64,000 nt of DNA, taken from sequence record PZ445442.1; one strand, given 5' to 3'. The notes under the pieces were generated by a model that was not told where the DNA came from, searched no databases, and was given only the letters and a program-made list of their open reading frames with translations. Position numbers and translations under genes: made by a program. The stretch comes from a phage. Of this stretch, positions 1 to 64,000 are shown piece after piece (positions within the stretch are counted from its first letter, which is position 1; each line of letters starts with the position of its first letter).

Positions 1-204
1 GTTGAAGTAGGTTTTGGTGGCAAAGGGTGTCAAAACTTGACTCAAGGTAAGGAATACGCTGTTATCTCTGGGGGTGGAGACGAAAGTATTGTGTTCGAGG
101 GCCACATCCTGGGTGCTGAAAACTTTGAAATCTTTGACGACGATGGGGACCCGATCACCTGCCTGCTGGACGGGAATTGGGGAACTTTCGAAGTGATTGG
201 CTAA
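1..204 (+). CDS. hypothetical protein, C-terminal fragment (gene begins upstream of window)
   Basis: Open frame 1 from window start to TAA at 202-204; same orientation as downstream block. Confidence 0.35.
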   Translation, partial: VEVGFGGKGCQNLTQGKEYAVISGGGDESIVFEGHILGAENFEIFDDDGDPITCLLDGNWGTFEVIG

Positions 205-287
205 CAAATACCTATTGTAATTTACAGAAGGGGATGCTAAAATAGTGTCTCCTTCTATGTTGTTCAAATAAAATCGGAGATTCCATA

Positions 288-653
288 ATGGAACAAATGA
301 ACGATCAAGCGTCGGTTGCGATGAACGAGCAAGAACAACCTCAAGAATTTTTCTTAGGGTTAAGTAAAGATCAAGTGTCTCTTCTGCTAGTGCTTTCTTC
401 TTTCATGGGAAGACTTCAGGAGCTTACACAACAGCCAGAGGCTGAACAATTATTCCAGGCTCTGCGTGAAGAAGAAAAATATCGTCGTTTGGACTATGCC
501 TTAGGTTGGGTAGCTCAACAACGAGATATGCTGATGGCCCTCTCTGGGACCACAAGTTTTGCAATGGGCCTGTTGGCTCAAGTTCAGGACAAATTAATTC
601 AAGCAGGGTTTGCACACACGGCAAACACTAACGAAGAACAAGGAGATAAATAA
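288..653 (+). CDS. hypothetical protein
   Basis: 121-aa ORF, GGAG-type RBS upstream, stop overlaps next start (TAATG). Confidence 0.5.
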   Translation: MEQMNDQASVAMNEQEQPQEFFLGLSKDQVSLLLVLSSFMGRLQELTQQPEAEQLFQALREEEKYRRLDYALGWVAQQRDMLMALSGTTSFAMGLLAQVQDKLIQAGFAHTANTNEEQGDK

Positions 654-1924
654 TGAGCGTTATTCAACAATTCGCTAACCCGATGAATCCGCGTGAAACT
701 GTTTTACTAGCTCACGGCATGATTAAACGTGTCAGCATCAAGCCTATCAAAGGTGCTGATCCTACAACAGGTATTAAAACCACTGTGTGGCAAGGTAAGA
801 AAATTGAATCCAGCCACACCATCTCTTTACTGATTTCTGAACTGGATTCCTCTGATAACCTACTTCAAGGTGGTGAAGAAGTTTGGATCAGTATGGGCGA
901 TAAGCTGCTTAAACCAGGTCATCAAGACTCTGTCTCTGTTAAAATTGATGACAAGTGGGAAACCGTAACGCCAGGATGGATCGTAAATATCCCTTTGAAG
1001 GCAAACGAGCATAACGGTAAGACCTACTACAAAGGCTCACTGGCTAAGATGGTTAAGCTGGGTGCAGGAGAGGCTCCAGCAGCGACTCAGCAGCAAAAAC
1101 AGCAACAAGGTGCACAATCACAAGGCCAGAAGCAGAAACCTCAGCAGAATGCCAATCAGGGCGTTTTACGCATCTATGGTGATGTGACTCAGATTGTTGG
1201 CAACGTGGTTACTGTTAATGACCACAAGATTGGCGAAGGTGCTATGGTTGTAACTGATGAGCAGCTTAAAGACCTAGTGGTAGGTGGTCGTGTTGCAGCC
1301 ATTGTTGACAAAGACACCGGAAACATTATCAGTGGTTTCAAGGCCTATCCTCCTAAGGCAGAGAACGGTACTCAAGGCTCCGGTGGCAAGCGTAAATCCT
1401 CTTACGACCCTATTGGTGTGGAGACGGGGCATAGCATCAATGCGTTGCAGATCATCCTGGATCGCGGGTTTAAGGTGGACGACCCACTAGGTGTGGCTAA
1501 AACACTGCACGTAGTCACCATTGAGCTTAAGAAAGAGTATGCTCAAGCCACCAACCGAACTGAAGATGAAGTAGGTGCCAGTGTCGGTAATGCGGTGTTG
1601 AACGCTTGTCGCCGTATTGACAAGAAAACGAAAGTTGATGATTTTGCAGCGGCAATTACTGCAGAAGCAAAAGATGTCTTGACTAATCTGGCTGAGCCGT
1701 TGTACGATTGGATCAAGAACGGTGCTGAGTCCACTGACCATCAAGAACCTCAAGCTGCCAAACAGGAAGCCGCTCCACAGCAAAACACTGTAGACGCACC
1801 TCCTGTAAATGATGAGGAAGATGACCCGATGGGTCAGAATCCGGCGCAGTATGACTTCTGTGATGACATACCTTTCGCTCCGGTAGGTTTGCAATATGGC
1901 AAAAGTAGAATCCACGCATTGTAA
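653..1924 (+). CDS. hypothetical protein, possibly SSB-like (Q-rich linker, acidic tail with DDIPF motif)
   Basis: 423-aa ORF; Gln-rich low-complexity linkers and acidic C-terminal region containing DDIPF, reminiscent of bacterial SSB tail; OB fold not verifiable by eye. Confidence 0.35.
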
Positions 1925-2519
1925 GAGGTGCATCAAGTGCGGAGAGGTGAAAGACATCTCCGAGTTCTACAAACACCCAAAGATGTCTGACGGTCATCTT
2001 AATAAGTGCAAAGAGTGTTGCAAGAAGGCCAGCAGGGAGGCTGACCAATTTTCCCACGACTCTTCAGAAAAAGGTGTAATACGCGTGCTGTACAAGGCTC
2101 AAAAGTGCAACAGCAAGCAAAGAGGTCACCCGCCTCCGACTTACACCAAAAAAGAGTTTAAGGAGTGGCTATACCTAAACGGTTACAAAGAGTTGTATGA
2201 TCAGTGGGTAGCCAGCGGATACGACAAAAGGAAAAAGCCTTCTTGTGACAGGATAGATGATTTCAAAGGGTACTCTTTTGATAATATCCGTTTAACGACT
2301 TGGGGAGAAAATAAAGACAAGCAGACAGAGGATATTCTGTTGCATAGAAGCACCAGCGGTAGACGGTGTAAAAATGTAAGGAGGCTGGACATGAATGGCA
2401 ACGTTCTTAAAGAATGGGTATCCCACAATTCTTGTAGAAGAGAAACCGGAATATGTGTTGATTACTACATTCATGAAAAAATTCCAGCCCCAGATGGATA
2501 CCTCTACGAATACTTTTAG
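1896..2519 (+). CDS. Zn-ribbon protein with degenerate HNH_3-like motif (putative homing-endonuclease-like)
   Basis: N-terminal CxxC...CxxC pairs; C-terminal [23 protein letters not shown] resembles HNH_3 motif (HHIDGNxxNNxxxNLxLxTxxEN) with the His pair replaced. Confidence 0.4.
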
Positions 2520-2581
2520 CACCTAACTAACATAGCCCTGCCCGAAAGGGTGGGGCATTTTTGTATAAGGAGATCTGAAAA

Positions 2582-2998
2582 ATGACATTAGAAGATATCA
2601 TTGTTAAACCTGAGAACTATGACCAATACAACCTGTCAACTCAATCTGTAGACCTTGGATGCGCCACAGTTAGTGCGTGGCTGGTTAACGGAAAAGAGCT
2701 GGACAAGTGCTTAGAAGCTCACATGTCTGTTAACAAGTTTCTGGATGAAAATACTCACTGGCTGGAAGGTGCAGGCGTATATGCTTCATGGTTGGAGAGC
2801 ATGGGCTTTGACTATCAATCTGATGAAGGGTGGTGGAGCTATCTAGCTATCTGTCCAGAAACACTGCAATGCTTCATGAAATACTCTGAAGATCTTGAGT
2901 ACCGAGCGGTGGTTGATAGTGCTATTGCCCGTTATAGCCGTAAACCTTTTTCCCACGACATTAAAACTGTGGAAGAGTTTGTTGAAGTTTTCTGTTGA
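2582..2998 (+). CDS. hypothetical protein
   Basis: 138-aa ORF with AGGAG RBS. Confidence 0.5.
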   Translation: MTLEDIIVKPENYDQYNLSTQSVDLGCATVSAWLVNGKELDKCLEAHMSVNKFLDENTHWLEGAGVYASWLESMGFDYQSDEGWWSYLAICPETLQCFMKYSEDLEYRAVVDSAIARYSRKPFSHDIKTVEEFVEVFC

Positions 2999-3093
2999 CA
3001 CAGGTTGAAAGGTGTGCAATTATAACTTCATAGACGGGAGGACGTGATGAACGAAGAAAACTGGGATGTATAACTAACAGGAGGCCACTGCCC

Positions 3094-3291
3094 ATGATTT
3101 ATCGAATCCGTGTAAGAGAAGATGCACCAGGCTGTTACTTTGACTGGCGTGGGTGGTGGTTTCTCCACCCAATGGATGGACTCACAGATAGAATGCTGGA
3201 TGCTGCCCTTTATACAGATACCGATATAGAATATAATCTCTATCTGAAGGACGGTATAGATAACGGCCTGTTTGAAGCAATTCCTGTGTAA
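3094..3291 (+). CDS. hypothetical protein
   Basis: 65-aa ORF with AGGAGG RBS. Confidence 0.45.
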   Translation: MIYRIRVREDAPGCYFDWRGWWFLHPMDGLTDRMLDAALYTDTDIEYNLYLKDGIDNGLFEAIPV

Positions 3292-3359
3292 GAGGCTGTG
3301 ATAGCTATGTTTTATGATCTTCCTGTAGCACCACCACCTGTTGAACCCGGAGAACTAAG

Positions 3360-3785
3360 ATGATCTATGAAATGCCAAAACTGATTCGCGACGATGCCCA
3401 AAACGCTCACACCATTATTATGGGCAAACGCATGGATATTATTTGTCATAGAGATTTCTGGGAAGGAAGTTACTTCACAGAGTATTTTGGTAAACTGGAC
3501 AATGGTCTGCTGATCCAGTTCTACACCGATGCGGAAAACAACATTCCCTGGGAGTTCGAAACTGAAGATGTCCATAAACTTTTCACCTTCCTCGGTATTA
3601 AGGTTAAGGCCAAGTTTGAAGAAGGTGAGTGCGACGATTGTGGATTTTATGAGGTAACAGATTTCTACCTTCCTAGCGGTAAGAACCTTTACTATGAAAG
3701 CCACTTCGGTAACTCCAATATGCCACAGTGCTGGACTGAGTTTTTTGAAATTGCGGAAGAGGAGCTGGCTTACCGTGATTATTGA
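3360..3785 (+). CDS. hypothetical protein
   Basis: 141-aa ORF, coding-strand consistent. Confidence 0.5.
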   Translation: MIYEMPKLIRDDAQNAHTIIMGKRMDIICHRDFWEGSYFTEYFGKLDNGLLIQFYTDAENNIPWEFETEDVHKLFTFLGIKVKAKFEEGECDDCGFYEVTDFYLPSGKNLYYESHFGNSNMPQCWTEFFEIAEEELAYRDY

Positions 3786-4233
3786 TACTGTAGAGGGAGA
3801 TTTAATCTCCCTTTTTAAGGGCGGTGCTGGTCACCTGATCCACGGTTGTAACTGCTTCCACACAATGGGCAAGGGTATAGCAAAACAGATTGCCCGTGAG
3901 TTTCCTCAAGCACTGTCAGCCGACAAAGAGACTAGATACGGTTGCCTAAGTAAACTGGGTGCGTTCTCCCGATGGGAGCACTTATCTCCGATAGGTATTG
4001 TCTACGGAATCAATCTATATACCCAGTTCTACCCAGGACCTAATGCTGAGTATTTCTCAATCCTGAAAGGCTTTGAGCTAGTCAATGAAGTATTCAGCGG
4101 ATCGACTTTACCATTCTACATCCCTAAGATCGGGTGCGGCATAGGCGGTTTGAAGTGGGAACACGTAGAGGACGTTATTAACCTTGCCACTTTCGACATA
4201 GATATTGTCGTGGTGGAGTACAAAAAGTGTTGA
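3775..4233 (+). CDS. hypothetical protein, possible macro-domain-like fold (low confidence)
   Basis: Probable GTG start at 3775 overlapping upstream stop; motifs GGAGHLIHGCNCFHTMGKGIA and IPKIGCGIGG loosely resemble macro/ADP-ribose-binding signatures. Confidence 0.3.
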   Translation: MIIDTVEGDLISLFKGGAGHLIHGCNCFHTMGKGIAKQIAREFPQALSADKETRYGCLSKLGAFSRWEHLSPIGIVYGINLYTQFYPGPNAEYFSILKGFELVNEVFSGSTLPFYIPKIGCGIGGLKWEHVEDVINLATFDIDIVVVEYKKC

Positions 4234-4484
4234 CGACCATCTTCTGAGGTGATATAGTTTCCACGACAACTAAGAGAGGAGAGCACTGTGGAGACTAAAA
4301 TCTTAATTCTTGCTGTGGTAGATACAACCGAAGGAGCTATATTCGAATCTGCAGGAGGGTATTTCTACCTACCATACGGAAAAAGAACTTCCGAGCCAAG
4401 TAAAGATTCAATCCTCAAAGTGTTCCCGTGTGCTTTCTGGCTGGAGATTTTGGTATAAGATTGCAGAGGATTTGGGAGAGAATT

Positions 4485-4679
4485 ATGAGAAACAAGAAAG
4501 AACTTTACTCCGGTGAGTGGATCAACGATCAACAGGTGGGAGAGGTAACCTGCTTCCGATGTTTTACCAGGTACAATCTTAAAACTGCACCAAAAAGTGT
4601 TCCAAAGACTGACGGTTACTACATAAAAGAACCTCATTGCCCAAAATGTAAATGCCGATTGTACTGGAGCAATCTGTAA
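4485..4679 (+). CDS. small Zn-ribbon protein
   Basis: ATG at 4485 preceded by GGGAGAG; CFRC ... CPKCKC cysteine pairs. Confidence 0.45.
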   Translation: MRNKKELYSGEWINDQQVGEVTCFRCFTRYNLKTAPKSVPKTDGYYIKEPHCPKCKCRLYWSNL

Positions 4680-4742
4680 GAGGTTGACATCTGAAAACTG
4701 CAGTGTATAATATACGCATAAACTAACAGAGGGTGATGTATT

Positions 4743-4934
4743 ATGGTAATTTTTAACCGGGATGGTATCATAGTTAGACAGCACCCGTTCCTTGAATACT
4801 ATCAAATTGAGCAATGGTGCTACGGGGATTGCAGTCACTCCTATGGGCAAAGTTGGGGATATCGTACAGTTTTTGAATCCACAGACCTTGACAAAGTAAA
4901 ACAGAAAGTTTTAGAACTTCTTAACAACAAGTGA
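4743..4934 (+). CDS. hypothetical protein
   Basis: 63-aa ORF, RBS GAGGG upstream. Confidence 0.4.
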   Translation: MVIFNRDGIIVRQHPFLEYYQIEQWCYGDCSHSYGQSWGYRTVFESTDLDKVKQKVLELLNNK

Positions 4935-4944
4935 GTATCGTGCC

Positions 4945-5277
4945 ATGGTAACATTGGAAAGACGTAAAGCTATTGCCGCCACACTGGCAGACATCTTTTG
5001 GGATTGTAATTTAAAATCTACCCGAAATTGTGGTGCATCTGTAGATGTATTATTCCCACGGCCTACTATTGTTGCAATGGGCAACCTGCTCGATGTGGTA
5101 TATGGAGCATGGGACAAGGAAGGTGGATTCTATATCTGGCAACCTGACTACGGGACTTGGAAAGAGGTTAGTGGTTCTTCGGACTTCACTCCTGCAGTGG
5201 CTAAAATGGATGGCTGGAAAATCTATGTCGGTAACGACATGGAACTGAAAGGCGAAATTGTTTACTGGTTACCTTAA
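4945..5277 (+). CDS. hypothetical protein
   Basis: 110-aa ORF. Confidence 0.45.
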   Translation: MVTLERRKAIAATLADIFWDCNLKSTRNCGASVDVLFPRPTIVAMGNLLDVVYGAWDKEGGFYIWQPDYGTWKEVSGSSDFTPAVAKMDGWKIYVGNDMELKGEIVYWLP

Positions 5278-5298
5278 GAAAGTCCAGGAGATAAAGTT

Positions 5299-5544
5299 AT
5301 GAACAAAGGGTGGACATTTGTAGACGGCGTTAAAAACATGCCTCTAGGAAAGTATATTGTAGCCATGGCAGATGAGAATGGCAAGGTTGATTTCGGAGTT
5401 TGCGAGGTTGTTCTTGCAGGATCTGGTGACTATGCTCACAAAACTGGGATAATTAACGGTCATTTCTACTTTGATTACAACCCTGTTGTGGCGTATATGG
5501 CTATGCCAGAGTTCGAGCTCCCAAAGGAAGGTGCAGATGTTTAA
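5299..5544 (+). CDS. hypothetical protein
   Basis: 81-aa ORF with AGGAG RBS. Confidence 0.5.
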   Translation: MNKGWTFVDGVKNMPLGKYIVAMADENGKVDFGVCEVVLAGSGDYAHKTGIINGHFYFDYNPVVAYMAMPEFELPKEGADV

Positions 5545-5734
5545 GCTTAAATCTGCATGGAACATCGCTGTGGGGGACGAGATCCGTATCCCAGGTGGAA
5601 AGACCATTATGAAAATATCTCGTATCGAGTACGAAGGTGATCGTGTATTTCATATCTTTGCAGAAGATGGTCGAGAAATTTATATACAGGCAGGCTCTCA
5701 CATCTATATTCGTAAGAAAGGGGAGGACAAATGA
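5537..5734 (+). CDS. hypothetical protein
   Basis: ATG at 5537 after AGGAAGGTG; overlaps upstream stop. Confidence 0.45.
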   Translation: MFKLKSAWNIAVGDEIRIPGGKTIMKISRIEYEGDRVFHIFAEDGREIYIQAGSHIYIRKKGEDK

Positions 5735-6060
5735 CAGAGATCATCATTTCAACTGCAGGGTATGTATTCCTGACAATCATTGCGCTGACTATTCTGGTGG
5801 CGGTGTATGGATTTGTTATCCTTCCTATTCTTGAGACATTTAGTTTGTGTCGGTGTTGGAGAAAAGCTTACGGTCCACAACCATGGAAGGACTGGCCCCA
5901 CCTGGTGCGCTTAGCGTTCTCTTATGCTTACGATCACTCCAGTAGTGCATGCATAACCGGATACCACGCCCACAACTGGAGCTGGGAAGGGTTGAGGAAA
6001 TGGAATGTTACAAAGACCATACCTCTGCGCATGTACAAACCTAAAAACAAAGACAACTGA
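5731..6060 (+). CDS. putative membrane protein
   Basis: 109-aa ORF, N-terminal hydrophobic stretch, ATGA overlap with upstream gene. Confidence 0.45.
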   Translation: MTEIIISTAGYVFLTIIALTILVAVYGFVILPILETFSLCRCWRKAYGPQPWKDWPHLVRLAFSYAYDHSSSACITGYHAHNWSWEGLRKWNVTKTIPLRMYKPKNKDN

Positions 6061-6095
6061 TACTTGAAAATTCCTGGCATATCAAGTATAAGGGG

Positions 6096-6560
6096 GATTT
6101 CTAAAATGGATTTCCTCCTTTTGATATTTCACCGGGCTGGATATTTTAAAATTCTTAGAAAATCAGAAAATGGATCGAAAACTAAAATGGATTTTTCAGA
6201 GTAGGCGCGACAAGCTGAATAGCTCATCCTATCGTTTGCACCATATTCCAGACCACCATTATAGATTTCCCACACATGCTAACCTCCCTCTACTAGAACT
6301 TCCTCCACTTACCCTTGACCTTCTATGGTAACAATCTAACCACTATCTTGAAGTTGCGGTGCAGCTTTCCAGGTACTCGATCTACTTTTCATTTCAGGGC
6401 TTGGATTTTCTGAAAATTTTTCTCGATAAATTTCTCAGTACTCGATCTGTTTTTCGTTTTCTGAATCGGATTTTCTGGAAATCGTTCCGGATCTCGACCT
6501 GAAATTTTTGGGGACGAAATCTATTTTTCGTTTTCAGAAATGGATTTTTAAAATTTCTAT
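6096..6560. repeat. non-coding island with dispersed AAATGGATTT motifs and three degenerate ~60-bp tandem units (starting about 6373, 6438, 6492)
   Basis: Direct reading; no ORF with RBS. Confidence 0.6.
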
Positions 6561-6689
6561 ATGGGAATATTTTATGGGGCACTGTTTTATAGGAAATTGT
6601 TACGGAGGGTAATTAGCATGCTAATTAAATTTATTAAATGCGAGGGATTCTTATTTAGAATTTTGAATGATAATTATTCTCGTTTGCAG

Positions 6690-7175
6690 AATAACGGGCA
6701 GGCCCGGTGATTGTCTCCCGGCCCCTGCTGCCCCGGCTTGTTATTATAGTATCACACAGGACAAAGAAGGCAAGGATTTTTTGCATAAATTTTTAAATGA
6801 TAATGATAACCGTTCTCATTTTATGAAGCGCCCATCCCCGGTGGTTGTCTCCCCCGTCACCGGTGCCTGCCGTCCTTTCGATAGGTATATTATGCCGCCT
6901 GGCGGGGCCGCTGTCAACACTTTTCAAAAAATTTTTCTAACCTGATGCGCTAACCGTTGCAACCTGGCGGGGCCAGCCTGGCAGGTCCGCACTATAAAGT
7001 AAACAGCTACAGAAGAGGTACAAAAATGAAAGGTAATGCTACTCGCCTGGGAAATGTAGTGATTAATGATACGGAAGCTATCGCCCTGGTTGAAAAGGTT
7101 ATGGCGGGAGCGTTGGAACATAAAGAAGAGTACGAAAAAAATGGTGGTTAACCTGGCGGGGGGCGGCAGGTGGAT
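6690..7175. repeat. GC-rich short repeats (CCGGTG(A/G)TTGTCTCC at 6703 and 6839; CCTGGCGGGG at 6898, 6963, 7152) in AT-rich background
   Basis: Direct reading; inverted copy of the 22-nt GGCAGGCCCGGTGATTGTCTCC occurs at about 16285-16306. Confidence 0.55.
7026..7151 (+). CDS. hypothetical small protein (41 aa)
   Basis: ATG at 7026 after AGAAGAGG RBS; flanked by CCTGGCGGGG repeats. Confidence 0.3.
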   Translation: MKGNATRLGNVVINDTEAIALVEKVMAGALEHKEEYEKNGG

Positions 7176-7282
7176 TCTATCATAAAAATAATTTAAAATA
7201 GTCGTTGACAACAAGGTTAATCATGGTATTATTACCCTACAAGGTGAACAACACCGCACTAACCAGTAAAGAGGATAAATTT

Positions 7283-7480
7283 ATGAACGCATACGGGATC
7301 AAAGTACGTCGCAACACTCGCCAGGTGGTCACCAATCAAGTGATTTGCCGGGTGGATGTAACCATCAACAACGGGCAAGGCCTTTATAAATTTCGTCGCG
7401 GCCATAGCTATACCCTGCAACAGCTTAATCGTTGCGCCCTGACAAAAGGTCAGATCAACCACTGGTTTAATAAAAAATAA
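7283..7480 (+). CDS. hypothetical protein
   Basis: ATG at 7283 after AAAGAGGA; promoter-like TTGACA-N16-TATTAT at about 7205-7232. Confidence 0.5.
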   Translation: MNAYGIKVRRNTRQVVTNQVICRVDVTINNGQGLYKFRRGHSYTLQQLNRCALTKGQINHWFNKK

Positions 7481-7544
7481 GTATTGACATACAGTCCGAC
7501 ACCAAATACACTAAAAGCACAAAAGACACTAAGAGGATAAAATC

Positions 7545-7943
7545 ATGAAAACCACTACCTTTAATTTTGATAATGCAGACTTTTCTTTTTCTGATGTCAA
7601 GAACTGCCGCCGTGATCGTGGATTTTACAAGGCTTATAATCTGGTGGGCCTGGACGATGACAATAATTTGCACGAAGTAGCTGAGATCCGGTATTATGCC
7701 GCCGCCAGCGGGAACACTCACTACTGCGTGTTTTGGATTCACGACAACAAGAACAATAAGTACGGTTATACTGGCGGCAAGGCGAGCGGTCACGGTTACG
7801 ATAAAGCTAACGCAGCACTTGAGAGCGCATTAAATGCTATGGGGATCACTGCCGACGGCTGGATCTACGAAGAAGAGTTTTTGTCGGCACTTGCTGACCA
7901 CCTGGGCTATAAAAAACACATTGTAACATGCGCCCACGAATAA
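7545..7943 (+). CDS. hypothetical protein
   Basis: 132-aa ORF, AAGAGGA RBS, upstream TTGACA-N17-TACACT. Confidence 0.55.
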   Translation: MKTTTFNFDNADFSFSDVKNCRRDRGFYKAYNLVGLDDDNNLHEVAEIRYYAAASGNTHYCVFWIHDNKNNKYGYTGGKASGHGYDKANAALESALNAMGITADGWIYEEEFLSALADHLGYKKHIVTCAHE

Positions 7944-7949
7944 AAATCA

Positions 7950-7977
7950 TTGACACGCTGCAAAATTTAAGTAAACT
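7950..7977 (+). promoter_or_regulatory. sigma70-like promoter (TTGACA-N16-TAAACT) followed by leader hairpin GGCGGGAATGTTTCCCGCC (7988-8006)
   Basis: Hexamers and spacing read directly. Confidence 0.55.
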
Positions 7978-8025
7978 AGACACAAAAGGCGGGAATGTTT
8001 CCCGCCAGCACAAAGGAAAAAGATC

Positions 8026-8421
8026 ATGAATAAGAACGTACGCCGCATCATGAACGAACTGGCAAACGATGAAAAAATTATTGATATGCATTTGGTCAAC
8101 ATTTGCCGCCGTTGTGTAACATATAACAACCGCGCCGCAAAAGCGCGTGAGATGAACGCAAAAGGCACCTTAAAGCCCTTTCAGGTGGTTGTAAAATCTA
8201 TAACTAGCGCAGCAGGCCAGGCGCAGGACCACAACAACGAGAGCGCTAATATTGATCCGTCTTACGTAATGAAACGGATCCGGACTTGCAAGAATAAAGA
8301 GCAGGTATATAACGTCATAGATTGGCTGGACTCCCTGGGCGATGTGGTTTACAATAGGTTTTCTGCAGCTATCGAGATCCAGCTTGACAGATTGGACGGG
8401 AAAGTACTAAAAACTTATTGA
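8026..8421 (+). CDS. hypothetical protein
   Basis: 131-aa ORF with promoter, leader hairpin and AAGGA RBS. Confidence 0.55.
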   Translation: MNKNVRRIMNELANDEKIIDMHLVNICRRCVTYNNRAAKAREMNAKGTLKPFQVVVKSITSAAGQAQDHNNESANIDPSYVMKRIRTCKNKEQVYNVIDWLDSLGDVVYNRFSAAIEIQLDRLDGKVLKTY

Positions 8422-8422
8422 G

Positions 8423-8467
8423 TTTATTTTTAGATGGCCTTGACACCAGGGCCATCAATAAAGTAAA
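8423..8467 (+). repeat. conserved 45-bp intergenic element copy 1 (TTATTTTTAGATGGCCTTGACACCAGGGCCATCAATAAAGTAAAC)
   Basis: Near-identical copies at 9043 and 12775; contains inverted repeat GATGGCC/GGCCATC around TTGACA. Confidence 0.7.
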
Positions 8468-8500
8468 CTAACCACAGTTGAGCGGAAAGGGGGCTTAAAG

Positions 8501-8620
8501 ATGAGCACTACACGCCAGCACACAAAGGTAACCATCATCGTTTGCATCATTGGGTACATCCTGGCGCAAATGTTGATGGGTAGCGCCAACGGTGTCGCAA
8601 AATTTTTCTTAAACTTTTAA
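8501..8620 (+). CDS. small hydrophobic peptide (39 aa)
   Basis: ATG at 8501 after AAGGGGG RBS; below track cutoff; hydrophobic core IIVCIIGYILAQMLMG. Confidence 0.35.
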   Translation: MSTTRQHTKVTIIVCIIGYILAQMLMGSANGVAKFFLNF

Positions 8621-8648
8621 TTGACAAGCTAACTTAAATCGATATAAT
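8621..8648 (+). promoter_or_regulatory. sigma70-like promoter TTGACA-N16-TATAAT
   Basis: Perfect consensus hexamers with 16-nt spacer, upstream of gene 8700. Confidence 0.65.
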
Positions 8649-8699
8649 AAGCACATAAACGGGAAAACTTCCCAGAACACACAAAAGGAGAAAAACACC

Positions 8700-9041
8700 A
8701 TGACTACTATGACCGCCTCAGAAAAAGCTATGCAGATCGCTGAACTGAAAAAACAGATCGCAGACCTTGAGAATAAGATCGATAACTTTGAAATCGACGA
8801 GGACAAGTACGACGAAAACTATGATGAATGGTTAGACGAGATCTACGGCGAAATTATGATCGGAAACATTTCTTTTCTTCCGTCGCGTATCCTCAAGGAG
8901 CTAGATCCTATCGCTTACCGCTGCGGATTTAGCGACTACATCGACAGCCTGGATATTGAGGACGATGAAGAATACCAGGAATTACAGACAGAGTTAGAAG
9001 AAGCAAAAGAAGAGCTTGCGGAGCTGGAAGAAAACGAGTAA
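8700..9041 (+). CDS. hypothetical highly acidic protein
   Basis: 113-aa ORF, AAGGAG RBS, D/E-rich. Confidence 0.55.
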   Translation: MTTMTASEKAMQIAELKKQIADLENKIDNFEIDEDKYDENYDEWLDEIYGEIMIGNISFLPSRILKELDPIAYRCGFSDYIDSLDIEDDEEYQELQTELEEAKEELAELEENE

Positions 9042-9042
9042 G

Positions 9043-9087
9043 CTTATTTTTAGATGGCCTTGACACCAGGGCCATCAATAAAGTAAA
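9043..9087 (+). repeat. conserved 45-bp intergenic element copy 2
   Basis: Identical to 8423-8467. Confidence 0.7.
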
Positions 9088-9130
9088 CTTTATACTGTTA
9101 ACACTGAACTAATGCATAGGAGTTAAAACC

Positions 9131-9376
9131 ATGGCAGCACTAATCACCAAATATTATGCCCCTACCAACACCAAAAGCGCCCGTATCATGGTAAAAGGCT
9201 TCGGACGTAAAAAGGTGTACACCTGGGATTATGCCTTAGACACGGAAGACAACTACACCAACGCAATGACCGATTTTATTAATGAACTAAATAAGCAGAT
9301 CTTGACAAGTTATAAAGTGACCGATATTGCTTATATAGGTGAAGGCGGGATCTGTTTTGTAGGCATTGTGAAATAG
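9131..9376 (+). CDS. hypothetical protein
   Basis: 81-aa ORF, RBS TAGGAGTTAAAACCATGG (same leader as gene at 13745). Confidence 0.5.
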   Translation: MAALITKYYAPTNTKSARIMVKGFGRKKVYTWDYALDTEDNYTNAMTDFINELNKQILTSYKVTDIAYIGEGGICFVGIVK

Positions 9377-9450
9377 TTATTTTTTCGGTGGTCCTGGTTG
9401 CAGGGCCATCTATAAAGATAATTTATTAACACCATGAAAGGAGAAAGTAC

Positions 9451-9990
9451 ATGATCAGCGGGGCAAGTTTTATTATTGGCGCTATTGCTACGGCTTTAAT
9501 TGTAAATAAGATCCAGGATAAAAAGGAAAGAGGAAGTACCGCCCTTGCAGAATATCCATTTTGGGCATTCAACGATAACGAAGATTATATTATAAAGTAT
9601 AAAAATAAAGAAGGTGACCAAGTAACACCGCGACCGATCCCGGCTTACAAAATGCAGGAAACACTATACCGCCTGGAGGCGGGAGGCGCAAAAATTGTAG
9701 ACTTTTGGGGATACGACCACACAGATCAGGAAGTTATAAAGCGCCGTATCCGGGCTATTCAGGCCAATATTGAAGTTAGCAAGGGGGAATATATGAAAAT
9801 TAATTTCGAGAAAATTGTAAAGCGCCCTCATGATTCCGAAGAGCTGCCAGAACGCCGCCAGCGTAACAATAAACTGAATAAGCCAAAAAGGTTTGGGAAG
9901 ATCTGGCGTAATCATTATGATCGTAAATTGCCCGGCCTACTTTTGGAACGTGAACGACAGGCAGAACGATACCGCCATAAAGACAAATAA
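9451..9990 (+). CDS. hypothetical protein with N-terminal transmembrane segment
   Basis: 179-aa ORF, AAAGGAGA RBS, N-terminal hydrophobic helix, basic C-terminus. Confidence 0.55.
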   Translation: MISGASFIIGAIATALIVNKIQDKKERGSTALAEYPFWAFNDNEDYIIKYKNKEGDQVTPRPIPAYKMQETLYRLEAGGAKIVDFWGYDHTDQEVIKRRIRAIQANIEVSKGEYMKINFEKIVKRPHDSEELPERRQRNNKLNKPKRFGKIWRNHYDRKLPGLLLERERQAERYRHKDK

Positions 9991-9998
9991 CAACCAAC

Positions 9999-10029
9999 GC
10001 CCCGCCATTGTGCGGGGCTTTTTATTTCT
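9999..10029 (+). terminator. intrinsic terminator (GCCCCGC-cattgt-GCGGGGC + T-run)
   Basis: Perfect 7-bp GC stem followed by TTTTTATTT directly after stop of gene 9451-9990. Confidence 0.8.
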
Positions 10030-10231
10030 ATCCTACGAATAGCGCCCCTGGTTGGCCCCACAAACGCCACAAAAGCCCCTACCTATGCAATCCCCTTTCT
10101 TGACCTGAAAACAACGTCTAGGGCCGTTTTATGGCGTTAAAAATATTATTGACAGTGATTTTATTCAAAGCTTGACACCTTGGAATAGTCCGGATATACT
10201 AACCACATCAAAGCAAGAAGGAGTAAACGCC

Positions 10232-10492
10232 ATGCGTAAATTAAAAAATTTTGATAAAGTAGATGTTGTCCTGAATAATTTTTACTACTGCAATAATAAA
10301 GCCGTTTGGTGGCGTGATAGCTCCACCGATAAAGTTAAAGCGCGCTTTCTCCAGGGGCACTGGCAAGGCCGCCCAGTGATTAAAATCTTAGGGCAATTGG
10401 TAGCGTTTAAAAATTGCCACCGTGTTGACGACGTTGAAGATATTTTGAACATTTTACGCCACAATAATTTAAAAAATAGTGTTGACAAGTAA
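10232..10492 (+). CDS. hypothetical protein
   Basis: ATG at 10232 after AAGGAG; promoter TTGACA-N17-TATACT at about 10170-10198. Confidence 0.5.
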   Translation: MRKLKNFDKVDVVLNNFYYCNNKAVWWRDSSTDKVKARFLQGHWQGRPVIKILGQLVAFKNCHRVDDVEDILNILRHNNLKNSVDK

Positions 10493-10566
10493 GCCTCAAT
10501 AAGTATACTTAAACACACAGGCGGGAAAACTTCCCGCCACTAACAAAGAAAATAGGAGAAAATATC

Positions 10567-11190
10567 ATGACCACCGTTAACATTACTACAGGTTACAATT
10601 TATCTTTCGACGTGCTGACCGACGAACAAAAAGAAAAAGCCGTTGAAATGGTCCGCGAAAGAGAAGAACACAGCGGGGATAATTTTTTTGCAGAAAGTGT
10701 AATTGAATACTATAAAGAATATGTTTTTCCAGAGTATGGCCTTGAAGATACCGAAGTACATTGGTCAGGCTTTTGGTGCCAGGGTGACGGCGCGTCAATC
10801 AGTGCGGAAAACGTGGATTTAGAAAAATTCTTGCGTAAAGTAAAGGCCCTGACCAAGTTCCGATCAATTCGTCACTTGTTCGGCACAATGCACGATGGCG
10901 AGCTATCCGCAAGTGTTGAGCGTGATCCATATAGCCGCTATAGTCACGAAAACACTGTAAGCGGGTACATCGATACTACATGGCTAGACCTGACCGCCAA
11001 ACAAGAAAATAAAGTGGAAGATCTGGAAGAGCTGATCACCGAGACGGTACGGGAGCTATCCCGCAAGGTTTACGTAGACCTGGAGGAGGCCTATCTTGAG
11101 CAATTTACCGCCGAAAACTTGATCGGCCTTATCGAGGCAAATGATTGGCGGTTTGATGTGGATGAGCATGGCGAGATGAGTTTTTCATAA
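10567..11190 (+). CDS. hypothetical acidic protein
   Basis: 207-aa ORF; promoter TTGACA-N16-TATACT (10482-10509), leader hairpin GGCGGGAAAACTTCCCGCC, RBS AGGAGA. Confidence 0.55.
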   Translation: MTTVNITTGYNLSFDVLTDEQKEKAVEMVREREEHSGDNFFAESVIEYYKEYVFPEYGLEDTEVHWSGFWCQGDGASISAENVDLEKFLRKVKALTKFRSIRHLFGTMHDGELSASVERDPYSRYSHENTVSGYIDTTWLDLTAKQENKVEDLEELITETVRELSRKVYVDLEEAYLEQFTAENLIGLIEANDWRFDVDEHGEMSFS

Positions 11191-11279
11191 ATAAAGTGTT
11201 GCAATAATCTAAAAACCTGCTATATTAAAACTCAAGGGGCAAGACGTTTGCCCCCACACAAAACAAAGAGGAAAACATC

Positions 11280-11660
11280 ATGAAAAACACTACTAAAGCT
11301 ATTGACACCGTCATGTTTAACCTGGTTACATTCCGTGAAGATATGAAAGATCTTCCTCGTGAAACAGTGTGCGACCATATCGAAAACTATCGCAAACTAA
11401 TCAAAGAGTTGCCTTTAAAACGTGATCAATATGCGGCTAACGCCATGCTTAATGCCATGATCAAAAAGATGATCCAGTGTGATTTAACCCTGGCCTATGA
11501 TTATGCAGGCGGTCGTTTTGCAGTATACAATCAGCCCGTGCCCGGTATGAGCACCACCGAAGAATTGCACGCGCTCAATCTAAAACAAGACGTGTGGGAT
11601 AGTATGCCTCGCGTGGTGGTATGGGTAGAAAGCGGAAAGATTTACGGCGATAATTTTTAA
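11280..11660 (+). CDS. hypothetical protein
   Basis: 126-aa ORF; promoter TTGCAA-N16-TATATT, leader hairpin GGGGCAAGACGTTTGCCCC, RBS AGAGGA. Confidence 0.55.
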   Translation: MKNTTKAIDTVMFNLVTFREDMKDLPRETVCDHIENYRKLIKELPLKRDQYAANAMLNAMIKKMIQCDLTLAYDYAGGRFAVYNQPVPGMSTTEELHALNLKQDVWDSMPRVVVWVESGKIYGDNF

Positions 11661-11724
11661 TCAGGTAGCAGGCGGCATATTTGCCGCCTTATTGTTAATC
11701 AGAACTGTAAAAGAGGTACATAGA

Positions 11725-12096
11725 ATGGAATTTATTATTTTGGCTGTATTTGTTGCCTTGTTCAACGCCTGGATCGCTGGCAAGATGGGTAGATCCGCCT
11801 TTTTATGGTTTATTATATCTATTTTCCTGGGGGTGGTTGCAACTATTGTACTTGTTATCCTTGCAATTGTTGACAAGGGGAATAATAGAAAGGGTAAAGT
11901 ATTTTCAGACCTGTACGACGCTCAAACGTTTGTCAACGCCTATTATAGTGATCTTCCAGTCTCCCTACGCTGCAGCCTGGCACAACAAGTTTTCGATGAG
12001 GCTAAAACCAGAGATCAAGCCCATGAGATATGTTTAACTGAGGCGGATCGCCTATTTGAGAGGAATAGAAAATATGTGGGCCAACCGTTTAAATAA
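11725..12096 (+). CDS. putative membrane protein (two predicted TM helices)
   Basis: ATG at 11725 after AAAGAGG; hydrophobic segments. Confidence 0.5.
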   Translation: MEFIILAVFVALFNAWIAGKMGRSAFLWFIISIFLGVVATIVLVILAIVDKGNNRKGKVFSDLYDAQTFVNAYYSDLPVSLRCSLAQQVFDEAKTRDQAHEICLTEADRLFERNRKYVGQPFK

Positions 12097-12295
12097 TGCC
12101 ACATTAATTAATCCCTTTAGTGAAGATTTGAAGCCAGCCGCCTGGCGTGATGGATTCAATAACGAACGCTTTATTTTCAAGCCTGATCTTGAGGAATTTT
12201 ATAACAATGGATCGAACAACGACAGAGATAATTTTTCTTGTGGTGTGCGTAGTGATGGTACTCCTGGGGGCCATTGTAAACCACGTCACTACTAA
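12074..12295 (+). CDS. hypothetical protein (uncertain; overlaps alternative small membrane-peptide ORFs)
   Basis: ATG at 12074 after GAGAGG; competing small ORFs at 12207-12332 and 12316-12432 each with RBS. Confidence 0.3.
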   Translation: MWANRLNNATLINPFSEDLKPAAWRDGFNNERFIFKPDLEEFYNNGSNNDRDNFSCGVRSDGTPGGHCKPRHY

Positions 12296-12438
12296 CAGGG
12301 GGAAAGGGGGAGACGATGACACCCAAGGATAAGCCCCGCACCGATAAGGCGCGCCGTGTTATGGTATGGCTTGAGATCATCGCCCTTGAAATATTGTTAG
12401 GGGTAGGGATGTACTTTATCGCTGTAAGTAACTAAGAA

Positions 12439-12467
12439 CGGCCCCCCGATCATGGGGGCCTATCTTT
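12439..12467 (+). terminator. intrinsic terminator (GGCCCCC-gatcat-GGGGGCC + T-run)
   Basis: GC stem-loop followed by TATCTTTT. Confidence 0.7.
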
Positions 12468-12572
12468 TAAAAAAATTCTTCCGGGGTGTTGCAATCCGGT
12501 CCGGAATGTGGATAATAACAATCAACGGGGAGCTAATCCCCACCACCACAAAAACCAGAAAGGAGAAACAAA

Positions 12573-12773
12573 ATGAGCAACAATATCCGCGTTATTAACT
12601 TCAAAAAAGAAGAAAAAATTGCCGTGCTGATTGACGGTCAAGAAATCTTCAAGGGCGACTATGAAGATCATCAAACGGCGATTAGTATCACTCGCGTGAT
12701 TGGTTACCATAATTTTTACCCCCAAGGCGCTGAGGCAGCGGTTAAACGAATCAAAGAGATTGTAGGCCTGTAA
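12573..12773 (+). CDS. hypothetical protein
   Basis: 66-aa ORF; promoter TTGCAA-N18-TAATAA, leader hairpin GGGGAGCTAATCCCC, RBS AAGGAGA. Confidence 0.5.
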   Translation: MSNNIRVINFKKEEKIAVLIDGQEIFKGDYEDHQTAISITRVIGYHNFYPQGAEAAVKRIKEIVGL

Positions 12774-12774
12774 A

Positions 12775-12820
12775 ATTTATTTTTAGATGGCCTTGACTCC
12801 AGGGCCATCAATAAAGTAAA
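12775..12820 (+). repeat. conserved 45-bp intergenic element copy 3 (one mismatch: TTGACT)
   Basis: Aligns to 8423-8467 and 9043-9087. Confidence 0.7.
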
Positions 12821-12867
12821 TTTAAACCCTGTTAAAAATACCACGCAGTTAACAAGGAGTGATAGAC

Positions 12868-13167
12868 ATGTTTATCCAGGCTAATAATCTTTATTTCTTT
12901 GATGGTCAGATCGTAGACGGCGTGGAGGTGGAAATCACCGGGTGCCCTAGCGGTCAGGTTATGACTTTTCGGAATAATGCCTTTGATGATTCTCATATCG
13001 TTATGAGAATGGAAGTTAGTAAGCTGGATGACAAGAAAACACTTATCGACTATTCCGTCAAAGATCATCCAGACTACCACATGATCTATGGTGATTTGTG
13101 CATTGTTGACCGTGACAAGGTTGGCGGCATTGTGATCGCTATTGTGAACGATGTTTTCTCAAACTAA
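12868..13167 (+). CDS. hypothetical protein
   Basis: ATG at 12868 after AAGGAG. Confidence 0.5.
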   Translation: MFIQANNLYFFDGQIVDGVEVEITGCPSGQVMTFRNNAFDDSHIVMRMEVSKLDDKKTLIDYSVKDHPDYHMIYGDLCIVDRDKVGGIVIAIVNDVFSN

Positions 13168-13184
13168 TTTCAGCAGGTAATTTT

Positions 13185-13535
13185 ATGAAAGTAAAACTAT
13201 ATTACCTTAATGAGCTTAACCCCCTTGCCCAGGTCCGCGCCCTGGCTAATACCTTGATTTGTGAGAAATCTGTATATTGTGTTGAGCTTAACGCCATGCG
13301 TGAACGTCTCAAAGGTGGTTACTTTGACATCCATGCTGCAATCAACGGCCTGAATATAGAATTTATCCGCTTACGTAACAGCCGCCAGAATCTGGCAAGA
13401 ATGGAACAAGATCCGGCCCACCTTCGTAAGCTGGTTATTGAAAATCATCTGATGTTTAATGCCGATGGTGATTATTACCATTTTCACCGTAAACGCTGGT
13501 ACCGTAGCGGCAATATAGGAAAGAATGCAAAATAA
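13185..13535 (+). CDS. hypothetical protein
   Basis: 116-aa ORF. Confidence 0.5.
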   Translation: MKVKLYYLNELNPLAQVRALANTLICEKSVYCVELNAMRERLKGGYFDIHAAINGLNIEFIRLRNSRQNLARMEQDPAHLRKLVIENHLMFNADGDYYHFHRKRWYRSGNIGKNAK

Positions 13536-13572
13536 GGCCCCTGGCAGGGCCTGCAGCGATATAATCACATAA

Positions 13573-13604
13573 AGGCTATGCGGTTGCATAGCCTTTATTA
13601 TTTT
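13573..13604 (+). terminator. intrinsic terminator (AGGCTATGC-ggtt-GCATAGCCT + T-run)
   Basis: 9-bp perfect stem followed by TTATTATTTT. Confidence 0.8.
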
Positions 13605-13744
13605 GGCGTTACAGCGGCCCCCAAGGCGCTTAAAAAATTTTTAAAGAAGTACTTGCATCAAGTCCTACAATATGGATAATAAAGGGTGTCGGGGGGGGGC
13701 GGTGAGGCCTCCAATCATTAACCGGATAGATAGGAGTTAAAACC

Positions 13745-14029
13745 ATGGCTATTGTTACCGTTGGCGATGTAGTGGAAATGGAAGCAAAATACTTAAAAGC
13801 GGGTATGCATATCCTACGCAACGATCTTGAACTAGTCCTGACAATGGTTGACTATAACCCAGGGCAAGATTATCCAAGCATCGACTACTTTTTTGAGTAT
13901 GTTGATGAAGAGTTGAAAGAGGATGAGGCCTATTGCGGTGAGTTCTGCAATTTCTTTTGTCCTGATGAGGTTGTAAAGGTTATCTATCAACCTGGCGTAC
14001 CTTTCCCGCTGCACGCTATCAATAAATAA
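13745..14029 (+). CDS. hypothetical acidic protein
   Basis: 94-aa ORF, RBS TAGGAGTTAAAACC. Confidence 0.5.
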   Translation: MAIVTVGDVVEMEAKYLKAGMHILRNDLELVLTMVDYNPGQDYPSIDYFFEYVDEELKEDEAYCGEFCNFFCPDEVVKVIYQPGVPFPLHAINK

Positions 14030-14092
14030 ACCTGGTGGGGCCGAAAAGGCCCCCTCCTGAAACTATGAAAAAATAAAGAGAGGTAAATCATC

Positions 14093-14326
14093 ATGATGGA
14101 ACAAATTAAACGCGCTGAGTCTATTAATGGCAATGTGATCTATTTTGTCAGCAAAAACGAAAAAGGCGTACCATATGCGGCGGTAATAGTACAACCTGAC
14201 GGCGATTATTGGTTTACTGTATACGGATCTTATTCTTTCGGGCGTCCGGTTCATGATAGAATTTTGAAAGTAGCAAATCCGACCGGGAAAAATATCACAG
14301 CAGAAAAATTTTTTGAAAATAGTTGA
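14093..14326 (+). CDS. hypothetical protein
   Basis: 77-aa ORF, RBS AGAGAGG. Confidence 0.5.
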   Translation: MMEQIKRAESINGNVIYFVSKNEKGVPYAAVIVQPDGDYWFTVYGSYSFGRPVHDRILKVANPTGKNITAEKFFENS

Positions 14327-14402
14327 CATGACCATATAAGACTGTAATATATAAATCAAAGGGGGGCAACAAGCCCCACCAACCACAAAGAGGATAAAAA
14401 TC

Positions 14403-14582
14403 ATGGCTATTATTGCAAAGACTGAGATCGTAGGCTTAGATTCTATTCTCCTCGCATATGAGGAAGCTATAGAAATGTATGTGGTTTCCTATGGTGAGTA
14501 TATTCGTGAATATAAATCTATTGATCTGGCTTTTGAATGTTATATTCGCCAGGTAAATAAAGCATATGATGATTATCGTTAA
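14403..14582 (+). CDS. hypothetical protein (59 aa, below track cutoff)
   Basis: Promoter TTGACA-N16-TAATAT (14321-14348), leader hairpin GGGGGGCAACAAGCCCC, RBS AAGAGGA, ATG 14403. Confidence 0.45.
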   Translation: MAIIAKTEIVGLDSILLAYEEAIEMYVVSYGEYIREYKSIDLAFECYIRQVNKAYDDYR

Positions 14583-14667
14583 AATAGTTTGACAACAATT
14601 ACAAATCGGGTAGAATGTATTTCGTAGGGCGGCAATGATGCCGCTCACAACTAAAAGAGAGATCATC

Positions 14668-14862
14668 ATGGCGCTTAAAAAACTAACAAGCAATACTCGT
14701 TGGGATGAAATCGACGGGGAAGTTTACATTTTTGCCCGTAAACCAGGGGATCAAAAATGGTCAAAGGCTTTTACTTGCCATCCTGCAACAATAGATCTGA
14801 TAAAAAGTCAAGGACTACGTGAAGCAGTAGCAAGAAGTTTACTGATCCCTTGTAAAAATTAG
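14668..14862 (+). CDS. hypothetical protein
   Basis: ATG at 14668 after AAAGAGAG; promoter TTGACA-N16-TAGAAT upstream. Confidence 0.5.
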   Translation: MALKKLTSNTRWDEIDGEVYIFARKPGDQKWSKAFTCHPATIDLIKSQGLREAVARSLLIPCKN

Positions 14863-14939
14863 TTTGACAACAGTCAACAATCTGGTAAAGTGTACTACAT
14901 AGCGCGGGAATACTTCCCGCCATTAATGAGGGTAATTTA

Positions 14940-15077
14940 ATGAAAACTTTCAACGCAACAGCCTCGACAATTGGTTATATTATTACAGTACAAGCCGTGG
15001 ATCTGGTAGCAGCAGCAAACAAGATTAAAAAGATGATTCCGCCAGGTAGTGAATTTTCCGTTTGGGAAGTAAAATAA
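14940..15077 (+). CDS. hypothetical small protein (45 aa)
   Basis: Promoter TTGACA at about 14866, leader hairpin GCGGGAATACTTCCCGC, RBS TGAGGGTA, ATG 14940. Confidence 0.4.
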   Translation: MKTFNATASTIGYIITVQAVDLVAAANKIKKMIPPGSEFSVWEVK

Positions 15078-15160
15078 ATCTTGACAATAGTTTATTACTT
15101 GATAGACTGTATTTCGTAGGGCGGGGCAATAAGGCAACGCCCATTAATGAGGGTAGAATC

Positions 15161-15265
15161 ATGTTAGAGAAAATTTTCACGGTTGTAGTAGTTGGCCTGG
15201 CATTATCGGTTGGAGTGGTTGCAACTATGGCTAACATGATCCTATCTTCCCACGGTATCGGTTAA
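15161..15265 (+). CDS. small hydrophobic peptide (34 aa)
   Basis: Promoter TTGACA at about 15071, conserved leader, RBS TGAGGGTAG, ATG 15161; single TM-like helix. Confidence 0.35.
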   Translation: MLEKIFTVVVVGLALSVGVVATMANMILSSHGIG

Positions 15266-15275
15266 GGTGAATCAA

Positions 15276-15491
15276 ATGATCACGAATAAGACAGGTAAAA
15301 CAGAATTTTTACGCGGCTTGCAAATAGGTAAGCCTGAGATCTGGCATTGCACTAAAACACCACGTGACGAAATGAAAGACTTCACCGCCACGCTGCAACG
15401 GGTAAAGATATCCATCACGCAGAAAAAGGCCTTGATAGTGGTGGAAGGTGAGATCCCTCAAACCGTTGTTATAGTTGAGCGTACAGCATAG
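15276..15491 (+). CDS. hypothetical protein
   Basis: ATG 15276 (track uses GTG 15267). Confidence 0.45.
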   Translation: MITNKTGKTEFLRGLQIGKPEIWHCTKTPRDEMKDFTATLQRVKISITQKKALIVVEGEIPQTVVIVERTA

Positions 15492-15582
15492 TTTAATTTA
15501 TAGCGATACCTGAAAATTAACCAATAAATCATAAACAGGCGGTTACCGCCGCCTTAAACGTAGCAGAAAGAGGCTAGACACA

Positions 15583-15867
15583 ATGAAAAAGATGATCGCA
15601 GTAGTTGCCCTGGTTGTTGGACTTAATGCGCCTGTAATGGCTAAAGAGCTGGCAAAAGAGGTTAATCTAACGGATATCCATGCCGTCAATCAAATCGGGG
15701 TTACTTATCGCTTATGCCTTGCCGCTAAAACTTTTAATGACGGCACAACAGAGTACTACGGATTCGAGGGTATCCGGTGCGGTAAGCTTGCTCGCGACCT
15801 TAAGGAAGATCCAGACCTGGAAGATCTGCCCATCACCGTAAACGGTAAAGCTTACGTAAACCGTTAA
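15583..15867 (+). CDS. putative secreted/periplasmic protein
   Basis: N-terminal signal-peptide-like MKKMIAVVALVVGLNAPVMA; RBS AAAGAGG. Confidence 0.5.
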   Translation: MKKMIAVVALVVGLNAPVMAKELAKEVNLTDIHAVNQIGVTYRLCLAAKTFNDGTTEYYGFEGIRCGKLARDLKEDPDLEDLPITVNGKAYVNR

Positions 15868-15870
15868 CCA

Positions 15871-16005
15871 TGAGAAAGATAATCATCACCTTGGGGATTG
15901 TGGCTGGATCGCTGGCGCTCTTTCCCCTTATGGTTAGGTATGTGCTGATCAGTATTGTCCTGGTAGTCAGTGATCTATTGGGAACGGTTGGCACCTTGTT
16001 TTAAA
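15871..16005 (+). CDS. small membrane peptide (44 aa)
   Basis: ATG immediately after upstream stop; two hydrophobic stretches. Confidence 0.35.
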
Positions 16006-16016
16006 GAGCGATAAAA

Positions 16017-16208
16017 ATGAATATCGAACAAGTTAGAAAGGTATTGGCGGTACTGCGTTATCATAATCATAGAAAGGTTATAGACGATCCTGATTATGTT
16101 GATTCAAGTCTGGAAGGGGATACACTGCAAGCCATAAGCAACATGCAAGAATTGCTCAAGCGCATGACAGAGAAAAACCGACCGGACTACATAGGCGAAA
16201 AAATATAA
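16017..16208 (+). CDS. hypothetical protein
   Basis: 63-aa ORF. Confidence 0.45.
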   Translation: MNIEQVRKVLAVLRYHNHRKVIDDPDYVDSSLEGDTLQAISNMQELLKRMTEKNRPDYIGEKI

Positions 16209-16224
16209 TCCTTATAAACTACAA

Positions 16225-16255
16225 AACAGGGCTTGCAATGGTCCTGTTTTTTGTT
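16225..16255 (+). terminator. intrinsic terminator (stem AACAGGG/CCTGTT + T-run)
   Basis: Hairpin followed by TTTTTTGTT after gene 16017-16208. Confidence 0.65.
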
Positions 16256-16419
16256 ATACTTGTTTCACGGCAGGCACCTGGCGACGGGTGGAGACAATCA
16301 CCGGGCCTGCCTGTCATATAAGAACTATAAAAACCGTTGACATCTGCCAGGTGGTGGGGTAACATTTATCTTGAAGGGGCAAAAGTGCCCACACAACAAC
16401 CAGAAGAGAGGAAAACATT

Positions 16420-16692
16420 ATGTCAAGCTGGATTAATCAAGAAGTCGAATCACGTTTTAATGCTATTTGGGATCTCATCGAAAAAGAGGACGGAACATCA
16501 AGCCCTTATCTCAATAATCTTGAATTCCATTTCGTGGAAGCGATGAACGCAGAACATGATCACGAAGGTGGTGCGGATGAGTTCGCTAAAGGGTATGGCT
16601 TCAACAATGCCAACGAAATGATCGAGGCGGTTGTACTCCAGGCTGAGGAAGATTATCAATTAAAAACGCTTGAATTCTGCCGCCGTAAGTAA
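16420..16692 (+). CDS. hypothetical acidic protein
   Basis: Promoter TTGACA-N17-TAACAT, leader hairpin GGGGCAAAAGTGCCC, RBS AGAGAGGA. Confidence 0.5.
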   Translation: MSSWINQEVESRFNAIWDLIEKEDGTSSPYLNNLEFHFVEAMNAEHDHEGGADEFAKGYGFNNANEMIEAVVLQAEEDYQLKTLEFCRRK

Positions 16693-16752
16693 TAAGATAA
16701 TGACACGGGCCAAAAGGCCCACTAATCAGAACCACACAAAGAGAGAAAGAAA

Positions 16753-16971
16753 ATGACAACCCGTAAAATTAAAGTTGTTTGCATTGAATCGACTGGGGGC
16801 GCTTTTGTAGTTGGTCAGGAATATAATGCGGTTTTAATGGGTACGGATTGGAAGGTTAAAGGCCTTAATGGTTACGAGTACGGCACTACTTGCGGCTTGC
16901 GTGGTCGAATCGGATACGTGAGTTTAGACAACAAAGAAAAATTTGTTTTCGACACCGTTGTGAGTAAATAG
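16753..16971 (+). CDS. hypothetical protein
   Basis: Leader hairpin GGGCCAAAAGGCCC, RBS AAAGAGAGA. Confidence 0.5.
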   Translation: MTTRKIKVVCIESTGGAFVVGQEYNAVLMGTDWKVKGLNGYEYGTTCGLRGRIGYVSLDNKEKFVFDTVVSK

Positions 16972-17049
16972 CATGAATTGCTAAAGACTGATCTGCGAAC
17001 TGCTGTATTATCAACTAATCAAAACGAACCGCATAAAGAGGAAAACATC

Positions 17050-17313
17050 ATGAAACGTCTGGATCAGCTTAAATTAGTTCAGTACATGGCCTACAGAATT
17101 CTTGAAGTCCAAAAAGGTAGCAAAAAAGAGGTTTGCGAGAAAGCTTATAAGATCTTTACTCGCAAAAAAGATGACTGGATGCTACGCCAGACCAAAAAAT
17201 CCGATATCCTGGGGTACCTGGAAGAAGAGATCCGGCTTGAAGAACAAGAAGAGATCCGCCGCAGTGAGGCAGATTATCAGGCAGCTTGGGAAAACTGGAT
17301 GAGCAACAAATAA
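17050..17313 (+). CDS. hypothetical protein
   Basis: ATG at 17050 after AAAGAGGAAAAC. Confidence 0.5.
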   Translation: MKRLDQLKLVQYMAYRILEVQKGSKKEVCEKAYKIFTRKKDDWMLRQTKKSDILGYLEEEIRLEEQEEIRRSEADYQAAWENWMSNK

Positions 17314-17457
17314 TACAACAAGTTACGGTCAGGGGGGTAATAAAGCCCCTTGATCACATAAAAATTATGCTATCCCTGGTTGACAGGGATCGGCAGTTTT
17401 GCTATATTCTTTTTTGAAGGGGAGTTGTAAGAAAATTAACTAAGAGGTAAAAACACC

Positions 17458-17877
17458 ATGAACATTAAATCTAATAATCCGGCATATAGCTTTGATAACG
17501 CTTTTTGTCACGGTCCGGCGGCGAAAGGATTCGAAATCGATGGTAAACTAATTATTGTCAATGTTGACGGGGAAGAGGTTGCAGTATATCCGGTGGCAGA
17601 CGTTAAAAGCCGTCTACAATGCCGCATGGATGTTACCGCCTATCAGCTTGATCCGGTCCGCATAGTTGCCCTGGTCCTGGAAGAAGAAATTAAAGCCATG
17701 CACCATAGCAACAGATTTATTGGTGACGCGCAGGATAATATGAAAGTATGCCGCCATAAAGTTAATGAAGTGCTTAAAGAGTACGGCTATAAAGATCTTA
17801 TGATCAAACGCGAGGAAAAATTCCGCTACCGTAACGACCTGGCAAATCGGATTTTTGAAATATACGAATCATTATAA
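17458..17877 (+). CDS. hypothetical protein
   Basis: 139-aa ORF, RBS TAAGAGG; last gene of + block. Confidence 0.5.
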   Translation: MNIKSNNPAYSFDNAFCHGPAAKGFEIDGKLIIVNVDGEEVAVYPVADVKSRLQCRMDVTAYQLDPVRIVALVLEEEIKAMHHSNRFIGDAQDNMKVCRHKVNEVLKEYGYKDLMIKREEKFRYRNDLANRIFEIYESL

Positions 17878-17895
17878 TTTTTTAACTGAATTATC

Positions 17896-17922
17896 AAGGG
17901 GCTTAGGCCCCTTTCTTTTTGT
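17896..17922 (+). terminator. intrinsic terminator closing the + strand block (AAGGGGC-ttag-GCCCCTT + TCTTTTTGT)
   Basis: 7-bp perfect stem plus U-run 20 nt after stop. Confidence 0.85.
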
Positions 17923-18409
17923 CTGCTCTTCCCCCTACCATAAACGGCCCTACCTGGCAAGTGGAATAATTGACGAGCCATCAATCCCACACACTGTACA
18001 AACATACATATAAAATAACTATTGCATAATTTTTCATTGTGTGGTAGCAGGGCCATTTTTACACATTTTTCCTTCCAAAATTGCACGTAATGCAGCATTT
18101 GCACAAAATTTAACCTGATGCATATATTCAATAGCTTGTCAACAACTAAAAATCTTTATAAGTCATACACTTACATAACTACAAAAGCGTTTTCTACGTG
18201 AAAAATCGAGTATAACTATAGCCGCCAGATCTCAGAATTTACGTACGCTCGCCATTCTATAGCCTGCTAAGCATTTATTCCAACCATAGAATAACGGAAT
18301 AGTCAATACCTGCATAAAATAATTATTCGTGTAAACTGCATAACATAAATCGGCCCAGGTGTCAACATTTTTCGTAAACAGTCTGGAATTGTCACGTTAG
18401 GTTACCATA

Positions 18410-18760
18410 AGCAGAGAAATCTTTAGTCGTCTAATGTTTACTGTACGTTACTATATTAACTGAAATCATTAGATGACTAATAGAAAGATAAGAAATAATT
18501 AACAATACAATTATTTTATCTGTAACAATAAGGCAACTATGCAAACGAATGGCATGGCGCGACGGAGTCGCGACATAATATAAAAGCAGTAACCATCACC
18601 CCCGTGATAGTTTGTCTGCAAACTATTAATCAGATCATAGTTGCCTTGTATTTAGTTAATCATGACATAACAAGCAAGGCAACTATAGATCTTCTAATAG
18701 TTGCCCTGCTTTTATATTATGTCATAAATTATTAACATGCAAACGAATGGCATGGCTTAT
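18410..18760. repeat. non-coding repeat cluster (direct repeat ATGCAAACGAATGGCATGGC at 18538 and 18728; inverted GACATAATATAAAAGCAG/CTGCTTTTATATTATGTC; AAGGCAACTAT motifs in both orientations; palindrome ATAGTTTG-TCTG-CAAACTAT)
   Basis: Direct reading; no credible ORF. Confidence 0.55.
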
Positions 18761-19329
18761 AATTTTTGAGAAAATAGTCTATACGTGAACAGTAAGGCAT
18801 GCAATAGTAACAATTGTTATTGTATCCAGTGTGTTGAGTATGCCCAGTATGTCACCATTGTGTCCAGTATGTCAGACAAGTTTTCCTCCTCTTTGTCAAG
18901 TGCTGCATGAAAAATTTACAAACTGGTATGGTAGCATTTTTGCGGCCCTGTTTACATTCAGTAATGTATGTATAATCCTTGTTGTGTGGGCGTTTAGACG
19001 TCTAGACGGTTGGAAGTCTACAGGTCAATATCTAATCTATTGGCTGCTAACTATATCCCACACAAATAGTAAGAAATATGATTGTTATATGCGTAAACTG
19101 TAACTCATGTTATCAATCCCTGTATGTATCACCAGTGGTGCGCATAATGGGTATTATGTTAAATTGCCCGTAATGATAACTATTCTCACAATGATAGGTA
19201 TTCTCATTCACCCCAACAAAATAGGTTGCAAATGTTGTGCCACTGTGTGAACGGCCTCACCTATTAATTTGCCTCACTGCCTCGATATTTGAGAATTATT
19301 ATAAAAATGAGAAGTATTCCCATTCCGTC

Positions 19330-19630
19330 CGCCTGGCAGCACTCCAGTCGCTACGGCTCCTGACAGGGCAGCACTCCTGTAGGTCAGGTCAAAATCGGGG
19401 TAGAACTGGACCTGTTCAGATATTTCTGGCTGACTCTTCAGGTCTGTGTGGGAAAAGCCAACCTCTCCGGCGGGGCAGGGGAGGTAAATTAAAAAATTTA
19501 CGTGGTGTATGAAGAGCCCTTCAGGTAAGGCATGTATTATAGGATGAAACCCTCTTCAGGCATGATATTTGTGGGTGTGATATTTGCTGGAAAGCCAGAT
19601 ATGACGGGACTCCCGGCGGGGCAGGGGTAG
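19330..19630. repeat. short GC-rich direct repeats (GGCAGCACTCC x2; C(T)CCGGCGGGGCAGGGG at 19457 and 19609)
   Basis: Direct reading. Confidence 0.45.
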
Positions 19631-20323
19631 TACAGACGGGGAAATATGGGGATGTAGTTGGGGAAATTGATCAGGCAGGTGGGGTATAGGATATGTTACA
19701 AGTATGTTAAATATGGAGGTTGAATATCTGTAGGATTTGTGTGTAAAATCAAAGACTTAAGTGGTGTTGTGGTATTTTCTATAAATAATTCAAGTTTAAT
19801 AGGTAATATTTGCCTCTATCCACTTTGTGTGGTAAACAGATTCAGATGAGATTAGTTTACAAGTGTATACATAATATACAAATTAAAGATACAGGAAACC
19901 CCCCTCCCCCTTCGGCTACCATTCACCTTTTCCTCTGACTGGTACTTAAACACTTATTCAGACTCTTCAGGTTATCACCCATATATCATATGGCAGTGAC
20001 TGGTGTCCTCCGGCCCCTCTTTCGTCACCCGTCCGCTTCGCCATGCTAATGCCATAGCCAAAGGTTCGGTTGTTCACCCTGTTCACTCAGGTGTATCTCC
20101 ATACCCCTTCAAACCGAAGAGAACAGAAAACCCGAATTACTCGGTAAAAGAAAAGAGAAGAACTTAATTTTATCAGGATAGGCAAGAATGTCAAGGCATG
20201 ACTGCTCACTAAACAAGCAAACAGTCATGTGTGGGAGGTAAGTGATTGTGGTGGTGGGAAATTTAGTTGAAAGATGTGTTATAGGTGCGCTTCCAGCACT
20301 TTAGCCGGGCAGCTAATTGTGTG

Positions 20324-20539
20324 TCAGTCCAGCGGTTCATCCTCTACTTCACTGAAATCAATGTTCATGGTCTCTTCCCAACCATCGATCTCAGCACAAG
20401 AGTGGAGTTCTTTAGGGTTTACTCCCAAAGCCTCAGCAACAGAGTCTATATTTAACACCTCTGGCAGGTATGATTCATCGAATTCAAGGTAAATCAGGCC
20501 ACGAGTGTTGTCAGCTCCACCAAATATTTCTATCTTCAT
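20324..20539 (-). CDS. hypothetical small acidic protein
   Basis: 71-aa ORF, last gene of - strand block. Confidence 0.45.
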   Translation of the reverse strand: MKIEIFGGADNTRGLIYLEFDESYLPEVLNIDSVAEALGVNPKELHSCAEIDGWEETMNIDFSEVEDEPLD

Positions 20540-20660
20540 GAAATCTCCTCTGGAAATGAGAGTGTGAACAGGGTTTTATACGTTCCAATACGCTGGAATT
20601 ATGCTCGTTTTCCTCTTCAGGCCATGCTTTAGCATGAGGAACCTGTGTGGGCTCGGTGCT

Positions 20661-21074
20661 TCATAGTCTACCACCTCTGAACTCTTCGTGCTCAGGCATA
20701 ATAGAGAACCAGATATCTACGATGTCCTCCCACGTCAGGTCATTAGCCTCAGGATCTGTCTGGGGCGAAGATGAAGAATCTTCAGAATCGAAGTTTTCCT
20801 CTTTCACTGGCTCAGTCAATGGACATATGGTCACTCCTTCAGATGTTTCTTCAGATGCATGTGTGTTGATCATGTTCCACCCGTGAGTATTCCGGCAACA
20901 GCCGCTATGGACGTAATGATCATCAGGATCACCACTAAAACTTCGGACAATGTTCTCATTGTGTATCCCATATTCTCCAAACGATGTGTGGATACTATCA
21001 CGAGAGCGGTAATGTGTCAACAGAAACGCCGCGAGGGTTTGGTTAAAATCCGAGCGTATGGTGATTTGGGTCAA
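20661..21074 (-). CDS. hypothetical protein
   Basis: 137-aa ORF. Confidence 0.45.
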   Translation of the reverse strand: MTQITIRSDFNQTLAAFLLTHYRSRDSIHTSFGEYGIHNENIVRSFSGDPDDHYVHSGCCRNTHGWNMINTHASEETSEGVTICPLTEPVKEENFDSEDSSSSPQTDPEANDLTWEDIVDIWFSIMPEHEEFRGGRL

Positions 21075-21233
21075 AACGGACGTGCGTTCTCGCTACGCTC
21101 GAAAGAGAGATTTGTTTGTAGGAAGCTCTTAAACGCTCTGTAATTAGATTATCTGTCTAAGGTAGGCAATCGTGCACCAGATAAAGAAAAGGACGCCACA
21201 GAGCGTCCTAGGTGTCTTAAATTTGATATTTTG

Positions 21234-21545
21234 CTATACCCATGAGGGCTTATCAAGGTTGGAGTAGCTGAAAGGTGTCAAAAGGTGACTGTCAAAATCT
21301 CTCAAACTATCCAAATCTTTTTCCTCGTCCTGACACCATCTGTGCCTACACTTATTGTTGTAGTGCATAGAATGCATAGCGTTCTGCAACTTAACAGGCA
21401 CAAGTGATTCAGGAGTAGATAGTATTGTCGGGTATGCCAGAACCACCTCAAACAGTGGAAACACATCGAAACTAAAGTCTACCTCTGCAGAGGTTGATGG
21501 CATGTAAGAGTATTTAGCCGCCTTTGTAGACATAATCCACCTCAC
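21234..21545 (-). CDS. hypothetical protein
   Basis: 103-aa ORF, overlaps neighbor by 4 nt. Confidence 0.45.
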   Translation of the reverse strand: MRWIMSTKAAKYSYMPSTSAEVDFSFDVFPLFEVVLAYPTILSTPESLVPVKLQNAMHSMHYNNKCRHRWCQDEEKDLDSLRDFDSHLLTPFSYSNLDKPSWV

Positions 21546-21868
21546 ACAGGTTTGATAATACCTTTACCGAATAACTCTTCGTATCTAATCTTATCCGGAT
21601 CCCACTCCTGGATAATTTCGAAGACAATATCCAACCCAGGGATAATCACTTCTCCAGTGTCAAGTTTGGCAAGAACAAAACCAGAAGGCTGAATGGTTTC
21701 CCAGTTGCGACGATTGGAATAGAAGACCTCGAAAATATCACCGACCTTGATCTGTTGATCAAGATGTTCAAGATTCTCTTTCATATAGACGCAGCGTATT
21801 TTTCGTGCAGGCCATAGACCGCCTGCATCACGTTCATTCAATTCTTTTACAGTAATCGGTATACCCAT
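21542..21868 (-). CDS. hypothetical protein
   Basis: 108-aa ORF. Confidence 0.5.
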   Translation of the reverse strand: MGIPITVKELNERDAGGLWPARKIRCVYMKENLEHLDQQIKVGDIFEVFYSNRRNWETIQPSGFVLAKLDTGEVIIPGLDIVFEIIQEWDPDKIRYEELFGKGIIKPV

Positions 21869-21923
21869 CTCAAATCTCCTTCATAGATAGTAAAAAGAGG
21901 GGCCCAAGCCCCTCTCTTTGTCA

Positions 21924-22229
21924 TTATTCTACAGAGCGTTTGAACAGAATGTCTGCCTCAGACATGTGCTCAACCTCTTCTTCGATTTTAGCTCGACGTT
22001 TTTCAGCCTCATAGCGAATATCGAACTCGGTAGCCACCAGGGATTTGATGAATTTAGGAGAATACAGGTGATCCTGCTTCTCTACGAGAATGATATCCTT
22101 AATGGCATCTTTCAGATCTTTAATCTGAAGTTGGAGTTCTACCAGTTCTTCGATTGTTTTGCGAAGGCGATCACGCTCTGCAGTGTCAGAAGGAAGAGAG
22201 GTGAACAGTTCAACTTTAGATTTAGCCAT
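21924..22229 (-). CDS. hypothetical coiled-coil protein
   Basis: 101-aa ORF. Confidence 0.5.
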   Translation of the reverse strand: MAKSKVELFTSLPSDTAERDRLRKTIEELVELQLQIKDLKDAIKDIILVEKQDHLYSPKFIKSLVATEFDIRYEAEKRRAKIEEEVEHMSEADILFKRSVE

Positions 22230-22257
22230 AGTAAGAGTCTCCTTATGTTGTTTTAAA

Positions 22258-22575
22258 TTAACGTTCTACAAAAATACCGTTCAGTTCAATAACCAGGAAT
22301 TTCTGGTCTTCGCTATCGTCTCGTGCCAGCACCTCACAGACGTATCGGTCATCCCCATCATCATCGCAGTCAAATACAAGACTGAGGACTTTATCATGAT
22401 AAACCTTCGCCACTACCGCCTCGTAAGTATTGCCGATTGTGAATCCAAGATAATCTCCAATGCATTTGACAACAACATGATCGCCAGCATTTAAGTCAAT
22501 CTTCGTCATTACTGCGCTCCTTGGGTAATAATACTGTATGTAAAACTTTAACCAGAGATGTGAATAACGCCCCAA
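22258..22575 (-). CDS. hypothetical protein
   Basis: 105-aa ORF. Confidence 0.5.
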   Translation of the reverse strand: MGRYSHLWLKFYIQYYYPRSAVMTKIDLNAGDHVVVKCIGDYLGFTIGNTYEAVVAKVYHDKVLSLVFDCDDDGDDRYVCEVLARDDSEDQKFLVIELNGIFVER

Positions 22576-22664
22576 AACACACCGATAGCGCTAAAACAGA
22601 CAAGGCCATCATTAAAGCTTCAGTAAAATCAGTCATTCCTCACCTCTTGTTAGTCACTATACTA

Positions 22665-22928
22665 TCATTTATCCTTGTCGTCAAGAACTTTTTTAAATCT
22701 TTCAGGGATATCTCCCGTTCTTAGATAGTTCATGACCTCGCAAGGTTCCCACTTGAATTTCTTACAGAGTAGGGCGGCTGAGATTGTTTCATTGCGAAAA
22801 GAAAGGATATTAATATCCCACTCTGAGAACCCCAACTTCCGAAGGGTAGCTACAGAAATCCTTACCGCAACCCAGCAGCAAAAACATGCAACAAACGCCA
22901 CTGCTACAACCCACATCAGGATGTTCAT
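22665..22928 (-). CDS. putative membrane protein
   Basis: N-terminal hydrophobic helix WVVAVAFVACFCCWVAV. Confidence 0.45.
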   Translation of the reverse strand: MNILMWVVAVAFVACFCCWVAVRISVATLRKLGFSEWDINILSFRNETISAALLCKKFKWEPCEVMNYLRTGDIPERFKKVLDDKDK

Positions 22929-23017
22929 ATAAGCACCTTACTGAAATACAAGACACAGTGTTAAGGTTACTGACCAGCAAATAATTAACAGTGCCGTTGC
23001 AACCTTGGCAAGATTTA

Positions 23018-23305
23018 TCATAGTGCCTCTAAGATTTCATATCCTTCGGGTCGGAATACAAGCCACTCCGTGGCTCCGTTTGGTCGATACGCTTTATACA
23101 GAACAACCTGGTCTCGGCACATGCACATGGCTACATAGTTTTCATCCACACCTGCAGCCTGCATTGCATCTTCTTCTCCGGCAACTGCTTTGCTTACAAC
23201 TTCCTTGGTAGGCAAGTGTGCGATCAGCTCGTCACCATCATTAATTCCAAAATGGCTGAGTTCGCCGTTGGTATCTTTAATCTTAATCTTAACCAGATCT
23301 TTCAT
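23018..23305 (-). CDS. hypothetical protein
   Basis: 95-aa ORF, abuts neighbor. Confidence 0.5.
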   Translation of the reverse strand: MKDLVKIKIKDTNGELSHFGINDGDELIAHLPTKEVVSKAVAGEEDAMQAAGVDENYVAMCMCRDQVVLYKAYRPNGATEWLVFRPEGYEILEAL

Positions 23306-23634
23306 TAGTCTTCCCCCAGGTTCAAAGGTCCTAAGATTTCATATGCCAGATTAGAAGTTACAAGAGGGTCTTCTGCGTCTTTAGTATTATACCACCCGTG
23401 AATAACCAGAGTCCCACTTTGTTTCATGTCCAACTGGAACTCTTCTGCCGTTTCCTCATCCAGCTCCAAGATTTCCATAAGGTATTTGATGTTAGGGAGG
23501 TATGCAGCTGTTACAGTCCCCTCTACCAGACCTTCAGGCCAACCTACATCTGGATGACAAGTAGGAACCAGGTTGGTCAGCTTAATGGTGTACGCTTTTT
23601 CTGCACGAGCCTTCAGTAACGGGTCAATCTTCAT
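23305..23634 (-). CDS. hypothetical protein
   Basis: 109-aa ORF, abuts neighbor. Confidence 0.5.
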   Translation of the reverse strand: MKIDPLLKARAEKAYTIKLTNLVPTCHPDVGWPEGLVEGTVTAAYLPNIKYLMEILELDEETAEEFQLDMKQSGTLVIHGWYNTKDAEDPLVTSNLAYEILGPLNLGED

Positions 23635-23984
23635 TATTCGTCCTCCTCTTCGGTACCTGCTTCCAGTAATAAGTTAAGAATATCTTCTGCACAAGGCTCA
23701 TAGAACTCTTGGCCTTCATTATCGATGATTTTATAGTCATCTCCACGAATAATCAGGGGATCACTCTCAAAATTATCGAGACCTTTAACAACGACAACAC
23801 GATCGATTGCCATCATTGTAAGAACTTTATCGACATCTTCCTCTGCTACACCATACTGCAGCAGAATGTCTTTGGTAGGAGGAACAGCATCCACCACAAC
23901 ACCGTTACCAAAACCTTCCGGGAGTTTAGCTAAAATATCTTCCGGAACCACATTCACATCAAAACCAGTAATTTCTACTTTCAT
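23634..23984 (-). CDS. small acidic protein, paralog family B
   Basis: Starts MKVEITGF, acidic C-terminus; similar to 23985-24245 and 25409-25678. Confidence 0.5.
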   Translation of the reverse strand: MKVEITGFDVNVVPEDILAKLPEGFGNGVVVDAVPPTKDILLQYGVAEEDVDKVLTMMAIDRVVVVKGLDNFESDPLIIRGDDYKIIDNEGQEFYEPCAEDILNLLLEAGTEEEDE

Positions 23985-24245
23985 TTACAGCACCTCTTCG
24001 TCAACTACTTCATAAAAATGGCTTGGGATTGCAATAGCGTTCTCACCTTCACCCAAGAACACTGTCCCACTAACGATTAACATTAGAAGAACGTCTGCGA
24101 TACCTTCCTCGGGGACGTTGCCAAAACCTTTGATCAGCTCGTAGGTTGGAATATTTACCTCTAAGATGTCACCATCTTTAGAACGGAAATCAACACCGTC
24201 CTGAATCTCTGCCGTTTCAAGGTTTTTCAATTTAATCTTCATCAA
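23985..24245 (-). CDS. small acidic protein, paralog family B
   Basis: MKIKL N-terminus, C-terminal YEVVDEEVL; paralog of 25409-25678. Confidence 0.5.
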   Translation of the reverse strand: MMKIKLKNLETAEIQDGVDFRSKDGDILEVNIPTYELIKGFGNVPEEGIADVLLMLIVSGTVFLGEGENAIAIPSHFYEVVDEEVL

Positions 24246-24321
24246 TCGGTCTCCTGTCTTGTTAAGATGAAGGTATTATTTCACACAGGGTTGGCGTTGT
24301 CAACACCTGTGTGCAAGAAAA

Positions 24322-24717
24322 TTACTGAAACAGTGCAGATAAATTACCTTCTGGTGGGAACTTATCTGCCAAAAACGGTGTTAGCACAGTAGCCTTCTGA
24401 AGATCTGGGGTCCACTCGTTGTTCAGAACATCCCAGTAGTACGCAATATTGCTGTGTGGGTGCCGCATTACGAACTTTTTCCCTTCGTAGTCATCTGAAA
24501 CCTCTACAGAAGAAATAACAACAGAATCTTCAAGGGTTTCTTCATAGAAAGATCCACCTTCAAATTTCCAACGAGATGCAAGAGCCCCTGCCTTGAACGC
24601 TGCAGATAACGGACTGTCGGCAAGAACATACATTTCTTGCACTCTGTCGCTGCGATCTTTGCTTCTTACGTTGTATACAGTATCTGAACTATACTCAACA
24701 CGGTATAGGCTTACCAT
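24322..24717 (-). CDS. hypothetical protein, paralog family C
   Basis: Shares FVMRHPHSNIAYYWDVLNNEWTP with FVIVHPDSRVKHYWNARTKTWTP of 26524-26922. Confidence 0.5.
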   Translation of the reverse strand: MVSLYRVEYSSDTVYNVRSKDRSDRVQEMYVLADSPLSAAFKAGALASRWKFEGGSFYEETLEDSVVISSVEVSDDYEGKKFVMRHPHSNIAYYWDVLNNEWTPDLQKATVLTPFLADKFPPEGNLSALFQ

Positions 24718-25076
24718 TACCGCACCTCCTCAATAACTTCCACATCTGAACCTACCACAAATGCAAAAGGGCAGGTTTCATGAAAGACATCCGGATCGCC
24801 GCCAAGCTTGCTAACAATCTCTCCACCACTAATAAACACAAGCTCACCGATATTCATCAAATTGCTGAAATAGTACCCATAATGATTAAAGAATGCAGCA
24901 GGGTCAGGTAGACTGGTAGCCTCAAGCACTACATCGGTTAAGGTTACTTTCTTATCATAACCTCTCGCCTTTTGAGATGCAAGATCTGCAGAATCCTCAG
25001 GCGACCGGAGATGCACAGGGATTGTTTCACCAATAAAGCGTACTTTCATATTATCACCCAACAACCATAGCTTCAA
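24717..25076 (-). CDS. small acidic protein, paralog family A-like
   Basis: Internal MKVRFIG start likely; C-terminal VEVIEEV. Confidence 0.45.
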   Translation of the reverse strand: MKLWLLGDNMKVRFIGETIPVHLRSPEDSADLASQKARGYDKKVTLTDVVLEATSLPDPAAFFNHYGYYFSNLMNIGELVFISGGEIVSKLGGDPDVFHETCPFAFVVGSDVEVIEEVR

Positions 25077-25317
25077 AAGGAGTCATGAACGAATAAACGG
25101 CATCATCATCAGCTTCAGGGAATGCTCCCAAAGACTTCATGTCTGAGCCCTTGACAAATACAAGGTTTTGATCAAAAGCTTCTTGGGGATCAATCCGATA
25201 CATATTACGTAGAATATCGCTTACCTCCTCATCAAGAGGTGAGTATGCTGTGCACGTTTTTCCGATCAAGCTTTGAGAATCAGGGTATCCACCTGAAGTT
25301 TTAAAATAAACAATCAT
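25054..25317 (-). CDS. hypothetical small protein
   Basis: 87-aa ORF. Confidence 0.45.
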   Translation of the reverse strand: MIVYFKTSGGYPDSQSLIGKTCTAYSPLDEEVSDILRNMYRIDPQEAFDQNLVFVKGSDMKSLGAFPEADDDAVYSFMTPFEAMVVG

Positions 25318-25408
25318 ATAGTATCACCTCTGGCAAGAGATTGGGATTCCTTTCCCACAAATAATTACAAACCTTCCTTATCGAGGAAGTATGCTAATCT
25401 AAGCAGGA

Positions 25409-25678
25409 TTATTCCTCTACAATCTCATACACATCAGGAGTTACAATCAACTCTTCTCCGTTACCAGGTGCAACAAACACCACCAAACCTTCAGGTGTGT
25501 GCTTTTTAGCCATCTCGATAACATCTTCCCGCAGAGCTGGCTCCATCAGATCAAAACCTTCACCCAGGGCATCACGAACCACCTTCATATAGTCCACTGG
25601 TTGTGCTTCAACAATCATGCCTTCAACCAGACCACAATTTTTGTCTGCCAGCTCAGTTTTGAATAATTTAATTTTCAT
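25409..25678 (-). CDS. small acidic protein, paralog family B
   Basis: MKIKLFKTELA... YEIVEE. Confidence 0.5.
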   Translation of the reverse strand: MKIKLFKTELADKNCGLVEGMIVEAQPVDYMKVVRDALGEGFDLMEPALREDVIEMAKKHTPEGLVVFVAPGNGEELIVTPDVYEIVEE

Positions 25679-25815
25679 TTGGAGGTCTCCTCAATTATTT
25701 GATATTAATAGCCGTAACCTAACACATTAACTACAACTGCGATTGCAAACATAATTTCAAAGCATGCAATCTCTACATTTGGGACTAATTTCTTAATCAC
25801 ACCCATTGTAGCACC

Positions 25816-26133
25816 TCATTCTCCAAAGTCAATCTTTACTTTGCCTTTCCCCTTACCTTTCTTTCCACCGCATTTAGCCAGCTGACGTGCTGCAACATCT
25901 ACCATACGGTCAGTTGCCTCGTAAGCATCACTGCCTTTAGCCTTGGCAATAACTTCTTTTCCAGAATTGTCAAAAATGAACGCCATAACTTCCTGGTGAT
26001 CATTTTCAACTTTTACACTCACACGTGCATAGTTGGCAGAGGGGTGCAAACGCTCCAGCTTAGACATTTTGTGGGAAATGAAAGACACCATACCTTCAGT
26101 GATTTCTACGTTGCCAGTGATTTCAATTTGCAT
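25816..26133 (-). CDS. hpf: ribosome hibernation promoting factor / RaiA-family homolog
   Basis: Aligns by eye along its length to E. coli HPF (I.G.NVEIT...KLE...AxI...G...DxYxA...RQLxK); K/G-rich C-terminal tail. Confidence 0.7.
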   Translation of the reverse strand: MQIEITGNVEITEGMVSFISHKMSKLERLHPSANYARVSVKVENDHQEVMAFIFDNSGKEVIAKAKGSDAYEATDRMVDVAARQLAKCGGKKGKGKGKVKIDFGE

Positions 26134-26215
26134 AACGTGTTCCTTTTAAAGAAGAGGGAACCAAACCCTCTTTGAAAACAATGATACTAAATCTGAAGCG
26201 TTGTGTCAACAGTTT

Positions 26216-26506
26216 TTACAGCTTGTTGTCGATAGTTCTTAAAATATCTACAGCAAGATCTGCCATTTTTCGAACATACTCTGCAAACTCAACAGGATCC
26301 TTGATCGAAGAATTCACAGGGTCGTACCCTAGAGCGTTCAAAATGGCTGCAGCATCTACAACCTTCTCATCATTTGCGAAGATCTCTCCGTCAAACTTGT
26401 AGGTCCATTTTGAGTCAACCTTAGCAGAGCAGGGTTTGTCCATGCTTGTTACACCATCGTCTTTAAACTCTCCTGCGTTATCAATATTTAGAATTAAATC
26501 CATCAT
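26216..26506 (-). CDS. hypothetical protein
   Basis: 96-aa ORF. Confidence 0.45.
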   Translation of the reverse strand: MMDLILNIDNAGEFKDDGVTSMDKPCSAKVDSKWTYKFDGEIFANDEKVVDAAAILNALGYDPVNSSIKDPVEFAEYVRKMADLAVDILRTIDNKL

Positions 26507-26523
26507 AGTGACACCTCACTGTT

Positions 26524-26922
26524 TCAGTTTAGCTTTTCTTCAACAACCCCATAGCTCGGGGCAGAGTCAAGAGCTTTTTGGTTTAAAAGTGGTGTAGCAG
26601 AATCTGCAAACGGTGTCCAAGTTTTTGTTCTGGCATTCCAGTAATGCTTCACTCTGGAATCTGGATGCACTATAACAAAAACTTTTTCACTTGTCAACAC
26701 ATTAATTTCTTCTACACCCTTGCTGATAATTTCTCCGTCATAGCCTCCAGTCTGGTATCCTTCGTACCAGGTTCTTGCATAGGCATAGCCAGCCTGCCAG
26801 CATGCAGCCTCCTCCGAGGTGGAGACTACGTAGAAGTCTTTCTCAAATTCCGGAATACGCCCTTGCTTTACGCTCCAAGCTCCGCGAATTTTCATTGTAA
26901 CTTTGAATAGTTTATTTTTCAC
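26524..26922 (-). CDS. hypothetical protein, paralog family C
   Basis: Paralog of 24322-24717. Confidence 0.5.
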   Translation of the reverse strand: MKNKLFKVTMKIRGAWSVKQGRIPEFEKDFYVVSTSEEAACWQAGYAYARTWYEGYQTGGYDGEIISKGVEEINVLTSEKVFVIVHPDSRVKHYWNARTKTWTPFADSATPLLNQKALDSAPSYGVVEEKLN

Positions 26923-26934
26923 AACGGTTACCCA

Positions 26935-27219
26935 TCACAGCTCTACAATATCTGCATCTGACCCTGCCCCAAAGGCATAATAGGACTCTTCCCCGAAATA
27001 ATATTCCGGTGCACCAGCAGCGATCAGGTCTGATCCCAAAATAAACACCACGTTGTGGCCTACATAGCTGTGATGTTGCCGCACAGGATCATCCCACGGC
27101 AACCCTTCAAAGTATACCGCAGGAACGACCTTTCCTTTCAGGAAGGATTGCCCCAAGTAGACGTTAGAATCAAGAATTTTAACCTTCATGATCGTCCTCC
27201 ACGATCTCCACATCCTCAC
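26935..27219 (-). CDS. small protein, paralog family A (likely starts at internal MKVKILD, about 27189)
   Basis: MKVKILDSN...DLIAAGA...DADIVEL. Confidence 0.5.
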   Translation of the reverse strand: MRMWRSWRTIMKVKILDSNVYLGQSFLKGKVVPAVYFEGLPWDDPVRQHHSYVGHNVVFILGSDLIAAGAPEYYFGEESYYAFGAGSDADIVEL

Positions 27220-27406
27220 CTAGGGCAAAGTTGTAGGTCCACTGACTGTCAAAGCAGTCCTGAGATGCACCAGCGGCAATAAGATCTGCCCCTTTTATTT
27301 TTAAAAGGTCAGGGTAATCTTCGTTAGGTACAGCAGTAAACACTTTCCCTACTAAAGGCTCCTGACCAATATAGAAGCTTGAATCTAAAACTTTAACTTT
27401 CATCAA
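27179..27406 (-). CDS. small protein, paralog family A
   Basis: MMKVKVLDSS...GADLIAAGASQD...EDVEIVEDD. Confidence 0.5.
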   Translation of the reverse strand: MMKVKVLDSSFYIGQEPLVGKVFTAVPNEDYPDLLKIKGADLIAAGASQDCFDSQWTYNFALGEDVEIVEDDHEG

Positions 27407-27690
27407 CGGTCTCCATCAGGTGGTTGTGGGACGTAAACACTGTTACGAATATCGTCCGCAGTATAGTAATAAGTGTCTCCAACCCTATCTCTGGCTGCAA
27501 TGTACTCTGCTATACCAATAAGTGCCATTGATTTGGTGGCGTATCTTCCCAACTCGTTAGCTCCCCAGTAGAATTTAGACCAGTAGGGAATAAGACCGAA
27601 CAAATATACCTTTTGACGAACTTCCCAGTAAGTGCCTTTTCCGACAAGTTTAAACTCGACTTCACTACTGTTAATCTTTTTCATTATCAA
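27403..27690 (-). CDS. hypothetical protein
   Basis: 95-aa ORF. Confidence 0.45.
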   Translation of the reverse strand: MIMKKINSSEVEFKLVGKGTYWEVRQKVYLFGLIPYWSKFYWGANELGRYATKSMALIGIAEYIAARDRVGDTYYYTADDIRNSVYVPQPPDGDR

Positions 27691-27983
27691 TCTCCCTCTA
27701 CCGTGGTCGGATTGTCAGTAAGAAATTGAGCATTGGCTGGAGGCACGCCTGACATTTTCCACACAACCATAAGTTTGTAACCCGGCACCCTGTTAAGTGC
27801 AGATCGAGTAGAGTTTGTGCACGTATACTTTCGCTTTCCAAACCCGTTCTCCATCATAATCCAGTACCCAGTATCTTTGTCACCAGGTATCGGTAGACCA
27901 CCTTCATCAACCCACTGAATGGACCACGGCACGATGGCTACAGCTTTATATTTAAACTTTTTAAACCACTCAAAAAGTTTCAT
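27687..27983 (-). CDS. hypothetical protein
   Basis: 98-aa ORF. Confidence 0.45.
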   Translation of the reverse strand: MKLFEWFKKFKYKAVAIVPWSIQWVDEGGLPIPGDKDTGYWIMMENGFGKRKYTCTNSTRSALNRVPGYKLMVVWKMSGVPPANAQFLTDNPTTVEGD

Positions 27984-27986
27984 AAT

Positions 27987-28076
27987 TCAGCCTCGCATAG
28001 ACATAATCACTATAAACAGGCAAACAATGAATCCGAATGCCACGCCACCCATAAACGTTAATATTGATGCAATCAT
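27987..28076 (-). CDS. 29-aa hydrophobic peptide (MIASILTFMGGVAFGFIVCLFIVIMSMRG), copy 1 of tandem duplication
   Basis: Encoded on - strand within 96-bp tandem unit; fits exactly between flanking ORFs; GAGG 10 nt upstream. Confidence 0.4.
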   Translation of the reverse strand: MIASILTFMGGVAFGFIVCLFIVIMSMRG

Positions 28077-28188
28077 AGTCAATCAGCCTCGCATAGACAT
28101 AATCACTATAAACAGGCAAACAATGAATCCGAATGCCACGCCACCCATAAACGTTAATATTGATGCAATCATAGTCAATCAGCCTCGC
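27988..28188. repeat. perfect tandem direct repeat, 96-bp unit, about 2.1 copies
   Basis: Unit CAGCCTCGCATAGACATAATCACTATAAACAGGCAAACAATGAATCCGAATGCCACGCCACCCATAAACGTTAATATTGATGCAATCATAGTCAAT repeats at 27988 and 28084. Confidence 0.9.
28083..28172 (-). CDS. 29-aa hydrophobic peptide, copy 2 (identical)
   Basis: Second 96-bp unit. Confidence 0.4.
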   Translation of the reverse strand: MIASILTFMGGVAFGFIVCLFIVIMSMRG

Positions 28189-28360
28189 TTGGCAACTCTT
28201 CTACCTTAACATGCCGAAAAGTGTTACCGTAATGGTTGATCCATGACATCAGCTCGCTTTCTTGCTCTTCCTCTGGGATGAACTCTCGAATGCTGACAAG
28301 TTTTAAGAAAACCCAATCACAATCTGCACCCATTCTACCAGACAGGCAATAGTGCTTCAT
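28175..28360 (-). CDS. hypothetical protein
   Basis: 61-aa ORF. Confidence 0.4.
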   Translation of the reverse strand: MKHYCLSGRMGADCDWVFLKLVSIREFIPEEEQESELMSWINHYGNTFRHVKVEELPSEAD

Positions 28361-28378
28361 AAAACCCTCCCGCCTGGT

Positions 28379-28573
28379 TTAGAATATTGCTTCTTCCATT
28401 GCGCCTGAGAGCAACAAAGAGGTGATCTGGCTAACATTCATCTCAGACTCTACTTCCTCCCCTTTGAAAGGTTCGCGGCAGAATAGGACTGTTTCAGGAC
28501 TTTTACTTCGAACAATATAATACAAATCATTCAATGTGTTGTAGTAATAAGTGTTAAAATGTAAGTTTTTCAT
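28379..28573 (-). CDS. hypothetical protein
   Basis: 64-aa ORF. Confidence 0.4.
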   Translation of the reverse strand: MKNLHFNTYYYNTLNDLYYIVRSKSPETVLFCREPFKGEEVESEMNVSQITSLLLSGAMEEAIF

Positions 28574-28857
28574 TTTCTAGTCCTCTTCTTAGATTTTTGT
28601 GCAGAAACGCTTTCTGCAATACGAGACAGGCGTTCTTCTGAAGCTTTACCTATCCCAGGTTTCTTGAGCGGGTTATCTTTATGACCGCAATCCAATTGGA
28701 TATTGGATACCTCCCCAACCTTGTAAGTCAATTCTAGCAAAAGGTTGTCGTCCTTGTCAAATGTTCTTACGATAAATTTTTTATCGTTCTCCTGAACTTC
28801 ATATCTGGTACCTGCAGTATACAACATGGTACCATCAGCATAGGATATCCAGATCAT
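28570..28857 (-). CDS. hypothetical protein
   Basis: 95-aa ORF. Confidence 0.45.
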   Translation of the reverse strand: MIWISYADGTMLYTAGTRYEVQENDKKFIVRTFDKDDNLLLELTYKVGEVSNIQLDCGHKDNPLKKPGIGKASEERLSRIAESVSAQKSKKRTRK

Positions 28858-29201
28858 TGAGCCTCCTTCTGCTGCAACAGCATTAACTCTTTGTTAGAGA
28901 TCTTTACTGCTGTTTTTATTGTTCCATCTTTACGGAACCACGACCAGAACTCTACAGTGTCCCCACTATCAAGCAAAGCATACCCGTGGTAGAAGTCTTT
29001 GTCCTTAGACAGTTTCTCATCTATGTCTGCATCGACACATTCATGATCCATAGCATTTTGCCTGAATGCATCGGTTATGCCAATGCACGCCTTGCTCTCA
29101 AGACTGGTATATCCGATATCTTTTAATTCAGTTTCCCAAGTCCAGTACCCTATAAAAGCTAAAACAGCTACCCACAGTAATAACGTTTTAATCTTTGGCA
29201 T
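28854..29201 (-). CDS. putative membrane-anchored/exported protein
   Basis: N-terminal signal-anchor LLLWVAVLAFIGYWTW. Confidence 0.45.
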   Translation of the reverse strand: MPKIKTLLLWVAVLAFIGYWTWETELKDIGYTSLESKACIGITDAFRQNAMDHECVDADIDEKLSKDKDFYHGYALLDSGDTVEFWSWFRKDGTIKTAVKISNKELMLLQQKEAQ

Positions 29202-29263
29202 TCTCTCTACCTCTTTCTTAGTTTATTTCACTATGGCACATCCTTTGTGCCATATCTCAACTA

Positions 29264-29734
29264 CTACTTAAATAGTAGTTCAAAATAGTGCAAAATTAAC
29301 AGAAGTTGAACTACACCTAGTGCAACGGCAAGTATGTTAATCTTAGAATCGAAAAACTTCTTAACTTTTACTCTAAAAGGTTCCTTAATGTCCTTTACGA
29401 TCCTATCTATAGATGACCTCATATCTCTGATTACCATCCTGAACATTAAAGACGGATGCTCCCCCATCTCTGTAACGGAATCGAAAACATACTCTCTTCG
29501 GTCATAAGGGCCGCCAGCTCTGCGTATTAACCTCTCCACAGAGACCTCGAACGTCACACCTGTAACGTAATCATCTATAACAAGTCGTGACGGGTCTTTA
29601 CCTTTACTATCAAGAGGTATCAAAGTTATCTTTCCAGATTTTGTTAAAATTTCCCCTTTTTCAAGCAAGGTGTACCAATGCTCTCTGCCAAGACTGTTGA
29701 GGCACGTTTTTACATATTTAACAAACATCGTCAC
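29264..29734 (-). CDS. hypothetical protein with C-terminal TM helix
   Basis: 156-aa ORF, C-terminal ILAVALGVVQLLLILHYF. Confidence 0.45.
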   Translation of the reverse strand: MTMFVKYVKTCLNSLGREHWYTLLEKGEILTKSGKITLIPLDSKGKDPSRLVIDDYVTGVTFEVSVERLIRRAGGPYDRREYVFDSVTEMGEHPSLMFRMVIRDMRSSIDRIVKDIKEPFRVKVKKFFDSKINILAVALGVVQLLLILHYFELLFK

Positions 29735-29934
29735 CCCTCATCGCACGTCTGATATAACCACTCTATAAAATCTTGATACCATTCTCCCTCTGAGCGCTCC
29801 GTAGGCCAATAATCTTCACCCTCTCGTGCATTAAAATCTGAGTATTCAACTTTCCACTCCTTTACCAGCTCGTGGAGAAGGTTTTCAGCCTGCTCTAAAG
29901 ATTTATTTTTTACCATTGCTGTCTCCTTTTTCAA
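29731..29934 (-). CDS. hypothetical protein
   Basis: 67-aa ORF. Confidence 0.4.
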   Translation of the reverse strand: MKKETAMVKNKSLEQAENLLHELVKEWKVEYSDFNAREGEDYWPTERSEGEWYQDFIEWLYQTCDEG

Positions 29935-30135
29935 GATAGTTATACATCAGAACTGCACCACCTAAGATGGCTACCAGTAACAATACCCCAGATAGCATCT
30001 CAATAAACATGGCTTGAAACACTGGAAGGCCTCCCTAAATTAACGCACCATTTTAAATACATGCTCTTTTCCCATAAAGGTGCCTGGCTAAGATCTGCGT
30101 AGAACGCAATCTCTTTAAGAACAGTATAAACAGTT

Positions 30136-30372
30136 TTAGGTGCGGTCTCCATCCCTACCCTCCTTTTTCTCCTTACGGATATTCTTGTAGTAATCAACCA
30201 GGCACATTATCACGATGAAGATAACAACAGGCCAAAAAGGTGCAGCAGTGATGATGGTGATAAAATCATCAAACTTCACCCTTCGTCTGGACACGATGCA
30301 TACACCTGTCAAGAATACCGCTGTTATAACGGACATTACCAGGTAACCTATTAGCACAACATTTATACTCAT
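30136..30372 (-). CDS. putative membrane protein (two TM helices)
   Basis: 78-aa ORF, two hydrophobic segments. Confidence 0.45.
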   Translation of the reverse strand: MSINVVLIGYLVMSVITAVFLTGVCIVSRRRVKFDDFITIITAAPFWPVVIFIVIMCLVDYYKNIRKEKKEGRDGDRT

Positions 30373-30402
30373 TGGTCCTCCCTTTGTAGGTTAAATTGTA
30401 TA

Positions 30403-30936
30403 CTACGGATGGTTGCTGATGGTGTTAAGAAAATTATCCCGTTCTTTCTCAGAGTTTTCACGAGTGTAGCTGAAAAACATGTCTAGAATAACCTTATTGA
30501 TATATTCCAGCTCCTCTGTGTTCAGGTACTTAGCAGGATCTGCAATGACATCCCAAGTCTCATACAGACCGCACTCATGATACCCCCAACGCTGCTCAAT
30601 TGTCAAGCTGAGTGGCAAATCTTTACCGTCACAAACAACCTTCCATCTACAAATGCTGGTATCTGGGCGTATCTGTGCACGGTATATCTGTACAAAATCC
30701 AATTTGAATTTGAGGTACTCGTCATACAATTTAAGCACAAAGCTCTCGATTTGTGGAGACACTTTTGCAGCAAACTGTGCGTATTTGTACTTGCACTGGA
30801 TGATCTTTCTGCGTTTTGCAGTTAAATTTTTTGCCGCCAGTTGTTCTTCAGTGTATCTCCACCTACGATCAACAAACGCAACAGGGTCTTTGTCCCCATA
30901 GAGGTCTTCCCAGTTAATCAGAAGCATACCTGTCAC
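30403..30936 (-). CDS. hypothetical protein
   Basis: 177-aa ORF. Confidence 0.5.
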   Translation of the reverse strand: MTGMLLINWEDLYGDKDPVAFVDRRWRYTEEQLAAKNLTAKRRKIIQCKYKYAQFAAKVSPQIESFVLKLYDEYLKFKLDFVQIYRAQIRPDTSICRWKVVCDGKDLPLSLTIEQRWGYHECGLYETWDVIADPAKYLNTEELEYINKVILDMFFSYTRENSEKERDNFLNTISNHP

Positions 30937-31166
30937 TCCTCCACAACTTCAAGGCCTTTACCGCCTCGCTCTGGCAGATTACTTAAAGATAGGTAATACA
31001 TATAATCAGGAGAGATCCTGCCAGACTCTGCACCTGCAGCTAGTAAATCCTTCCCTTTAACCAGGACAACATTCTCGTTTGCAGATAGCCGTTTTGCTTC
31101 CACAATTTTACCAACACAGTCAACCAAGGAAGGGTACCCTAAATCTGTAAGAAATTTAACTTTCAT
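30933..31166 (-). CDS. small protein, paralog family A
   Basis: MKVKFLTDLG...GKDLLAAGAESG...LEVVEE. Confidence 0.5.
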   Translation of the reverse strand: MKVKFLTDLGYPSLVDCVGKIVEAKRLSANENVVLVKGKDLLAAGAESGRISPDYMYYLSLSNLPERGGKGLEVVEE

Positions 31167-31205
31167 GCTACCTCCTGCTTCTACCGTCCCTGGTAAGATA
31201 AATTA

Positions 31206-31604
31206 TTACTGAACAGAGCGCGGGGCTGGGAAGGATAACTCTTCTAAAGAGAAGATTTCATTTCCTACCACCCAAGTTGCTGGATCATCTGGGTTGACGG
31301 GATAGATAATCATCACCTCGTCAGTGTTACATACCCGCTTTTTACCTGTGGAGTCATCAGCAACCAGCATGCGCGGTTCTTCAGAAATGCACAGGTAGCC
31401 TCCTCGGCCCACTGTTCCTTCCACAGGGTCTTGCCCTTTGATCACGATGATTATCTTCTCTCCTGAGGCGATATTACCTTGCACACTCACCGTTTGACCA
31501 ACCTTGGATGTGCCAATCTTAGTGACTTCGAACATTACATCCCGAATTACTGTTGCATAATCGCCAGACACTTTCTTACCTTCTTTAGTGATCTCAATCT
31601 TCAT
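31206..31604 (-). CDS. hypothetical protein
   Basis: 132-aa ORF. Confidence 0.5.
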   Translation of the reverse strand: MKIEITKEGKKVSGDYATVIRDVMFEVTKIGTSKVGQTVSVQGNIASGEKIIIVIKGQDPVEGTVGRGGYLCISEEPRMLVADDSTGKKRVCNTDEVMIIYPVNPDDPATWVVGNEIFSLEELSFPAPRSVQ

Positions 31605-31867
31605 ACACTGGGCTCCTTAAATGAATCTATGTAATCAATTAAATCCCAAGCATCGCGATGGGCTGTCAGAGGGTATACTTCCCCAAGAGGGATCATGGCA
31701 ATAAGTCTATCAAAAACCCAATCTGGACGCAACATTTTATGGTGATATTCCCACTCACCTTCTACAGATTTTTTCTGAGTAATCAGGATCTCTGTGTAGT
31801 GTTTCGCCTGTCTTGAGTAAATTGAGAATGACTTGTACATAAATGACCCCCTTGTTGAGAACAACAA
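31601..31867 (-). CDS. hypothetical protein
   Basis: 88-aa ORF. Confidence 0.45.
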   Translation of the reverse strand: MLFSTRGSFMYKSFSIYSRQAKHYTEILITQKKSVEGEWEYHHKMLRPDWVFDRLIAMIPLGEVYPLTAHRDAWDLIDYIDSFKEPSV

Positions 31868-31874
31868 TACACAA

Positions 31875-32189
31875 CTACCAGGTTACTGTCAAGTAGGCAA
31901 CCGTGTTATTTTTCTCTGGAGAGATGCCGACAACATCTACCTGCAAACCTCCTGCCCTTAAATCTCCAACAATGTGCGGGAAGTAATCTGAGAGATGCGA
32001 CGGTAGATTTATCGAAAATCCGCATCCCAGAAAGCCTGCTAACGCTTTATTTTGTATCTCCCCTACAATCGCATCATAAATGGAGTTAAGCTCGTCAGGG
32101 AGCGTTACAGGACGTTTTAGCGCTAACTGGTGTAATTTGTCCTTAGCACTCATTTTCATTTCAGGTCTACCTCTGGGGGTGCCAACCAC
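31875..32189 (-). CDS. hypothetical protein
   Basis: 104-aa ORF. Confidence 0.45.
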   Translation of the reverse strand: MVGTPRGRPEMKMSAKDKLHQLALKRPVTLPDELNSIYDAIVGEIQNKALAGFLGCGFSINLPSHLSDYFPHIVGDLRAGGLQVDVVGISPEKNNTVAYLTVTW

Positions 32190-32689
32190 ATAAATGGCGG
32201 CAAGTCTAAACGGTTTTTCTTATCCCACACAAAATATGCATATGCTTGCCCGTCAGTTCTACCATTTGATTGAAATGATGGACGCTTAGATATTGTGATC
32301 ACAGTAGTAGGTGCATTATCAAGCCACCATTCAAATCTGGCTTTGCTTTCCAGAAAATTAAGACGCAAAAGCATAATAACTACGTCAGCATCTTTCAACG
32401 CCTTGTCTACGAACTCACGGGCCAGACTGTATGGTGGGTTGGTGATAATACAGTCAACATGGTTGTATTCTGTATTCAGATAGTCAACACCTTCTTGGAT
32501 TTCTCCCCATGCAGATCCTAACGGCATACGGGAGTAGAACACACCTGAGGCACTATTCCTGCAAGGCTCTAAGTAGGTCCAGTCTTCTGGGAACGGAATA
32601 AGGTCATACAGCCCTTCTGCACACCACTCCGGTGTCACATACTCATCGTAGGCGTTACGTTGTTCATCAGGTTTTCTAGCACAAGTCAT
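32156..32689 (-). CDS. putative DNA N6-adenine methyltransferase (small phage Dam-like)
   Basis: Catalytic motif IV DCIITNPPY; 177 aa, no obvious separate target-recognition domain. Confidence 0.5.
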   Translation of the reverse strand: MTCARKPDEQRNAYDEYVTPEWCAEGLYDLIPFPEDWTYLEPCRNSASGVFYSRMPLGSAWGEIQEGVDYLNTEYNHVDCIITNPPYSLAREFVDKALKDADVVIMLLRLNFLESKARFEWWLDNAPTTVITISKRPSFQSNGRTDGQAYAYFVWDKKNRLDLPPFMWLAPPEVDLK

Positions 32690-32740
32690 GCAAATCTCCA
32701 GATCATAAAAGCCCTCCGAAGAGGGCTTTAGAATTAATGT

Positions 32741-33790
32741 TTAAGCTTCTTCGACAATTCCTGCACCCAGGATTTTTTCATTGAGCTCTTTTGCTGTTTT
32801 AATAATATTGTCCACCAGGCGCTTGCGAGTCTTATCTTTCACCTTAACCTCTTCACCGCCGTTCAGAGTAGTCTTCAATTGAGACAGAATATCCTGAAGT
32901 TCAACGACAGAGAATCTCTGCAGATCTTCTGAAGTAATCTCACCCAGGGCAATTCTGATGGTCTCGCCACTTTCCATCTGCAGATTCAGGAACACAGTGT
33001 GAACATCACCTTTCGAACCACCCGCTTTTGCAGATTCAACAGCATGAACTAACTCATCTAAAGATGTGCACTGGTGAATCTCCGGGAGACCTGCTTCACC
33101 TAACACGCCTTCTTCATCACCTTTTGCCAGAAGCTTTTTCGGTTTTTGTCCGTTCTGGATGCGTTGTATGTTGCCTTCATCCAGAATAATAGCTCCAGTG
33201 CGTGCTGCCAGCTCTTCTCCGTCCAACCACACTTCGCCACCAGCTGTGATGGATGCGATCTCATCTTCTGTCAGCACCCCACCGTAGTATTTTTCAATCA
33301 GGCGTTCAAAACGTTTTTTCCAGTAGCTGACCTGAGTATTCATGTTCACACCGTTACCATAAGTGCCACCTTGATAGTAGTGGAACATAAACTCTGTGTC
33401 CGGAGCCACAGTGCGTTCTTTGCAACCCAGCCATAAGATTGTTCCCGCAGAGCAGCACATTCCTTCAGCATGTGCAACAACGCTTGCCTGAGACTCGCGG
33501 AATGCCTGCAGATAAGCCATCGCAATGTGCACGCAACCACCAGGGCTGTTAATGATCACTCGAATGCTTTCTTCAGGCTGAGCCATACGGATCGTCTGCA
33601 GGCGAGACATATGATCCTGCAGGTCTTCCAAATCGTCGATATAAAGAACGTGGTCAACAACAGGTGTTGGGTAGCTGTATGTTTCCATGATACCGCCCGG
33701 CATACCAAACATTTTATTACTCATAGGTTCGAAACCGTTCTGTTTCTCTTTCATGCCGTGTACCATGGTGCTGCGAGGTGTTAAATTCAT
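32741..33790 (-). CDS. ClpP-like serine peptidase (S14/S49 fold) with C-terminal extension
   Basis: VINSPGG, AEGMCCSAGTILWLG (Ser region) and FMFHYYQGG (His region) resemble the ClpP catalytic core. Confidence 0.55.
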   Translation of the reverse strand: MNLTPRSTMVHGMKEKQNGFEPMSNKMFGMPGGIMETYSYPTPVVDHVLYIDDLEDLQDHMSRLQTIRMAQPEESIRVIINSPGGCVHIAMAYLQAFRESQASVVAHAEGMCCSAGTILWLGCKERTVAPDTEFMFHYYQGGTYGNGVNMNTQVSYWKKRFERLIEKYYGGVLTEDEIASITAGGEVWLDGEELAARTGAIILDEGNIQRIQNGQKPKKLLAKGDEEGVLGEAGLPEIHQCTSLDELVHAVESAKAGGSKGDVHTVFLNLQMESGETIRIALGEITSEDLQRFSVVELQDILSQLKTTLNGGEEVKVKDKTRKRLVDNIIKTAKELNEKILGAGIVEEA

Positions 33791-33850
33791 GAGAAATCCT
33801 TAATATTGGAAGTTGAAAGCTATTTATTTAAACCTGATTCACATTTACCT

Positions 33851-34162
33851 TTATTTAGCAATCACTATGGAATACTTACGATTGTCAGAAGCATCACAAC
33901 TCAATGATTGCCAGTCTACCACATACCACGTATCATTGTCAACAATTACTTTATCGCCTGTTCTGTAGCAAGTGCTGCTTTCAATAATTCGAGACTCGAT
34001 AAAGAATCTGTGTCGGCGCTCACGTAGCAACGCTAAGTTAATTATATTACCACCGCTGTCCTTGGTCCACACATTCTTGGATCCTTTATTTGCCAAAATT
34101 GTCTCGCCGTTATAGACAAACAGGCAGTATATTTTATTCAGTTTCTCTTGTATTGTAGCCAT
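33851..34162 (-). CDS. hypothetical protein
   Basis: 103-aa ORF. Confidence 0.45.
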   Translation of the reverse strand: MATIQEKLNKIYCLFVYNGETILANKGSKNVWTKDSGGNIINLALLRERRHRFFIESRIIESSTCYRTGDKVIVDNDTWYVVDWQSLSCDASDNRKYSIVIAK

Positions 34163-34263
34163 ACTGTCCTTCTCTCTGTTTTGTCCGATAATAATATCTA
34201 AAGCTTACCTATTTGTCAACAACTGTTTTAGATATTTAAGGGTGGAATAACCACCCTTCTGTA

Positions 34264-35052
34264 TTACTCGGAAACAGGGGTCCAAATATGATTTGCACGA
34301 TCCTCAATAAGATTGAGTGCGATCTGACGGCCCAACCCGGAACGAACGACATCGTCTGGACTATCAAAGCTGATCATTCCAACCTCAGGATCTGGATGAC
34401 GAGTAAAGAAATCCGTCACCCACGCAAGGCCAGATTTACCAGGGATGTCACGTTGGCTATTATCACCCATAATTACAAGGGTGGCTTGATCAGAGATCCT
34501 TGTGATAATTGACAACATTTCTTCAGGGTTAGTTTGCTGTGCCTCGTCAATCAGGACAAAGCATCGCTCATCGAAACTACGACCACGAATGCTTTCAACC
34601 TCACAAATCTCGATACGACTGTTCTGACCGTCTCCCAGCATTGCGGCAAAAGCACCTTTGCCAACACGACGACAAATCGTGTCCATCATGCTTCGAAGAT
34701 AGGGCCACAGTTTCTGCATTGCATTTCCGGGTTTAAATCCTGAAGTCTTTCCTGTCTGGACGTAAGGACGTGCAACAATGATCTTATCAATCTCGTTCTT
34801 ACGCAGAAGATCACCTGCATATGCAGATGCCATAAATGTCTTACCGGATCCAAACACACCGTTTACAATAATAATCTTACGTGACCCTAGATAATCAAGA
34901 TACTTTTGCTGCTTCTTATTCATTGGTCGGAGAGCTGGAGCGGTGTGCTCTCTTTCGTCAGCAAATTTCTCAGCAGCCTTACGCAAGCGATCAGATTTGC
35001 GAGCCTCTCTAGCTTCATCACGCATGCGTTTTGTTTCTTTAGCTCGACCCAT
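34264..35052 (-). CDS. phoH: PhoH-like ATPase
   Basis: Walker A VFGSGKTF, RPYVQTGKTSGFKPG, IRGRSF, Walker B/DEAQQ, MGDNSQRD - PhoH family pattern. Confidence 0.8.
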   Translation of the reverse strand: MGRAKETKRMRDEAREARKSDRLRKAAEKFADEREHTAPALRPMNKKQQKYLDYLGSRKIIIVNGVFGSGKTFMASAYAGDLLRKNEIDKIIVARPYVQTGKTSGFKPGNAMQKLWPYLRSMMDTICRRVGKGAFAAMLGDGQNSRIEICEVESIRGRSFDERCFVLIDEAQQTNPEEMLSIITRISDQATLVIMGDNSQRDIPGKSGLAWVTDFFTRHPDPEVGMISFDSPDDVVRSGLGRQIALNLIEDRANHIWTPVSE

Positions 35053-35090
35053 GTTGGGACTCCTTTCAGATTGAGATGTGCCAAGTACTT

Positions 35091-35441
35091 TTACTGCAAC
35101 AGTTTTTCAATAGCCGCTTCCATGCTGCTTGCAACAGCCTGAACTCGGATATTCATCTCTTCTTGGTGGATCAGCTCCTTAAGCTCTTTAATGGTAAATT
35201 CTTTAGAGAAACCTTCCACCATAATCTTGTGCAAGGCTTCTTGCGTGTCTACTTGCAAGAACTTTTCCAGTTTGTTGGCAGAGGCTTCTAAATCAGCCCG
35301 AATACGAGGGTCATCTGTGCGATTCAGCATTAGGCGTAAGCCATCAAGATTAGTAGAAATAGCATCTGCATGTTGAGTAACTAACCGTGGCAAAATGAGA
35401 TCTACAAACTTATTAGCCAAATCGATACGTTCTTGTGTCAC
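35091..35441 (-). CDS. hypothetical protein
   Basis: 116-aa ORF, GTG start. Confidence 0.45.
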   Translation of the reverse strand: MTQERIDLANKFVDLILPRLVTQHADAISTNLDGLRLMLNRTDDPRIRADLEASANKLEKFLQVDTQEALHKIMVEGFSKEFTIKELKELIHQEEMNIRVQAVASSMEAAIEKLLQ

Positions 35442-35551
35442 TGTTGCACCCCCTCTTCATCTCCATGATGTTTCTTTTCACGCTTGTGTTTTTTCTTAAG
35501 CTCAAGCGCAATCTCTTTCTTGTACGCCTTCTTCAAGGCTTTTTTAGCCAT
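35438..35551 (-). CDS. small lysine-rich basic protein (37 aa)
   Basis: ATG 35551 with GGAGGTG RBS; below track cutoff. Confidence 0.35.
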   Translation of the reverse strand: MAKKALKKAYKKEIALELKKKHKREKKHHGDEEGVQQ

Positions 35552-35615
35552 TTGGCACCTCCTCTGCTTTCATTTTACGATAATTATACCTATCTAAACA
35601 AAGCTTTGTCAACAA

Positions 35616-36089
35616 CTAGTCTACCTGAACCCAACCGCCTGATACTTTTTTAAACATTCTTTGGTTATCACTGCCTCGGAACGGTTTCTTGGTTGGTAAA
35701 TCTTTTACATACTTACCGTCAATGATGATATCAGCCAGTTTAAGAACATCACTAGAGATATGGTCAAATGTGAACCCAGTATATACAAGAATAGTTTTCT
35801 TGTCACCAAATTTTTCCTTAATTTTCTCCATCAGGCTAATAATATCTGGCTCATTATAGTATGCTAAGGGTTCTCCACCCAGCAGAGAGATACCGCACAC
35901 AGACGGGTTATCTAAATCTGACAAGATTTTTTGCAAGTCTTCTTCAGTGAACTCCCTCCCCTTATCTTTTGACCAAAATGCCTGATTAAAGCAACCAGGG
36001 CAAGCGTGTGGGCACCCAGATACCCACAAGGCAGTTCTAATACCTGGCCCTTCGGTGTAAGATATTTCTGTGTATCCGACAATGTTCAT
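35616..36089 (-). CDS. nrdG: anaerobic ribonucleotide reductase activating protein (radical SAM)
   Basis: GPGIRTALWVSGCPHACPGCFN with CxxxCxxC cluster. Confidence 0.85.
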   Translation of the reverse strand: MNIVGYTEISYTEGPGIRTALWVSGCPHACPGCFNQAFWSKDKGREFTEEDLQKILSDLDNPSVCGISLLGGEPLAYYNEPDIISLMEKIKEKFGDKKTILVYTGFTFDHISSDVLKLADIIIDGKYVKDLPTKKPFRGSDNQRMFKKVSGGWVQVD

Positions 36090-36202
36090 AGATACTCCGC
36101 ATCACATTTAGGGCAATGCCAAATAAAATCGTCTAGTGCCTTGCACCAACGAAGATTGCAACTACAGCCGCACTTGCAAATTTTATAAATACCTGATGAC
36201 AT
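36086..36202 (-). CDS. small Cys-rich Zn-ribbon-like protein (38 aa)
   Basis: MSSGIYKICKCGCSCNLRWCKALDDFIWHCPKCDAEYL; AGGAGG RBS; ATGA overlap with nrdG; below track cutoff. Confidence 0.4.
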   Translation of the reverse strand: MSSGIYKICKCGCSCNLRWCKALDDFIWHCPKCDAEYL

Positions 36203-36265
36203 ACTGCACCTCCTAGCTCACTGTGTGTCAATAATATGCCACATCCTTGTGGCTTTTGTCAAGAA

Positions 36266-37534
36266 TCAGCAACCACAACTTCCGTAGTGCTTAACTCGCT
36301 CGATAACTTCCGCTTGCTTACCTTTATTGTAAGGACGGGAGTTAGGACTGGAAAGATATCCAGACACTCTTCGGATCACTGAGATATATTGTTCATCGTG
36401 GCATCCGCACGCAGGGCAGCAGAACCCTTTAGCTGTTGCACTGAACTCACCAGAGAAACCACACTTGAGACATTTATCCACAGGTTGGTTAATACCAAAA
36501 TACATAATGTGTTTATACCCGAAGTCAACAAGAGCCTCTAAAGCATCCAGGTTGTTTTTCAGGTTAGGTGTCTCTACGTATCCGATGTTGCCACCAGAGG
36601 AGATCATAGCAAAACCTTCCTCATACTCCCACTTATCAAAAGGAGAGCTATTTATCCATACTGGCTGATGGAAACTGTTGGTGAGATATTCATGCTCGTG
36701 CTTCAACACTTCCGGATATTCACGATCCAGACAGGTTGCAGCTTTATAGCATAGACTCTCAGAAGGAGTGCCGTACAAGCTAAATGCTAGTCTACTTTCC
36801 TTCTTGTATCGCTCACAAGCATCTCTCATGTGCTGAAGGATTCTAAGAGCTAAAGCCTTGTCACCCTCTCTACCCAAAATCTGACAGGTTTCATACACAC
36901 CAATATACCCAATACTGATGGAAGCGTACCCGTCATAGAAGAGTTTATCAATACTCTCTTCAGGACCCAGGCGAGCAAGAGCGCCTTCACACCACATGAT
37001 AGGGTTCTGCCCTGCCTTGGTGCCTTTCAGACGGTTAACCCTTACAAGGTGAGCTTCATATGCCAAATCCAGATACTCGTCAAGAACGGCAAAGAAATCA
37101 ACACCTTCCGTCTTAGCTTTTGCCGCAATCATTGGTAGGTTAAGGCTAACAACACCCAAGTTGAATCTGCCGAGGTATTTCTCCTCACCTGTTTCCAAGT
37201 CATTGTATTTGCTAAGAAAACTCCGGCAACCCATGCTCGTTACTTTGCCATCTGTCGATCCTGTTACTTTACGATTTAGTGGAACAGAAACAAAGTCAGG
37301 ATAAATCCGCTCTGCAGAGCATTCCAGAGCTAATCGTTTCAAATCATAGTTAGGATCTCCAGGGTTCATGTTGACACCCTCTTCTAGGAAGAACAACACT
37401 TTAGGGAACACAGGTGTGATACGTTCTTCACCAAGACCCATTTTGTGGACTTTCAAGTAGTTTTTGGTAATCATTCTACCAAAGACTGAGGTGTCCAGAC
37501 CTAAACTTAATGTGATGAATGGAGTCTGCTGTCT
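36266..37534 (-). CDS. nrdD: anaerobic ribonucleotide reductase NrdD, exon 2 (C-terminal part; 5' boundary approximate)
   Basis: C-terminal Zn-binding cysteines and glycyl-radical motif RVSGY; frame stays open 93 nt upstream of annotated ATG to the HEG stop. Confidence 0.8.
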   Translation of the reverse strand, partial: RQQTPFITLSLGLDTSVFGRMITKNYLKVHKMGLGEERITPVFPKVLFFLEEGVNMNPGDPNYDLKRLALECSAERIYPDFVSVPLNRKVTGSTDGKVTSMGCRSFLSKYNDLETGEEKYLGRFNLGVVSLNLPMIAAKAKTEGVDFFAVLDEYLDLAYEAHLVRVNRLKGTKAGQNPIMWCEGALARLGPEESIDKLFYDGYASISIGYIGVYETCQILGREGDKALALRILQHMRDACERYKKESRLAFSLYGTPSESLCYKAATCLDREYPEVLKHEHEYLTNSFHQPVWINSSPFDKWEYEEGFAMISSGGNIGYVETPNLKNNLDALEALVDFGYKHIMYFGINQPVDKCLKCGFSGEFSATAKGFCCPACGCHDEQYISVIRRVSGYLSSPNSRPYNKGKQAEVIERVKHYGSCGC

Positions 37535-38325
37535 CCTCCCTGTGTTTCCACAGGGCCAGACTATCTCTTACTCTACTTCAATAAGATAATAACCCTTTAT
37601 TGTGAGATGCTTACCTTCGGCATTTCCTTCGATAGCCCTATGAACGTTACCTACGTTCAAGTTTAAGGCTTTTGCACAGGCATAGAGTGAAGGATATTCA
37701 CCCACCAAGGTTTTCCCTTTGTATGCCTGCACTTTCCTATAGCACTTACCTGGACAAAGTCCTGTTCGGAAAGCATGTCTCTTATTATCTTCCGGCAAAA
37801 CCCACTCTAGGTTAGACGGATGATCATTCAATGTATTGCCATCTTTATGATTCACTTCCCAGTTTTCAGGGTCTTCTGGGACATCCGGCAAACAATACAA
37901 GGCAACAACCCTTGAGGTTTGGATTCGAATCTTTTTACCTTTGTGGTTGAAAGAGTACATATAACGGCGTTTAACATGCTTGTTACCTTTTCCATAACCT
38001 CCCCACAATATTGGGTGTAGCATTCCACGTTTCCCGTATACGTTTCCAACCTCATCAATCACATAGTTTGATTCTTCACCATTAAGAATGATCTTTTTCA
38101 TAGAGCCTCTCCATTTCGAAGTTAGTATTTCAACTAACCCCTACACTACTTGGTTCAGAAATGTTTGTCAAGCATCTCTGCCTTTCGTTAGTCGTTACAA
38201 CCGTTCCAACTCCTGTAAGAACTAGTCACGGGATTGGCATAGCTTTCGCCTTAGCGTTCCCCGTTAGCCGGATTTACCGACCCCTCTTATGAGGTTAGGA
38301 GAGTTTTACAACGGCCAGTTTGTTA
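37535..38325 (-). mobile_element. putative group I intron in nrdD carrying an HNH homing endonuclease (boundaries approximate)
   Basis: Splits NrdD into two ORFs in the same orientation; GACUA (R-like, around 38223-38227), AAGAGAUAGUCU (S-like) right after HEG stop, CCCUGUG-GAAA-CACAGGG hairpin (P9-like), G before exon 2. Confidence 0.65.
37568..38101 (-). CDS. HNH homing endonuclease (HNH_3 type with NUMOD-like N-terminus and C-terminal HTH)
   Basis: WEVNHKDGNTLNDHPSNLEWVLPEDNKRH matches HNH_3 consensus; own RBS GGAGAGG. Confidence 0.85.
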   Translation of the reverse strand: MKKIILNGEESNYVIDEVGNVYGKRGMLHPILWGGYGKGNKHVKRRYMYSFNHKGKKIRIQTSRVVALYCLPDVPEDPENWEVNHKDGNTLNDHPSNLEWVLPEDNKRHAFRTGLCPGKCYRKVQAYKGKTLVGEYPSLYACAKALNLNVGNVHRAIEGNAEGKHLTIKGYYLIEVE

Positions 38326-39186
38326 ACCGTTGACAGAGGTTAACGTATTGATTTGATAGAGCAAAGTCTGCATGCTGTCAAATACATCTTTATCTGTCAT
38401 TTGCATTGCAACAGTTTCAGCATCCGGCAACCAATGTTCCTGGCAAAATTTAAGGTTCTTCTCATAGGTCGCTCCAGCATACTGTGCCAGATAATGATCA
38501 ATATGGCTCATAGTCTGACCTCCATATTGAGCACTAGCTACAGCACTAGAGATTTGGCTAAGGATTGTTGTTGCAACCCCTATTGACTTCGGCTTACTGA
38601 CATGGGCGTTACCAATGTTGAATCCGTTTTCCAACATATCTGGATAATTTACCAAACAACAGTTTGTTAACGGACTGATCAAGTAGTCAAGATCATGCAC
38701 ATGGATGAAGCCTTTATTGTGCTCTTCTGAAACACGGTCTGGCAGGATCTGTGTTGATGCAAGGTGTTTGCTAAGGATGCCTGCAAGCAGGTCACGATGA
38801 GTGTGTACATGATTAGTAGGCTTATTTGCGTTTTCTTTTGTAAATTCATCACAAGTTCGATCCAAGAAGCCACTAATATCTGCAAGCAGTTTTCCACCTG
38901 CCTCTCTGTTATTATCTCTTGTCTGTCTATACTGGATGTATTCTCTGGCTGCACATTTTAAACCCATATCCATAAGAGCATCTTCAACAAGGATATGGAT
39001 ATTTTTTACAGAGATCGTGCACTGGTCGGTTGGTAGATTGTTAGCCACAACTTCATTAACCGCGCAGGCGATCCGGTAAGCTTCTTCTTCAGTATGTCCA
39101 GACTCAAGTAAGGCGGACTCTGCCGCCTTGATCACCTTAATTCCGTTATAGAACTCTTCTCTACCGTCCCGTTTTACAACTTTCAC
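38323..39186 (-). CDS. nrdD: anaerobic ribonucleotide reductase NrdD, exon 1 (N-terminal ATP-cone part)
   Basis: MKVVKRDGREE ATP-cone start, HVHDLDY motif; stop lies just inside intron. Confidence 0.8.
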   Translation of the reverse strand: MKVVKRDGREEFYNGIKVIKAAESALLESGHTEEEAYRIACAVNEVVANNLPTDQCTISVKNIHILVEDALMDMGLKCAAREYIQYRQTRDNNREAGGKLLADISGFLDRTCDEFTKENANKPTNHVHTHRDLLAGILSKHLASTQILPDRVSEEHNKGFIHVHDLDYLISPLTNCCLVNYPDMLENGFNIGNAHVSKPKSIGVATTILSQISSAVASAQYGGQTMSHIDHYLAQYAGATYEKNLKFCQEHWLPDAETVAMQMTDKDVFDSMQTLLYQINTLTSVNG

Positions 39187-39461
39187 TTTTTCTCTCCAAA
39201 ACCATTCTTAACAAAAGAGATGAAATCGTCGGCACCGCCTATATGGACACTGTCAAGATCGCTTTCTAAGAAGATCTGCGGCAACGTTCTGGGGACAATT
39301 GGACTGCACTTCTCAATAAGCTCTTCTTTTGTGTAGCCCTCGCCAAGTGTCTTATATACAAAAGGCAGACCTTTGCTGATTGCAAATTCTTTTGCTCTGA
39401 CACAATGTGGGCAGTTATCCTTACCGTAAATGATGATGAAAAAAGATTTTTCGCAGCTCAT
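39183..39461 (-). CDS. glutaredoxin/NrdH-like redoxin
   Basis: Active site YGKDNCPHC (CPxC); 92 aa; between nrdB and nrdD. Confidence 0.7.
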   Translation of the reverse strand: MSCEKSFFIIIYGKDNCPHCVRAKEFAISKGLPFVYKTLGEGYTKEELIEKCSPIVPRTLPQIFLESDLDSVHIGGADDFISFVKNGFGEKK

Positions 39462-39464
39462 ATA

Positions 39465-40553
39465 TTAAAACTCCCAAATTTCTTCTTCAGCGTCGTTAAC
39501 AGTTGTGTTGACGCGGTAGTCAGTGTTCGACATTTCTTGGTTCGCCGTCTGTTGTAATGAAGGTTTCATCCACACCTGCATAAACGGTAGCGGGTCCTTT
39601 GTTGGCGGCACAAAGTCTTTGTCGATGTCGTAGTAATCATAAATCGGTGAGCAGTTATAGTCAACCCACTCTTTAAGCAACGGTGAGTTAAGACCTATAA
39701 TCGCTCTTCCTTCGCTGAAAATATAGTCACTCCAACCGTACTCTTTGGTTCGTACTTCATCAAGAATCTCTTTTAACTCCCCCTTTATCTCAAGGAAGCT
39801 TTTCTCCCATGCGGGATCATTAAGCAAGATATCAATGATGGCAAAATCACCTTTCGAATGTAGCATTTCGTCAAGCATGATTTTTTGAACAAGCTGCGCC
39901 ACCTGAACAAAGATACCCTGTTCAGCTACTGCGAAAGTGCATGCAAAACTTGCAATAAACTCAATACTTTCCAGAGCTAAAAGTGCAAAAAGCGCTCTAA
40001 GAATGCATTTCCGCACAACATCTTCTTCAACACTAGAAGGATCCAGGCGGTATTTTGCACCAATAACCTCAAGCTCTTGCATGTATTTGACAATAACGCC
40101 GGATCTGCTCAGAACGTTTTGGTTTTCCTGAATCTCTTCTATAATCTCACGGGCATTGGGGAGGCATTGTCTAACAATCTCTGAGTAAGTTAGTGCGTGA
40201 AGAACTTCAATCTCTGACTGTTTCATCAATAGAGTGAAAAGCTCACTATTAGTGATGAATGGTGAAAAGAGGCAGATGATCGATCTTGCCGCAACGCTAT
40301 CAGCCTCCCATTGCCACATCAAGGTCTGCACCATCACGTCATAAGTTGACTTTGAGCATGTTACAAAATCTGAAATAGATTGCGACAAATCCACTTCATC
40401 CTCTGCCCAATCTTGCTCTTTTTGTTTTTTGTATAGTTCAAACAGTTGTGGATATTTTTTGTTGATAGAGTCGTACATACCCATTTGCTGTCCCAGAAAC
40501 AGCGGATAGTCACCAGTTTTATGAGCGGTGTTCTCAGCATTAAATACAGCCAT
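39465..40553 (-). CDS. nrdB: ribonucleotide reductase class Ia small subunit
   Basis: Di-iron ligand motifs (EVLHA, ESIEFIASF, DEMLHS), C-terminal acidic tail; start moved to MAVFNAENT with GAGGTAG RBS. Confidence 0.85.
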   Translation of the reverse strand: MAVFNAENTAHKTGDYPLFLGQQMGMYDSINKKYPQLFELYKKQKEQDWAEDEVDLSQSISDFVTCSKSTYDVMVQTLMWQWEADSVAARSIICLFSPFITNSELFTLLMKQSEIEVLHALTYSEIVRQCLPNAREIIEEIQENQNVLSRSGVIVKYMQELEVIGAKYRLDPSSVEEDVVRKCILRALFALLALESIEFIASFACTFAVAEQGIFVQVAQLVQKIMLDEMLHSKGDFAIIDILLNDPAWEKSFLEIKGELKEILDEVRTKEYGWSDYIFSEGRAIIGLNSPLLKEWVDYNCSPIYDYYDIDKDFVPPTKDPLPFMQVWMKPSLQQTANQEMSNTDYRVNTTVNDAEEEIWEF

Positions 40554-40591
40554 TATTCTACCTCTAAAATGGGGCCGAAGCCCCTTTAAAA

Positions 40592-42907
40592 TTATAGTGC
40601 ACAGCTTTCGCAATACGGATCTTCAACTGAACTATCTGCAATCAAAGGATAGTTCTTTCTGGTTTCATCTTCAGCCTGTTTCTTGGCATGAAGTTCCTCT
40701 GCCAAGGAGTCACCAGCACCAACCCTAGAGTTTAAATAATACCATGTCTTCATCCCGAATTTAGTGGCACGGATAAGGTACCCTAACTGCTCCTTCATTG
40801 AAATTTTACCATCTTTCAACTTGGTGTAGTCTATGTATAAATCCGCGCTGATTGCCTGACCTGTGAATTTTTGAATCACGGCATACATATCGATCATGTC
40901 GTTAGTATCAACGTCCCAAGCCGAGGTGTAATACTCTTTCAACTCATCATAGTCAGGAACGATAAACAGCACCTGCCCTTGTGGCGACTTTTTAAAGATA
41001 ATGTGCTCACGGACAGGATAAACCCCGTTAGTGGTGTTTGTTGCCAGCGAAGAGCTTTCATTAGGCATATATGCTTCAAGAACGCTATTACGTAGCCCAC
41101 CATTCTCAATGATTTCTTTACGTAACCCTTCCCAATCCTGTTTAAGAGAAGGATCTTTCACCACGCTATCGACCTCTTTGTTATAGGTGTCGATTGGTAA
41201 CCAACCTTCTGGATATTTTGTTTTATGCATCCACTCGCAGACACCACGCTCTTTTGCCAACCGTAAACTTGCCTTATGCAAGCTGTAGCTGTGAAGTTCT
41301 GCAAGATCGTGAACGAGCTGTTTACTTTCAGGAGACCCGTAAGTAACCTTGTGGCTGGCAATAAAATGTGCAACATTGGTAAGGCCAACCCCGATGGATC
41401 TGCGTTTTTTAACTGTGCTTTCCATATTTTCATACGGATATGTCATGATTTCCATAACATTGTCAATCATAAGCACCGTATAGTATGCAACATCCTCATA
41501 CTCCTCTGGAGTAACCCTCCCAGCTACAAGAGATGACAGGAAGCACAATGCAACCTCTCCATCATCAGCATCGTACTTGAAGATATTACGCATATCTGAA
41601 TAGCCTTTTGTCGGGAGGGCTATTTCTGCACACAGGTTGCTTGAATAGATCACATCTTTAAAAGGTGTATGTCTATTCATCTCATCTGTCCAGTATACGT
41701 ACAGCCTTCCCACCTCAGTGCGCTGCGTGATCAGTTCAACAGCAAGATCTCTGGCTCGGATCCATGTTTTAGGAATACTGTCATCTTTAGCAATACGATC
41801 AACCTCTGCATCAAACTCCTCCATAGACATGGTGAAGATACCCTCATGCAGTTGAGGCGCGTGCTTATAAGAAACAAGCATCCAATCTAAATTCTTAGCC
41901 ACACGGTTGATAAACGACCTATTAATACCGATGGAGTAGTCCATGGTGTTGATTCTTTTTGAAGCAACAGTCATAGGGTTTCTCAAACGGATTAGCTCAT
42001 CAATCTGCGGGTCCAGTGCAAGGAATGATACTGTTGCAGAACCACCACGTGATTGTTGTCTGTTCTCCTTAACCCCAGCATCAATACCTCGATAATATGG
42101 AATCTTACCCATATGTTTAATAGTGTTACCACGAACACCATCGCCTGCAGATCTTGAGGATAAGTAGTAGCCGATACCTGCTTGATTAACCGTCATTGTG
42201 TACGCAACTTCACGTGCCACACCAATAGATTTTGCTGTATCGTCAGCTTTTATTACACAACAAGATGCATATCCTGTCTTACCTGTGCGCAGCCCGTTTA
42301 AGTACGGTGTCGGGGCATTGATCTTTAAGTCGGACAGATAAGTGTATAATTTTACAACATCGTTGATACGACGTTCTTTCGGCATATTCTTCATGACAGC
42401 CATTGCTATCCCCATAAACATCATCTGGGGAGATTCAAACAAGGTGTCTTTAAGAGTATCCTTGATCCCATATTTGTCGCGAAACTGTTTAAGGACTGCA
42501 TAGCCATAACCGAGATCTTTACTGTGGTCAATAACAGCGTCTAAAGTGTTTAGCTCGGTAAAGCTATAACCCATATCCTCCCAATAACCTTTCTCAACCA
42601 TGTCATTGTAAAATGATGGTAAGGAAGGGATCTTTGTAAACCCTCCAAAAGCCTCTTTATAGATCTGACCAATAAGAACACGACCAGCCATACAGGAATG
42701 TGCTTCGTCTTTACGGCTAACACAAGAGTCTATAATAGCTTGGTTAACTTCTTTGGTTGTACATCCATCATACAACCGCTTGTAGGCATCCAGTGCAATA
42801 TGTGACCAATTGCCGTTACCATCGTCACCGAAAATAGCTGCCTTATTTAAACGTTCTGGATCGAATGCCACTTCACATCCGTTGCTTTTAATTACCTTGG
42901 TGATCAA
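40592..42907 (-). CDS. nrdA: ribonucleotide reductase class Ia large subunit
   Basis: ATP-cone N-terminus, NLCAEIALPT active-site motif, C-terminal CESCAL. Confidence 0.9.
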   Translation of the reverse strand: MITKVIKSNGCEVAFDPERLNKAAIFGDDGNGNWSHIALDAYKRLYDGCTTKEVNQAIIDSCVSRKDEAHSCMAGRVLIGQIYKEAFGGFTKIPSLPSFYNDMVEKGYWEDMGYSFTELNTLDAVIDHSKDLGYGYAVLKQFRDKYGIKDTLKDTLFESPQMMFMGIAMAVMKNMPKERRINDVVKLYTYLSDLKINAPTPYLNGLRTGKTGYASCCVIKADDTAKSIGVAREVAYTMTVNQAGIGYYLSSRSAGDGVRGNTIKHMGKIPYYRGIDAGVKENRQQSRGGSATVSFLALDPQIDELIRLRNPMTVASKRINTMDYSIGINRSFINRVAKNLDWMLVSYKHAPQLHEGIFTMSMEEFDAEVDRIAKDDSIPKTWIRARDLAVELITQRTEVGRLYVYWTDEMNRHTPFKDVIYSSNLCAEIALPTKGYSDMRNIFKYDADDGEVALCFLSSLVAGRVTPEEYEDVAYYTVLMIDNVMEIMTYPYENMESTVKKRRSIGVGLTNVAHFIASHKVTYGSPESKQLVHDLAELHSYSLHKASLRLAKERGVCEWMHKTKYPEGWLPIDTYNKEVDSVVKDPSLKQDWEGLRKEIIENGGLRNSVLEAYMPNESSSLATNTTNGVYPVREHIIFKKSPQGQVLFIVPDYDELKEYYTSAWDVDTNDMIDMYAVIQKFTGQAISADLYIDYTKLKDGKISMKEQLGYLIRATKFGMKTWYYLNSRVGAGDSLAEELHAKKQAEDETRKNYPLIADSSVEDPYCESCAL

Positions 42908-43212
42908 TTTGCTTCCTCCACTTCACTAACGTATTTATCAAGGCAGGTATCAGTATCTTGCTGGATAAAAGTATCCTCTTCTACAGAGATATTTATAATT
43001 TTACCTGTATACTCGTCATAATAGACATCATCATACATTTTAATATCGTTTGTCAGGCCATTGAACCAAAGCCAACCAACATACTCTGCCCGACTTGCAA
43101 AACCAAGATCCTTCCACTTGGAGTTATGACTCATCTTCACCACCTTAGCTTTCAATACCGAATAATTTTTCCAGGCGATGCAGATCTTCAAAATTGAAAG
43201 GTTCATCAACAA
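42904..43212 (-). CDS. hypothetical protein
   Basis: 102-aa ORF overlapping nrdA start. Confidence 0.45.
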   Translation of the reverse strand: MLMNLSILKICIAWKNYSVLKAKVVKMSHNSKWKDLGFASRAEYVGWLWFNGLTNDIKMYDDVYYDEYTGKIINISVEEDTFIQQDTDTCLDKYVSEVEEAN

Positions 43213-43645
43213 TATGAATATCTTCAGCCTTTTCAGATTGTTTTGTATACTTTCTTACATTAACACGATCCTCTACAGGGATATCATACGGGAGATCTTG
43301 AACAAGCATTGCCTCACCAGGTGCTTTATCTACATCTAAAATATCTACACCGTTATACATTTGTGGGTATCTAAAGTCTGCACGCATGACACCAGCAAAT
43401 ACATCTGCCTTTCGATAATGTGTTGGCTTATTTTTGCATCGAACGTTTTTTCCACGAAGAACATCAATACTTTTTAAATCAAACCCTACGGCAAAGAGTG
43501 CAGCTCGGAGACCGTTTCGTGTGCGAACGTTAAACCCGGGGACGGTAGATAGAAAATCTAAAGTAACTGAAATAAATGTCTTTTTAGGAATCATAACATT
43601 ACTCATATCTGTCTCCATTTCTGGCTCACCAACAAAGTGAGCCAT
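43145..43645 (-). CDS. hypothetical protein
   Basis: 166-aa ORF. Confidence 0.45.
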   Translation of the reverse strand: MAHFVGEPEMETDMSNVMIPKKTFISVTLDFLSTVPGFNVRTRNGLRAALFAVGFDLKSIDVLRGKNVRCKNKPTHYRKADVFAGVMRADFRYPQMYNGVDILDVDKAPGEAMLVQDLPYDIPVEDRVNVRKYTKQSEKAEDIHIVDEPFNFEDLHRLEKLFGIES

Positions 43646-43704
43646 TATTATAGATTATCTAATACTATTAGTCAACACAAAAGTTACCTATCGCTGTGAT
43701 AGGA

Positions 43705-44688
43705 TTAACCTTTCACGAAGTGGTTATTAAGCAGTTGTCTGTGCTGAACCCACCCACAAAAGTTGGCAGACCAGAATTTACCATCACGGTCTTGATGGGT
43801 TACACCTTCCTGCCAAGTACTGATGTCTTGTGTGATTTCACATGAAGACAGGTAGTAGTTTAAACGTTCCATTGCGTTATCGTGATCCATAGGTGTTGCC
43901 TGGTGCTCGTAAGGGCTTGCATGAATACGATCCCCACCAATCAATTTTTTAGCCACACTATCTGCCTTTTCAAACGTGCTGTCAATATTTCGATAAGATA
44001 CTTGTGCACAGCAACTAGCACTGATAGACAGAGCTTCTTTAGTATCGAGAATGCAGAGCTTTCCTTCTGTGTCACGTACAGCGTAGTTAAACTCTCCGTC
44101 CAAATAAACGTGCTCTACATATGGGGTGTGCCATTGACCCGGTTTAAGGATTTCAGGAGTGCTATTCTCAAGAGCCTCCCACATACAATTAGCTAACATC
44201 TGAATCGTAGGATCCGCATCGTGCCAGCAACGGAGGTGGAAAAAATTATTCCACTCGGTGCTTGTTACAACTGTTTTCATGCGCTGGAACGGCTCCACTA
44301 AGCGGTTACATACTTGCTTATGGTAACCAGCAAGGGCGAACTTCTCTGCATGCCAAGCGGCGTTTTTTGCAGCTTCTTTCCAAAACTCTTCAGGAGTTAG
44401 CTCCATGTCAGTGTACTCTACACGGATCTTTTGATCGTGTTCCCCACCATCTTCCATTCCTCGCTTATTTACACCGAAGCGAACTGGCATTGCCGGATTC
44501 TCCACAATCTGTTGCAGCATCTTGCCGACAGGTACTGCACGGGAAGACATGGCGTTTCGGCTGAACACTCGGTGCGTCATAAGCTCTGAGTGAATAATTC
44601 GAGGATACTCTAGTTCAAAAGTGGTGATACGCTTACCTTTCTCGGAAATGCTGTCAGCAATAATCTTTGCAGTGCACAGTTTTAGCAT
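43705..44688 (-). CDS. thyX: ThyX-like (flavin-dependent thymidylate synthase family) protein
   Basis: SELMTHRVFSRNAMSSRAV aligns with ThyX signature HELVRHRHASYSQQSQRYV (first Arg replaced by Thr). Confidence 0.55.
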   Translation of the reverse strand: MLKLCTAKIIADSISEKGKRITTFELEYPRIIHSELMTHRVFSRNAMSSRAVPVGKMLQQIVENPAMPVRFGVNKRGMEDGGEHDQKIRVEYTDMELTPEEFWKEAAKNAAWHAEKFALAGYHKQVCNRLVEPFQRMKTVVTSTEWNNFFHLRCWHDADPTIQMLANCMWEALENSTPEILKPGQWHTPYVEHVYLDGEFNYAVRDTEGKLCILDTKEALSISASCCAQVSYRNIDSTFEKADSVAKKLIGGDRIHASPYEHQATPMDHDNAMERLNYYLSSCEITQDISTWQEGVTHQDRDGKFWSANFCGWVQHRQLLNNHFVKG

Positions 44689-44888
44689 TATTTAGCTCTC
44701 CTTGTTTTAATTTTGGAAATTTCGTCTGGGTTTATGTTGGCCTTAAATGCAAGGTATCTGTTGAACATGTCAGAGCACATATCTTGGGTGATCCTAGAGG
44801 CATACACTAGCTTACCTCCTAGATCATACACCTCTAGCCAGTCACCGTATCTGACTACAGGATCGCCACCTTTAGAACATCTGCCCAT
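44688..44888 (-). CDS. hypothetical small protein
   Basis: 66-aa ORF. Confidence 0.4.
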   Translation of the reverse strand: MGRCSKGGDPVVRYGDWLEVYDLGGKLVYASRITQDMCSDMFNRYLAFKANINPDEISKIKTRRAK

Positions 44889-44889
44889 T

Positions 44890-45483
44890 TCAAATACCTT
44901 CTAAAAATTTTCCTATTTTATACCAGCTATTAGCGGTATAGTCAACACTGACCTTTAACTCCTCGAATTGCTCATAAGGCGTATCTTTTAGGATTTTAAT
45001 AACTTCAGGTCGTGAAGCGAATTGGTTCAGGTATTCATGCCTGTCGTCAATTATAACATCTACAGCCACATTCCCTTTGAAATGTGTGGCGTAGAAGCCG
45101 TGGCCCTGGGTGTGATCGTCCAGATCCATAAAATCACTGGTCCAACGCTTTAAGAACCTTGATTTAGATGCAAGGTGACCTTTCTTGCATACCGAGATAA
45201 ATGCAAGCTTGTGACCACGAGCCACCAAATCTTTCATAACCTCAATAGCCCCCTCTTCAGGCTTAAGGAAGTCGTAGAGGAACGGATCACTCCAGAAATC
45301 AAAAGGTCCTATGATGTTTTCTTTGGGACGATCAGGCCAATACTTTGACAGATCGTAATACATTAGCCCATTAGATGGTTTAGCCACTGTCTTACTGGCT
45401 GGACCATACAAACGCTCCAACCACTCCCACCATGCTGTTCCTGAATCTACCAGTGTCAGATCTACATCAATTCCGATTAACAT
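44890..45483 (-). CDS. HAD-family 5'(3')-deoxyribonucleotidase-like phosphatase
   Basis: N-terminal HAD motif I IGIDVDLTL (DxDxT), later IIDDR. Confidence 0.5.
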   Translation of the reverse strand: MLIGIDVDLTLVDSGTAWWEWLERLYGPASKTVAKPSNGLMYYDLSKYWPDRPKENIIGPFDFWSDPFLYDFLKPEEGAIEVMKDLVARGHKLAFISVCKKGHLASKSRFLKRWTSDFMDLDDHTQGHGFYATHFKGNVAVDVIIDDRHEYLNQFASRPEVIKILKDTPYEQFEELKVSVDYTANSWYKIGKFLEGI

Positions 45484-46091
45484 TCTTCTTGGGCCTCTTT
45501 AGCATCAATATACTTGCACACAATCTCCGATGCACACTCCCAAGGTGCACCTTCAGGGTTTACAACATCAAACTCAACCCCTTTTATTCCGTTCTTTTCC
45601 AGACTTAGATAGGTTCTGGAATCATTTCCCCAGTCATATCCTACACGGTGAATACGGAACAACAACAGATCTCCACCTGTGCTGTATGCGTACTCGCTAA
45701 GGCATGCCAGCTCCTCTTTGAATCCCCCATCGGAGTAAACAATAACCCCTTTACCTTCAGGGAAATCTTTCTTCAAAGATGCGACTGCGGCTTTACCGAA
45801 AGCATCTTCACCAAAGATAGGTTTAATCAGATTTTCACTACAATGGATCATCCATTCTCGCGGAGAAACATGCTTGCCGTCTATCATTAAGAAAGGGCAA
45901 GGCTCTTCTTTGTAGTGGCGGTCATAAAGTGCATTCCAGAGTTGAGGAGTTACACCAGCTGCCTTAATTGCCACACTGAAGAGCATTTCCTTAACCTCAC
46001 GGTGGTGTGAGTTAGGAATAGCTTCCAACAAGAGATCTGCAATGTGATCCTTACCACTGCTGGGTGGGGCGTTAAGAACAATAATATCCAT
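45477..46091 (-). CDS. deoxynucleoside monophosphate kinase-like P-loop protein
   Basis: MDIIVLNAPPSSGKD resembles T4 gp1 dNMP kinase N-terminus (LSGVKRSGKD). Confidence 0.5.
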   Translation of the reverse strand: MDIIVLNAPPSSGKDHIADLLLEAIPNSHHREVKEMLFSVAIKAAGVTPQLWNALYDRHYKEEPCPFLMIDGKHVSPREWMIHCSENLIKPIFGEDAFGKAAVASLKKDFPEGKGVIVYSDGGFKEELACLSEYAYSTGGDLLLFRIHRVGYDWGNDSRTYLSLEKNGIKGVEFDVVNPEGAPWECASEIVCKYIDAKEAQEEC

Positions 46092-46294
46092 TAAAAACCT
46101 CCGTGGTATTCTTCAACTGCATCAATAATACTTTTACACTTATCTACCAGCTCGTTAGCCACTACAGCATCGTCTTCCCAAACAGCTTCCTCGATCTGAT
46201 CAAGCAATGATCGCATCTTACCCATCATTTCTGGGATAAAGTCTTCTGAAAAGCTGTCTGGAATTGTTAACTTTAGTGTCATTGCGTTCTCCAA
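46091..46294 (-). CDS. hypothetical small protein
   Basis: 67-aa ORF. Confidence 0.4.
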   Translation of the reverse strand: MENAMTLKLTIPDSFSEDFIPEMMGKMRSLLDQIEEAVWEDDAVVANELVDKCKSIIDAVEEYHGGF

Positions 46295-46309
46295 TCATAC
46301 TATGCGTTA

Positions 46310-46768
46310 TTAGAAGTTTGTTTTTACACGTCCCTTTTCATCAACCTCGTTGTTGGCTAGAAGCGTTACAAAGTCTGTGAAACGGACATGAAGAACTCTT
46401 TTCTTATCAAGGTATCCTAAAGCCACCCCTGAGAAATTTAGCATCAAAGGGGCTAAAGAAGCTCTGGCACTGAAATGCTGTTGTTCTACCCTTCCAACAC
46501 CCTTAGTGTAGGATGGGTTAAGATTGTAAGTTCTGAATCCCAGTTTTGTTGGAGCTTTAGAATTAAAAACAACTTTATAGCGTTTCTTACTCAACTTATG
46601 CTCCAGGATAAGCATTCCCTTATCACCCTTGATAAGTTGAAAATCTGTAAAGTGCTCTTTTAATACGAAAGGTAGTGCCAGTCCCATCGCCTGCCCCCTT
46701 TGTACCGCTGTCTCACCAAAAGCTTTTGCATCAGTAAGTTCTTTGGTCAAGTCTATGCTTTTGATCAT
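46310..46768 (-). CDS. hypothetical protein
   Basis: 152-aa ORF. Confidence 0.45.
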   Translation of the reverse strand: MIKSIDLTKELTDAKAFGETAVQRGQAMGLALPFVLKEHFTDFQLIKGDKGMLILEHKLSKKRYKVVFNSKAPTKLGFRTYNLNPSYTKGVGRVEQQHFSARASLAPLMLNFSGVALGYLDKKRVLHVRFTDFVTLLANNEVDEKGRVKTNF

Positions 46769-56795: not shown

Positions 56796-57146
56796 TCAGT
56801 AGATGTTTTGTTTAATCTCTATTCCAAACTTCTTGAATGAGTCAGCAGCAAGCATAAATTTACGAGCTGCCGATGGATTAGAAGTATGCACGAAAATAAT
56901 CACGTTGTCAATAAGTGGTGGCTTTCCGAATACAAGTTTCTCCTCTAGCGCAGAGAAGCAGTCGTACCCTTCAAGCACTTCACCTAGATCATTGTCAAAA
57001 TACCACTCAGATACGCGTCTGTAGAGCTTTCTCTTATCATTAAGAAAATCCATAAACTCAGAAGAATTCTTTAGCCACAGAGCGTCTGGGAGTCCATAAT
57101 CTGACGGATCTCTAAAATCATCAAGCCACACAATCCACTTCTTCAT
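56796..57146 (-). CDS. hypothetical protein
   Basis: 116-aa ORF between RNA ligase and Sir2, 4-nt overlap with ligase. Confidence 0.45.
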   Translation of the reverse strand: MKKWIVWLDDFRDPSDYGLPDALWLKNSSEFMDFLNDKRKLYRRVSEWYFDNDLGEVLEGYDCFSALEEKLVFGKPPLIDNVIIFVHTSNPSAARKFMLAADSFKKFGIEIKQNIY

Positions 57147-58078
57147 TGCATATAGTCCTCGTTGTGGAAATAGTAGTCCAGTATCTCACGACGCTCCTGC
57201 TCTAATAAGCAATTCCACACATCTTCTGTATAGTTGCTACGAATAAATTTTACCATACCGTAAAACTCTTCGTCAACACGTTTAAAGATATCATCATCCC
57301 AAATCTTCCAAGCTTTACCCCTCATTACTGCCTTCCGTGCCAGATAGTATGGAGACTTGATCTTCAGCTGCAGATCATAAGGGTAGTAAGGCTTACGAAT
57401 CATATACCCTTCACCTCTTGTTTCTGCAGCTAATTCTTTTGCATAGCTGAACGGAATTTCACGCACAGTGTTAGGACGTTTTGCACCAAGGTATTTGGCA
57501 ATCCCATCTAAAGCTGCTTCTGGTAGCATTATTCCAGAATCATTATATCTGCAACCTATCAAATATGCGCCATGATCTTCCTGAACAATATGCGGATCTG
57601 AAGGGTGGCAAATTTCAAACATGAATGTCATGTTTTCATTGCCCATAACCTTCTTGATAAGATCTAAATTACCACATTGCTCCCTGATGGTTTCTTTTGC
57701 GAGGTTACAATATGGGGAATCAAGAGACCCGGTTGTTGAGAACAATAGTTCACCTTTATGAGATGATACCACACCGAGGAATCCGTTCTTTTTCTCTACC
57801 GCAGTAACAAGTTTACTGTCCGGTAGGTTGGTGGAGTTTTCTCCTAAGTTGAATACTTTTGTGAAAGGCCATGCCACAACATTCCCCTCATTGCCAACAA
57901 CAATACCTCGGCACTCCAGTAAACGCGGAGACAAATGCCACAGATTGTTGTAGAATACTTTTCTGGCATATTTATAGATCTTTAATCCAAGATCTGGATA
58001 ATACCGACTGGTTACAAGACCTTTGTCAACCAGGTCGTCTGCATTAAAATACTTCATTATACGTTCCTCATTTGTCAT
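57143..58078 (-). CDS. polynucleotide (RNA) ligase, Rnl1/Trl1-like
   Basis: Nucleotidyltransferase motifs I EKKNGF (KxNG), IV GEGYMIRK, V LQLKIKSP. Confidence 0.6.
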   Translation of the reverse strand: MTNEERIMKYFNADDLVDKGLVTSRYYPDLGLKIYKYARKVFYNNLWHLSPRLLECRGIVVGNEGNVVAWPFTKVFNLGENSTNLPDSKLVTAVEKKNGFLGVVSSHKGELLFSTTGSLDSPYCNLAKETIREQCGNLDLIKKVMGNENMTFMFEICHPSDPHIVQEDHGAYLIGCRYNDSGIMLPEAALDGIAKYLGAKRPNTVREIPFSYAKELAAETRGEGYMIRKPYYPYDLQLKIKSPYYLARKAVMRGKAWKIWDDDIFKRVDEEFYGMVKFIRSNYTEDVWNCLLEQERREILDYYFHNEDYMQ

Positions 58079-58121
58079 TTTGTCAGTCTATCCTGCCACA
58101 CAAATAACCTAGTGTCAACAC

Positions 58122-58150
58122 TTGAAATTAACAAAACAGTTAGGTATACT
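58122..58150 (+). promoter_or_regulatory. sigma70-like promoter TTGAAA-N17-TATACT for kinase/phosphatase operon
   Basis: Hexamers and spacing read directly. Confidence 0.5.
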
Positions 58151-58178
58151 ACCGTTGAAATTAAAACGGAGGGTCACT

Positions 58179-58589
58179 ATGTTTAAAATGCTATATATCG
58201 TGCGTGGTCTACCAGGGTCTGGCAAATCAACACTGGCAAATGCGCTATCTTTAGAGGGTCTGTATCCACATTTTGAGAACGACATGTTCTGGTATGACGA
58301 TGACGGCAATTACAACTGGGATGCAAGTAAAGTAACACTCGCAGCAAAATGGTGCAAAGATAACGTAGAAGATATGATGCGTATGGGATACGACCGTATC
58401 GTGGTAAGTAATACGTTTACAAAAGAAAAACATGTGCAGGAATATGTTGACATGGCAATCAGTCATGGGTATAGTTATACCGTGATCGTGGTTGAAAACC
58501 GCCACGGTAATAAAAGCATTCATGATGTTCCAGACAAGGTTGTGGATCGTATGGAACGCCAGCTTAAAAACTGCATTAAACTTAAATGA
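58179..58589 (+). CDS. P-loop polynucleotide kinase-like protein
   Basis: Walker A GLPGSGKST; ATG 58179 with ACGGAGGG RBS; about 136 aa. Confidence 0.55.
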   Translation: MFKMLYIVRGLPGSGKSTLANALSLEGLYPHFENDMFWYDDDGNYNWDASKVTLAAKWCKDNVEDMMRMGYDRIVVSNTFTKEKHVQEYVDMAISHGYSYTVIVVENRHGNKSIHDVPDKVVDRMERQLKNCIKLK

Positions 58590-58596
58590 GGAATGT

Positions 58597-59151
58597 ATGA
58601 AATACTTTGTAACAAGCGACACACACTTTCTCCACCAGCAGGTCATGGAGTTTGATTCATGTCAAAAACACAGATCTCAGTATGATCACAATCTTGACAG
58701 TATGAATGCGGGAATCATCGCCGAGTGGAACTCTGTTGTGTCACCTGCAGACACTGTGTTCCACTTGGGAGATATTGCGTGCACTAATGATAAGAATATC
58801 AACAACTTACTTCCAGATATTCTAAATATGTTGAACGGACATATTATTCTTGTTCGTGGCAACCATGACACAAGGACGACTGTCAGAATTATGAAAGAGT
58901 TCGGTCATGAGGTTGTAGATTATTACGAGCTTCGCCACAACAAGAATTTGATCTGTATGAGCCATTACCAGTTTGCAAAGTGGAACAGAAAGCCTCACGG
59001 ATCAGTCCAACTGTTCGGTCATGCTCACGGAACCACACAACAGTTGTTTGGCAGGCAGCTTGATGTCGGTTGGGATGTGTGGGGGAGACTCTTACCATTA
59101 GAAGAGGCATACCGTATTGCAATGAGTTTTGATATTGACAGCAGGGAGTAA
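58597..59151 (+). CDS. calcineurin-like metallophosphoesterase
   Basis: Motifs DTHF, GDIA, GNHD, GHAHG; ATG 58597. Confidence 0.7.
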   Translation: MKYFVTSDTHFLHQQVMEFDSCQKHRSQYDHNLDSMNAGIIAEWNSVVSPADTVFHLGDIACTNDKNINNLLPDILNMLNGHIILVRGNHDTRTTVRIMKEFGHEVVDYYELRHNKNLICMSHYQFAKWNRKPHGSVQLFGHAHGTTQQLFGRQLDVGWDVWGRLLPLEEAYRIAMSFDIDSRE

Positions 59152-59198
59152 TCCCTGCTATTTTAAAGAAAATTGCCACACAAGGAGAATCAGGAGAT

Positions 59199-59549
59199 AT
59201 GAAAGATGGGGATAAGCTGCTATATCTTAAAGTCCCCCTTGAAATACTATCTATGTCAAAAGTTTTGAATGACACAACTGGGGAGGTTGTTGTTCTTGAC
59301 TTGTATGACAAGATCGTATACTGCTACCTGCACAACTGGTATAAGCTTGGAGGAAATTCACGCTTCACACCAAGCACAAGGAAAATTGCAGCAGATGTTG
59401 GGATAAAGAAAACAAAAGCAGCAGCGTGCGTTAAAACTTTAGAATGTGCAGGAGTGGTTGAAACATCCACACAAGGGAGAGGTAAAAGATGCACATTTTC
59501 CAAAGTTTTGCCACCAGAAGAAGTTATTCGGATGTCAACAACTGGTTAG
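59199..59549 (+). CDS. putative DNA-binding protein (winged-helix/HTH-like)
   Basis: 116-aa ORF, AAGGAGAATCAGGAG RBS; followed by iteron array. Confidence 0.4.
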   Translation: MKDGDKLLYLKVPLEILSMSKVLNDTTGEVVVLDLYDKIVYCYLHNWYKLGGNSRFTPSTRKIAADVGIKKTKAAACVKTLECAGVVETSTQGRGKRCTFSKVLPPEEVIRMSTTG

Positions 59550-59624
59550 ACCAGTAAAAACTTAAATATCTGTACTATAAGGATTCGTATGTTTTATGTT
59601 CGCCATGGAACGGATACTATTAAC

Positions 59625-59705
59625 TGTCCGTGATACGGACACTACTGTCCGTCACGCGGACACATCTGCCCGTAATACGGACACTAACTGTCCGTGATAC
59701 GGACA
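59625..59705. repeat. four direct copies (about 22-bp phasing) of palindromic site GTCCGTGATACGGACAC (GTCCGT-N3-ACGGAC), then AT-rich tract
   Basis: Copies at 59625, 59645, 59667, 59689. Confidence 0.8.
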
Positions 59706-60209
59706 CATAAAGAATATAACTAAAATAACTAAATAATAAAAAATAAAAGATCTAGTACTTATGGTACTAAGTACATATACTTAACTTATGTAGAATATAC
59801 TAGATCCCAAGTACCATGTTTTAAATTTATTACTTACTATGGGCAGTGTCGGCCCTTCATTGGCACTCGCCTACGAGGGGCGAGATGCCGGGCCTCCTTG
59901 GTGCACACAATAACAGAAGTGCATACATGCAGGTCTGTTAACATGTGTGGGAGCGAAGCTATAGCGCAGGCCAAAGGCCGAGCAATGATGTGGACCACCG
60001 ACGAAAGCTTGCCAGCGCCGTAAGGAGTCGGTTGAGAGTCTCCCGCGCGAGCTTGGATGAAGTTTATGTGTGGAAACTGACAAGAAGGCCCCTAAATCGC
60101 TCCACAGCTATATAAACTATACCAGGTAATGCAATCGCACCAGTTTGATAGAAAAGCTCGTTACAAAGCGATACAGTGAGTTTTTCTATAACTTGAAGAG
60201 GAGGCAGCT

Positions 60210-60788
60210 ATGGGTTCACGCAAAGATGACCGTGAAAAGATTGCAAAACGTTATCAGAATGAAGAACAGATGGAGAAAACTTTCAAGTGGAAGCCCGGTT
60301 TCCAGCGTAATCATTCTAACGCCCGTGATCGTAAGCATCCGGATAAGTGGCTAACACCGCCAAATGATGTCATGCAGGTTGGGGATGAGAAGGAGATGTC
60401 GCCTGGAAAAGATGGCAACTACATTCGCACTAAGGACGCTGGTCCAAAGGATGACAGCTATCTTGTAGATAAGGTTCTTGATGGTATCAATGTAGATGTT
60501 GACACTGCACGAAACCTTTTTCTTGGGTGGTATCGCACAGGTTTTTTCGACATCAAGGCTATTCGTCGTGTTTGTGATATTAAAAAGTCTGCATATGATG
60601 ACGACTCGTTACATCGCACCCTGAGACAATATTCAGAAAGATATGGTCATCCGGTTATCACTCTTGACGATGTTAACGAAGTGATGTATCATGCAGAGGT
60701 TGTTGCAGGAAGATTTGGTGATGCATATCTTGATATCCTTTCTGCAAAGGATGAGGTAATGTTAAATAAGATTTACTATGAACGCTGA
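60210..60788 (+). CDS. hypothetical protein
   Basis: 192-aa ORF with GAGGAGG RBS. Confidence 0.55.
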   Translation: MGSRKDDREKIAKRYQNEEQMEKTFKWKPGFQRNHSNARDRKHPDKWLTPPNDVMQVGDEKEMSPGKDGNYIRTKDAGPKDDSYLVDKVLDGINVDVDTARNLFLGWYRTGFFDIKAIRRVCDIKKSAYDDDSLHRTLRQYSERYGHPVITLDDVNEVMYHAEVVAGRFGDAYLDILSAKDEVMLNKIYYER

Positions 60789-60987
60789 GGAGCGCTTAAT
60801 GAACAACCCGGTAGCAAAGAACTGTAATAAGTTCAACAAGTCTGCAATTCACACTGACAGGAAAAAGAGCTGGTCTCCTGACATTGACGAGGAGCTTGAG
60901 AGTTACTTTGAAGACCTGGTCACTAATGCAGATGAGGTTGCGATTAAAGAATACGCAGACAGGAAGGATAAGGCCGGAATCTGTTGA
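60778..60987 (+). CDS. hypothetical protein
   Basis: 69-aa ORF overlapping upstream stop. Confidence 0.45.
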   Translation: MNAEERLMNNPVAKNCNKFNKSAIHTDRKKSWSPDIDEELESYFEDLVTNADEVAIKEYADRKDKAGIC

Positions 60988-61063
60988 CAAAAATAGTGTT
61001 ACCTGATAAGATCTGCAATATGATGTGATGCAATTTTAACTTACGAGGTCTACAGGTAATGCT

Positions 61064-61306
61064 ATGTTTAAGGTTAAGCTCGTTTTTCGTTCCATGAATG
61101 AGGATTATTTAGAAGATGAAGGTGAATTTCGTGCACTGGATGATGCAATAGATTTTGCCAACGACTTAGCTTGTATGAATACGGGTTATGGGCTATGCTG
61201 TTGGGATGGTGGTGTTCAGATCGGTGATAGCAAGATCTTCTACTTCTACCCTGAGCCTGATAACAAACAAATTAAGTATGTTTTATTTATTTGTGCTTTA
61301 CAATGA
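61064..61306 (+). CDS. hypothetical acidic protein
   Basis: 80-aa ORF. Confidence 0.45.
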   Translation: MFKVKLVFRSMNEDYLEDEGEFRALDDAIDFANDLACMNTGYGLCCWDGGVQIGDSKIFYFYPEPDNKQIKYVLFICALQ

Positions 61307-61593
61307 GGTTGTTTTCGTGTATCATGATGAATATCCAATTTAAAGATGAATTTGATGGCTTTATCTCCGGATGCTTTGAAACAGGGTTCGGAGAAGGCTG
61401 AGTTCCCCTTAGAGGGCTTGATAGTGCACCACACTTAAAATGGTAGGGGCAGCCAGCACATGACGATGTGACCCCAGCCAACCTGTAATAAGGTCGAGCC
61501 AAAGTGCGGTAATGGGCTCTGGTAACCCACTTGTTGGGTCTTGCTGGTCCAGGACGCTGGACAAGTCGCAGGGAATACCACCCTGCGGCGAAC

Positions 61594-61622
61594 TTGACAA
61601 TCAGTATTTGCTATGATAAAAT
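61594..61622 (+). promoter_or_regulatory. sigma70-like promoter TTGACA-N17-TAAAAT with downstream palindrome TATCACGTGATA
   Basis: Read directly; palindrome 61627-61638 could be an operator. Confidence 0.55.
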
Positions 61623-61650
61623 CCACCTATCACGTGATAATGGAGGAAAC

Positions 61651-61989
61651 ATGGCGGATACAACTAAAAAGCGTCGCCGTAGAGGCAGACCTCTGAAAGA
61701 GGAGTCCAACGCCATTCAGCTAGAGAAGAACATCCTTGATATGAAGGAATCTTTTATAGCGATGGTTCCAGAAGCTCACAAAGTTTTAAGAGAGCTGATG
61801 TTGGACCCGAAAACCAAACAAAATATTCGTCAAAGCATTGCAGAGTATGTTCTTGATAAGGCAGACCGAATGCAGGAAGAATATGATGAGATGTTTGGTG
61901 AAGAGGAAGAGGTGGTAGTAGAAGAGGCTGAAAAACCAGCACCTTTTATGCCATTTACCACAGAAATACAACCTGTTAGCAATAGCTAA
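61651..61989 (+). CDS. hypothetical basic/acidic protein with AT-hook-like KKRRRRGRP N-terminus
   Basis: ATG 61651 after GGAGGAA. Confidence 0.5.
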   Translation: MADTTKKRRRRGRPLKEESNAIQLEKNILDMKESFIAMVPEAHKVLRELMLDPKTKQNIRQSIAEYVLDKADRMQEEYDEMFGEEEEVVVEEAEKPAPFMPFTTEIQPVSNS

Positions 61990-61998
61990 AATATTTTC

Positions 61999-62027
61999 TT
62001 GACAAACTTTGCTTAACAGTGTAATAT
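61999..62027 (+). promoter_or_regulatory. sigma70-like promoter TTGACA-N17-TAATAT upstream of tRNA cluster
   Basis: Consensus hexamers about 60 nt upstream of first tRNA. Confidence 0.6.
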
Positions 62028-62086
62028 TGTAAACATGGTCTCCCACCTTTTCTGGCGGCTAAGGTGTAAAAGAAAGCCACCCAGTG

Positions 62087-62161
62087 CCCTGTTAGCTTAG
62101 TGGATAAAGCAGCGGCCTTCTAAGCCGTTGACACTGGTTCGAGTCCAGTACGGGGTGCCAA
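62087..62161 (+). tRNA. tRNA-Arg (anticodon UCU)
   Basis: Manual cloverleaf: acceptor GCCCTGT/ACGGGGT, D-arm GCTT/AAGC, anticodon loop CTTCTAA, T-arm ACTGG-TTCGAGT-CCAGT, CCA encoded. Confidence 0.8.
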
Positions 62162-62165
62162 ATTG

Positions 62166-62252
62166 GGGAGTTATCCCGTAGGGGTAGCGGTGTAGACTGT
62201 AAATCTATTGTCATTGCGACTCGGGTGGTTCGACTCCACCACTCCCCACCAA
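62166..62252 (+). tRNA. tRNA-Tyr (anticodon GUA), type II with long variable arm
   Basis: Acceptor GGGGAGT/ACTCCCC, anticodon stem GTAGA/TCTAT, loop CTGTAAA, variable arm hairpin, T-arm GGTGG-TTCGACT-CCACC, CCA encoded. Confidence 0.75.
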
Positions 62253-62366
62253 ATTTATATTTTTAAATGCATAAATCATACAGATAATGACATTGATATT
62301 TATCGTCGTTTATACTAGTCACTAACTGCTCGAAAATCAGTGTCATTATCAGTGTAATTTATAAAG

Positions 62367-62457
62367 GAGGGTAGGGAGCAATGGTGCTCAAGCGGTCTTG
62401 AAAACCGTCCCGTTGAGGATGACTCGATGATGGTTCGATTCCATTACTCTCCGCCAC
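62367..62457 (+). tRNA. tRNA-Ser (anticodon UGA), type II
   Basis: Acceptor GGAGGGT/ACTCTCC, anticodon stem GCGGT/ACCGT, loop CTTGAAA, long variable arm, T-arm GATGG-TTCGATT-CCATT, CCA encoded. Confidence 0.7.
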
Positions 62458-62554
62458 ATTGTTGACCTTGTAATTAAGCGAAAGCCGGAAGCAGAACCGG
62501 ATTATCAAATGTTACAGTCGTCATCGCCGACTAGCCACATGGTCAACATATTGC

Positions 62555-62653
62555 GCTAGGTAAGCCCTTTGGCAAGGGCGAGGATTTTTAATCCTGAAAA
62601 TAGACGAGGTAGTCGTTGAATACATAGGTGGTTCGATTCCATCACCTAGCACC
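62555..62653 (+). tRNA. atypical tRNA-like element (possible tRNA-Lys UUU with about 30-nt insertion in variable region; may be non-functional)
   Basis: Acceptor GCTAGGT/ACCTAGC 7/7, D-arm GCCC-TTTGGCAA-GGGC, T-arm GGTGG-TTCGATT-CCATC, but the anticodon arm is irregular and the element is about 97 nt. Confidence 0.4.
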
Positions 62654-62657
62654 TTTT

Positions 62658-62733
62658 GCTGATGTAGCACAATTGGCAGTGCAATTGATTTGTAATCAAT
62701 AGGTTGCAGGTTCAAGTCCTGCCATCAGCACCA
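62658..62733 (+). tRNA. tRNA-Thr (anticodon UGU)
   Basis: Acceptor GCTGATG/CATCAGC, D-arm GCAC/GTGC, anticodon stem ATTGA/TCAAT, loop TTTGTAA, T-arm GCAGG-TTCAAGT-CCTGC, CCA. Confidence 0.8.
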
Positions 62734-62734
62734 T

Positions 62735-62809
62735 GGCCCTGTAGCTGGAAGGTTCAAGCAAGCGACTCATAATCGCCAGACGGTGGTTCAATTCCACCCA
62801 GGGCCACCA
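62735..62809 (+). tRNA. tRNA-Met or tRNA-Ile2 (anticodon CAU)
   Basis: Acceptor GGCCCTG/CAGGGCC, anticodon loop CTCATAA, T-arm GGTGG-TTCAATT-CCACC, CCA. Confidence 0.75.
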
Positions 62810-62820
62810 AATAATAAATA

Positions 62821-62897
62821 CTCCGCGTAGCTCAGCTTGGTAGAGCGCCTGATTTGGGATCAGGAGGTCGAGTGTTCGAATCACTCCGTGGAGACCA
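62821..62897 (+). tRNA. tRNA-Pro (anticodon UGG)
   Basis: Acceptor CTCCGCG/CGTGGAG (C1-G72), D-arm GCTC/GAGC, anticodon stem CCTGA/TCAGG, loop TTTGGGA, T-arm GAGTG-TTCGAAT-CACTC, CCA. Confidence 0.8.
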
Positions 62898-62943
62898 CCT
62901 TTAGTTATACTTTAAATATATATACACAAAAGGAACCTTTAAA

Positions 62944-63213
62944 ATGTATACACTTAAAATTGTAGAACGTGTAAATCCAACCCATACTGTAGATTTTCGT
63001 GACGATTTCAACCCTCTTGCTGTAAATCTTCGAGAGTCGTATCATGAACTAAGCTGCGATGCAGTTGTGGTCTTCTTTGAAGACAACTCTGAAGGGGCAG
63101 TAGCTTGTGTTGTTGATAGCGAGCAGAAGTTTTATATTTACAGAGATGTGGATGCTTACTTGATGAATGAGAATGCGGTTACTGTCAGAATCATCCACCG
63201 AGTGCCTCGATAA
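62944..63213 (+). CDS. hypothetical protein
   Basis: 89-aa ORF with AAGGAA RBS. Confidence 0.5.
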   Translation: MYTLKIVERVNPTHTVDFRDDFNPLAVNLRESYHELSCDAVVVFFEDNSEGAVACVVDSEQKFYIYRDVDAYLMNENAVTVRIIHRVPR

Positions 63214-63269
63214 GTATTAGTCTCCTTTTAGTTAGTTTCGATCTATTTAGGTTACTCAATTTTAACCCG

Positions 63270-63303
63270 CCCCGTTAGCTGTATAGCTGCGGGGTTTTTT
63301 CGT
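63270..63303 (+). terminator. intrinsic terminator (CCCCG...CGGGG hairpin + TTTTTTCGTTT)
   Basis: GC-rich nested hairpin followed by T-run after gene 62944-63213. Confidence 0.75.
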
Positions 63304-63318
63304 TTCTGGAGCCTTAAA

Positions 63319-63717
63319 ATGATTTCAGTTTTAACATTGATGAGTAAATACAGAGGGATCATAAAAGGTTTAGTTTTTGCAGCGGCTATAGGTATGGCTT
63401 ATCTTGGGGCCGTGTATTGGTTTAACTCTAAGCTCAATGATGCTTATCAGGAAGGTGTGTCAGCAACAGAGTTAAAGTGGGAACGGATCCTTGATCAGCA
63501 ACAAAAGCAGGCTGACAAAATTAAAATGGGCCACGCAGAGGAGGTTAAAAACCTTGAAAAATCTCTTTCTGACCTACAGGATAAATTAAATATGGCTGAG
63601 AAGGCAGGTAAAGAAAAGCAGATTATCTACCTCCAATCACCTGAAGGTAAGAAGTCAACACTCCCTGATCAGCTTATAGATATTTATAATGAGAGTATCA
63701 ATCAGGAGGGTCGATGA
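63319..63717 (+). CDS. putative i-spanin (Rz-like)
   Basis: N-terminal TM helix then coiled-coil periplasmic domain; directly followed by overlapping lipoprotein gene. Confidence 0.55.
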   Translation: MISVLTLMSKYRGIIKGLVFAAAIGMAYLGAVYWFNSKLNDAYQEGVSATELKWERILDQQQKQADKIKMGHAEEVKNLEKSLSDLQDKLNMAEKAGKEKQIIYLQSPEGKKSTLPDQLIDIYNESINQEGR

Positions 63718-64000
63718 GAGTTGCTACACTGTTTATTGTGTGCTTGTTATTATGTGGGTGTGCAACAAGCGTTGAGAGAGAATACAAGATTGACCCTCCG
63801 GATGTAGGAAGGTTGATTGTTAAACCCCCGGAAGGTGCCATGAAACCACCTGCTAAAGCTATGCCTTTGAAGAAAGGTGCGCCAGATGCAGTGAATTCTG
63901 GCATTATGAGGGATAATAATCTGTCTTGTAGCAATGATAGAGCTAAATTGATCATTTTGCAAGACTATATTAGAACACTGTTTCCAAAGGAGAGAGGTTA
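63714..64000 (+). CDS. putative o-spanin (Rz1-like lipoprotein), 3' end beyond window
   Basis: MRVATLFIVCLLLCGCATS lipobox, Pro-rich mature region; ATGA overlap with i-spanin stop; AGGAGGG RBS. Confidence 0.55.
   Translation, partial: MRVATLFIVCLLLCGCATSVEREYKIDPPDVGRLIVKPPEGAMKPPAKAMPLKKGAPDAVNSGIMRDNNLSCSNDRAKLIILQDYIRTLFPKERG

What the first reader, a model, noticed from the sequence alone, without database searches (positions are those of the whole stretch)
62555..62653. Atypical tRNA-like element within the tRNA cluster
Acceptor stem (7/7), D-arm and T-arm (GGTTCGATTCC) are canonical, but the element is about 97 nt. The anticodon region folds either as a 5-bp stem with a 5-nt loop or as a 4-bp stem with a 7-nt loop presenting UUU, leaving about 30 nt including an extra hairpin before the T-arm. 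It could be a tRNA with an insertion, a pseudo-tRNA, or a tRNA-like regulatory or processing element.
Basis: seen in the sequence. Interest (0 to 1): 0.5.

Follow-up and report, generated by a model that had tools for sequence, protein, structure and literature searches.

The report
Conserved non-decoding tRNA-like phage RNA
The odd 97-nt "tRNA" in this rV5-like coliphage belongs to a conserved, previously undescribed family of tRNA-shaped RNAs that keep a perfect tRNA body plus a fixed 31-43-nt insertion, have an anticodon arm that does not evolve like a decoder's, and have no known function.

Summary
At 62555-62651 (+CC) there is a 97-nt cloverleaf with canonical acceptor, D and T arms, a short anticodon-like hairpin and a 31-nt variable region holding an extra hairpin. 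ARAGORN calls it tRNA-???(atcc) and Rfam tRNA scores 35.5 bits. The window is a Vequintavirus (rV5-like, 100% identical to phage EmilHeitz over the region compared). I collected 36 distinct homologs from five Vequintavirinae genera, one N4-like podovirus and metagenomes; none was found in about 185,000 bacterial or archaeal genomes. All 20 tested pairs are standard in all 36 sequences (720/720 cells). Eleven pairs change on both sides, including the tertiary elbow pair 19:56 (G:C 25, U:A 11). Two single-stranded motifs flanking the extra hairpin (GAAAA, AUACAUA) are invariant apart from one inserted U in the podovirus copy. The anticodon-like loop varies in size (5-7 nt), usually lacks U33 and changes its triplet, while neighbouring real tRNAs keep theirs. 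Within the genus the element is as conserved as real tRNAs and far more conserved than the spacers. GenBank labels it tRNA-Lys, tRNA-OTHER, tRNA-TERM, tRNA-???, hypothetical protein or nothing. Best reading: a processed, L-shaped, non-decoding tRNA mimic of unknown function. A true tRNA-Lys(UUU) is not excluded for this genus, which carries the full Lys identity set.

The parts
61999..62027 (+). Sigma-70-type promoter of the tRNA operon (TTGACA-17-TAATAT)
   Evidence: Consensus scan, 10 of 12 matches. The same site is annotated P(tRNA) in the rV5 record. Function is inferred, not shown.
62555..62561 (+). Acceptor stem, 5' strand (GCUAGGU)
   Evidence: Pairs 7/7 with 62644-62650. Five of 7 pairs change on both sides across 36 homologs and none is ever broken.
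62562..62563 (+). Positions 8-9 (A8, A9)
   Evidence: A8 is invariant in 20 of 20 sequences and always comes with U14, the reverse of the usual U8:A14. Position 9 is A or G.
62564..62579 (+). D-arm: stem GCCC/GGGC, loop UUUGGCAA containing G18 and G19
   Evidence: Three of 4 stem pairs change on both sides. RNAalifold extends the stem to 6 bp through the invariant U14:A21 and U15:A20 pairs, leaving a 4-nt loop.
62580..62580 (+). G26
   Evidence: Invariant, always opposite the invariant G at 62596.
62581..62595 (+). Anticodon-like hairpin AGGAU-UUUUA-AUCCU (or AGGA-UUUUUAA-UCCU presenting UUU)
   Evidence: The stem is kept by compensatory changes (AGGAU/AUCCU, AGGUC/GACCU, GGGC/GCCC). The arm is 15-16 nt in every member, against a canonical 17. 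The loop varies in size and sequence between clades.
62596..62602 (+). 5' single-stranded flank of the insertion (GAAAAUA)
   Evidence: GAAAA is present in all 36 variants; the podovirus copy reads GUAAAA.
62603..62617 (+). Extra (variable-arm) hairpin GACGA-GGUAG-UCGUU
   Evidence: Predicted in every homolog as a 3-9 bp stem, weakest in the GAACUAACAGUAC type. It has at least three unrelated sequence types and a compensatory GACGA/UCGUU to GACGG/CCGUU change in Avunavirus.
62618..62626 (+). 3' single-stranded flank of the insertion (GAAUACAUA)
   Evidence: AUACAUA, followed by GG of the T stem, is invariant in all 36 variants. This is the most conserved non-tRNA feature of the family.
62627..62643 (+). 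T-arm GGUGG-UUCGAUU-CCAUC
   Evidence: Canonical, with U54, U55, C56 and A58. T-loop position 56 covaries with D-loop position 19: G:C in 25 sequences, U:A in 11, never mixed.
62644..62650 (+). Acceptor stem, 3' strand (ACCUAGC)
   Evidence: See the 5' strand.
62651..62653 (+). Discriminator A73 followed by CC; the next base is U, so the full CCA is not encoded
   Evidence: Of the 31 variants tallied, 23 end in U73-CCA. Vequintavirus has A-CCU or A-CAU and Avunavirus has U/C-ACA. The six real tRNAs in the window all encode CCA.

Best explanation
This is the gene for a small, stable, tRNA-shaped RNA that most likely does not read codons. It lies inside the phage tRNA operon, downstream of a sigma-70-type promoter. 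It is presumably cut out by the host tRNA-processing enzymes: RNase P at G1, then 3' trimming and CCA completion. It folds into a real L-shape with a D-loop/T-loop elbow. Selection acts on three things: (1) the acceptor/T minihelix, D-arm and elbow; (2) the presence, though not the sequence, of two further hairpins; and (3) two essentially invariant single-stranded motifs (GAAAA and AUACAUA) that tether the extra hairpin to the core. Selection does not preserve a 7-nt anticodon loop, U33 or a fixed triplet. I therefore think it works as a tRNA mimic. It enters the host pathways that recognise the tRNA body, and it uses the conserved insertion to bind a factor that ordinary tRNAs do not bind. 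Because it moved on its own into an unrelated podovirus, that partner is more likely a host factor than a phage one. The most attractive candidate is a tRNA-targeting defence enzyme or an aminoacyl-tRNA synthetase. Shown here: the structure, the selection, the distribution and the decoder-unlike evolution of the loop. Inferred: transcription, processing and stability. Speculative: the identity of the partner.
For: Structure: 720 of 720 cells are standard pairs across 36 distinct sequences, and 11 of 20 pairs change on both sides. Slid controls give 34-47% paired and 0-2 such pairs, and 0 of 500 shuffles reach the observed paired percentage, both-sides counts or covariation score. RNAalifold recovers the same cloverleaf independently. 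The tertiary 19:56 pair switches G:C to U:A in perfect concert, 25 to 11. Selection: against the divergent Vequintavirus-type contig L017, the element differs at 2 of 97 positions and the two spacers at 40 of 212 (Fisher p = 2e-5), and it is indistinguishable from five real tRNAs at 7 of 390. Every substitution seen within the genus is structure-neutral: loop positions, A:U to G·U, or G·U to G:C. Not a decoder: the loop is UUUUA, UUAUA, C-N-(U/G)-C-(C/A)-A or (C/U)AUCAAA, and the arm is 15-16 nt in every member. Three copies are identical over 109 nt except at positions 33 and 34. In the same genomes, tRNA-Thr, -Arg, -Cys, -Tyr and -Leu all keep a 7-nt loop, U33 and their anticodon. Sister genera that carry the element also have normal tRNA-Gly(UCC), tRNA-Lys(UUU) and tRNA-Lys(CUU). 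Family: a covariance model scores members at 94-120 bits and ordinary tRNAs at 29 or less, with one copy per genome. Self-contained unit: it is present at 104 bits in the Schitoviridae phage UTK0002 and absent from its relatives FSL SP-058, Pylas and Shigella B2. It is absent from 185,579 species' genomes. Context: in the other Vequintavirinae genera G1 generally follows the CCA of the upstream tRNA by two nucleotides, as expected for an RNase P substrate.
Against: No expression, processing or stability data were available for any member. The partner and the role of the invariant motifs are unknown. The window's own copy can be drawn with a 4-bp stem and a good 7-nt loop (U33, UUU, A37, A38), and it has A73. 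That is the complete bacterial lysine identity set given in Table 1 of PMC9976931, and Vequintavirus has no other tRNA-Lys gene. Vequintavirus and Avunavirus do not encode CCA, which could mean the RNA is used differently in those two genera or is losing function there. Phage V18 has deleted the 5' half and is still viable, so the element is dispensable in culture.
Confidence: 0.6

Rival explanations
1. In Vequintavirus the element is a working lysine tRNA (anticodon UUU) with an oversized variable arm. It either supplements AAA/AAG decoding or replaces host tRNA-Lys when host anticodon nucleases cleave it.
For: tRNAscan-SE-based annotation calls it tRNA-Lys reading AAA. The Rfam tRNA score is above the gathering threshold. 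Read as a 7-nt loop it is UU-UUU-AA, with U33 and A37, and the discriminator is A73. That gives all four bacterial Lys determinants listed in PMC9976931. The genus has no other tRNA-Lys gene. The other phage tRNAs in the operon mostly read A-ending codons.
Against: The anticodon stem would have only 4 bp, next to an invariant G·G. The variable region is 31 nt with long unpaired flanks, which no class II tRNA that I know of has. The sister genus Avunavirus has UAU with U73 or C73, which matches no identity set, yet that copy is still under structural selection. Orthologs in other genera have 6-nt loops or A33, and those phages carry a normal tRNA-Lys(UUU) alongside the element. The stem is unrelated to that phage tRNA-Lys. 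CCA is not encoded, unlike the six real tRNAs in the window. The most parsimonious view is that the function shared across the family is not decoding.
Confidence: 0.17
2. The RNA is aminoacylated (glycine in most genera, lysine in Vequintavirus) but is not used by the ribosome. It either supplies an aminoacyl group to a non-ribosomal reaction or ties up the synthetase or an enzyme that attacks charged tRNA.
For: The positions that stay fixed in the Seunavirus/Mydovirus loop are C35, C36 and A37, while positions 33 and 34 vary freely. Together with U73, G1:C72 and C2:G71, that makes five of the six bacterial Gly determinants; positions 33 and 34 are not among the listed determinants. In Vequintavirus the discriminator and the loop changed together to the Lys set. 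U73-CCA is encoded in 23 of the 31 variants tallied.
Against: Pair 3:70 is C:G, A:U or U:A, never the G:C of the Gly set. The Erwinia-phage and podovirus clade has UCA, and one Seunavirus copy also has A36. Avunavirus matches no identity set. A function that depended on one particular amino acid should not tolerate these switches. No tRNA-dependent transferase is reported in the rV5 genome paper.
Confidence: 0.1
3. It acts only in cis. It is a tRNA-shaped punctuation mark that guides RNase P and 3' processing of the long tRNA precursor, or shapes its folding, and has no role once released.
For: It always sits inside tRNA clusters and usually abuts the upstream or downstream tRNA. tRNA-like punctuation of transcripts is an established principle, for example in mitochondrial transcripts (my own knowledge).
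Against: Every neighbouring tRNA already carries its own processing signals. A punctuation role explains neither the invariant GAAAA and AUACAUA motifs, nor the maintained extra hairpin, nor the covarying elbow pair, nor retention after transfer into a different cluster in UTK0002. Its position within the cluster also differs between genera.
Confidence: 0.06
4. It is a decaying tRNA pseudogene that acquired an insertion.
For: The anticodon arm is aberrant, CCA is missing in this genus, V18 tolerates its loss, and other aberrant tRNA-like genes occur in related clusters.
Against: There is not one broken pair in 720 cells across 36 variants, compensatory changes occur in every helix and in a tertiary pair, and the single-stranded motifs are essentially invariant. 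Its substitution rate equals that of functional tRNAs and is about a tenth of the spacers'. It was also retained after horizontal transfer.
Confidence: 0.03

Closest known systems
Canonical bacterial and phage elongator tRNA (Rfam RF00005), in particular class II tRNAs with long variable arms (Leu, Ser, Tyr)
   Same: 7-bp acceptor stem, 4-bp D stem with G18 and G19, 5-bp T stem with a UUCGAUU loop, the 19:56 elbow pair, U54:A58, location in a tRNA operon, a CCA end in most members, and an extra arm between the anticodon arm and the T arm.
   Different: The anticodon arm is 15-16 nt instead of 17, the loop is 5-7 nt, U33 is absent in most clades and there is no conserved anticodon. Positions 8 and 14 are A:U instead of U:A. 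The variable region is 31-43 nt, with 7-10-nt invariant single-stranded flanks on both sides of the hairpin; from my own knowledge, class II variable arms are shorter and emerge almost directly from the core. The discriminator is U in most members, whereas class II tRNAs use A or G (PMC9976931).
Selenocysteine tRNA (Rfam RF01852)
   Same: A long extra arm. A D-arm that can form a 6-bp stem with a 4-nt loop. In the Erwinia-phage and podovirus clade the loop is CAUCAAA, one base away from the model consensus CUUCAAA. tRNA-Sec is the best-scoring Rfam family for non-Vequintavirus members.
   Different: Scores are 27-39 bits against a gathering score of 47, no better than the ordinary tRNA-Ser and tRNA-Tyr of the window on the same model. 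The acceptor/T branch is 7/5 rather than 8/5, and the model has to place non-pairs at both ends of the acceptor helix. The discriminator is U, A or C rather than G. Position 33 is A. The window's own copy has no UCA.
Bacteriophage T4 stable RNAs species 1 and 2 (rnaC, rnaD)
   Same: They are non-tRNA stable RNAs encoded inside a phage tRNA cluster. rnaC also ends in a canonical T-arm preceded by a long extra hairpin and an A/U-rich single strand. Their function is still unknown (PMC9697503).
   Different: There is no detectable homology: the family model does not hit rnaC or rnaD. rnaC is 139 nt and does not fold into a clean cloverleaf in the prediction. This is an analogy, not family membership.
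Other bacterial tRNA mimics (tmRNA tRNA-like domain, YrlA Y-RNA-like, the pseudo-tRNA 'tRNA-Other' of Bacillus cereus)
   Same: They use the acceptor/T-arm/elbow part of the tRNA shape for a purpose other than decoding.
   Different: No Rfam match to tmRNA or YrlA overlaps the element. Those RNAs replace or permute the anticodon half, whereas this family keeps all four arms and adds a fifth. The comparison with tRNA-Other rests on my memory and was not tested.

Membership tests
Canonical elongator tRNA (RF00005) | Score at or above the Rfam gathering threshold | tested here: met
   35.5 bits against a threshold of 29 for the window's copy, but only with a 26-nt insertion and one missing anticodon-stem pair. 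In the other genera the tRNA-Sec model outscores the tRNA model and stays below its own threshold.
Canonical elongator tRNA (RF00005) | Acceptor (7 bp), D (4 bp) and T (5 bp) stems maintained by covariation | tested here: met
   All 16 pairs are standard in all 36 sequences, and 9 of them change on both sides.
Canonical elongator tRNA (RF00005) | L-shape elbow: tertiary pair 19:56 together with G18/U55 and U54:A58 | tested here: met
   19:56 is G:C in 25 sequences and U:A in 11, never mixed. G18, U55, U54 and A58 are invariant in the 20 sequences examined.
Canonical elongator tRNA (RF00005) | Anticodon arm of 5 bp plus a 7-nt loop with U33 and an anticodon conserved among orthologs | tested here: not met
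   The arm is 15-16 nt in all members. Loops are 5, 6 or 7 nt. Position 33 is A, C or U. The triplet changes between clades and even between otherwise identical copies. Control tRNAs in the same genomes meet this feature.
Canonical elongator tRNA (RF00005) | Variable region within the normal short (class I) or long-arm (class II) range | tested here: not met
   It is 31 nt in the window and 38-43 nt in the other clades, with long unpaired flanks. The normal ranges are from my own knowledge.
Canonical elongator tRNA (RF00005) | U8:A14 tertiary pair | tested here: not met
   A8 and U14 in 20 of 20 sequences. Alternatively, U14 pairs with A21 in a 6-bp D stem.
Canonical elongator tRNA (RF00005) | Aminoacylation and use on the ribosome | not testable with these tools
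   Only sequence determinants could be read: the full Lys set in Vequintavirus and five of six Gly determinants in Seunavirus/Mydovirus.
tRNA-Sec (RF01852) | Score at or above the gathering threshold | tested here: not met
   27-39 bits against a threshold of 47.
tRNA-Sec (RF01852) | 13-bp acceptor/T branch (8/5 in bacteria) and a G73 discriminator | tested here: not met
   The branch is 7/5. The Sec-model alignment marks non-pairs at both ends of the acceptor helix. The discriminator is U, A or C.
tRNA-Sec (RF01852) | UCA anticodon in a CUUCAAA-type loop | tested here: not met
   Absent from the window's copy (UUUUA). One clade has (C/U)AUCAAA with A33.
T4 species 1/2 RNAs (rnaC, rnaD) | Sequence and structure homology | tested here: not met
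   Model R1 gives no hit on rnaC or rnaD; the only T4 hits are tRNA-Thr and tRNA-Leu at 25 and 23.6 bits.
T4 species 1/2 RNAs (rnaC, rnaD) | Non-tRNA stable RNA encoded within a phage tRNA cluster | tested here: inconclusive
   Location in the cluster is met. Stability of the RNA was not testable.
tmRNA and YrlA tRNA mimics | Rfam match | tested here: not met
   No match overlaps the element. The weak YrlA and permuted-tmRNA hits lie elsewhere in the cluster and are far below threshold.

The most novel reading that the evidence does not exclude
The family is a horizontally mobile, tRNA-shaped decoy. It is matured by the host as if it were a tRNA. It then uses its invariant insertion and its fast-changing anticodon-like loop to capture or mislead a host enzyme that attacks tRNAs during infection, such as an anticodon nuclease or a toxin acting on the acceptor end. 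This would protect the real tRNA pool. The hypervariable positions 33 and 34, and the switch to a tRNA-Lys-like loop in coliphages, would then be traces of an arms race.
Probability: 0.2. Interest if true: 0.8.

Novelty: new variant of a known kind. Interest (0 to 1): 0.58.

Why it matters
rV5-like phages are among the most frequently isolated coliphages and are candidates for phage therapy. Even so, this gene is labelled six different ways in GenBank or left out altogether. In the sister genera I scanned, ARAGORN does not call it at all. Recognising it as one family corrects those annotations, in particular the spurious "suppressor tRNA" calls. The family also has an unusually clean covariation record, including a tertiary pair. 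That makes it a tractable system for an old open question, first raised by the T4 species 1 and 2 RNAs: what are the non-tRNA stable RNAs in phage tRNA clusters for? If it proves to be a decoy or inhibitor of tRNA-targeting immunity, or a non-ribosomal aminoacyl carrier, it would be a new type of phage counter-measure made of RNA.

Tried and rejected
**Antisense regulator.** I searched the 64-kb window for complements of the invariant strand GAAUACAUAGG. There were 18 sites with up to 2 mismatches against 17.9 expected, and the only perfect match is the element itself. There is no support for this idea.

**Homology to T4 rnaC/rnaD.** The family model does not hit either RNA, so this is only an analogy.

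**tRNA-Sec.** Scores are below threshold and the defining features are not met.

**Host or prophage origin.** The family-specific pattern has no match in one genome from each of 185,579 bacterial and archaeal species.

**Borrowed Lys anticodon arm.** The tRNA-Lys(UUU) of Klebsiella phage BIS47 has an unrelated stem, UUCGC/GCGAA.

**Protein-coding reading.** No + strand ORF of 25 aa or more overlaps the element. The two minus-strand ORFs are purely mechanical. The "hypothetical protein" annotations in a few records are probably artefacts.

**Internal terminator.** The scan flags the D-arm followed by the U-rich loop as terminator-like, but the U-run is missing from the other clades' sequences, so it is not a family feature.

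**Phage-encoded tRNA enzyme as partner.** The rV5 genome paper reports none. I did not annotate the whole genome myself.

**First pattern scan.** Nine of the 15 hits to GAAAATAG...GAATACATAGG were chance matches, apparently inside coding sequence, and I discarded them by inspection.

**More copies of the C-N-N-CCA clade.** A further IMG/VR scan found nothing new.

**Literature.** Searches of the library and reading the rV5, BASEL, KPP-1 and phage-tRNA papers found no description of this family.

Full report
**1. The observation**

- The acceptor stem is GCUAGGU/ACCUAGC (7/7), followed by A8 and A9.
- The D-arm is GCCC-UUUGGCAA-GGGC, followed by G26.
- The anticodon-like hairpin is 15 nt. It reads as AGGAU-UUUUA-AUCCU, or as AGGA-UUUUUAA-UCCU.
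- A 31-nt variable region follows: GAAAAUA, the hairpin GACGA-GGUAG-UCGUU, then GAAUACAUA.
- The T-arm is GGUGG-UUCGAUU-CCAUC, followed by discriminator A, then CC, then U.

ARAGORN places a gene at exactly these coordinates but reports "tRNA-???" with a four-base anticodon. The Rfam tRNA model passes its threshold (35.5 bits against 29), but only by inserting 26 nt and losing one anticodon-stem pair. The fold is significantly more stable than shuffled controls (z about -4).

**2. Where the window comes from and how the element is annotated**

The region is 100% identical to Escherichia phage EmilHeitz and 98% identical to the type phage rV5, so the window is a Vequintavirus. The element lies in the tRNA operon behind a sigma-70-type promoter. 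The gene order is Arg(UCU), Tyr, Ser, element, Thr, Met/Ile(CAU), Pro.

The same 99 nt, at 99-100% identity, is labelled in many different ways in public records:
- tRNA-Lys (AAA) in the BASEL phages, from an automated tRNAscan-SE run;
- tRNA-OTHER;
- tRNA-TERM;
- tRNA-???(atcc);
- "hypothetical protein";
- nothing at all, including in rV5, whose genome paper counts six tRNAs.

**3. A family, not a one-off**

BLAST and two pattern scans based on the invariant flanks recovered copies from several sources:
- Vequintavirus and Avunavirus;
- Seunavirus (PVP-SE1, GAP31, 4MG and others);
- Mydovirus (Klebsiella phages);
- Henunavirus (Erwinia phages);
- Raoultella phage Ro1 (genus not determined here);
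- 23 metagenome contigs.

The same pattern found nothing in one genome from each of 185,579 bacterial and archaeal species. A covariance model built from 20 sequences scores members at 94-120 bits and every ordinary tRNA at 29 bits or less, with one copy per genome. In total I hold 36 distinct variants. In the non-Vequintavirus clusters I scanned, ARAGORN misses the element completely.

**4. The structure is real**

On the 36-sequence alignment, all 20 pairs I specified are standard pairs in every sequence (720 of 720 cells). Eleven pairs change on both sides. Sliding the partners by 1-3 columns gives 34-47% paired and 0-2 such pairs. No shuffle out of 500 reaches the observed paired percentage, both-sides counts or covariation score. 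RNAalifold recovers the same cloverleaf without my input, and it adds two invariant U:A pairs that lengthen the D stem to 6 bp.

The most telling pair is tertiary. D-loop position 19 and T-loop position 56 are G:C in 25 sequences and U:A in 11, and never mixed. This is the elbow pair of the tRNA L-shape, so the molecule folds like a tRNA in three dimensions.

The anticodon-like hairpin and the extra hairpin are also maintained by compensatory change or by wholesale replacement. The first goes from AGGAU/AUCCU to AGGUC/GACCU to GGGC/GCCC. The second goes from GACGA/UCGUU to GACGG/CCGUU, and it exists in at least three unrelated sequence types.

**5. What is conserved and what is not**

Invariant, or nearly so:
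- A8 with U14, the reverse of the usual pair (checked in 20 sequences);
- U15 with the A before the T stem, and G26 opposite G44;
- the single strand GAAAA after the anticodon-like hairpin, which reads GUAAAA in the podovirus copy;
- the single strand AUACAUA before the T stem.

Not conserved is the loop that a decoder would need:
- UUUUA in Vequintavirus;
- UUAUA in Avunavirus;
- a 6-nt C-N-(U/G)-C-(C/A)-A in Seunavirus and Mydovirus;
- (C/U)AUCAAA, with A at position 33, in the Erwinia-phage and podovirus clade.

The whole arm is 15-16 nt in every member, so a 5-bp stem with a 7-nt loop is impossible. Three copies (FENT2, K54_rec1 and contig L044) are identical over 109 nt except at the two positions that correspond to tRNA positions 33 and 34.

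As a control, tRNA-Thr, -Arg, -Cys, -Tyr and -Leu in the same genomes all keep a 7-nt loop, U33 and their anticodon. The large clusters of the sister genera also contain ordinary tRNA-Gly(UCC), tRNA-Lys(UUU) and tRNA-Lys(CUU), so the element is not needed as either.

**6. Selection within the window's own genus**

I compared the window with the divergent Vequintavirus-type contig L017.

| Segment | Differences |
|---|---|
| Element | 2 of 97 |
| Two adjacent spacers | 40 of 212 |
| Five real tRNAs | 7 of 390 |

The contrast with the spacers gives Fisher p = 2e-5, and the element is indistinguishable from the real tRNAs. Every substitution seen within the genus is structure-neutral: position 9, the loop of the extra hairpin, U:A to U·G, G·U to G:C, or the 3' trailer. 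Between Vequintavirus and Avunavirus the element is the best-conserved segment of the whole cluster. This rules out a decaying pseudogene.

**7. Horizontal transfer**

One copy sits unannotated in the tRNA cluster of Salmonella phage vB_SenP_UTK0002, an N4-like podovirus (Schitoviridae). It scores 104 bits and carries a further compensatory change at acceptor pair 5. The related phages FSL SP-058, Pylas and Shigella B2 lack it. So the element moves as a self-contained unit and is kept afterwards. That argues for a partner supplied by the host rather than by one particular phage lineage.

**8. The 3' end and possible charging**

- Of the 31 variants tallied, 23 end in U73-CCA, and G1 generally follows the CCA of the upstream tRNA by two nucleotides. 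This is the layout of an RNase P substrate.
- Vequintavirus has A73-CC(U) and Avunavirus has U/C-ACA, so the host CCA-adding enzyme would have to complete the end.
- According to Table 1 of PMC9976931, the bacterial Gly determinants are U73, G1:C72, C2:G71, G3:C70, C35 and C36. The Seunavirus and Mydovirus copies keep all of them except 3:70. The loop positions that are free to vary (33 and 34) are not among the listed determinants.
- The bacterial Lys determinants are A73, U34, U35 and U36, and the window's copy has all four if its loop is read as 7 nt.

This pattern is suggestive of an RNA selected to be recognised by a synthetase, but it is not consistent across the family. The Erwinia-phage clade has UCA and Avunavirus matches no identity set. 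I therefore keep "charged but non-decoding" and "true tRNA-Lys in this genus" as rivals, not as the main reading.

**9. Comparison with known families**

- **Not a canonical tRNA.** The anticodon arm, the variable region and the 8:14 pair all fail the definition.
- **Not tRNA-Sec.** It scores below threshold, no better than the window's tRNA-Ser and tRNA-Tyr on the same model. Its branch is 7/5 and it lacks G73.
- **Not tmRNA or YrlA**.
- **Closest analogues: T4 rnaC and rnaD.** These also sit in a phage tRNA cluster, and rnaC has a T-arm preceded by a long hairpin. Their function is still unknown. There is no homology to the present family.

I found no publication that describes this family.

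**10. Verdict**

The finding is real and more interesting than a mis-scored tRNA. It is a conserved, horizontally mobile, L-shaped tRNA-like RNA with a fixed insertion and an anticodon arm that does not evolve like a decoder's. I consider it most likely a non-decoding tRNA mimic that is processed like a tRNA and acts through its conserved insertion on a host factor (confidence 0.6). The specific decoy idea is speculative (about 0.2).

The main limits are that I had no expression or biochemical data, that the partner is unknown, and that for Vequintavirus specifically a working tRNA-Lys(UUU) cannot be excluded (0.17).

Noticed in passing
L005 1119-1194; L023 2598-2672 (-); also upstream of the element in L034, L035 and L032: The gene immediately 5' of the element in the Seunavirus and Mydovirus clusters is a second aberrant tRNA-like gene. 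Its acceptor, D and T arms are canonical and it ends in G73-CCA, but its anticodon loop lacks U33 and varies in size and sequence (ACGAUUC, ACGAUUA, ACAGAUCC, ACGAUA). ARAGORN calls it Ile(gat) or ???(ga), and one GenBank record calls it tRNA-Ser.
   Followed up: partly
L023 928-997 (-); L019 192-261 (-); L029 5994-6079 (-): ARAGORN makes further 'tRNA-???' calls, with two- or four-base anticodons, in the large tRNA clusters of Vequintavirinae. Aberrant anticodon loops seem to be a recurring feature of these clusters.
   Followed up: no
L006 about 855-943 (phage V18): A natural deletion fuses the 5' half of tRNA-Tyr to the 3' part of the element, removing tRNA-Tyr, tRNA-Ser and the element's 5' half. 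The phage is viable, so these genes are dispensable in culture.
   Followed up: partly
L062 about 2412-2496 (phage UTK0002): An unannotated class II-like tRNA gene (GGAAGAUUCC...AAUCUUCCGCCA, loop UUUGAAC, long extra arm) lies directly upstream of the podovirus copy of the element.
   Followed up: no
window 62735-62809: The CAU-anticodon tRNA is annotated tRNA-Met in rV5 and most records but tRNA-Ile (AUA) in the BASEL records. Whether it is a methionine tRNA or a lysidine-dependent isoleucine tRNA was not resolved.
   Followed up: no
GenBank MG0656xx records: Eighteen records named 'Campylobacter phage' are 98-100% identical to E. coli rV5-like phages across this locus. The host label or the sample identity of those records looks doubtful.
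   Followed up: no
H12 and H17 (phages VB-EcoM-WM and YP-6), matching window 62000-63000: These two genomes carry an insertion of about 346 bp, with two small annotated ORFs, inside the tRNA cluster. It may be a mobile element comparable to segB in the T4 tRNA cluster.
   Followed up: no
window 62564-62589: The D-arm hairpin followed by the U-rich loop of the next hairpin is flagged as terminator-like by the consensus scan. The U-run is absent from the other clades' sequences.
   Followed up: partly
window 62252-62365 and 62457-62554: There are two spacers of about 100 nt inside the tRNA operon. They diverge much faster than the genes around them. The first contains a second promoter-like site at 62287-62316.
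   Followed up: partly
L070 1748-1823 (Klebsiella phage Pylas): A gene annotated 'tRNA-Pyl' in an N4-like Klebsiella phage scores only 18.9 bits on the family model, so it is unrelated to this family. The annotation itself is unusual.
   Followed up: no
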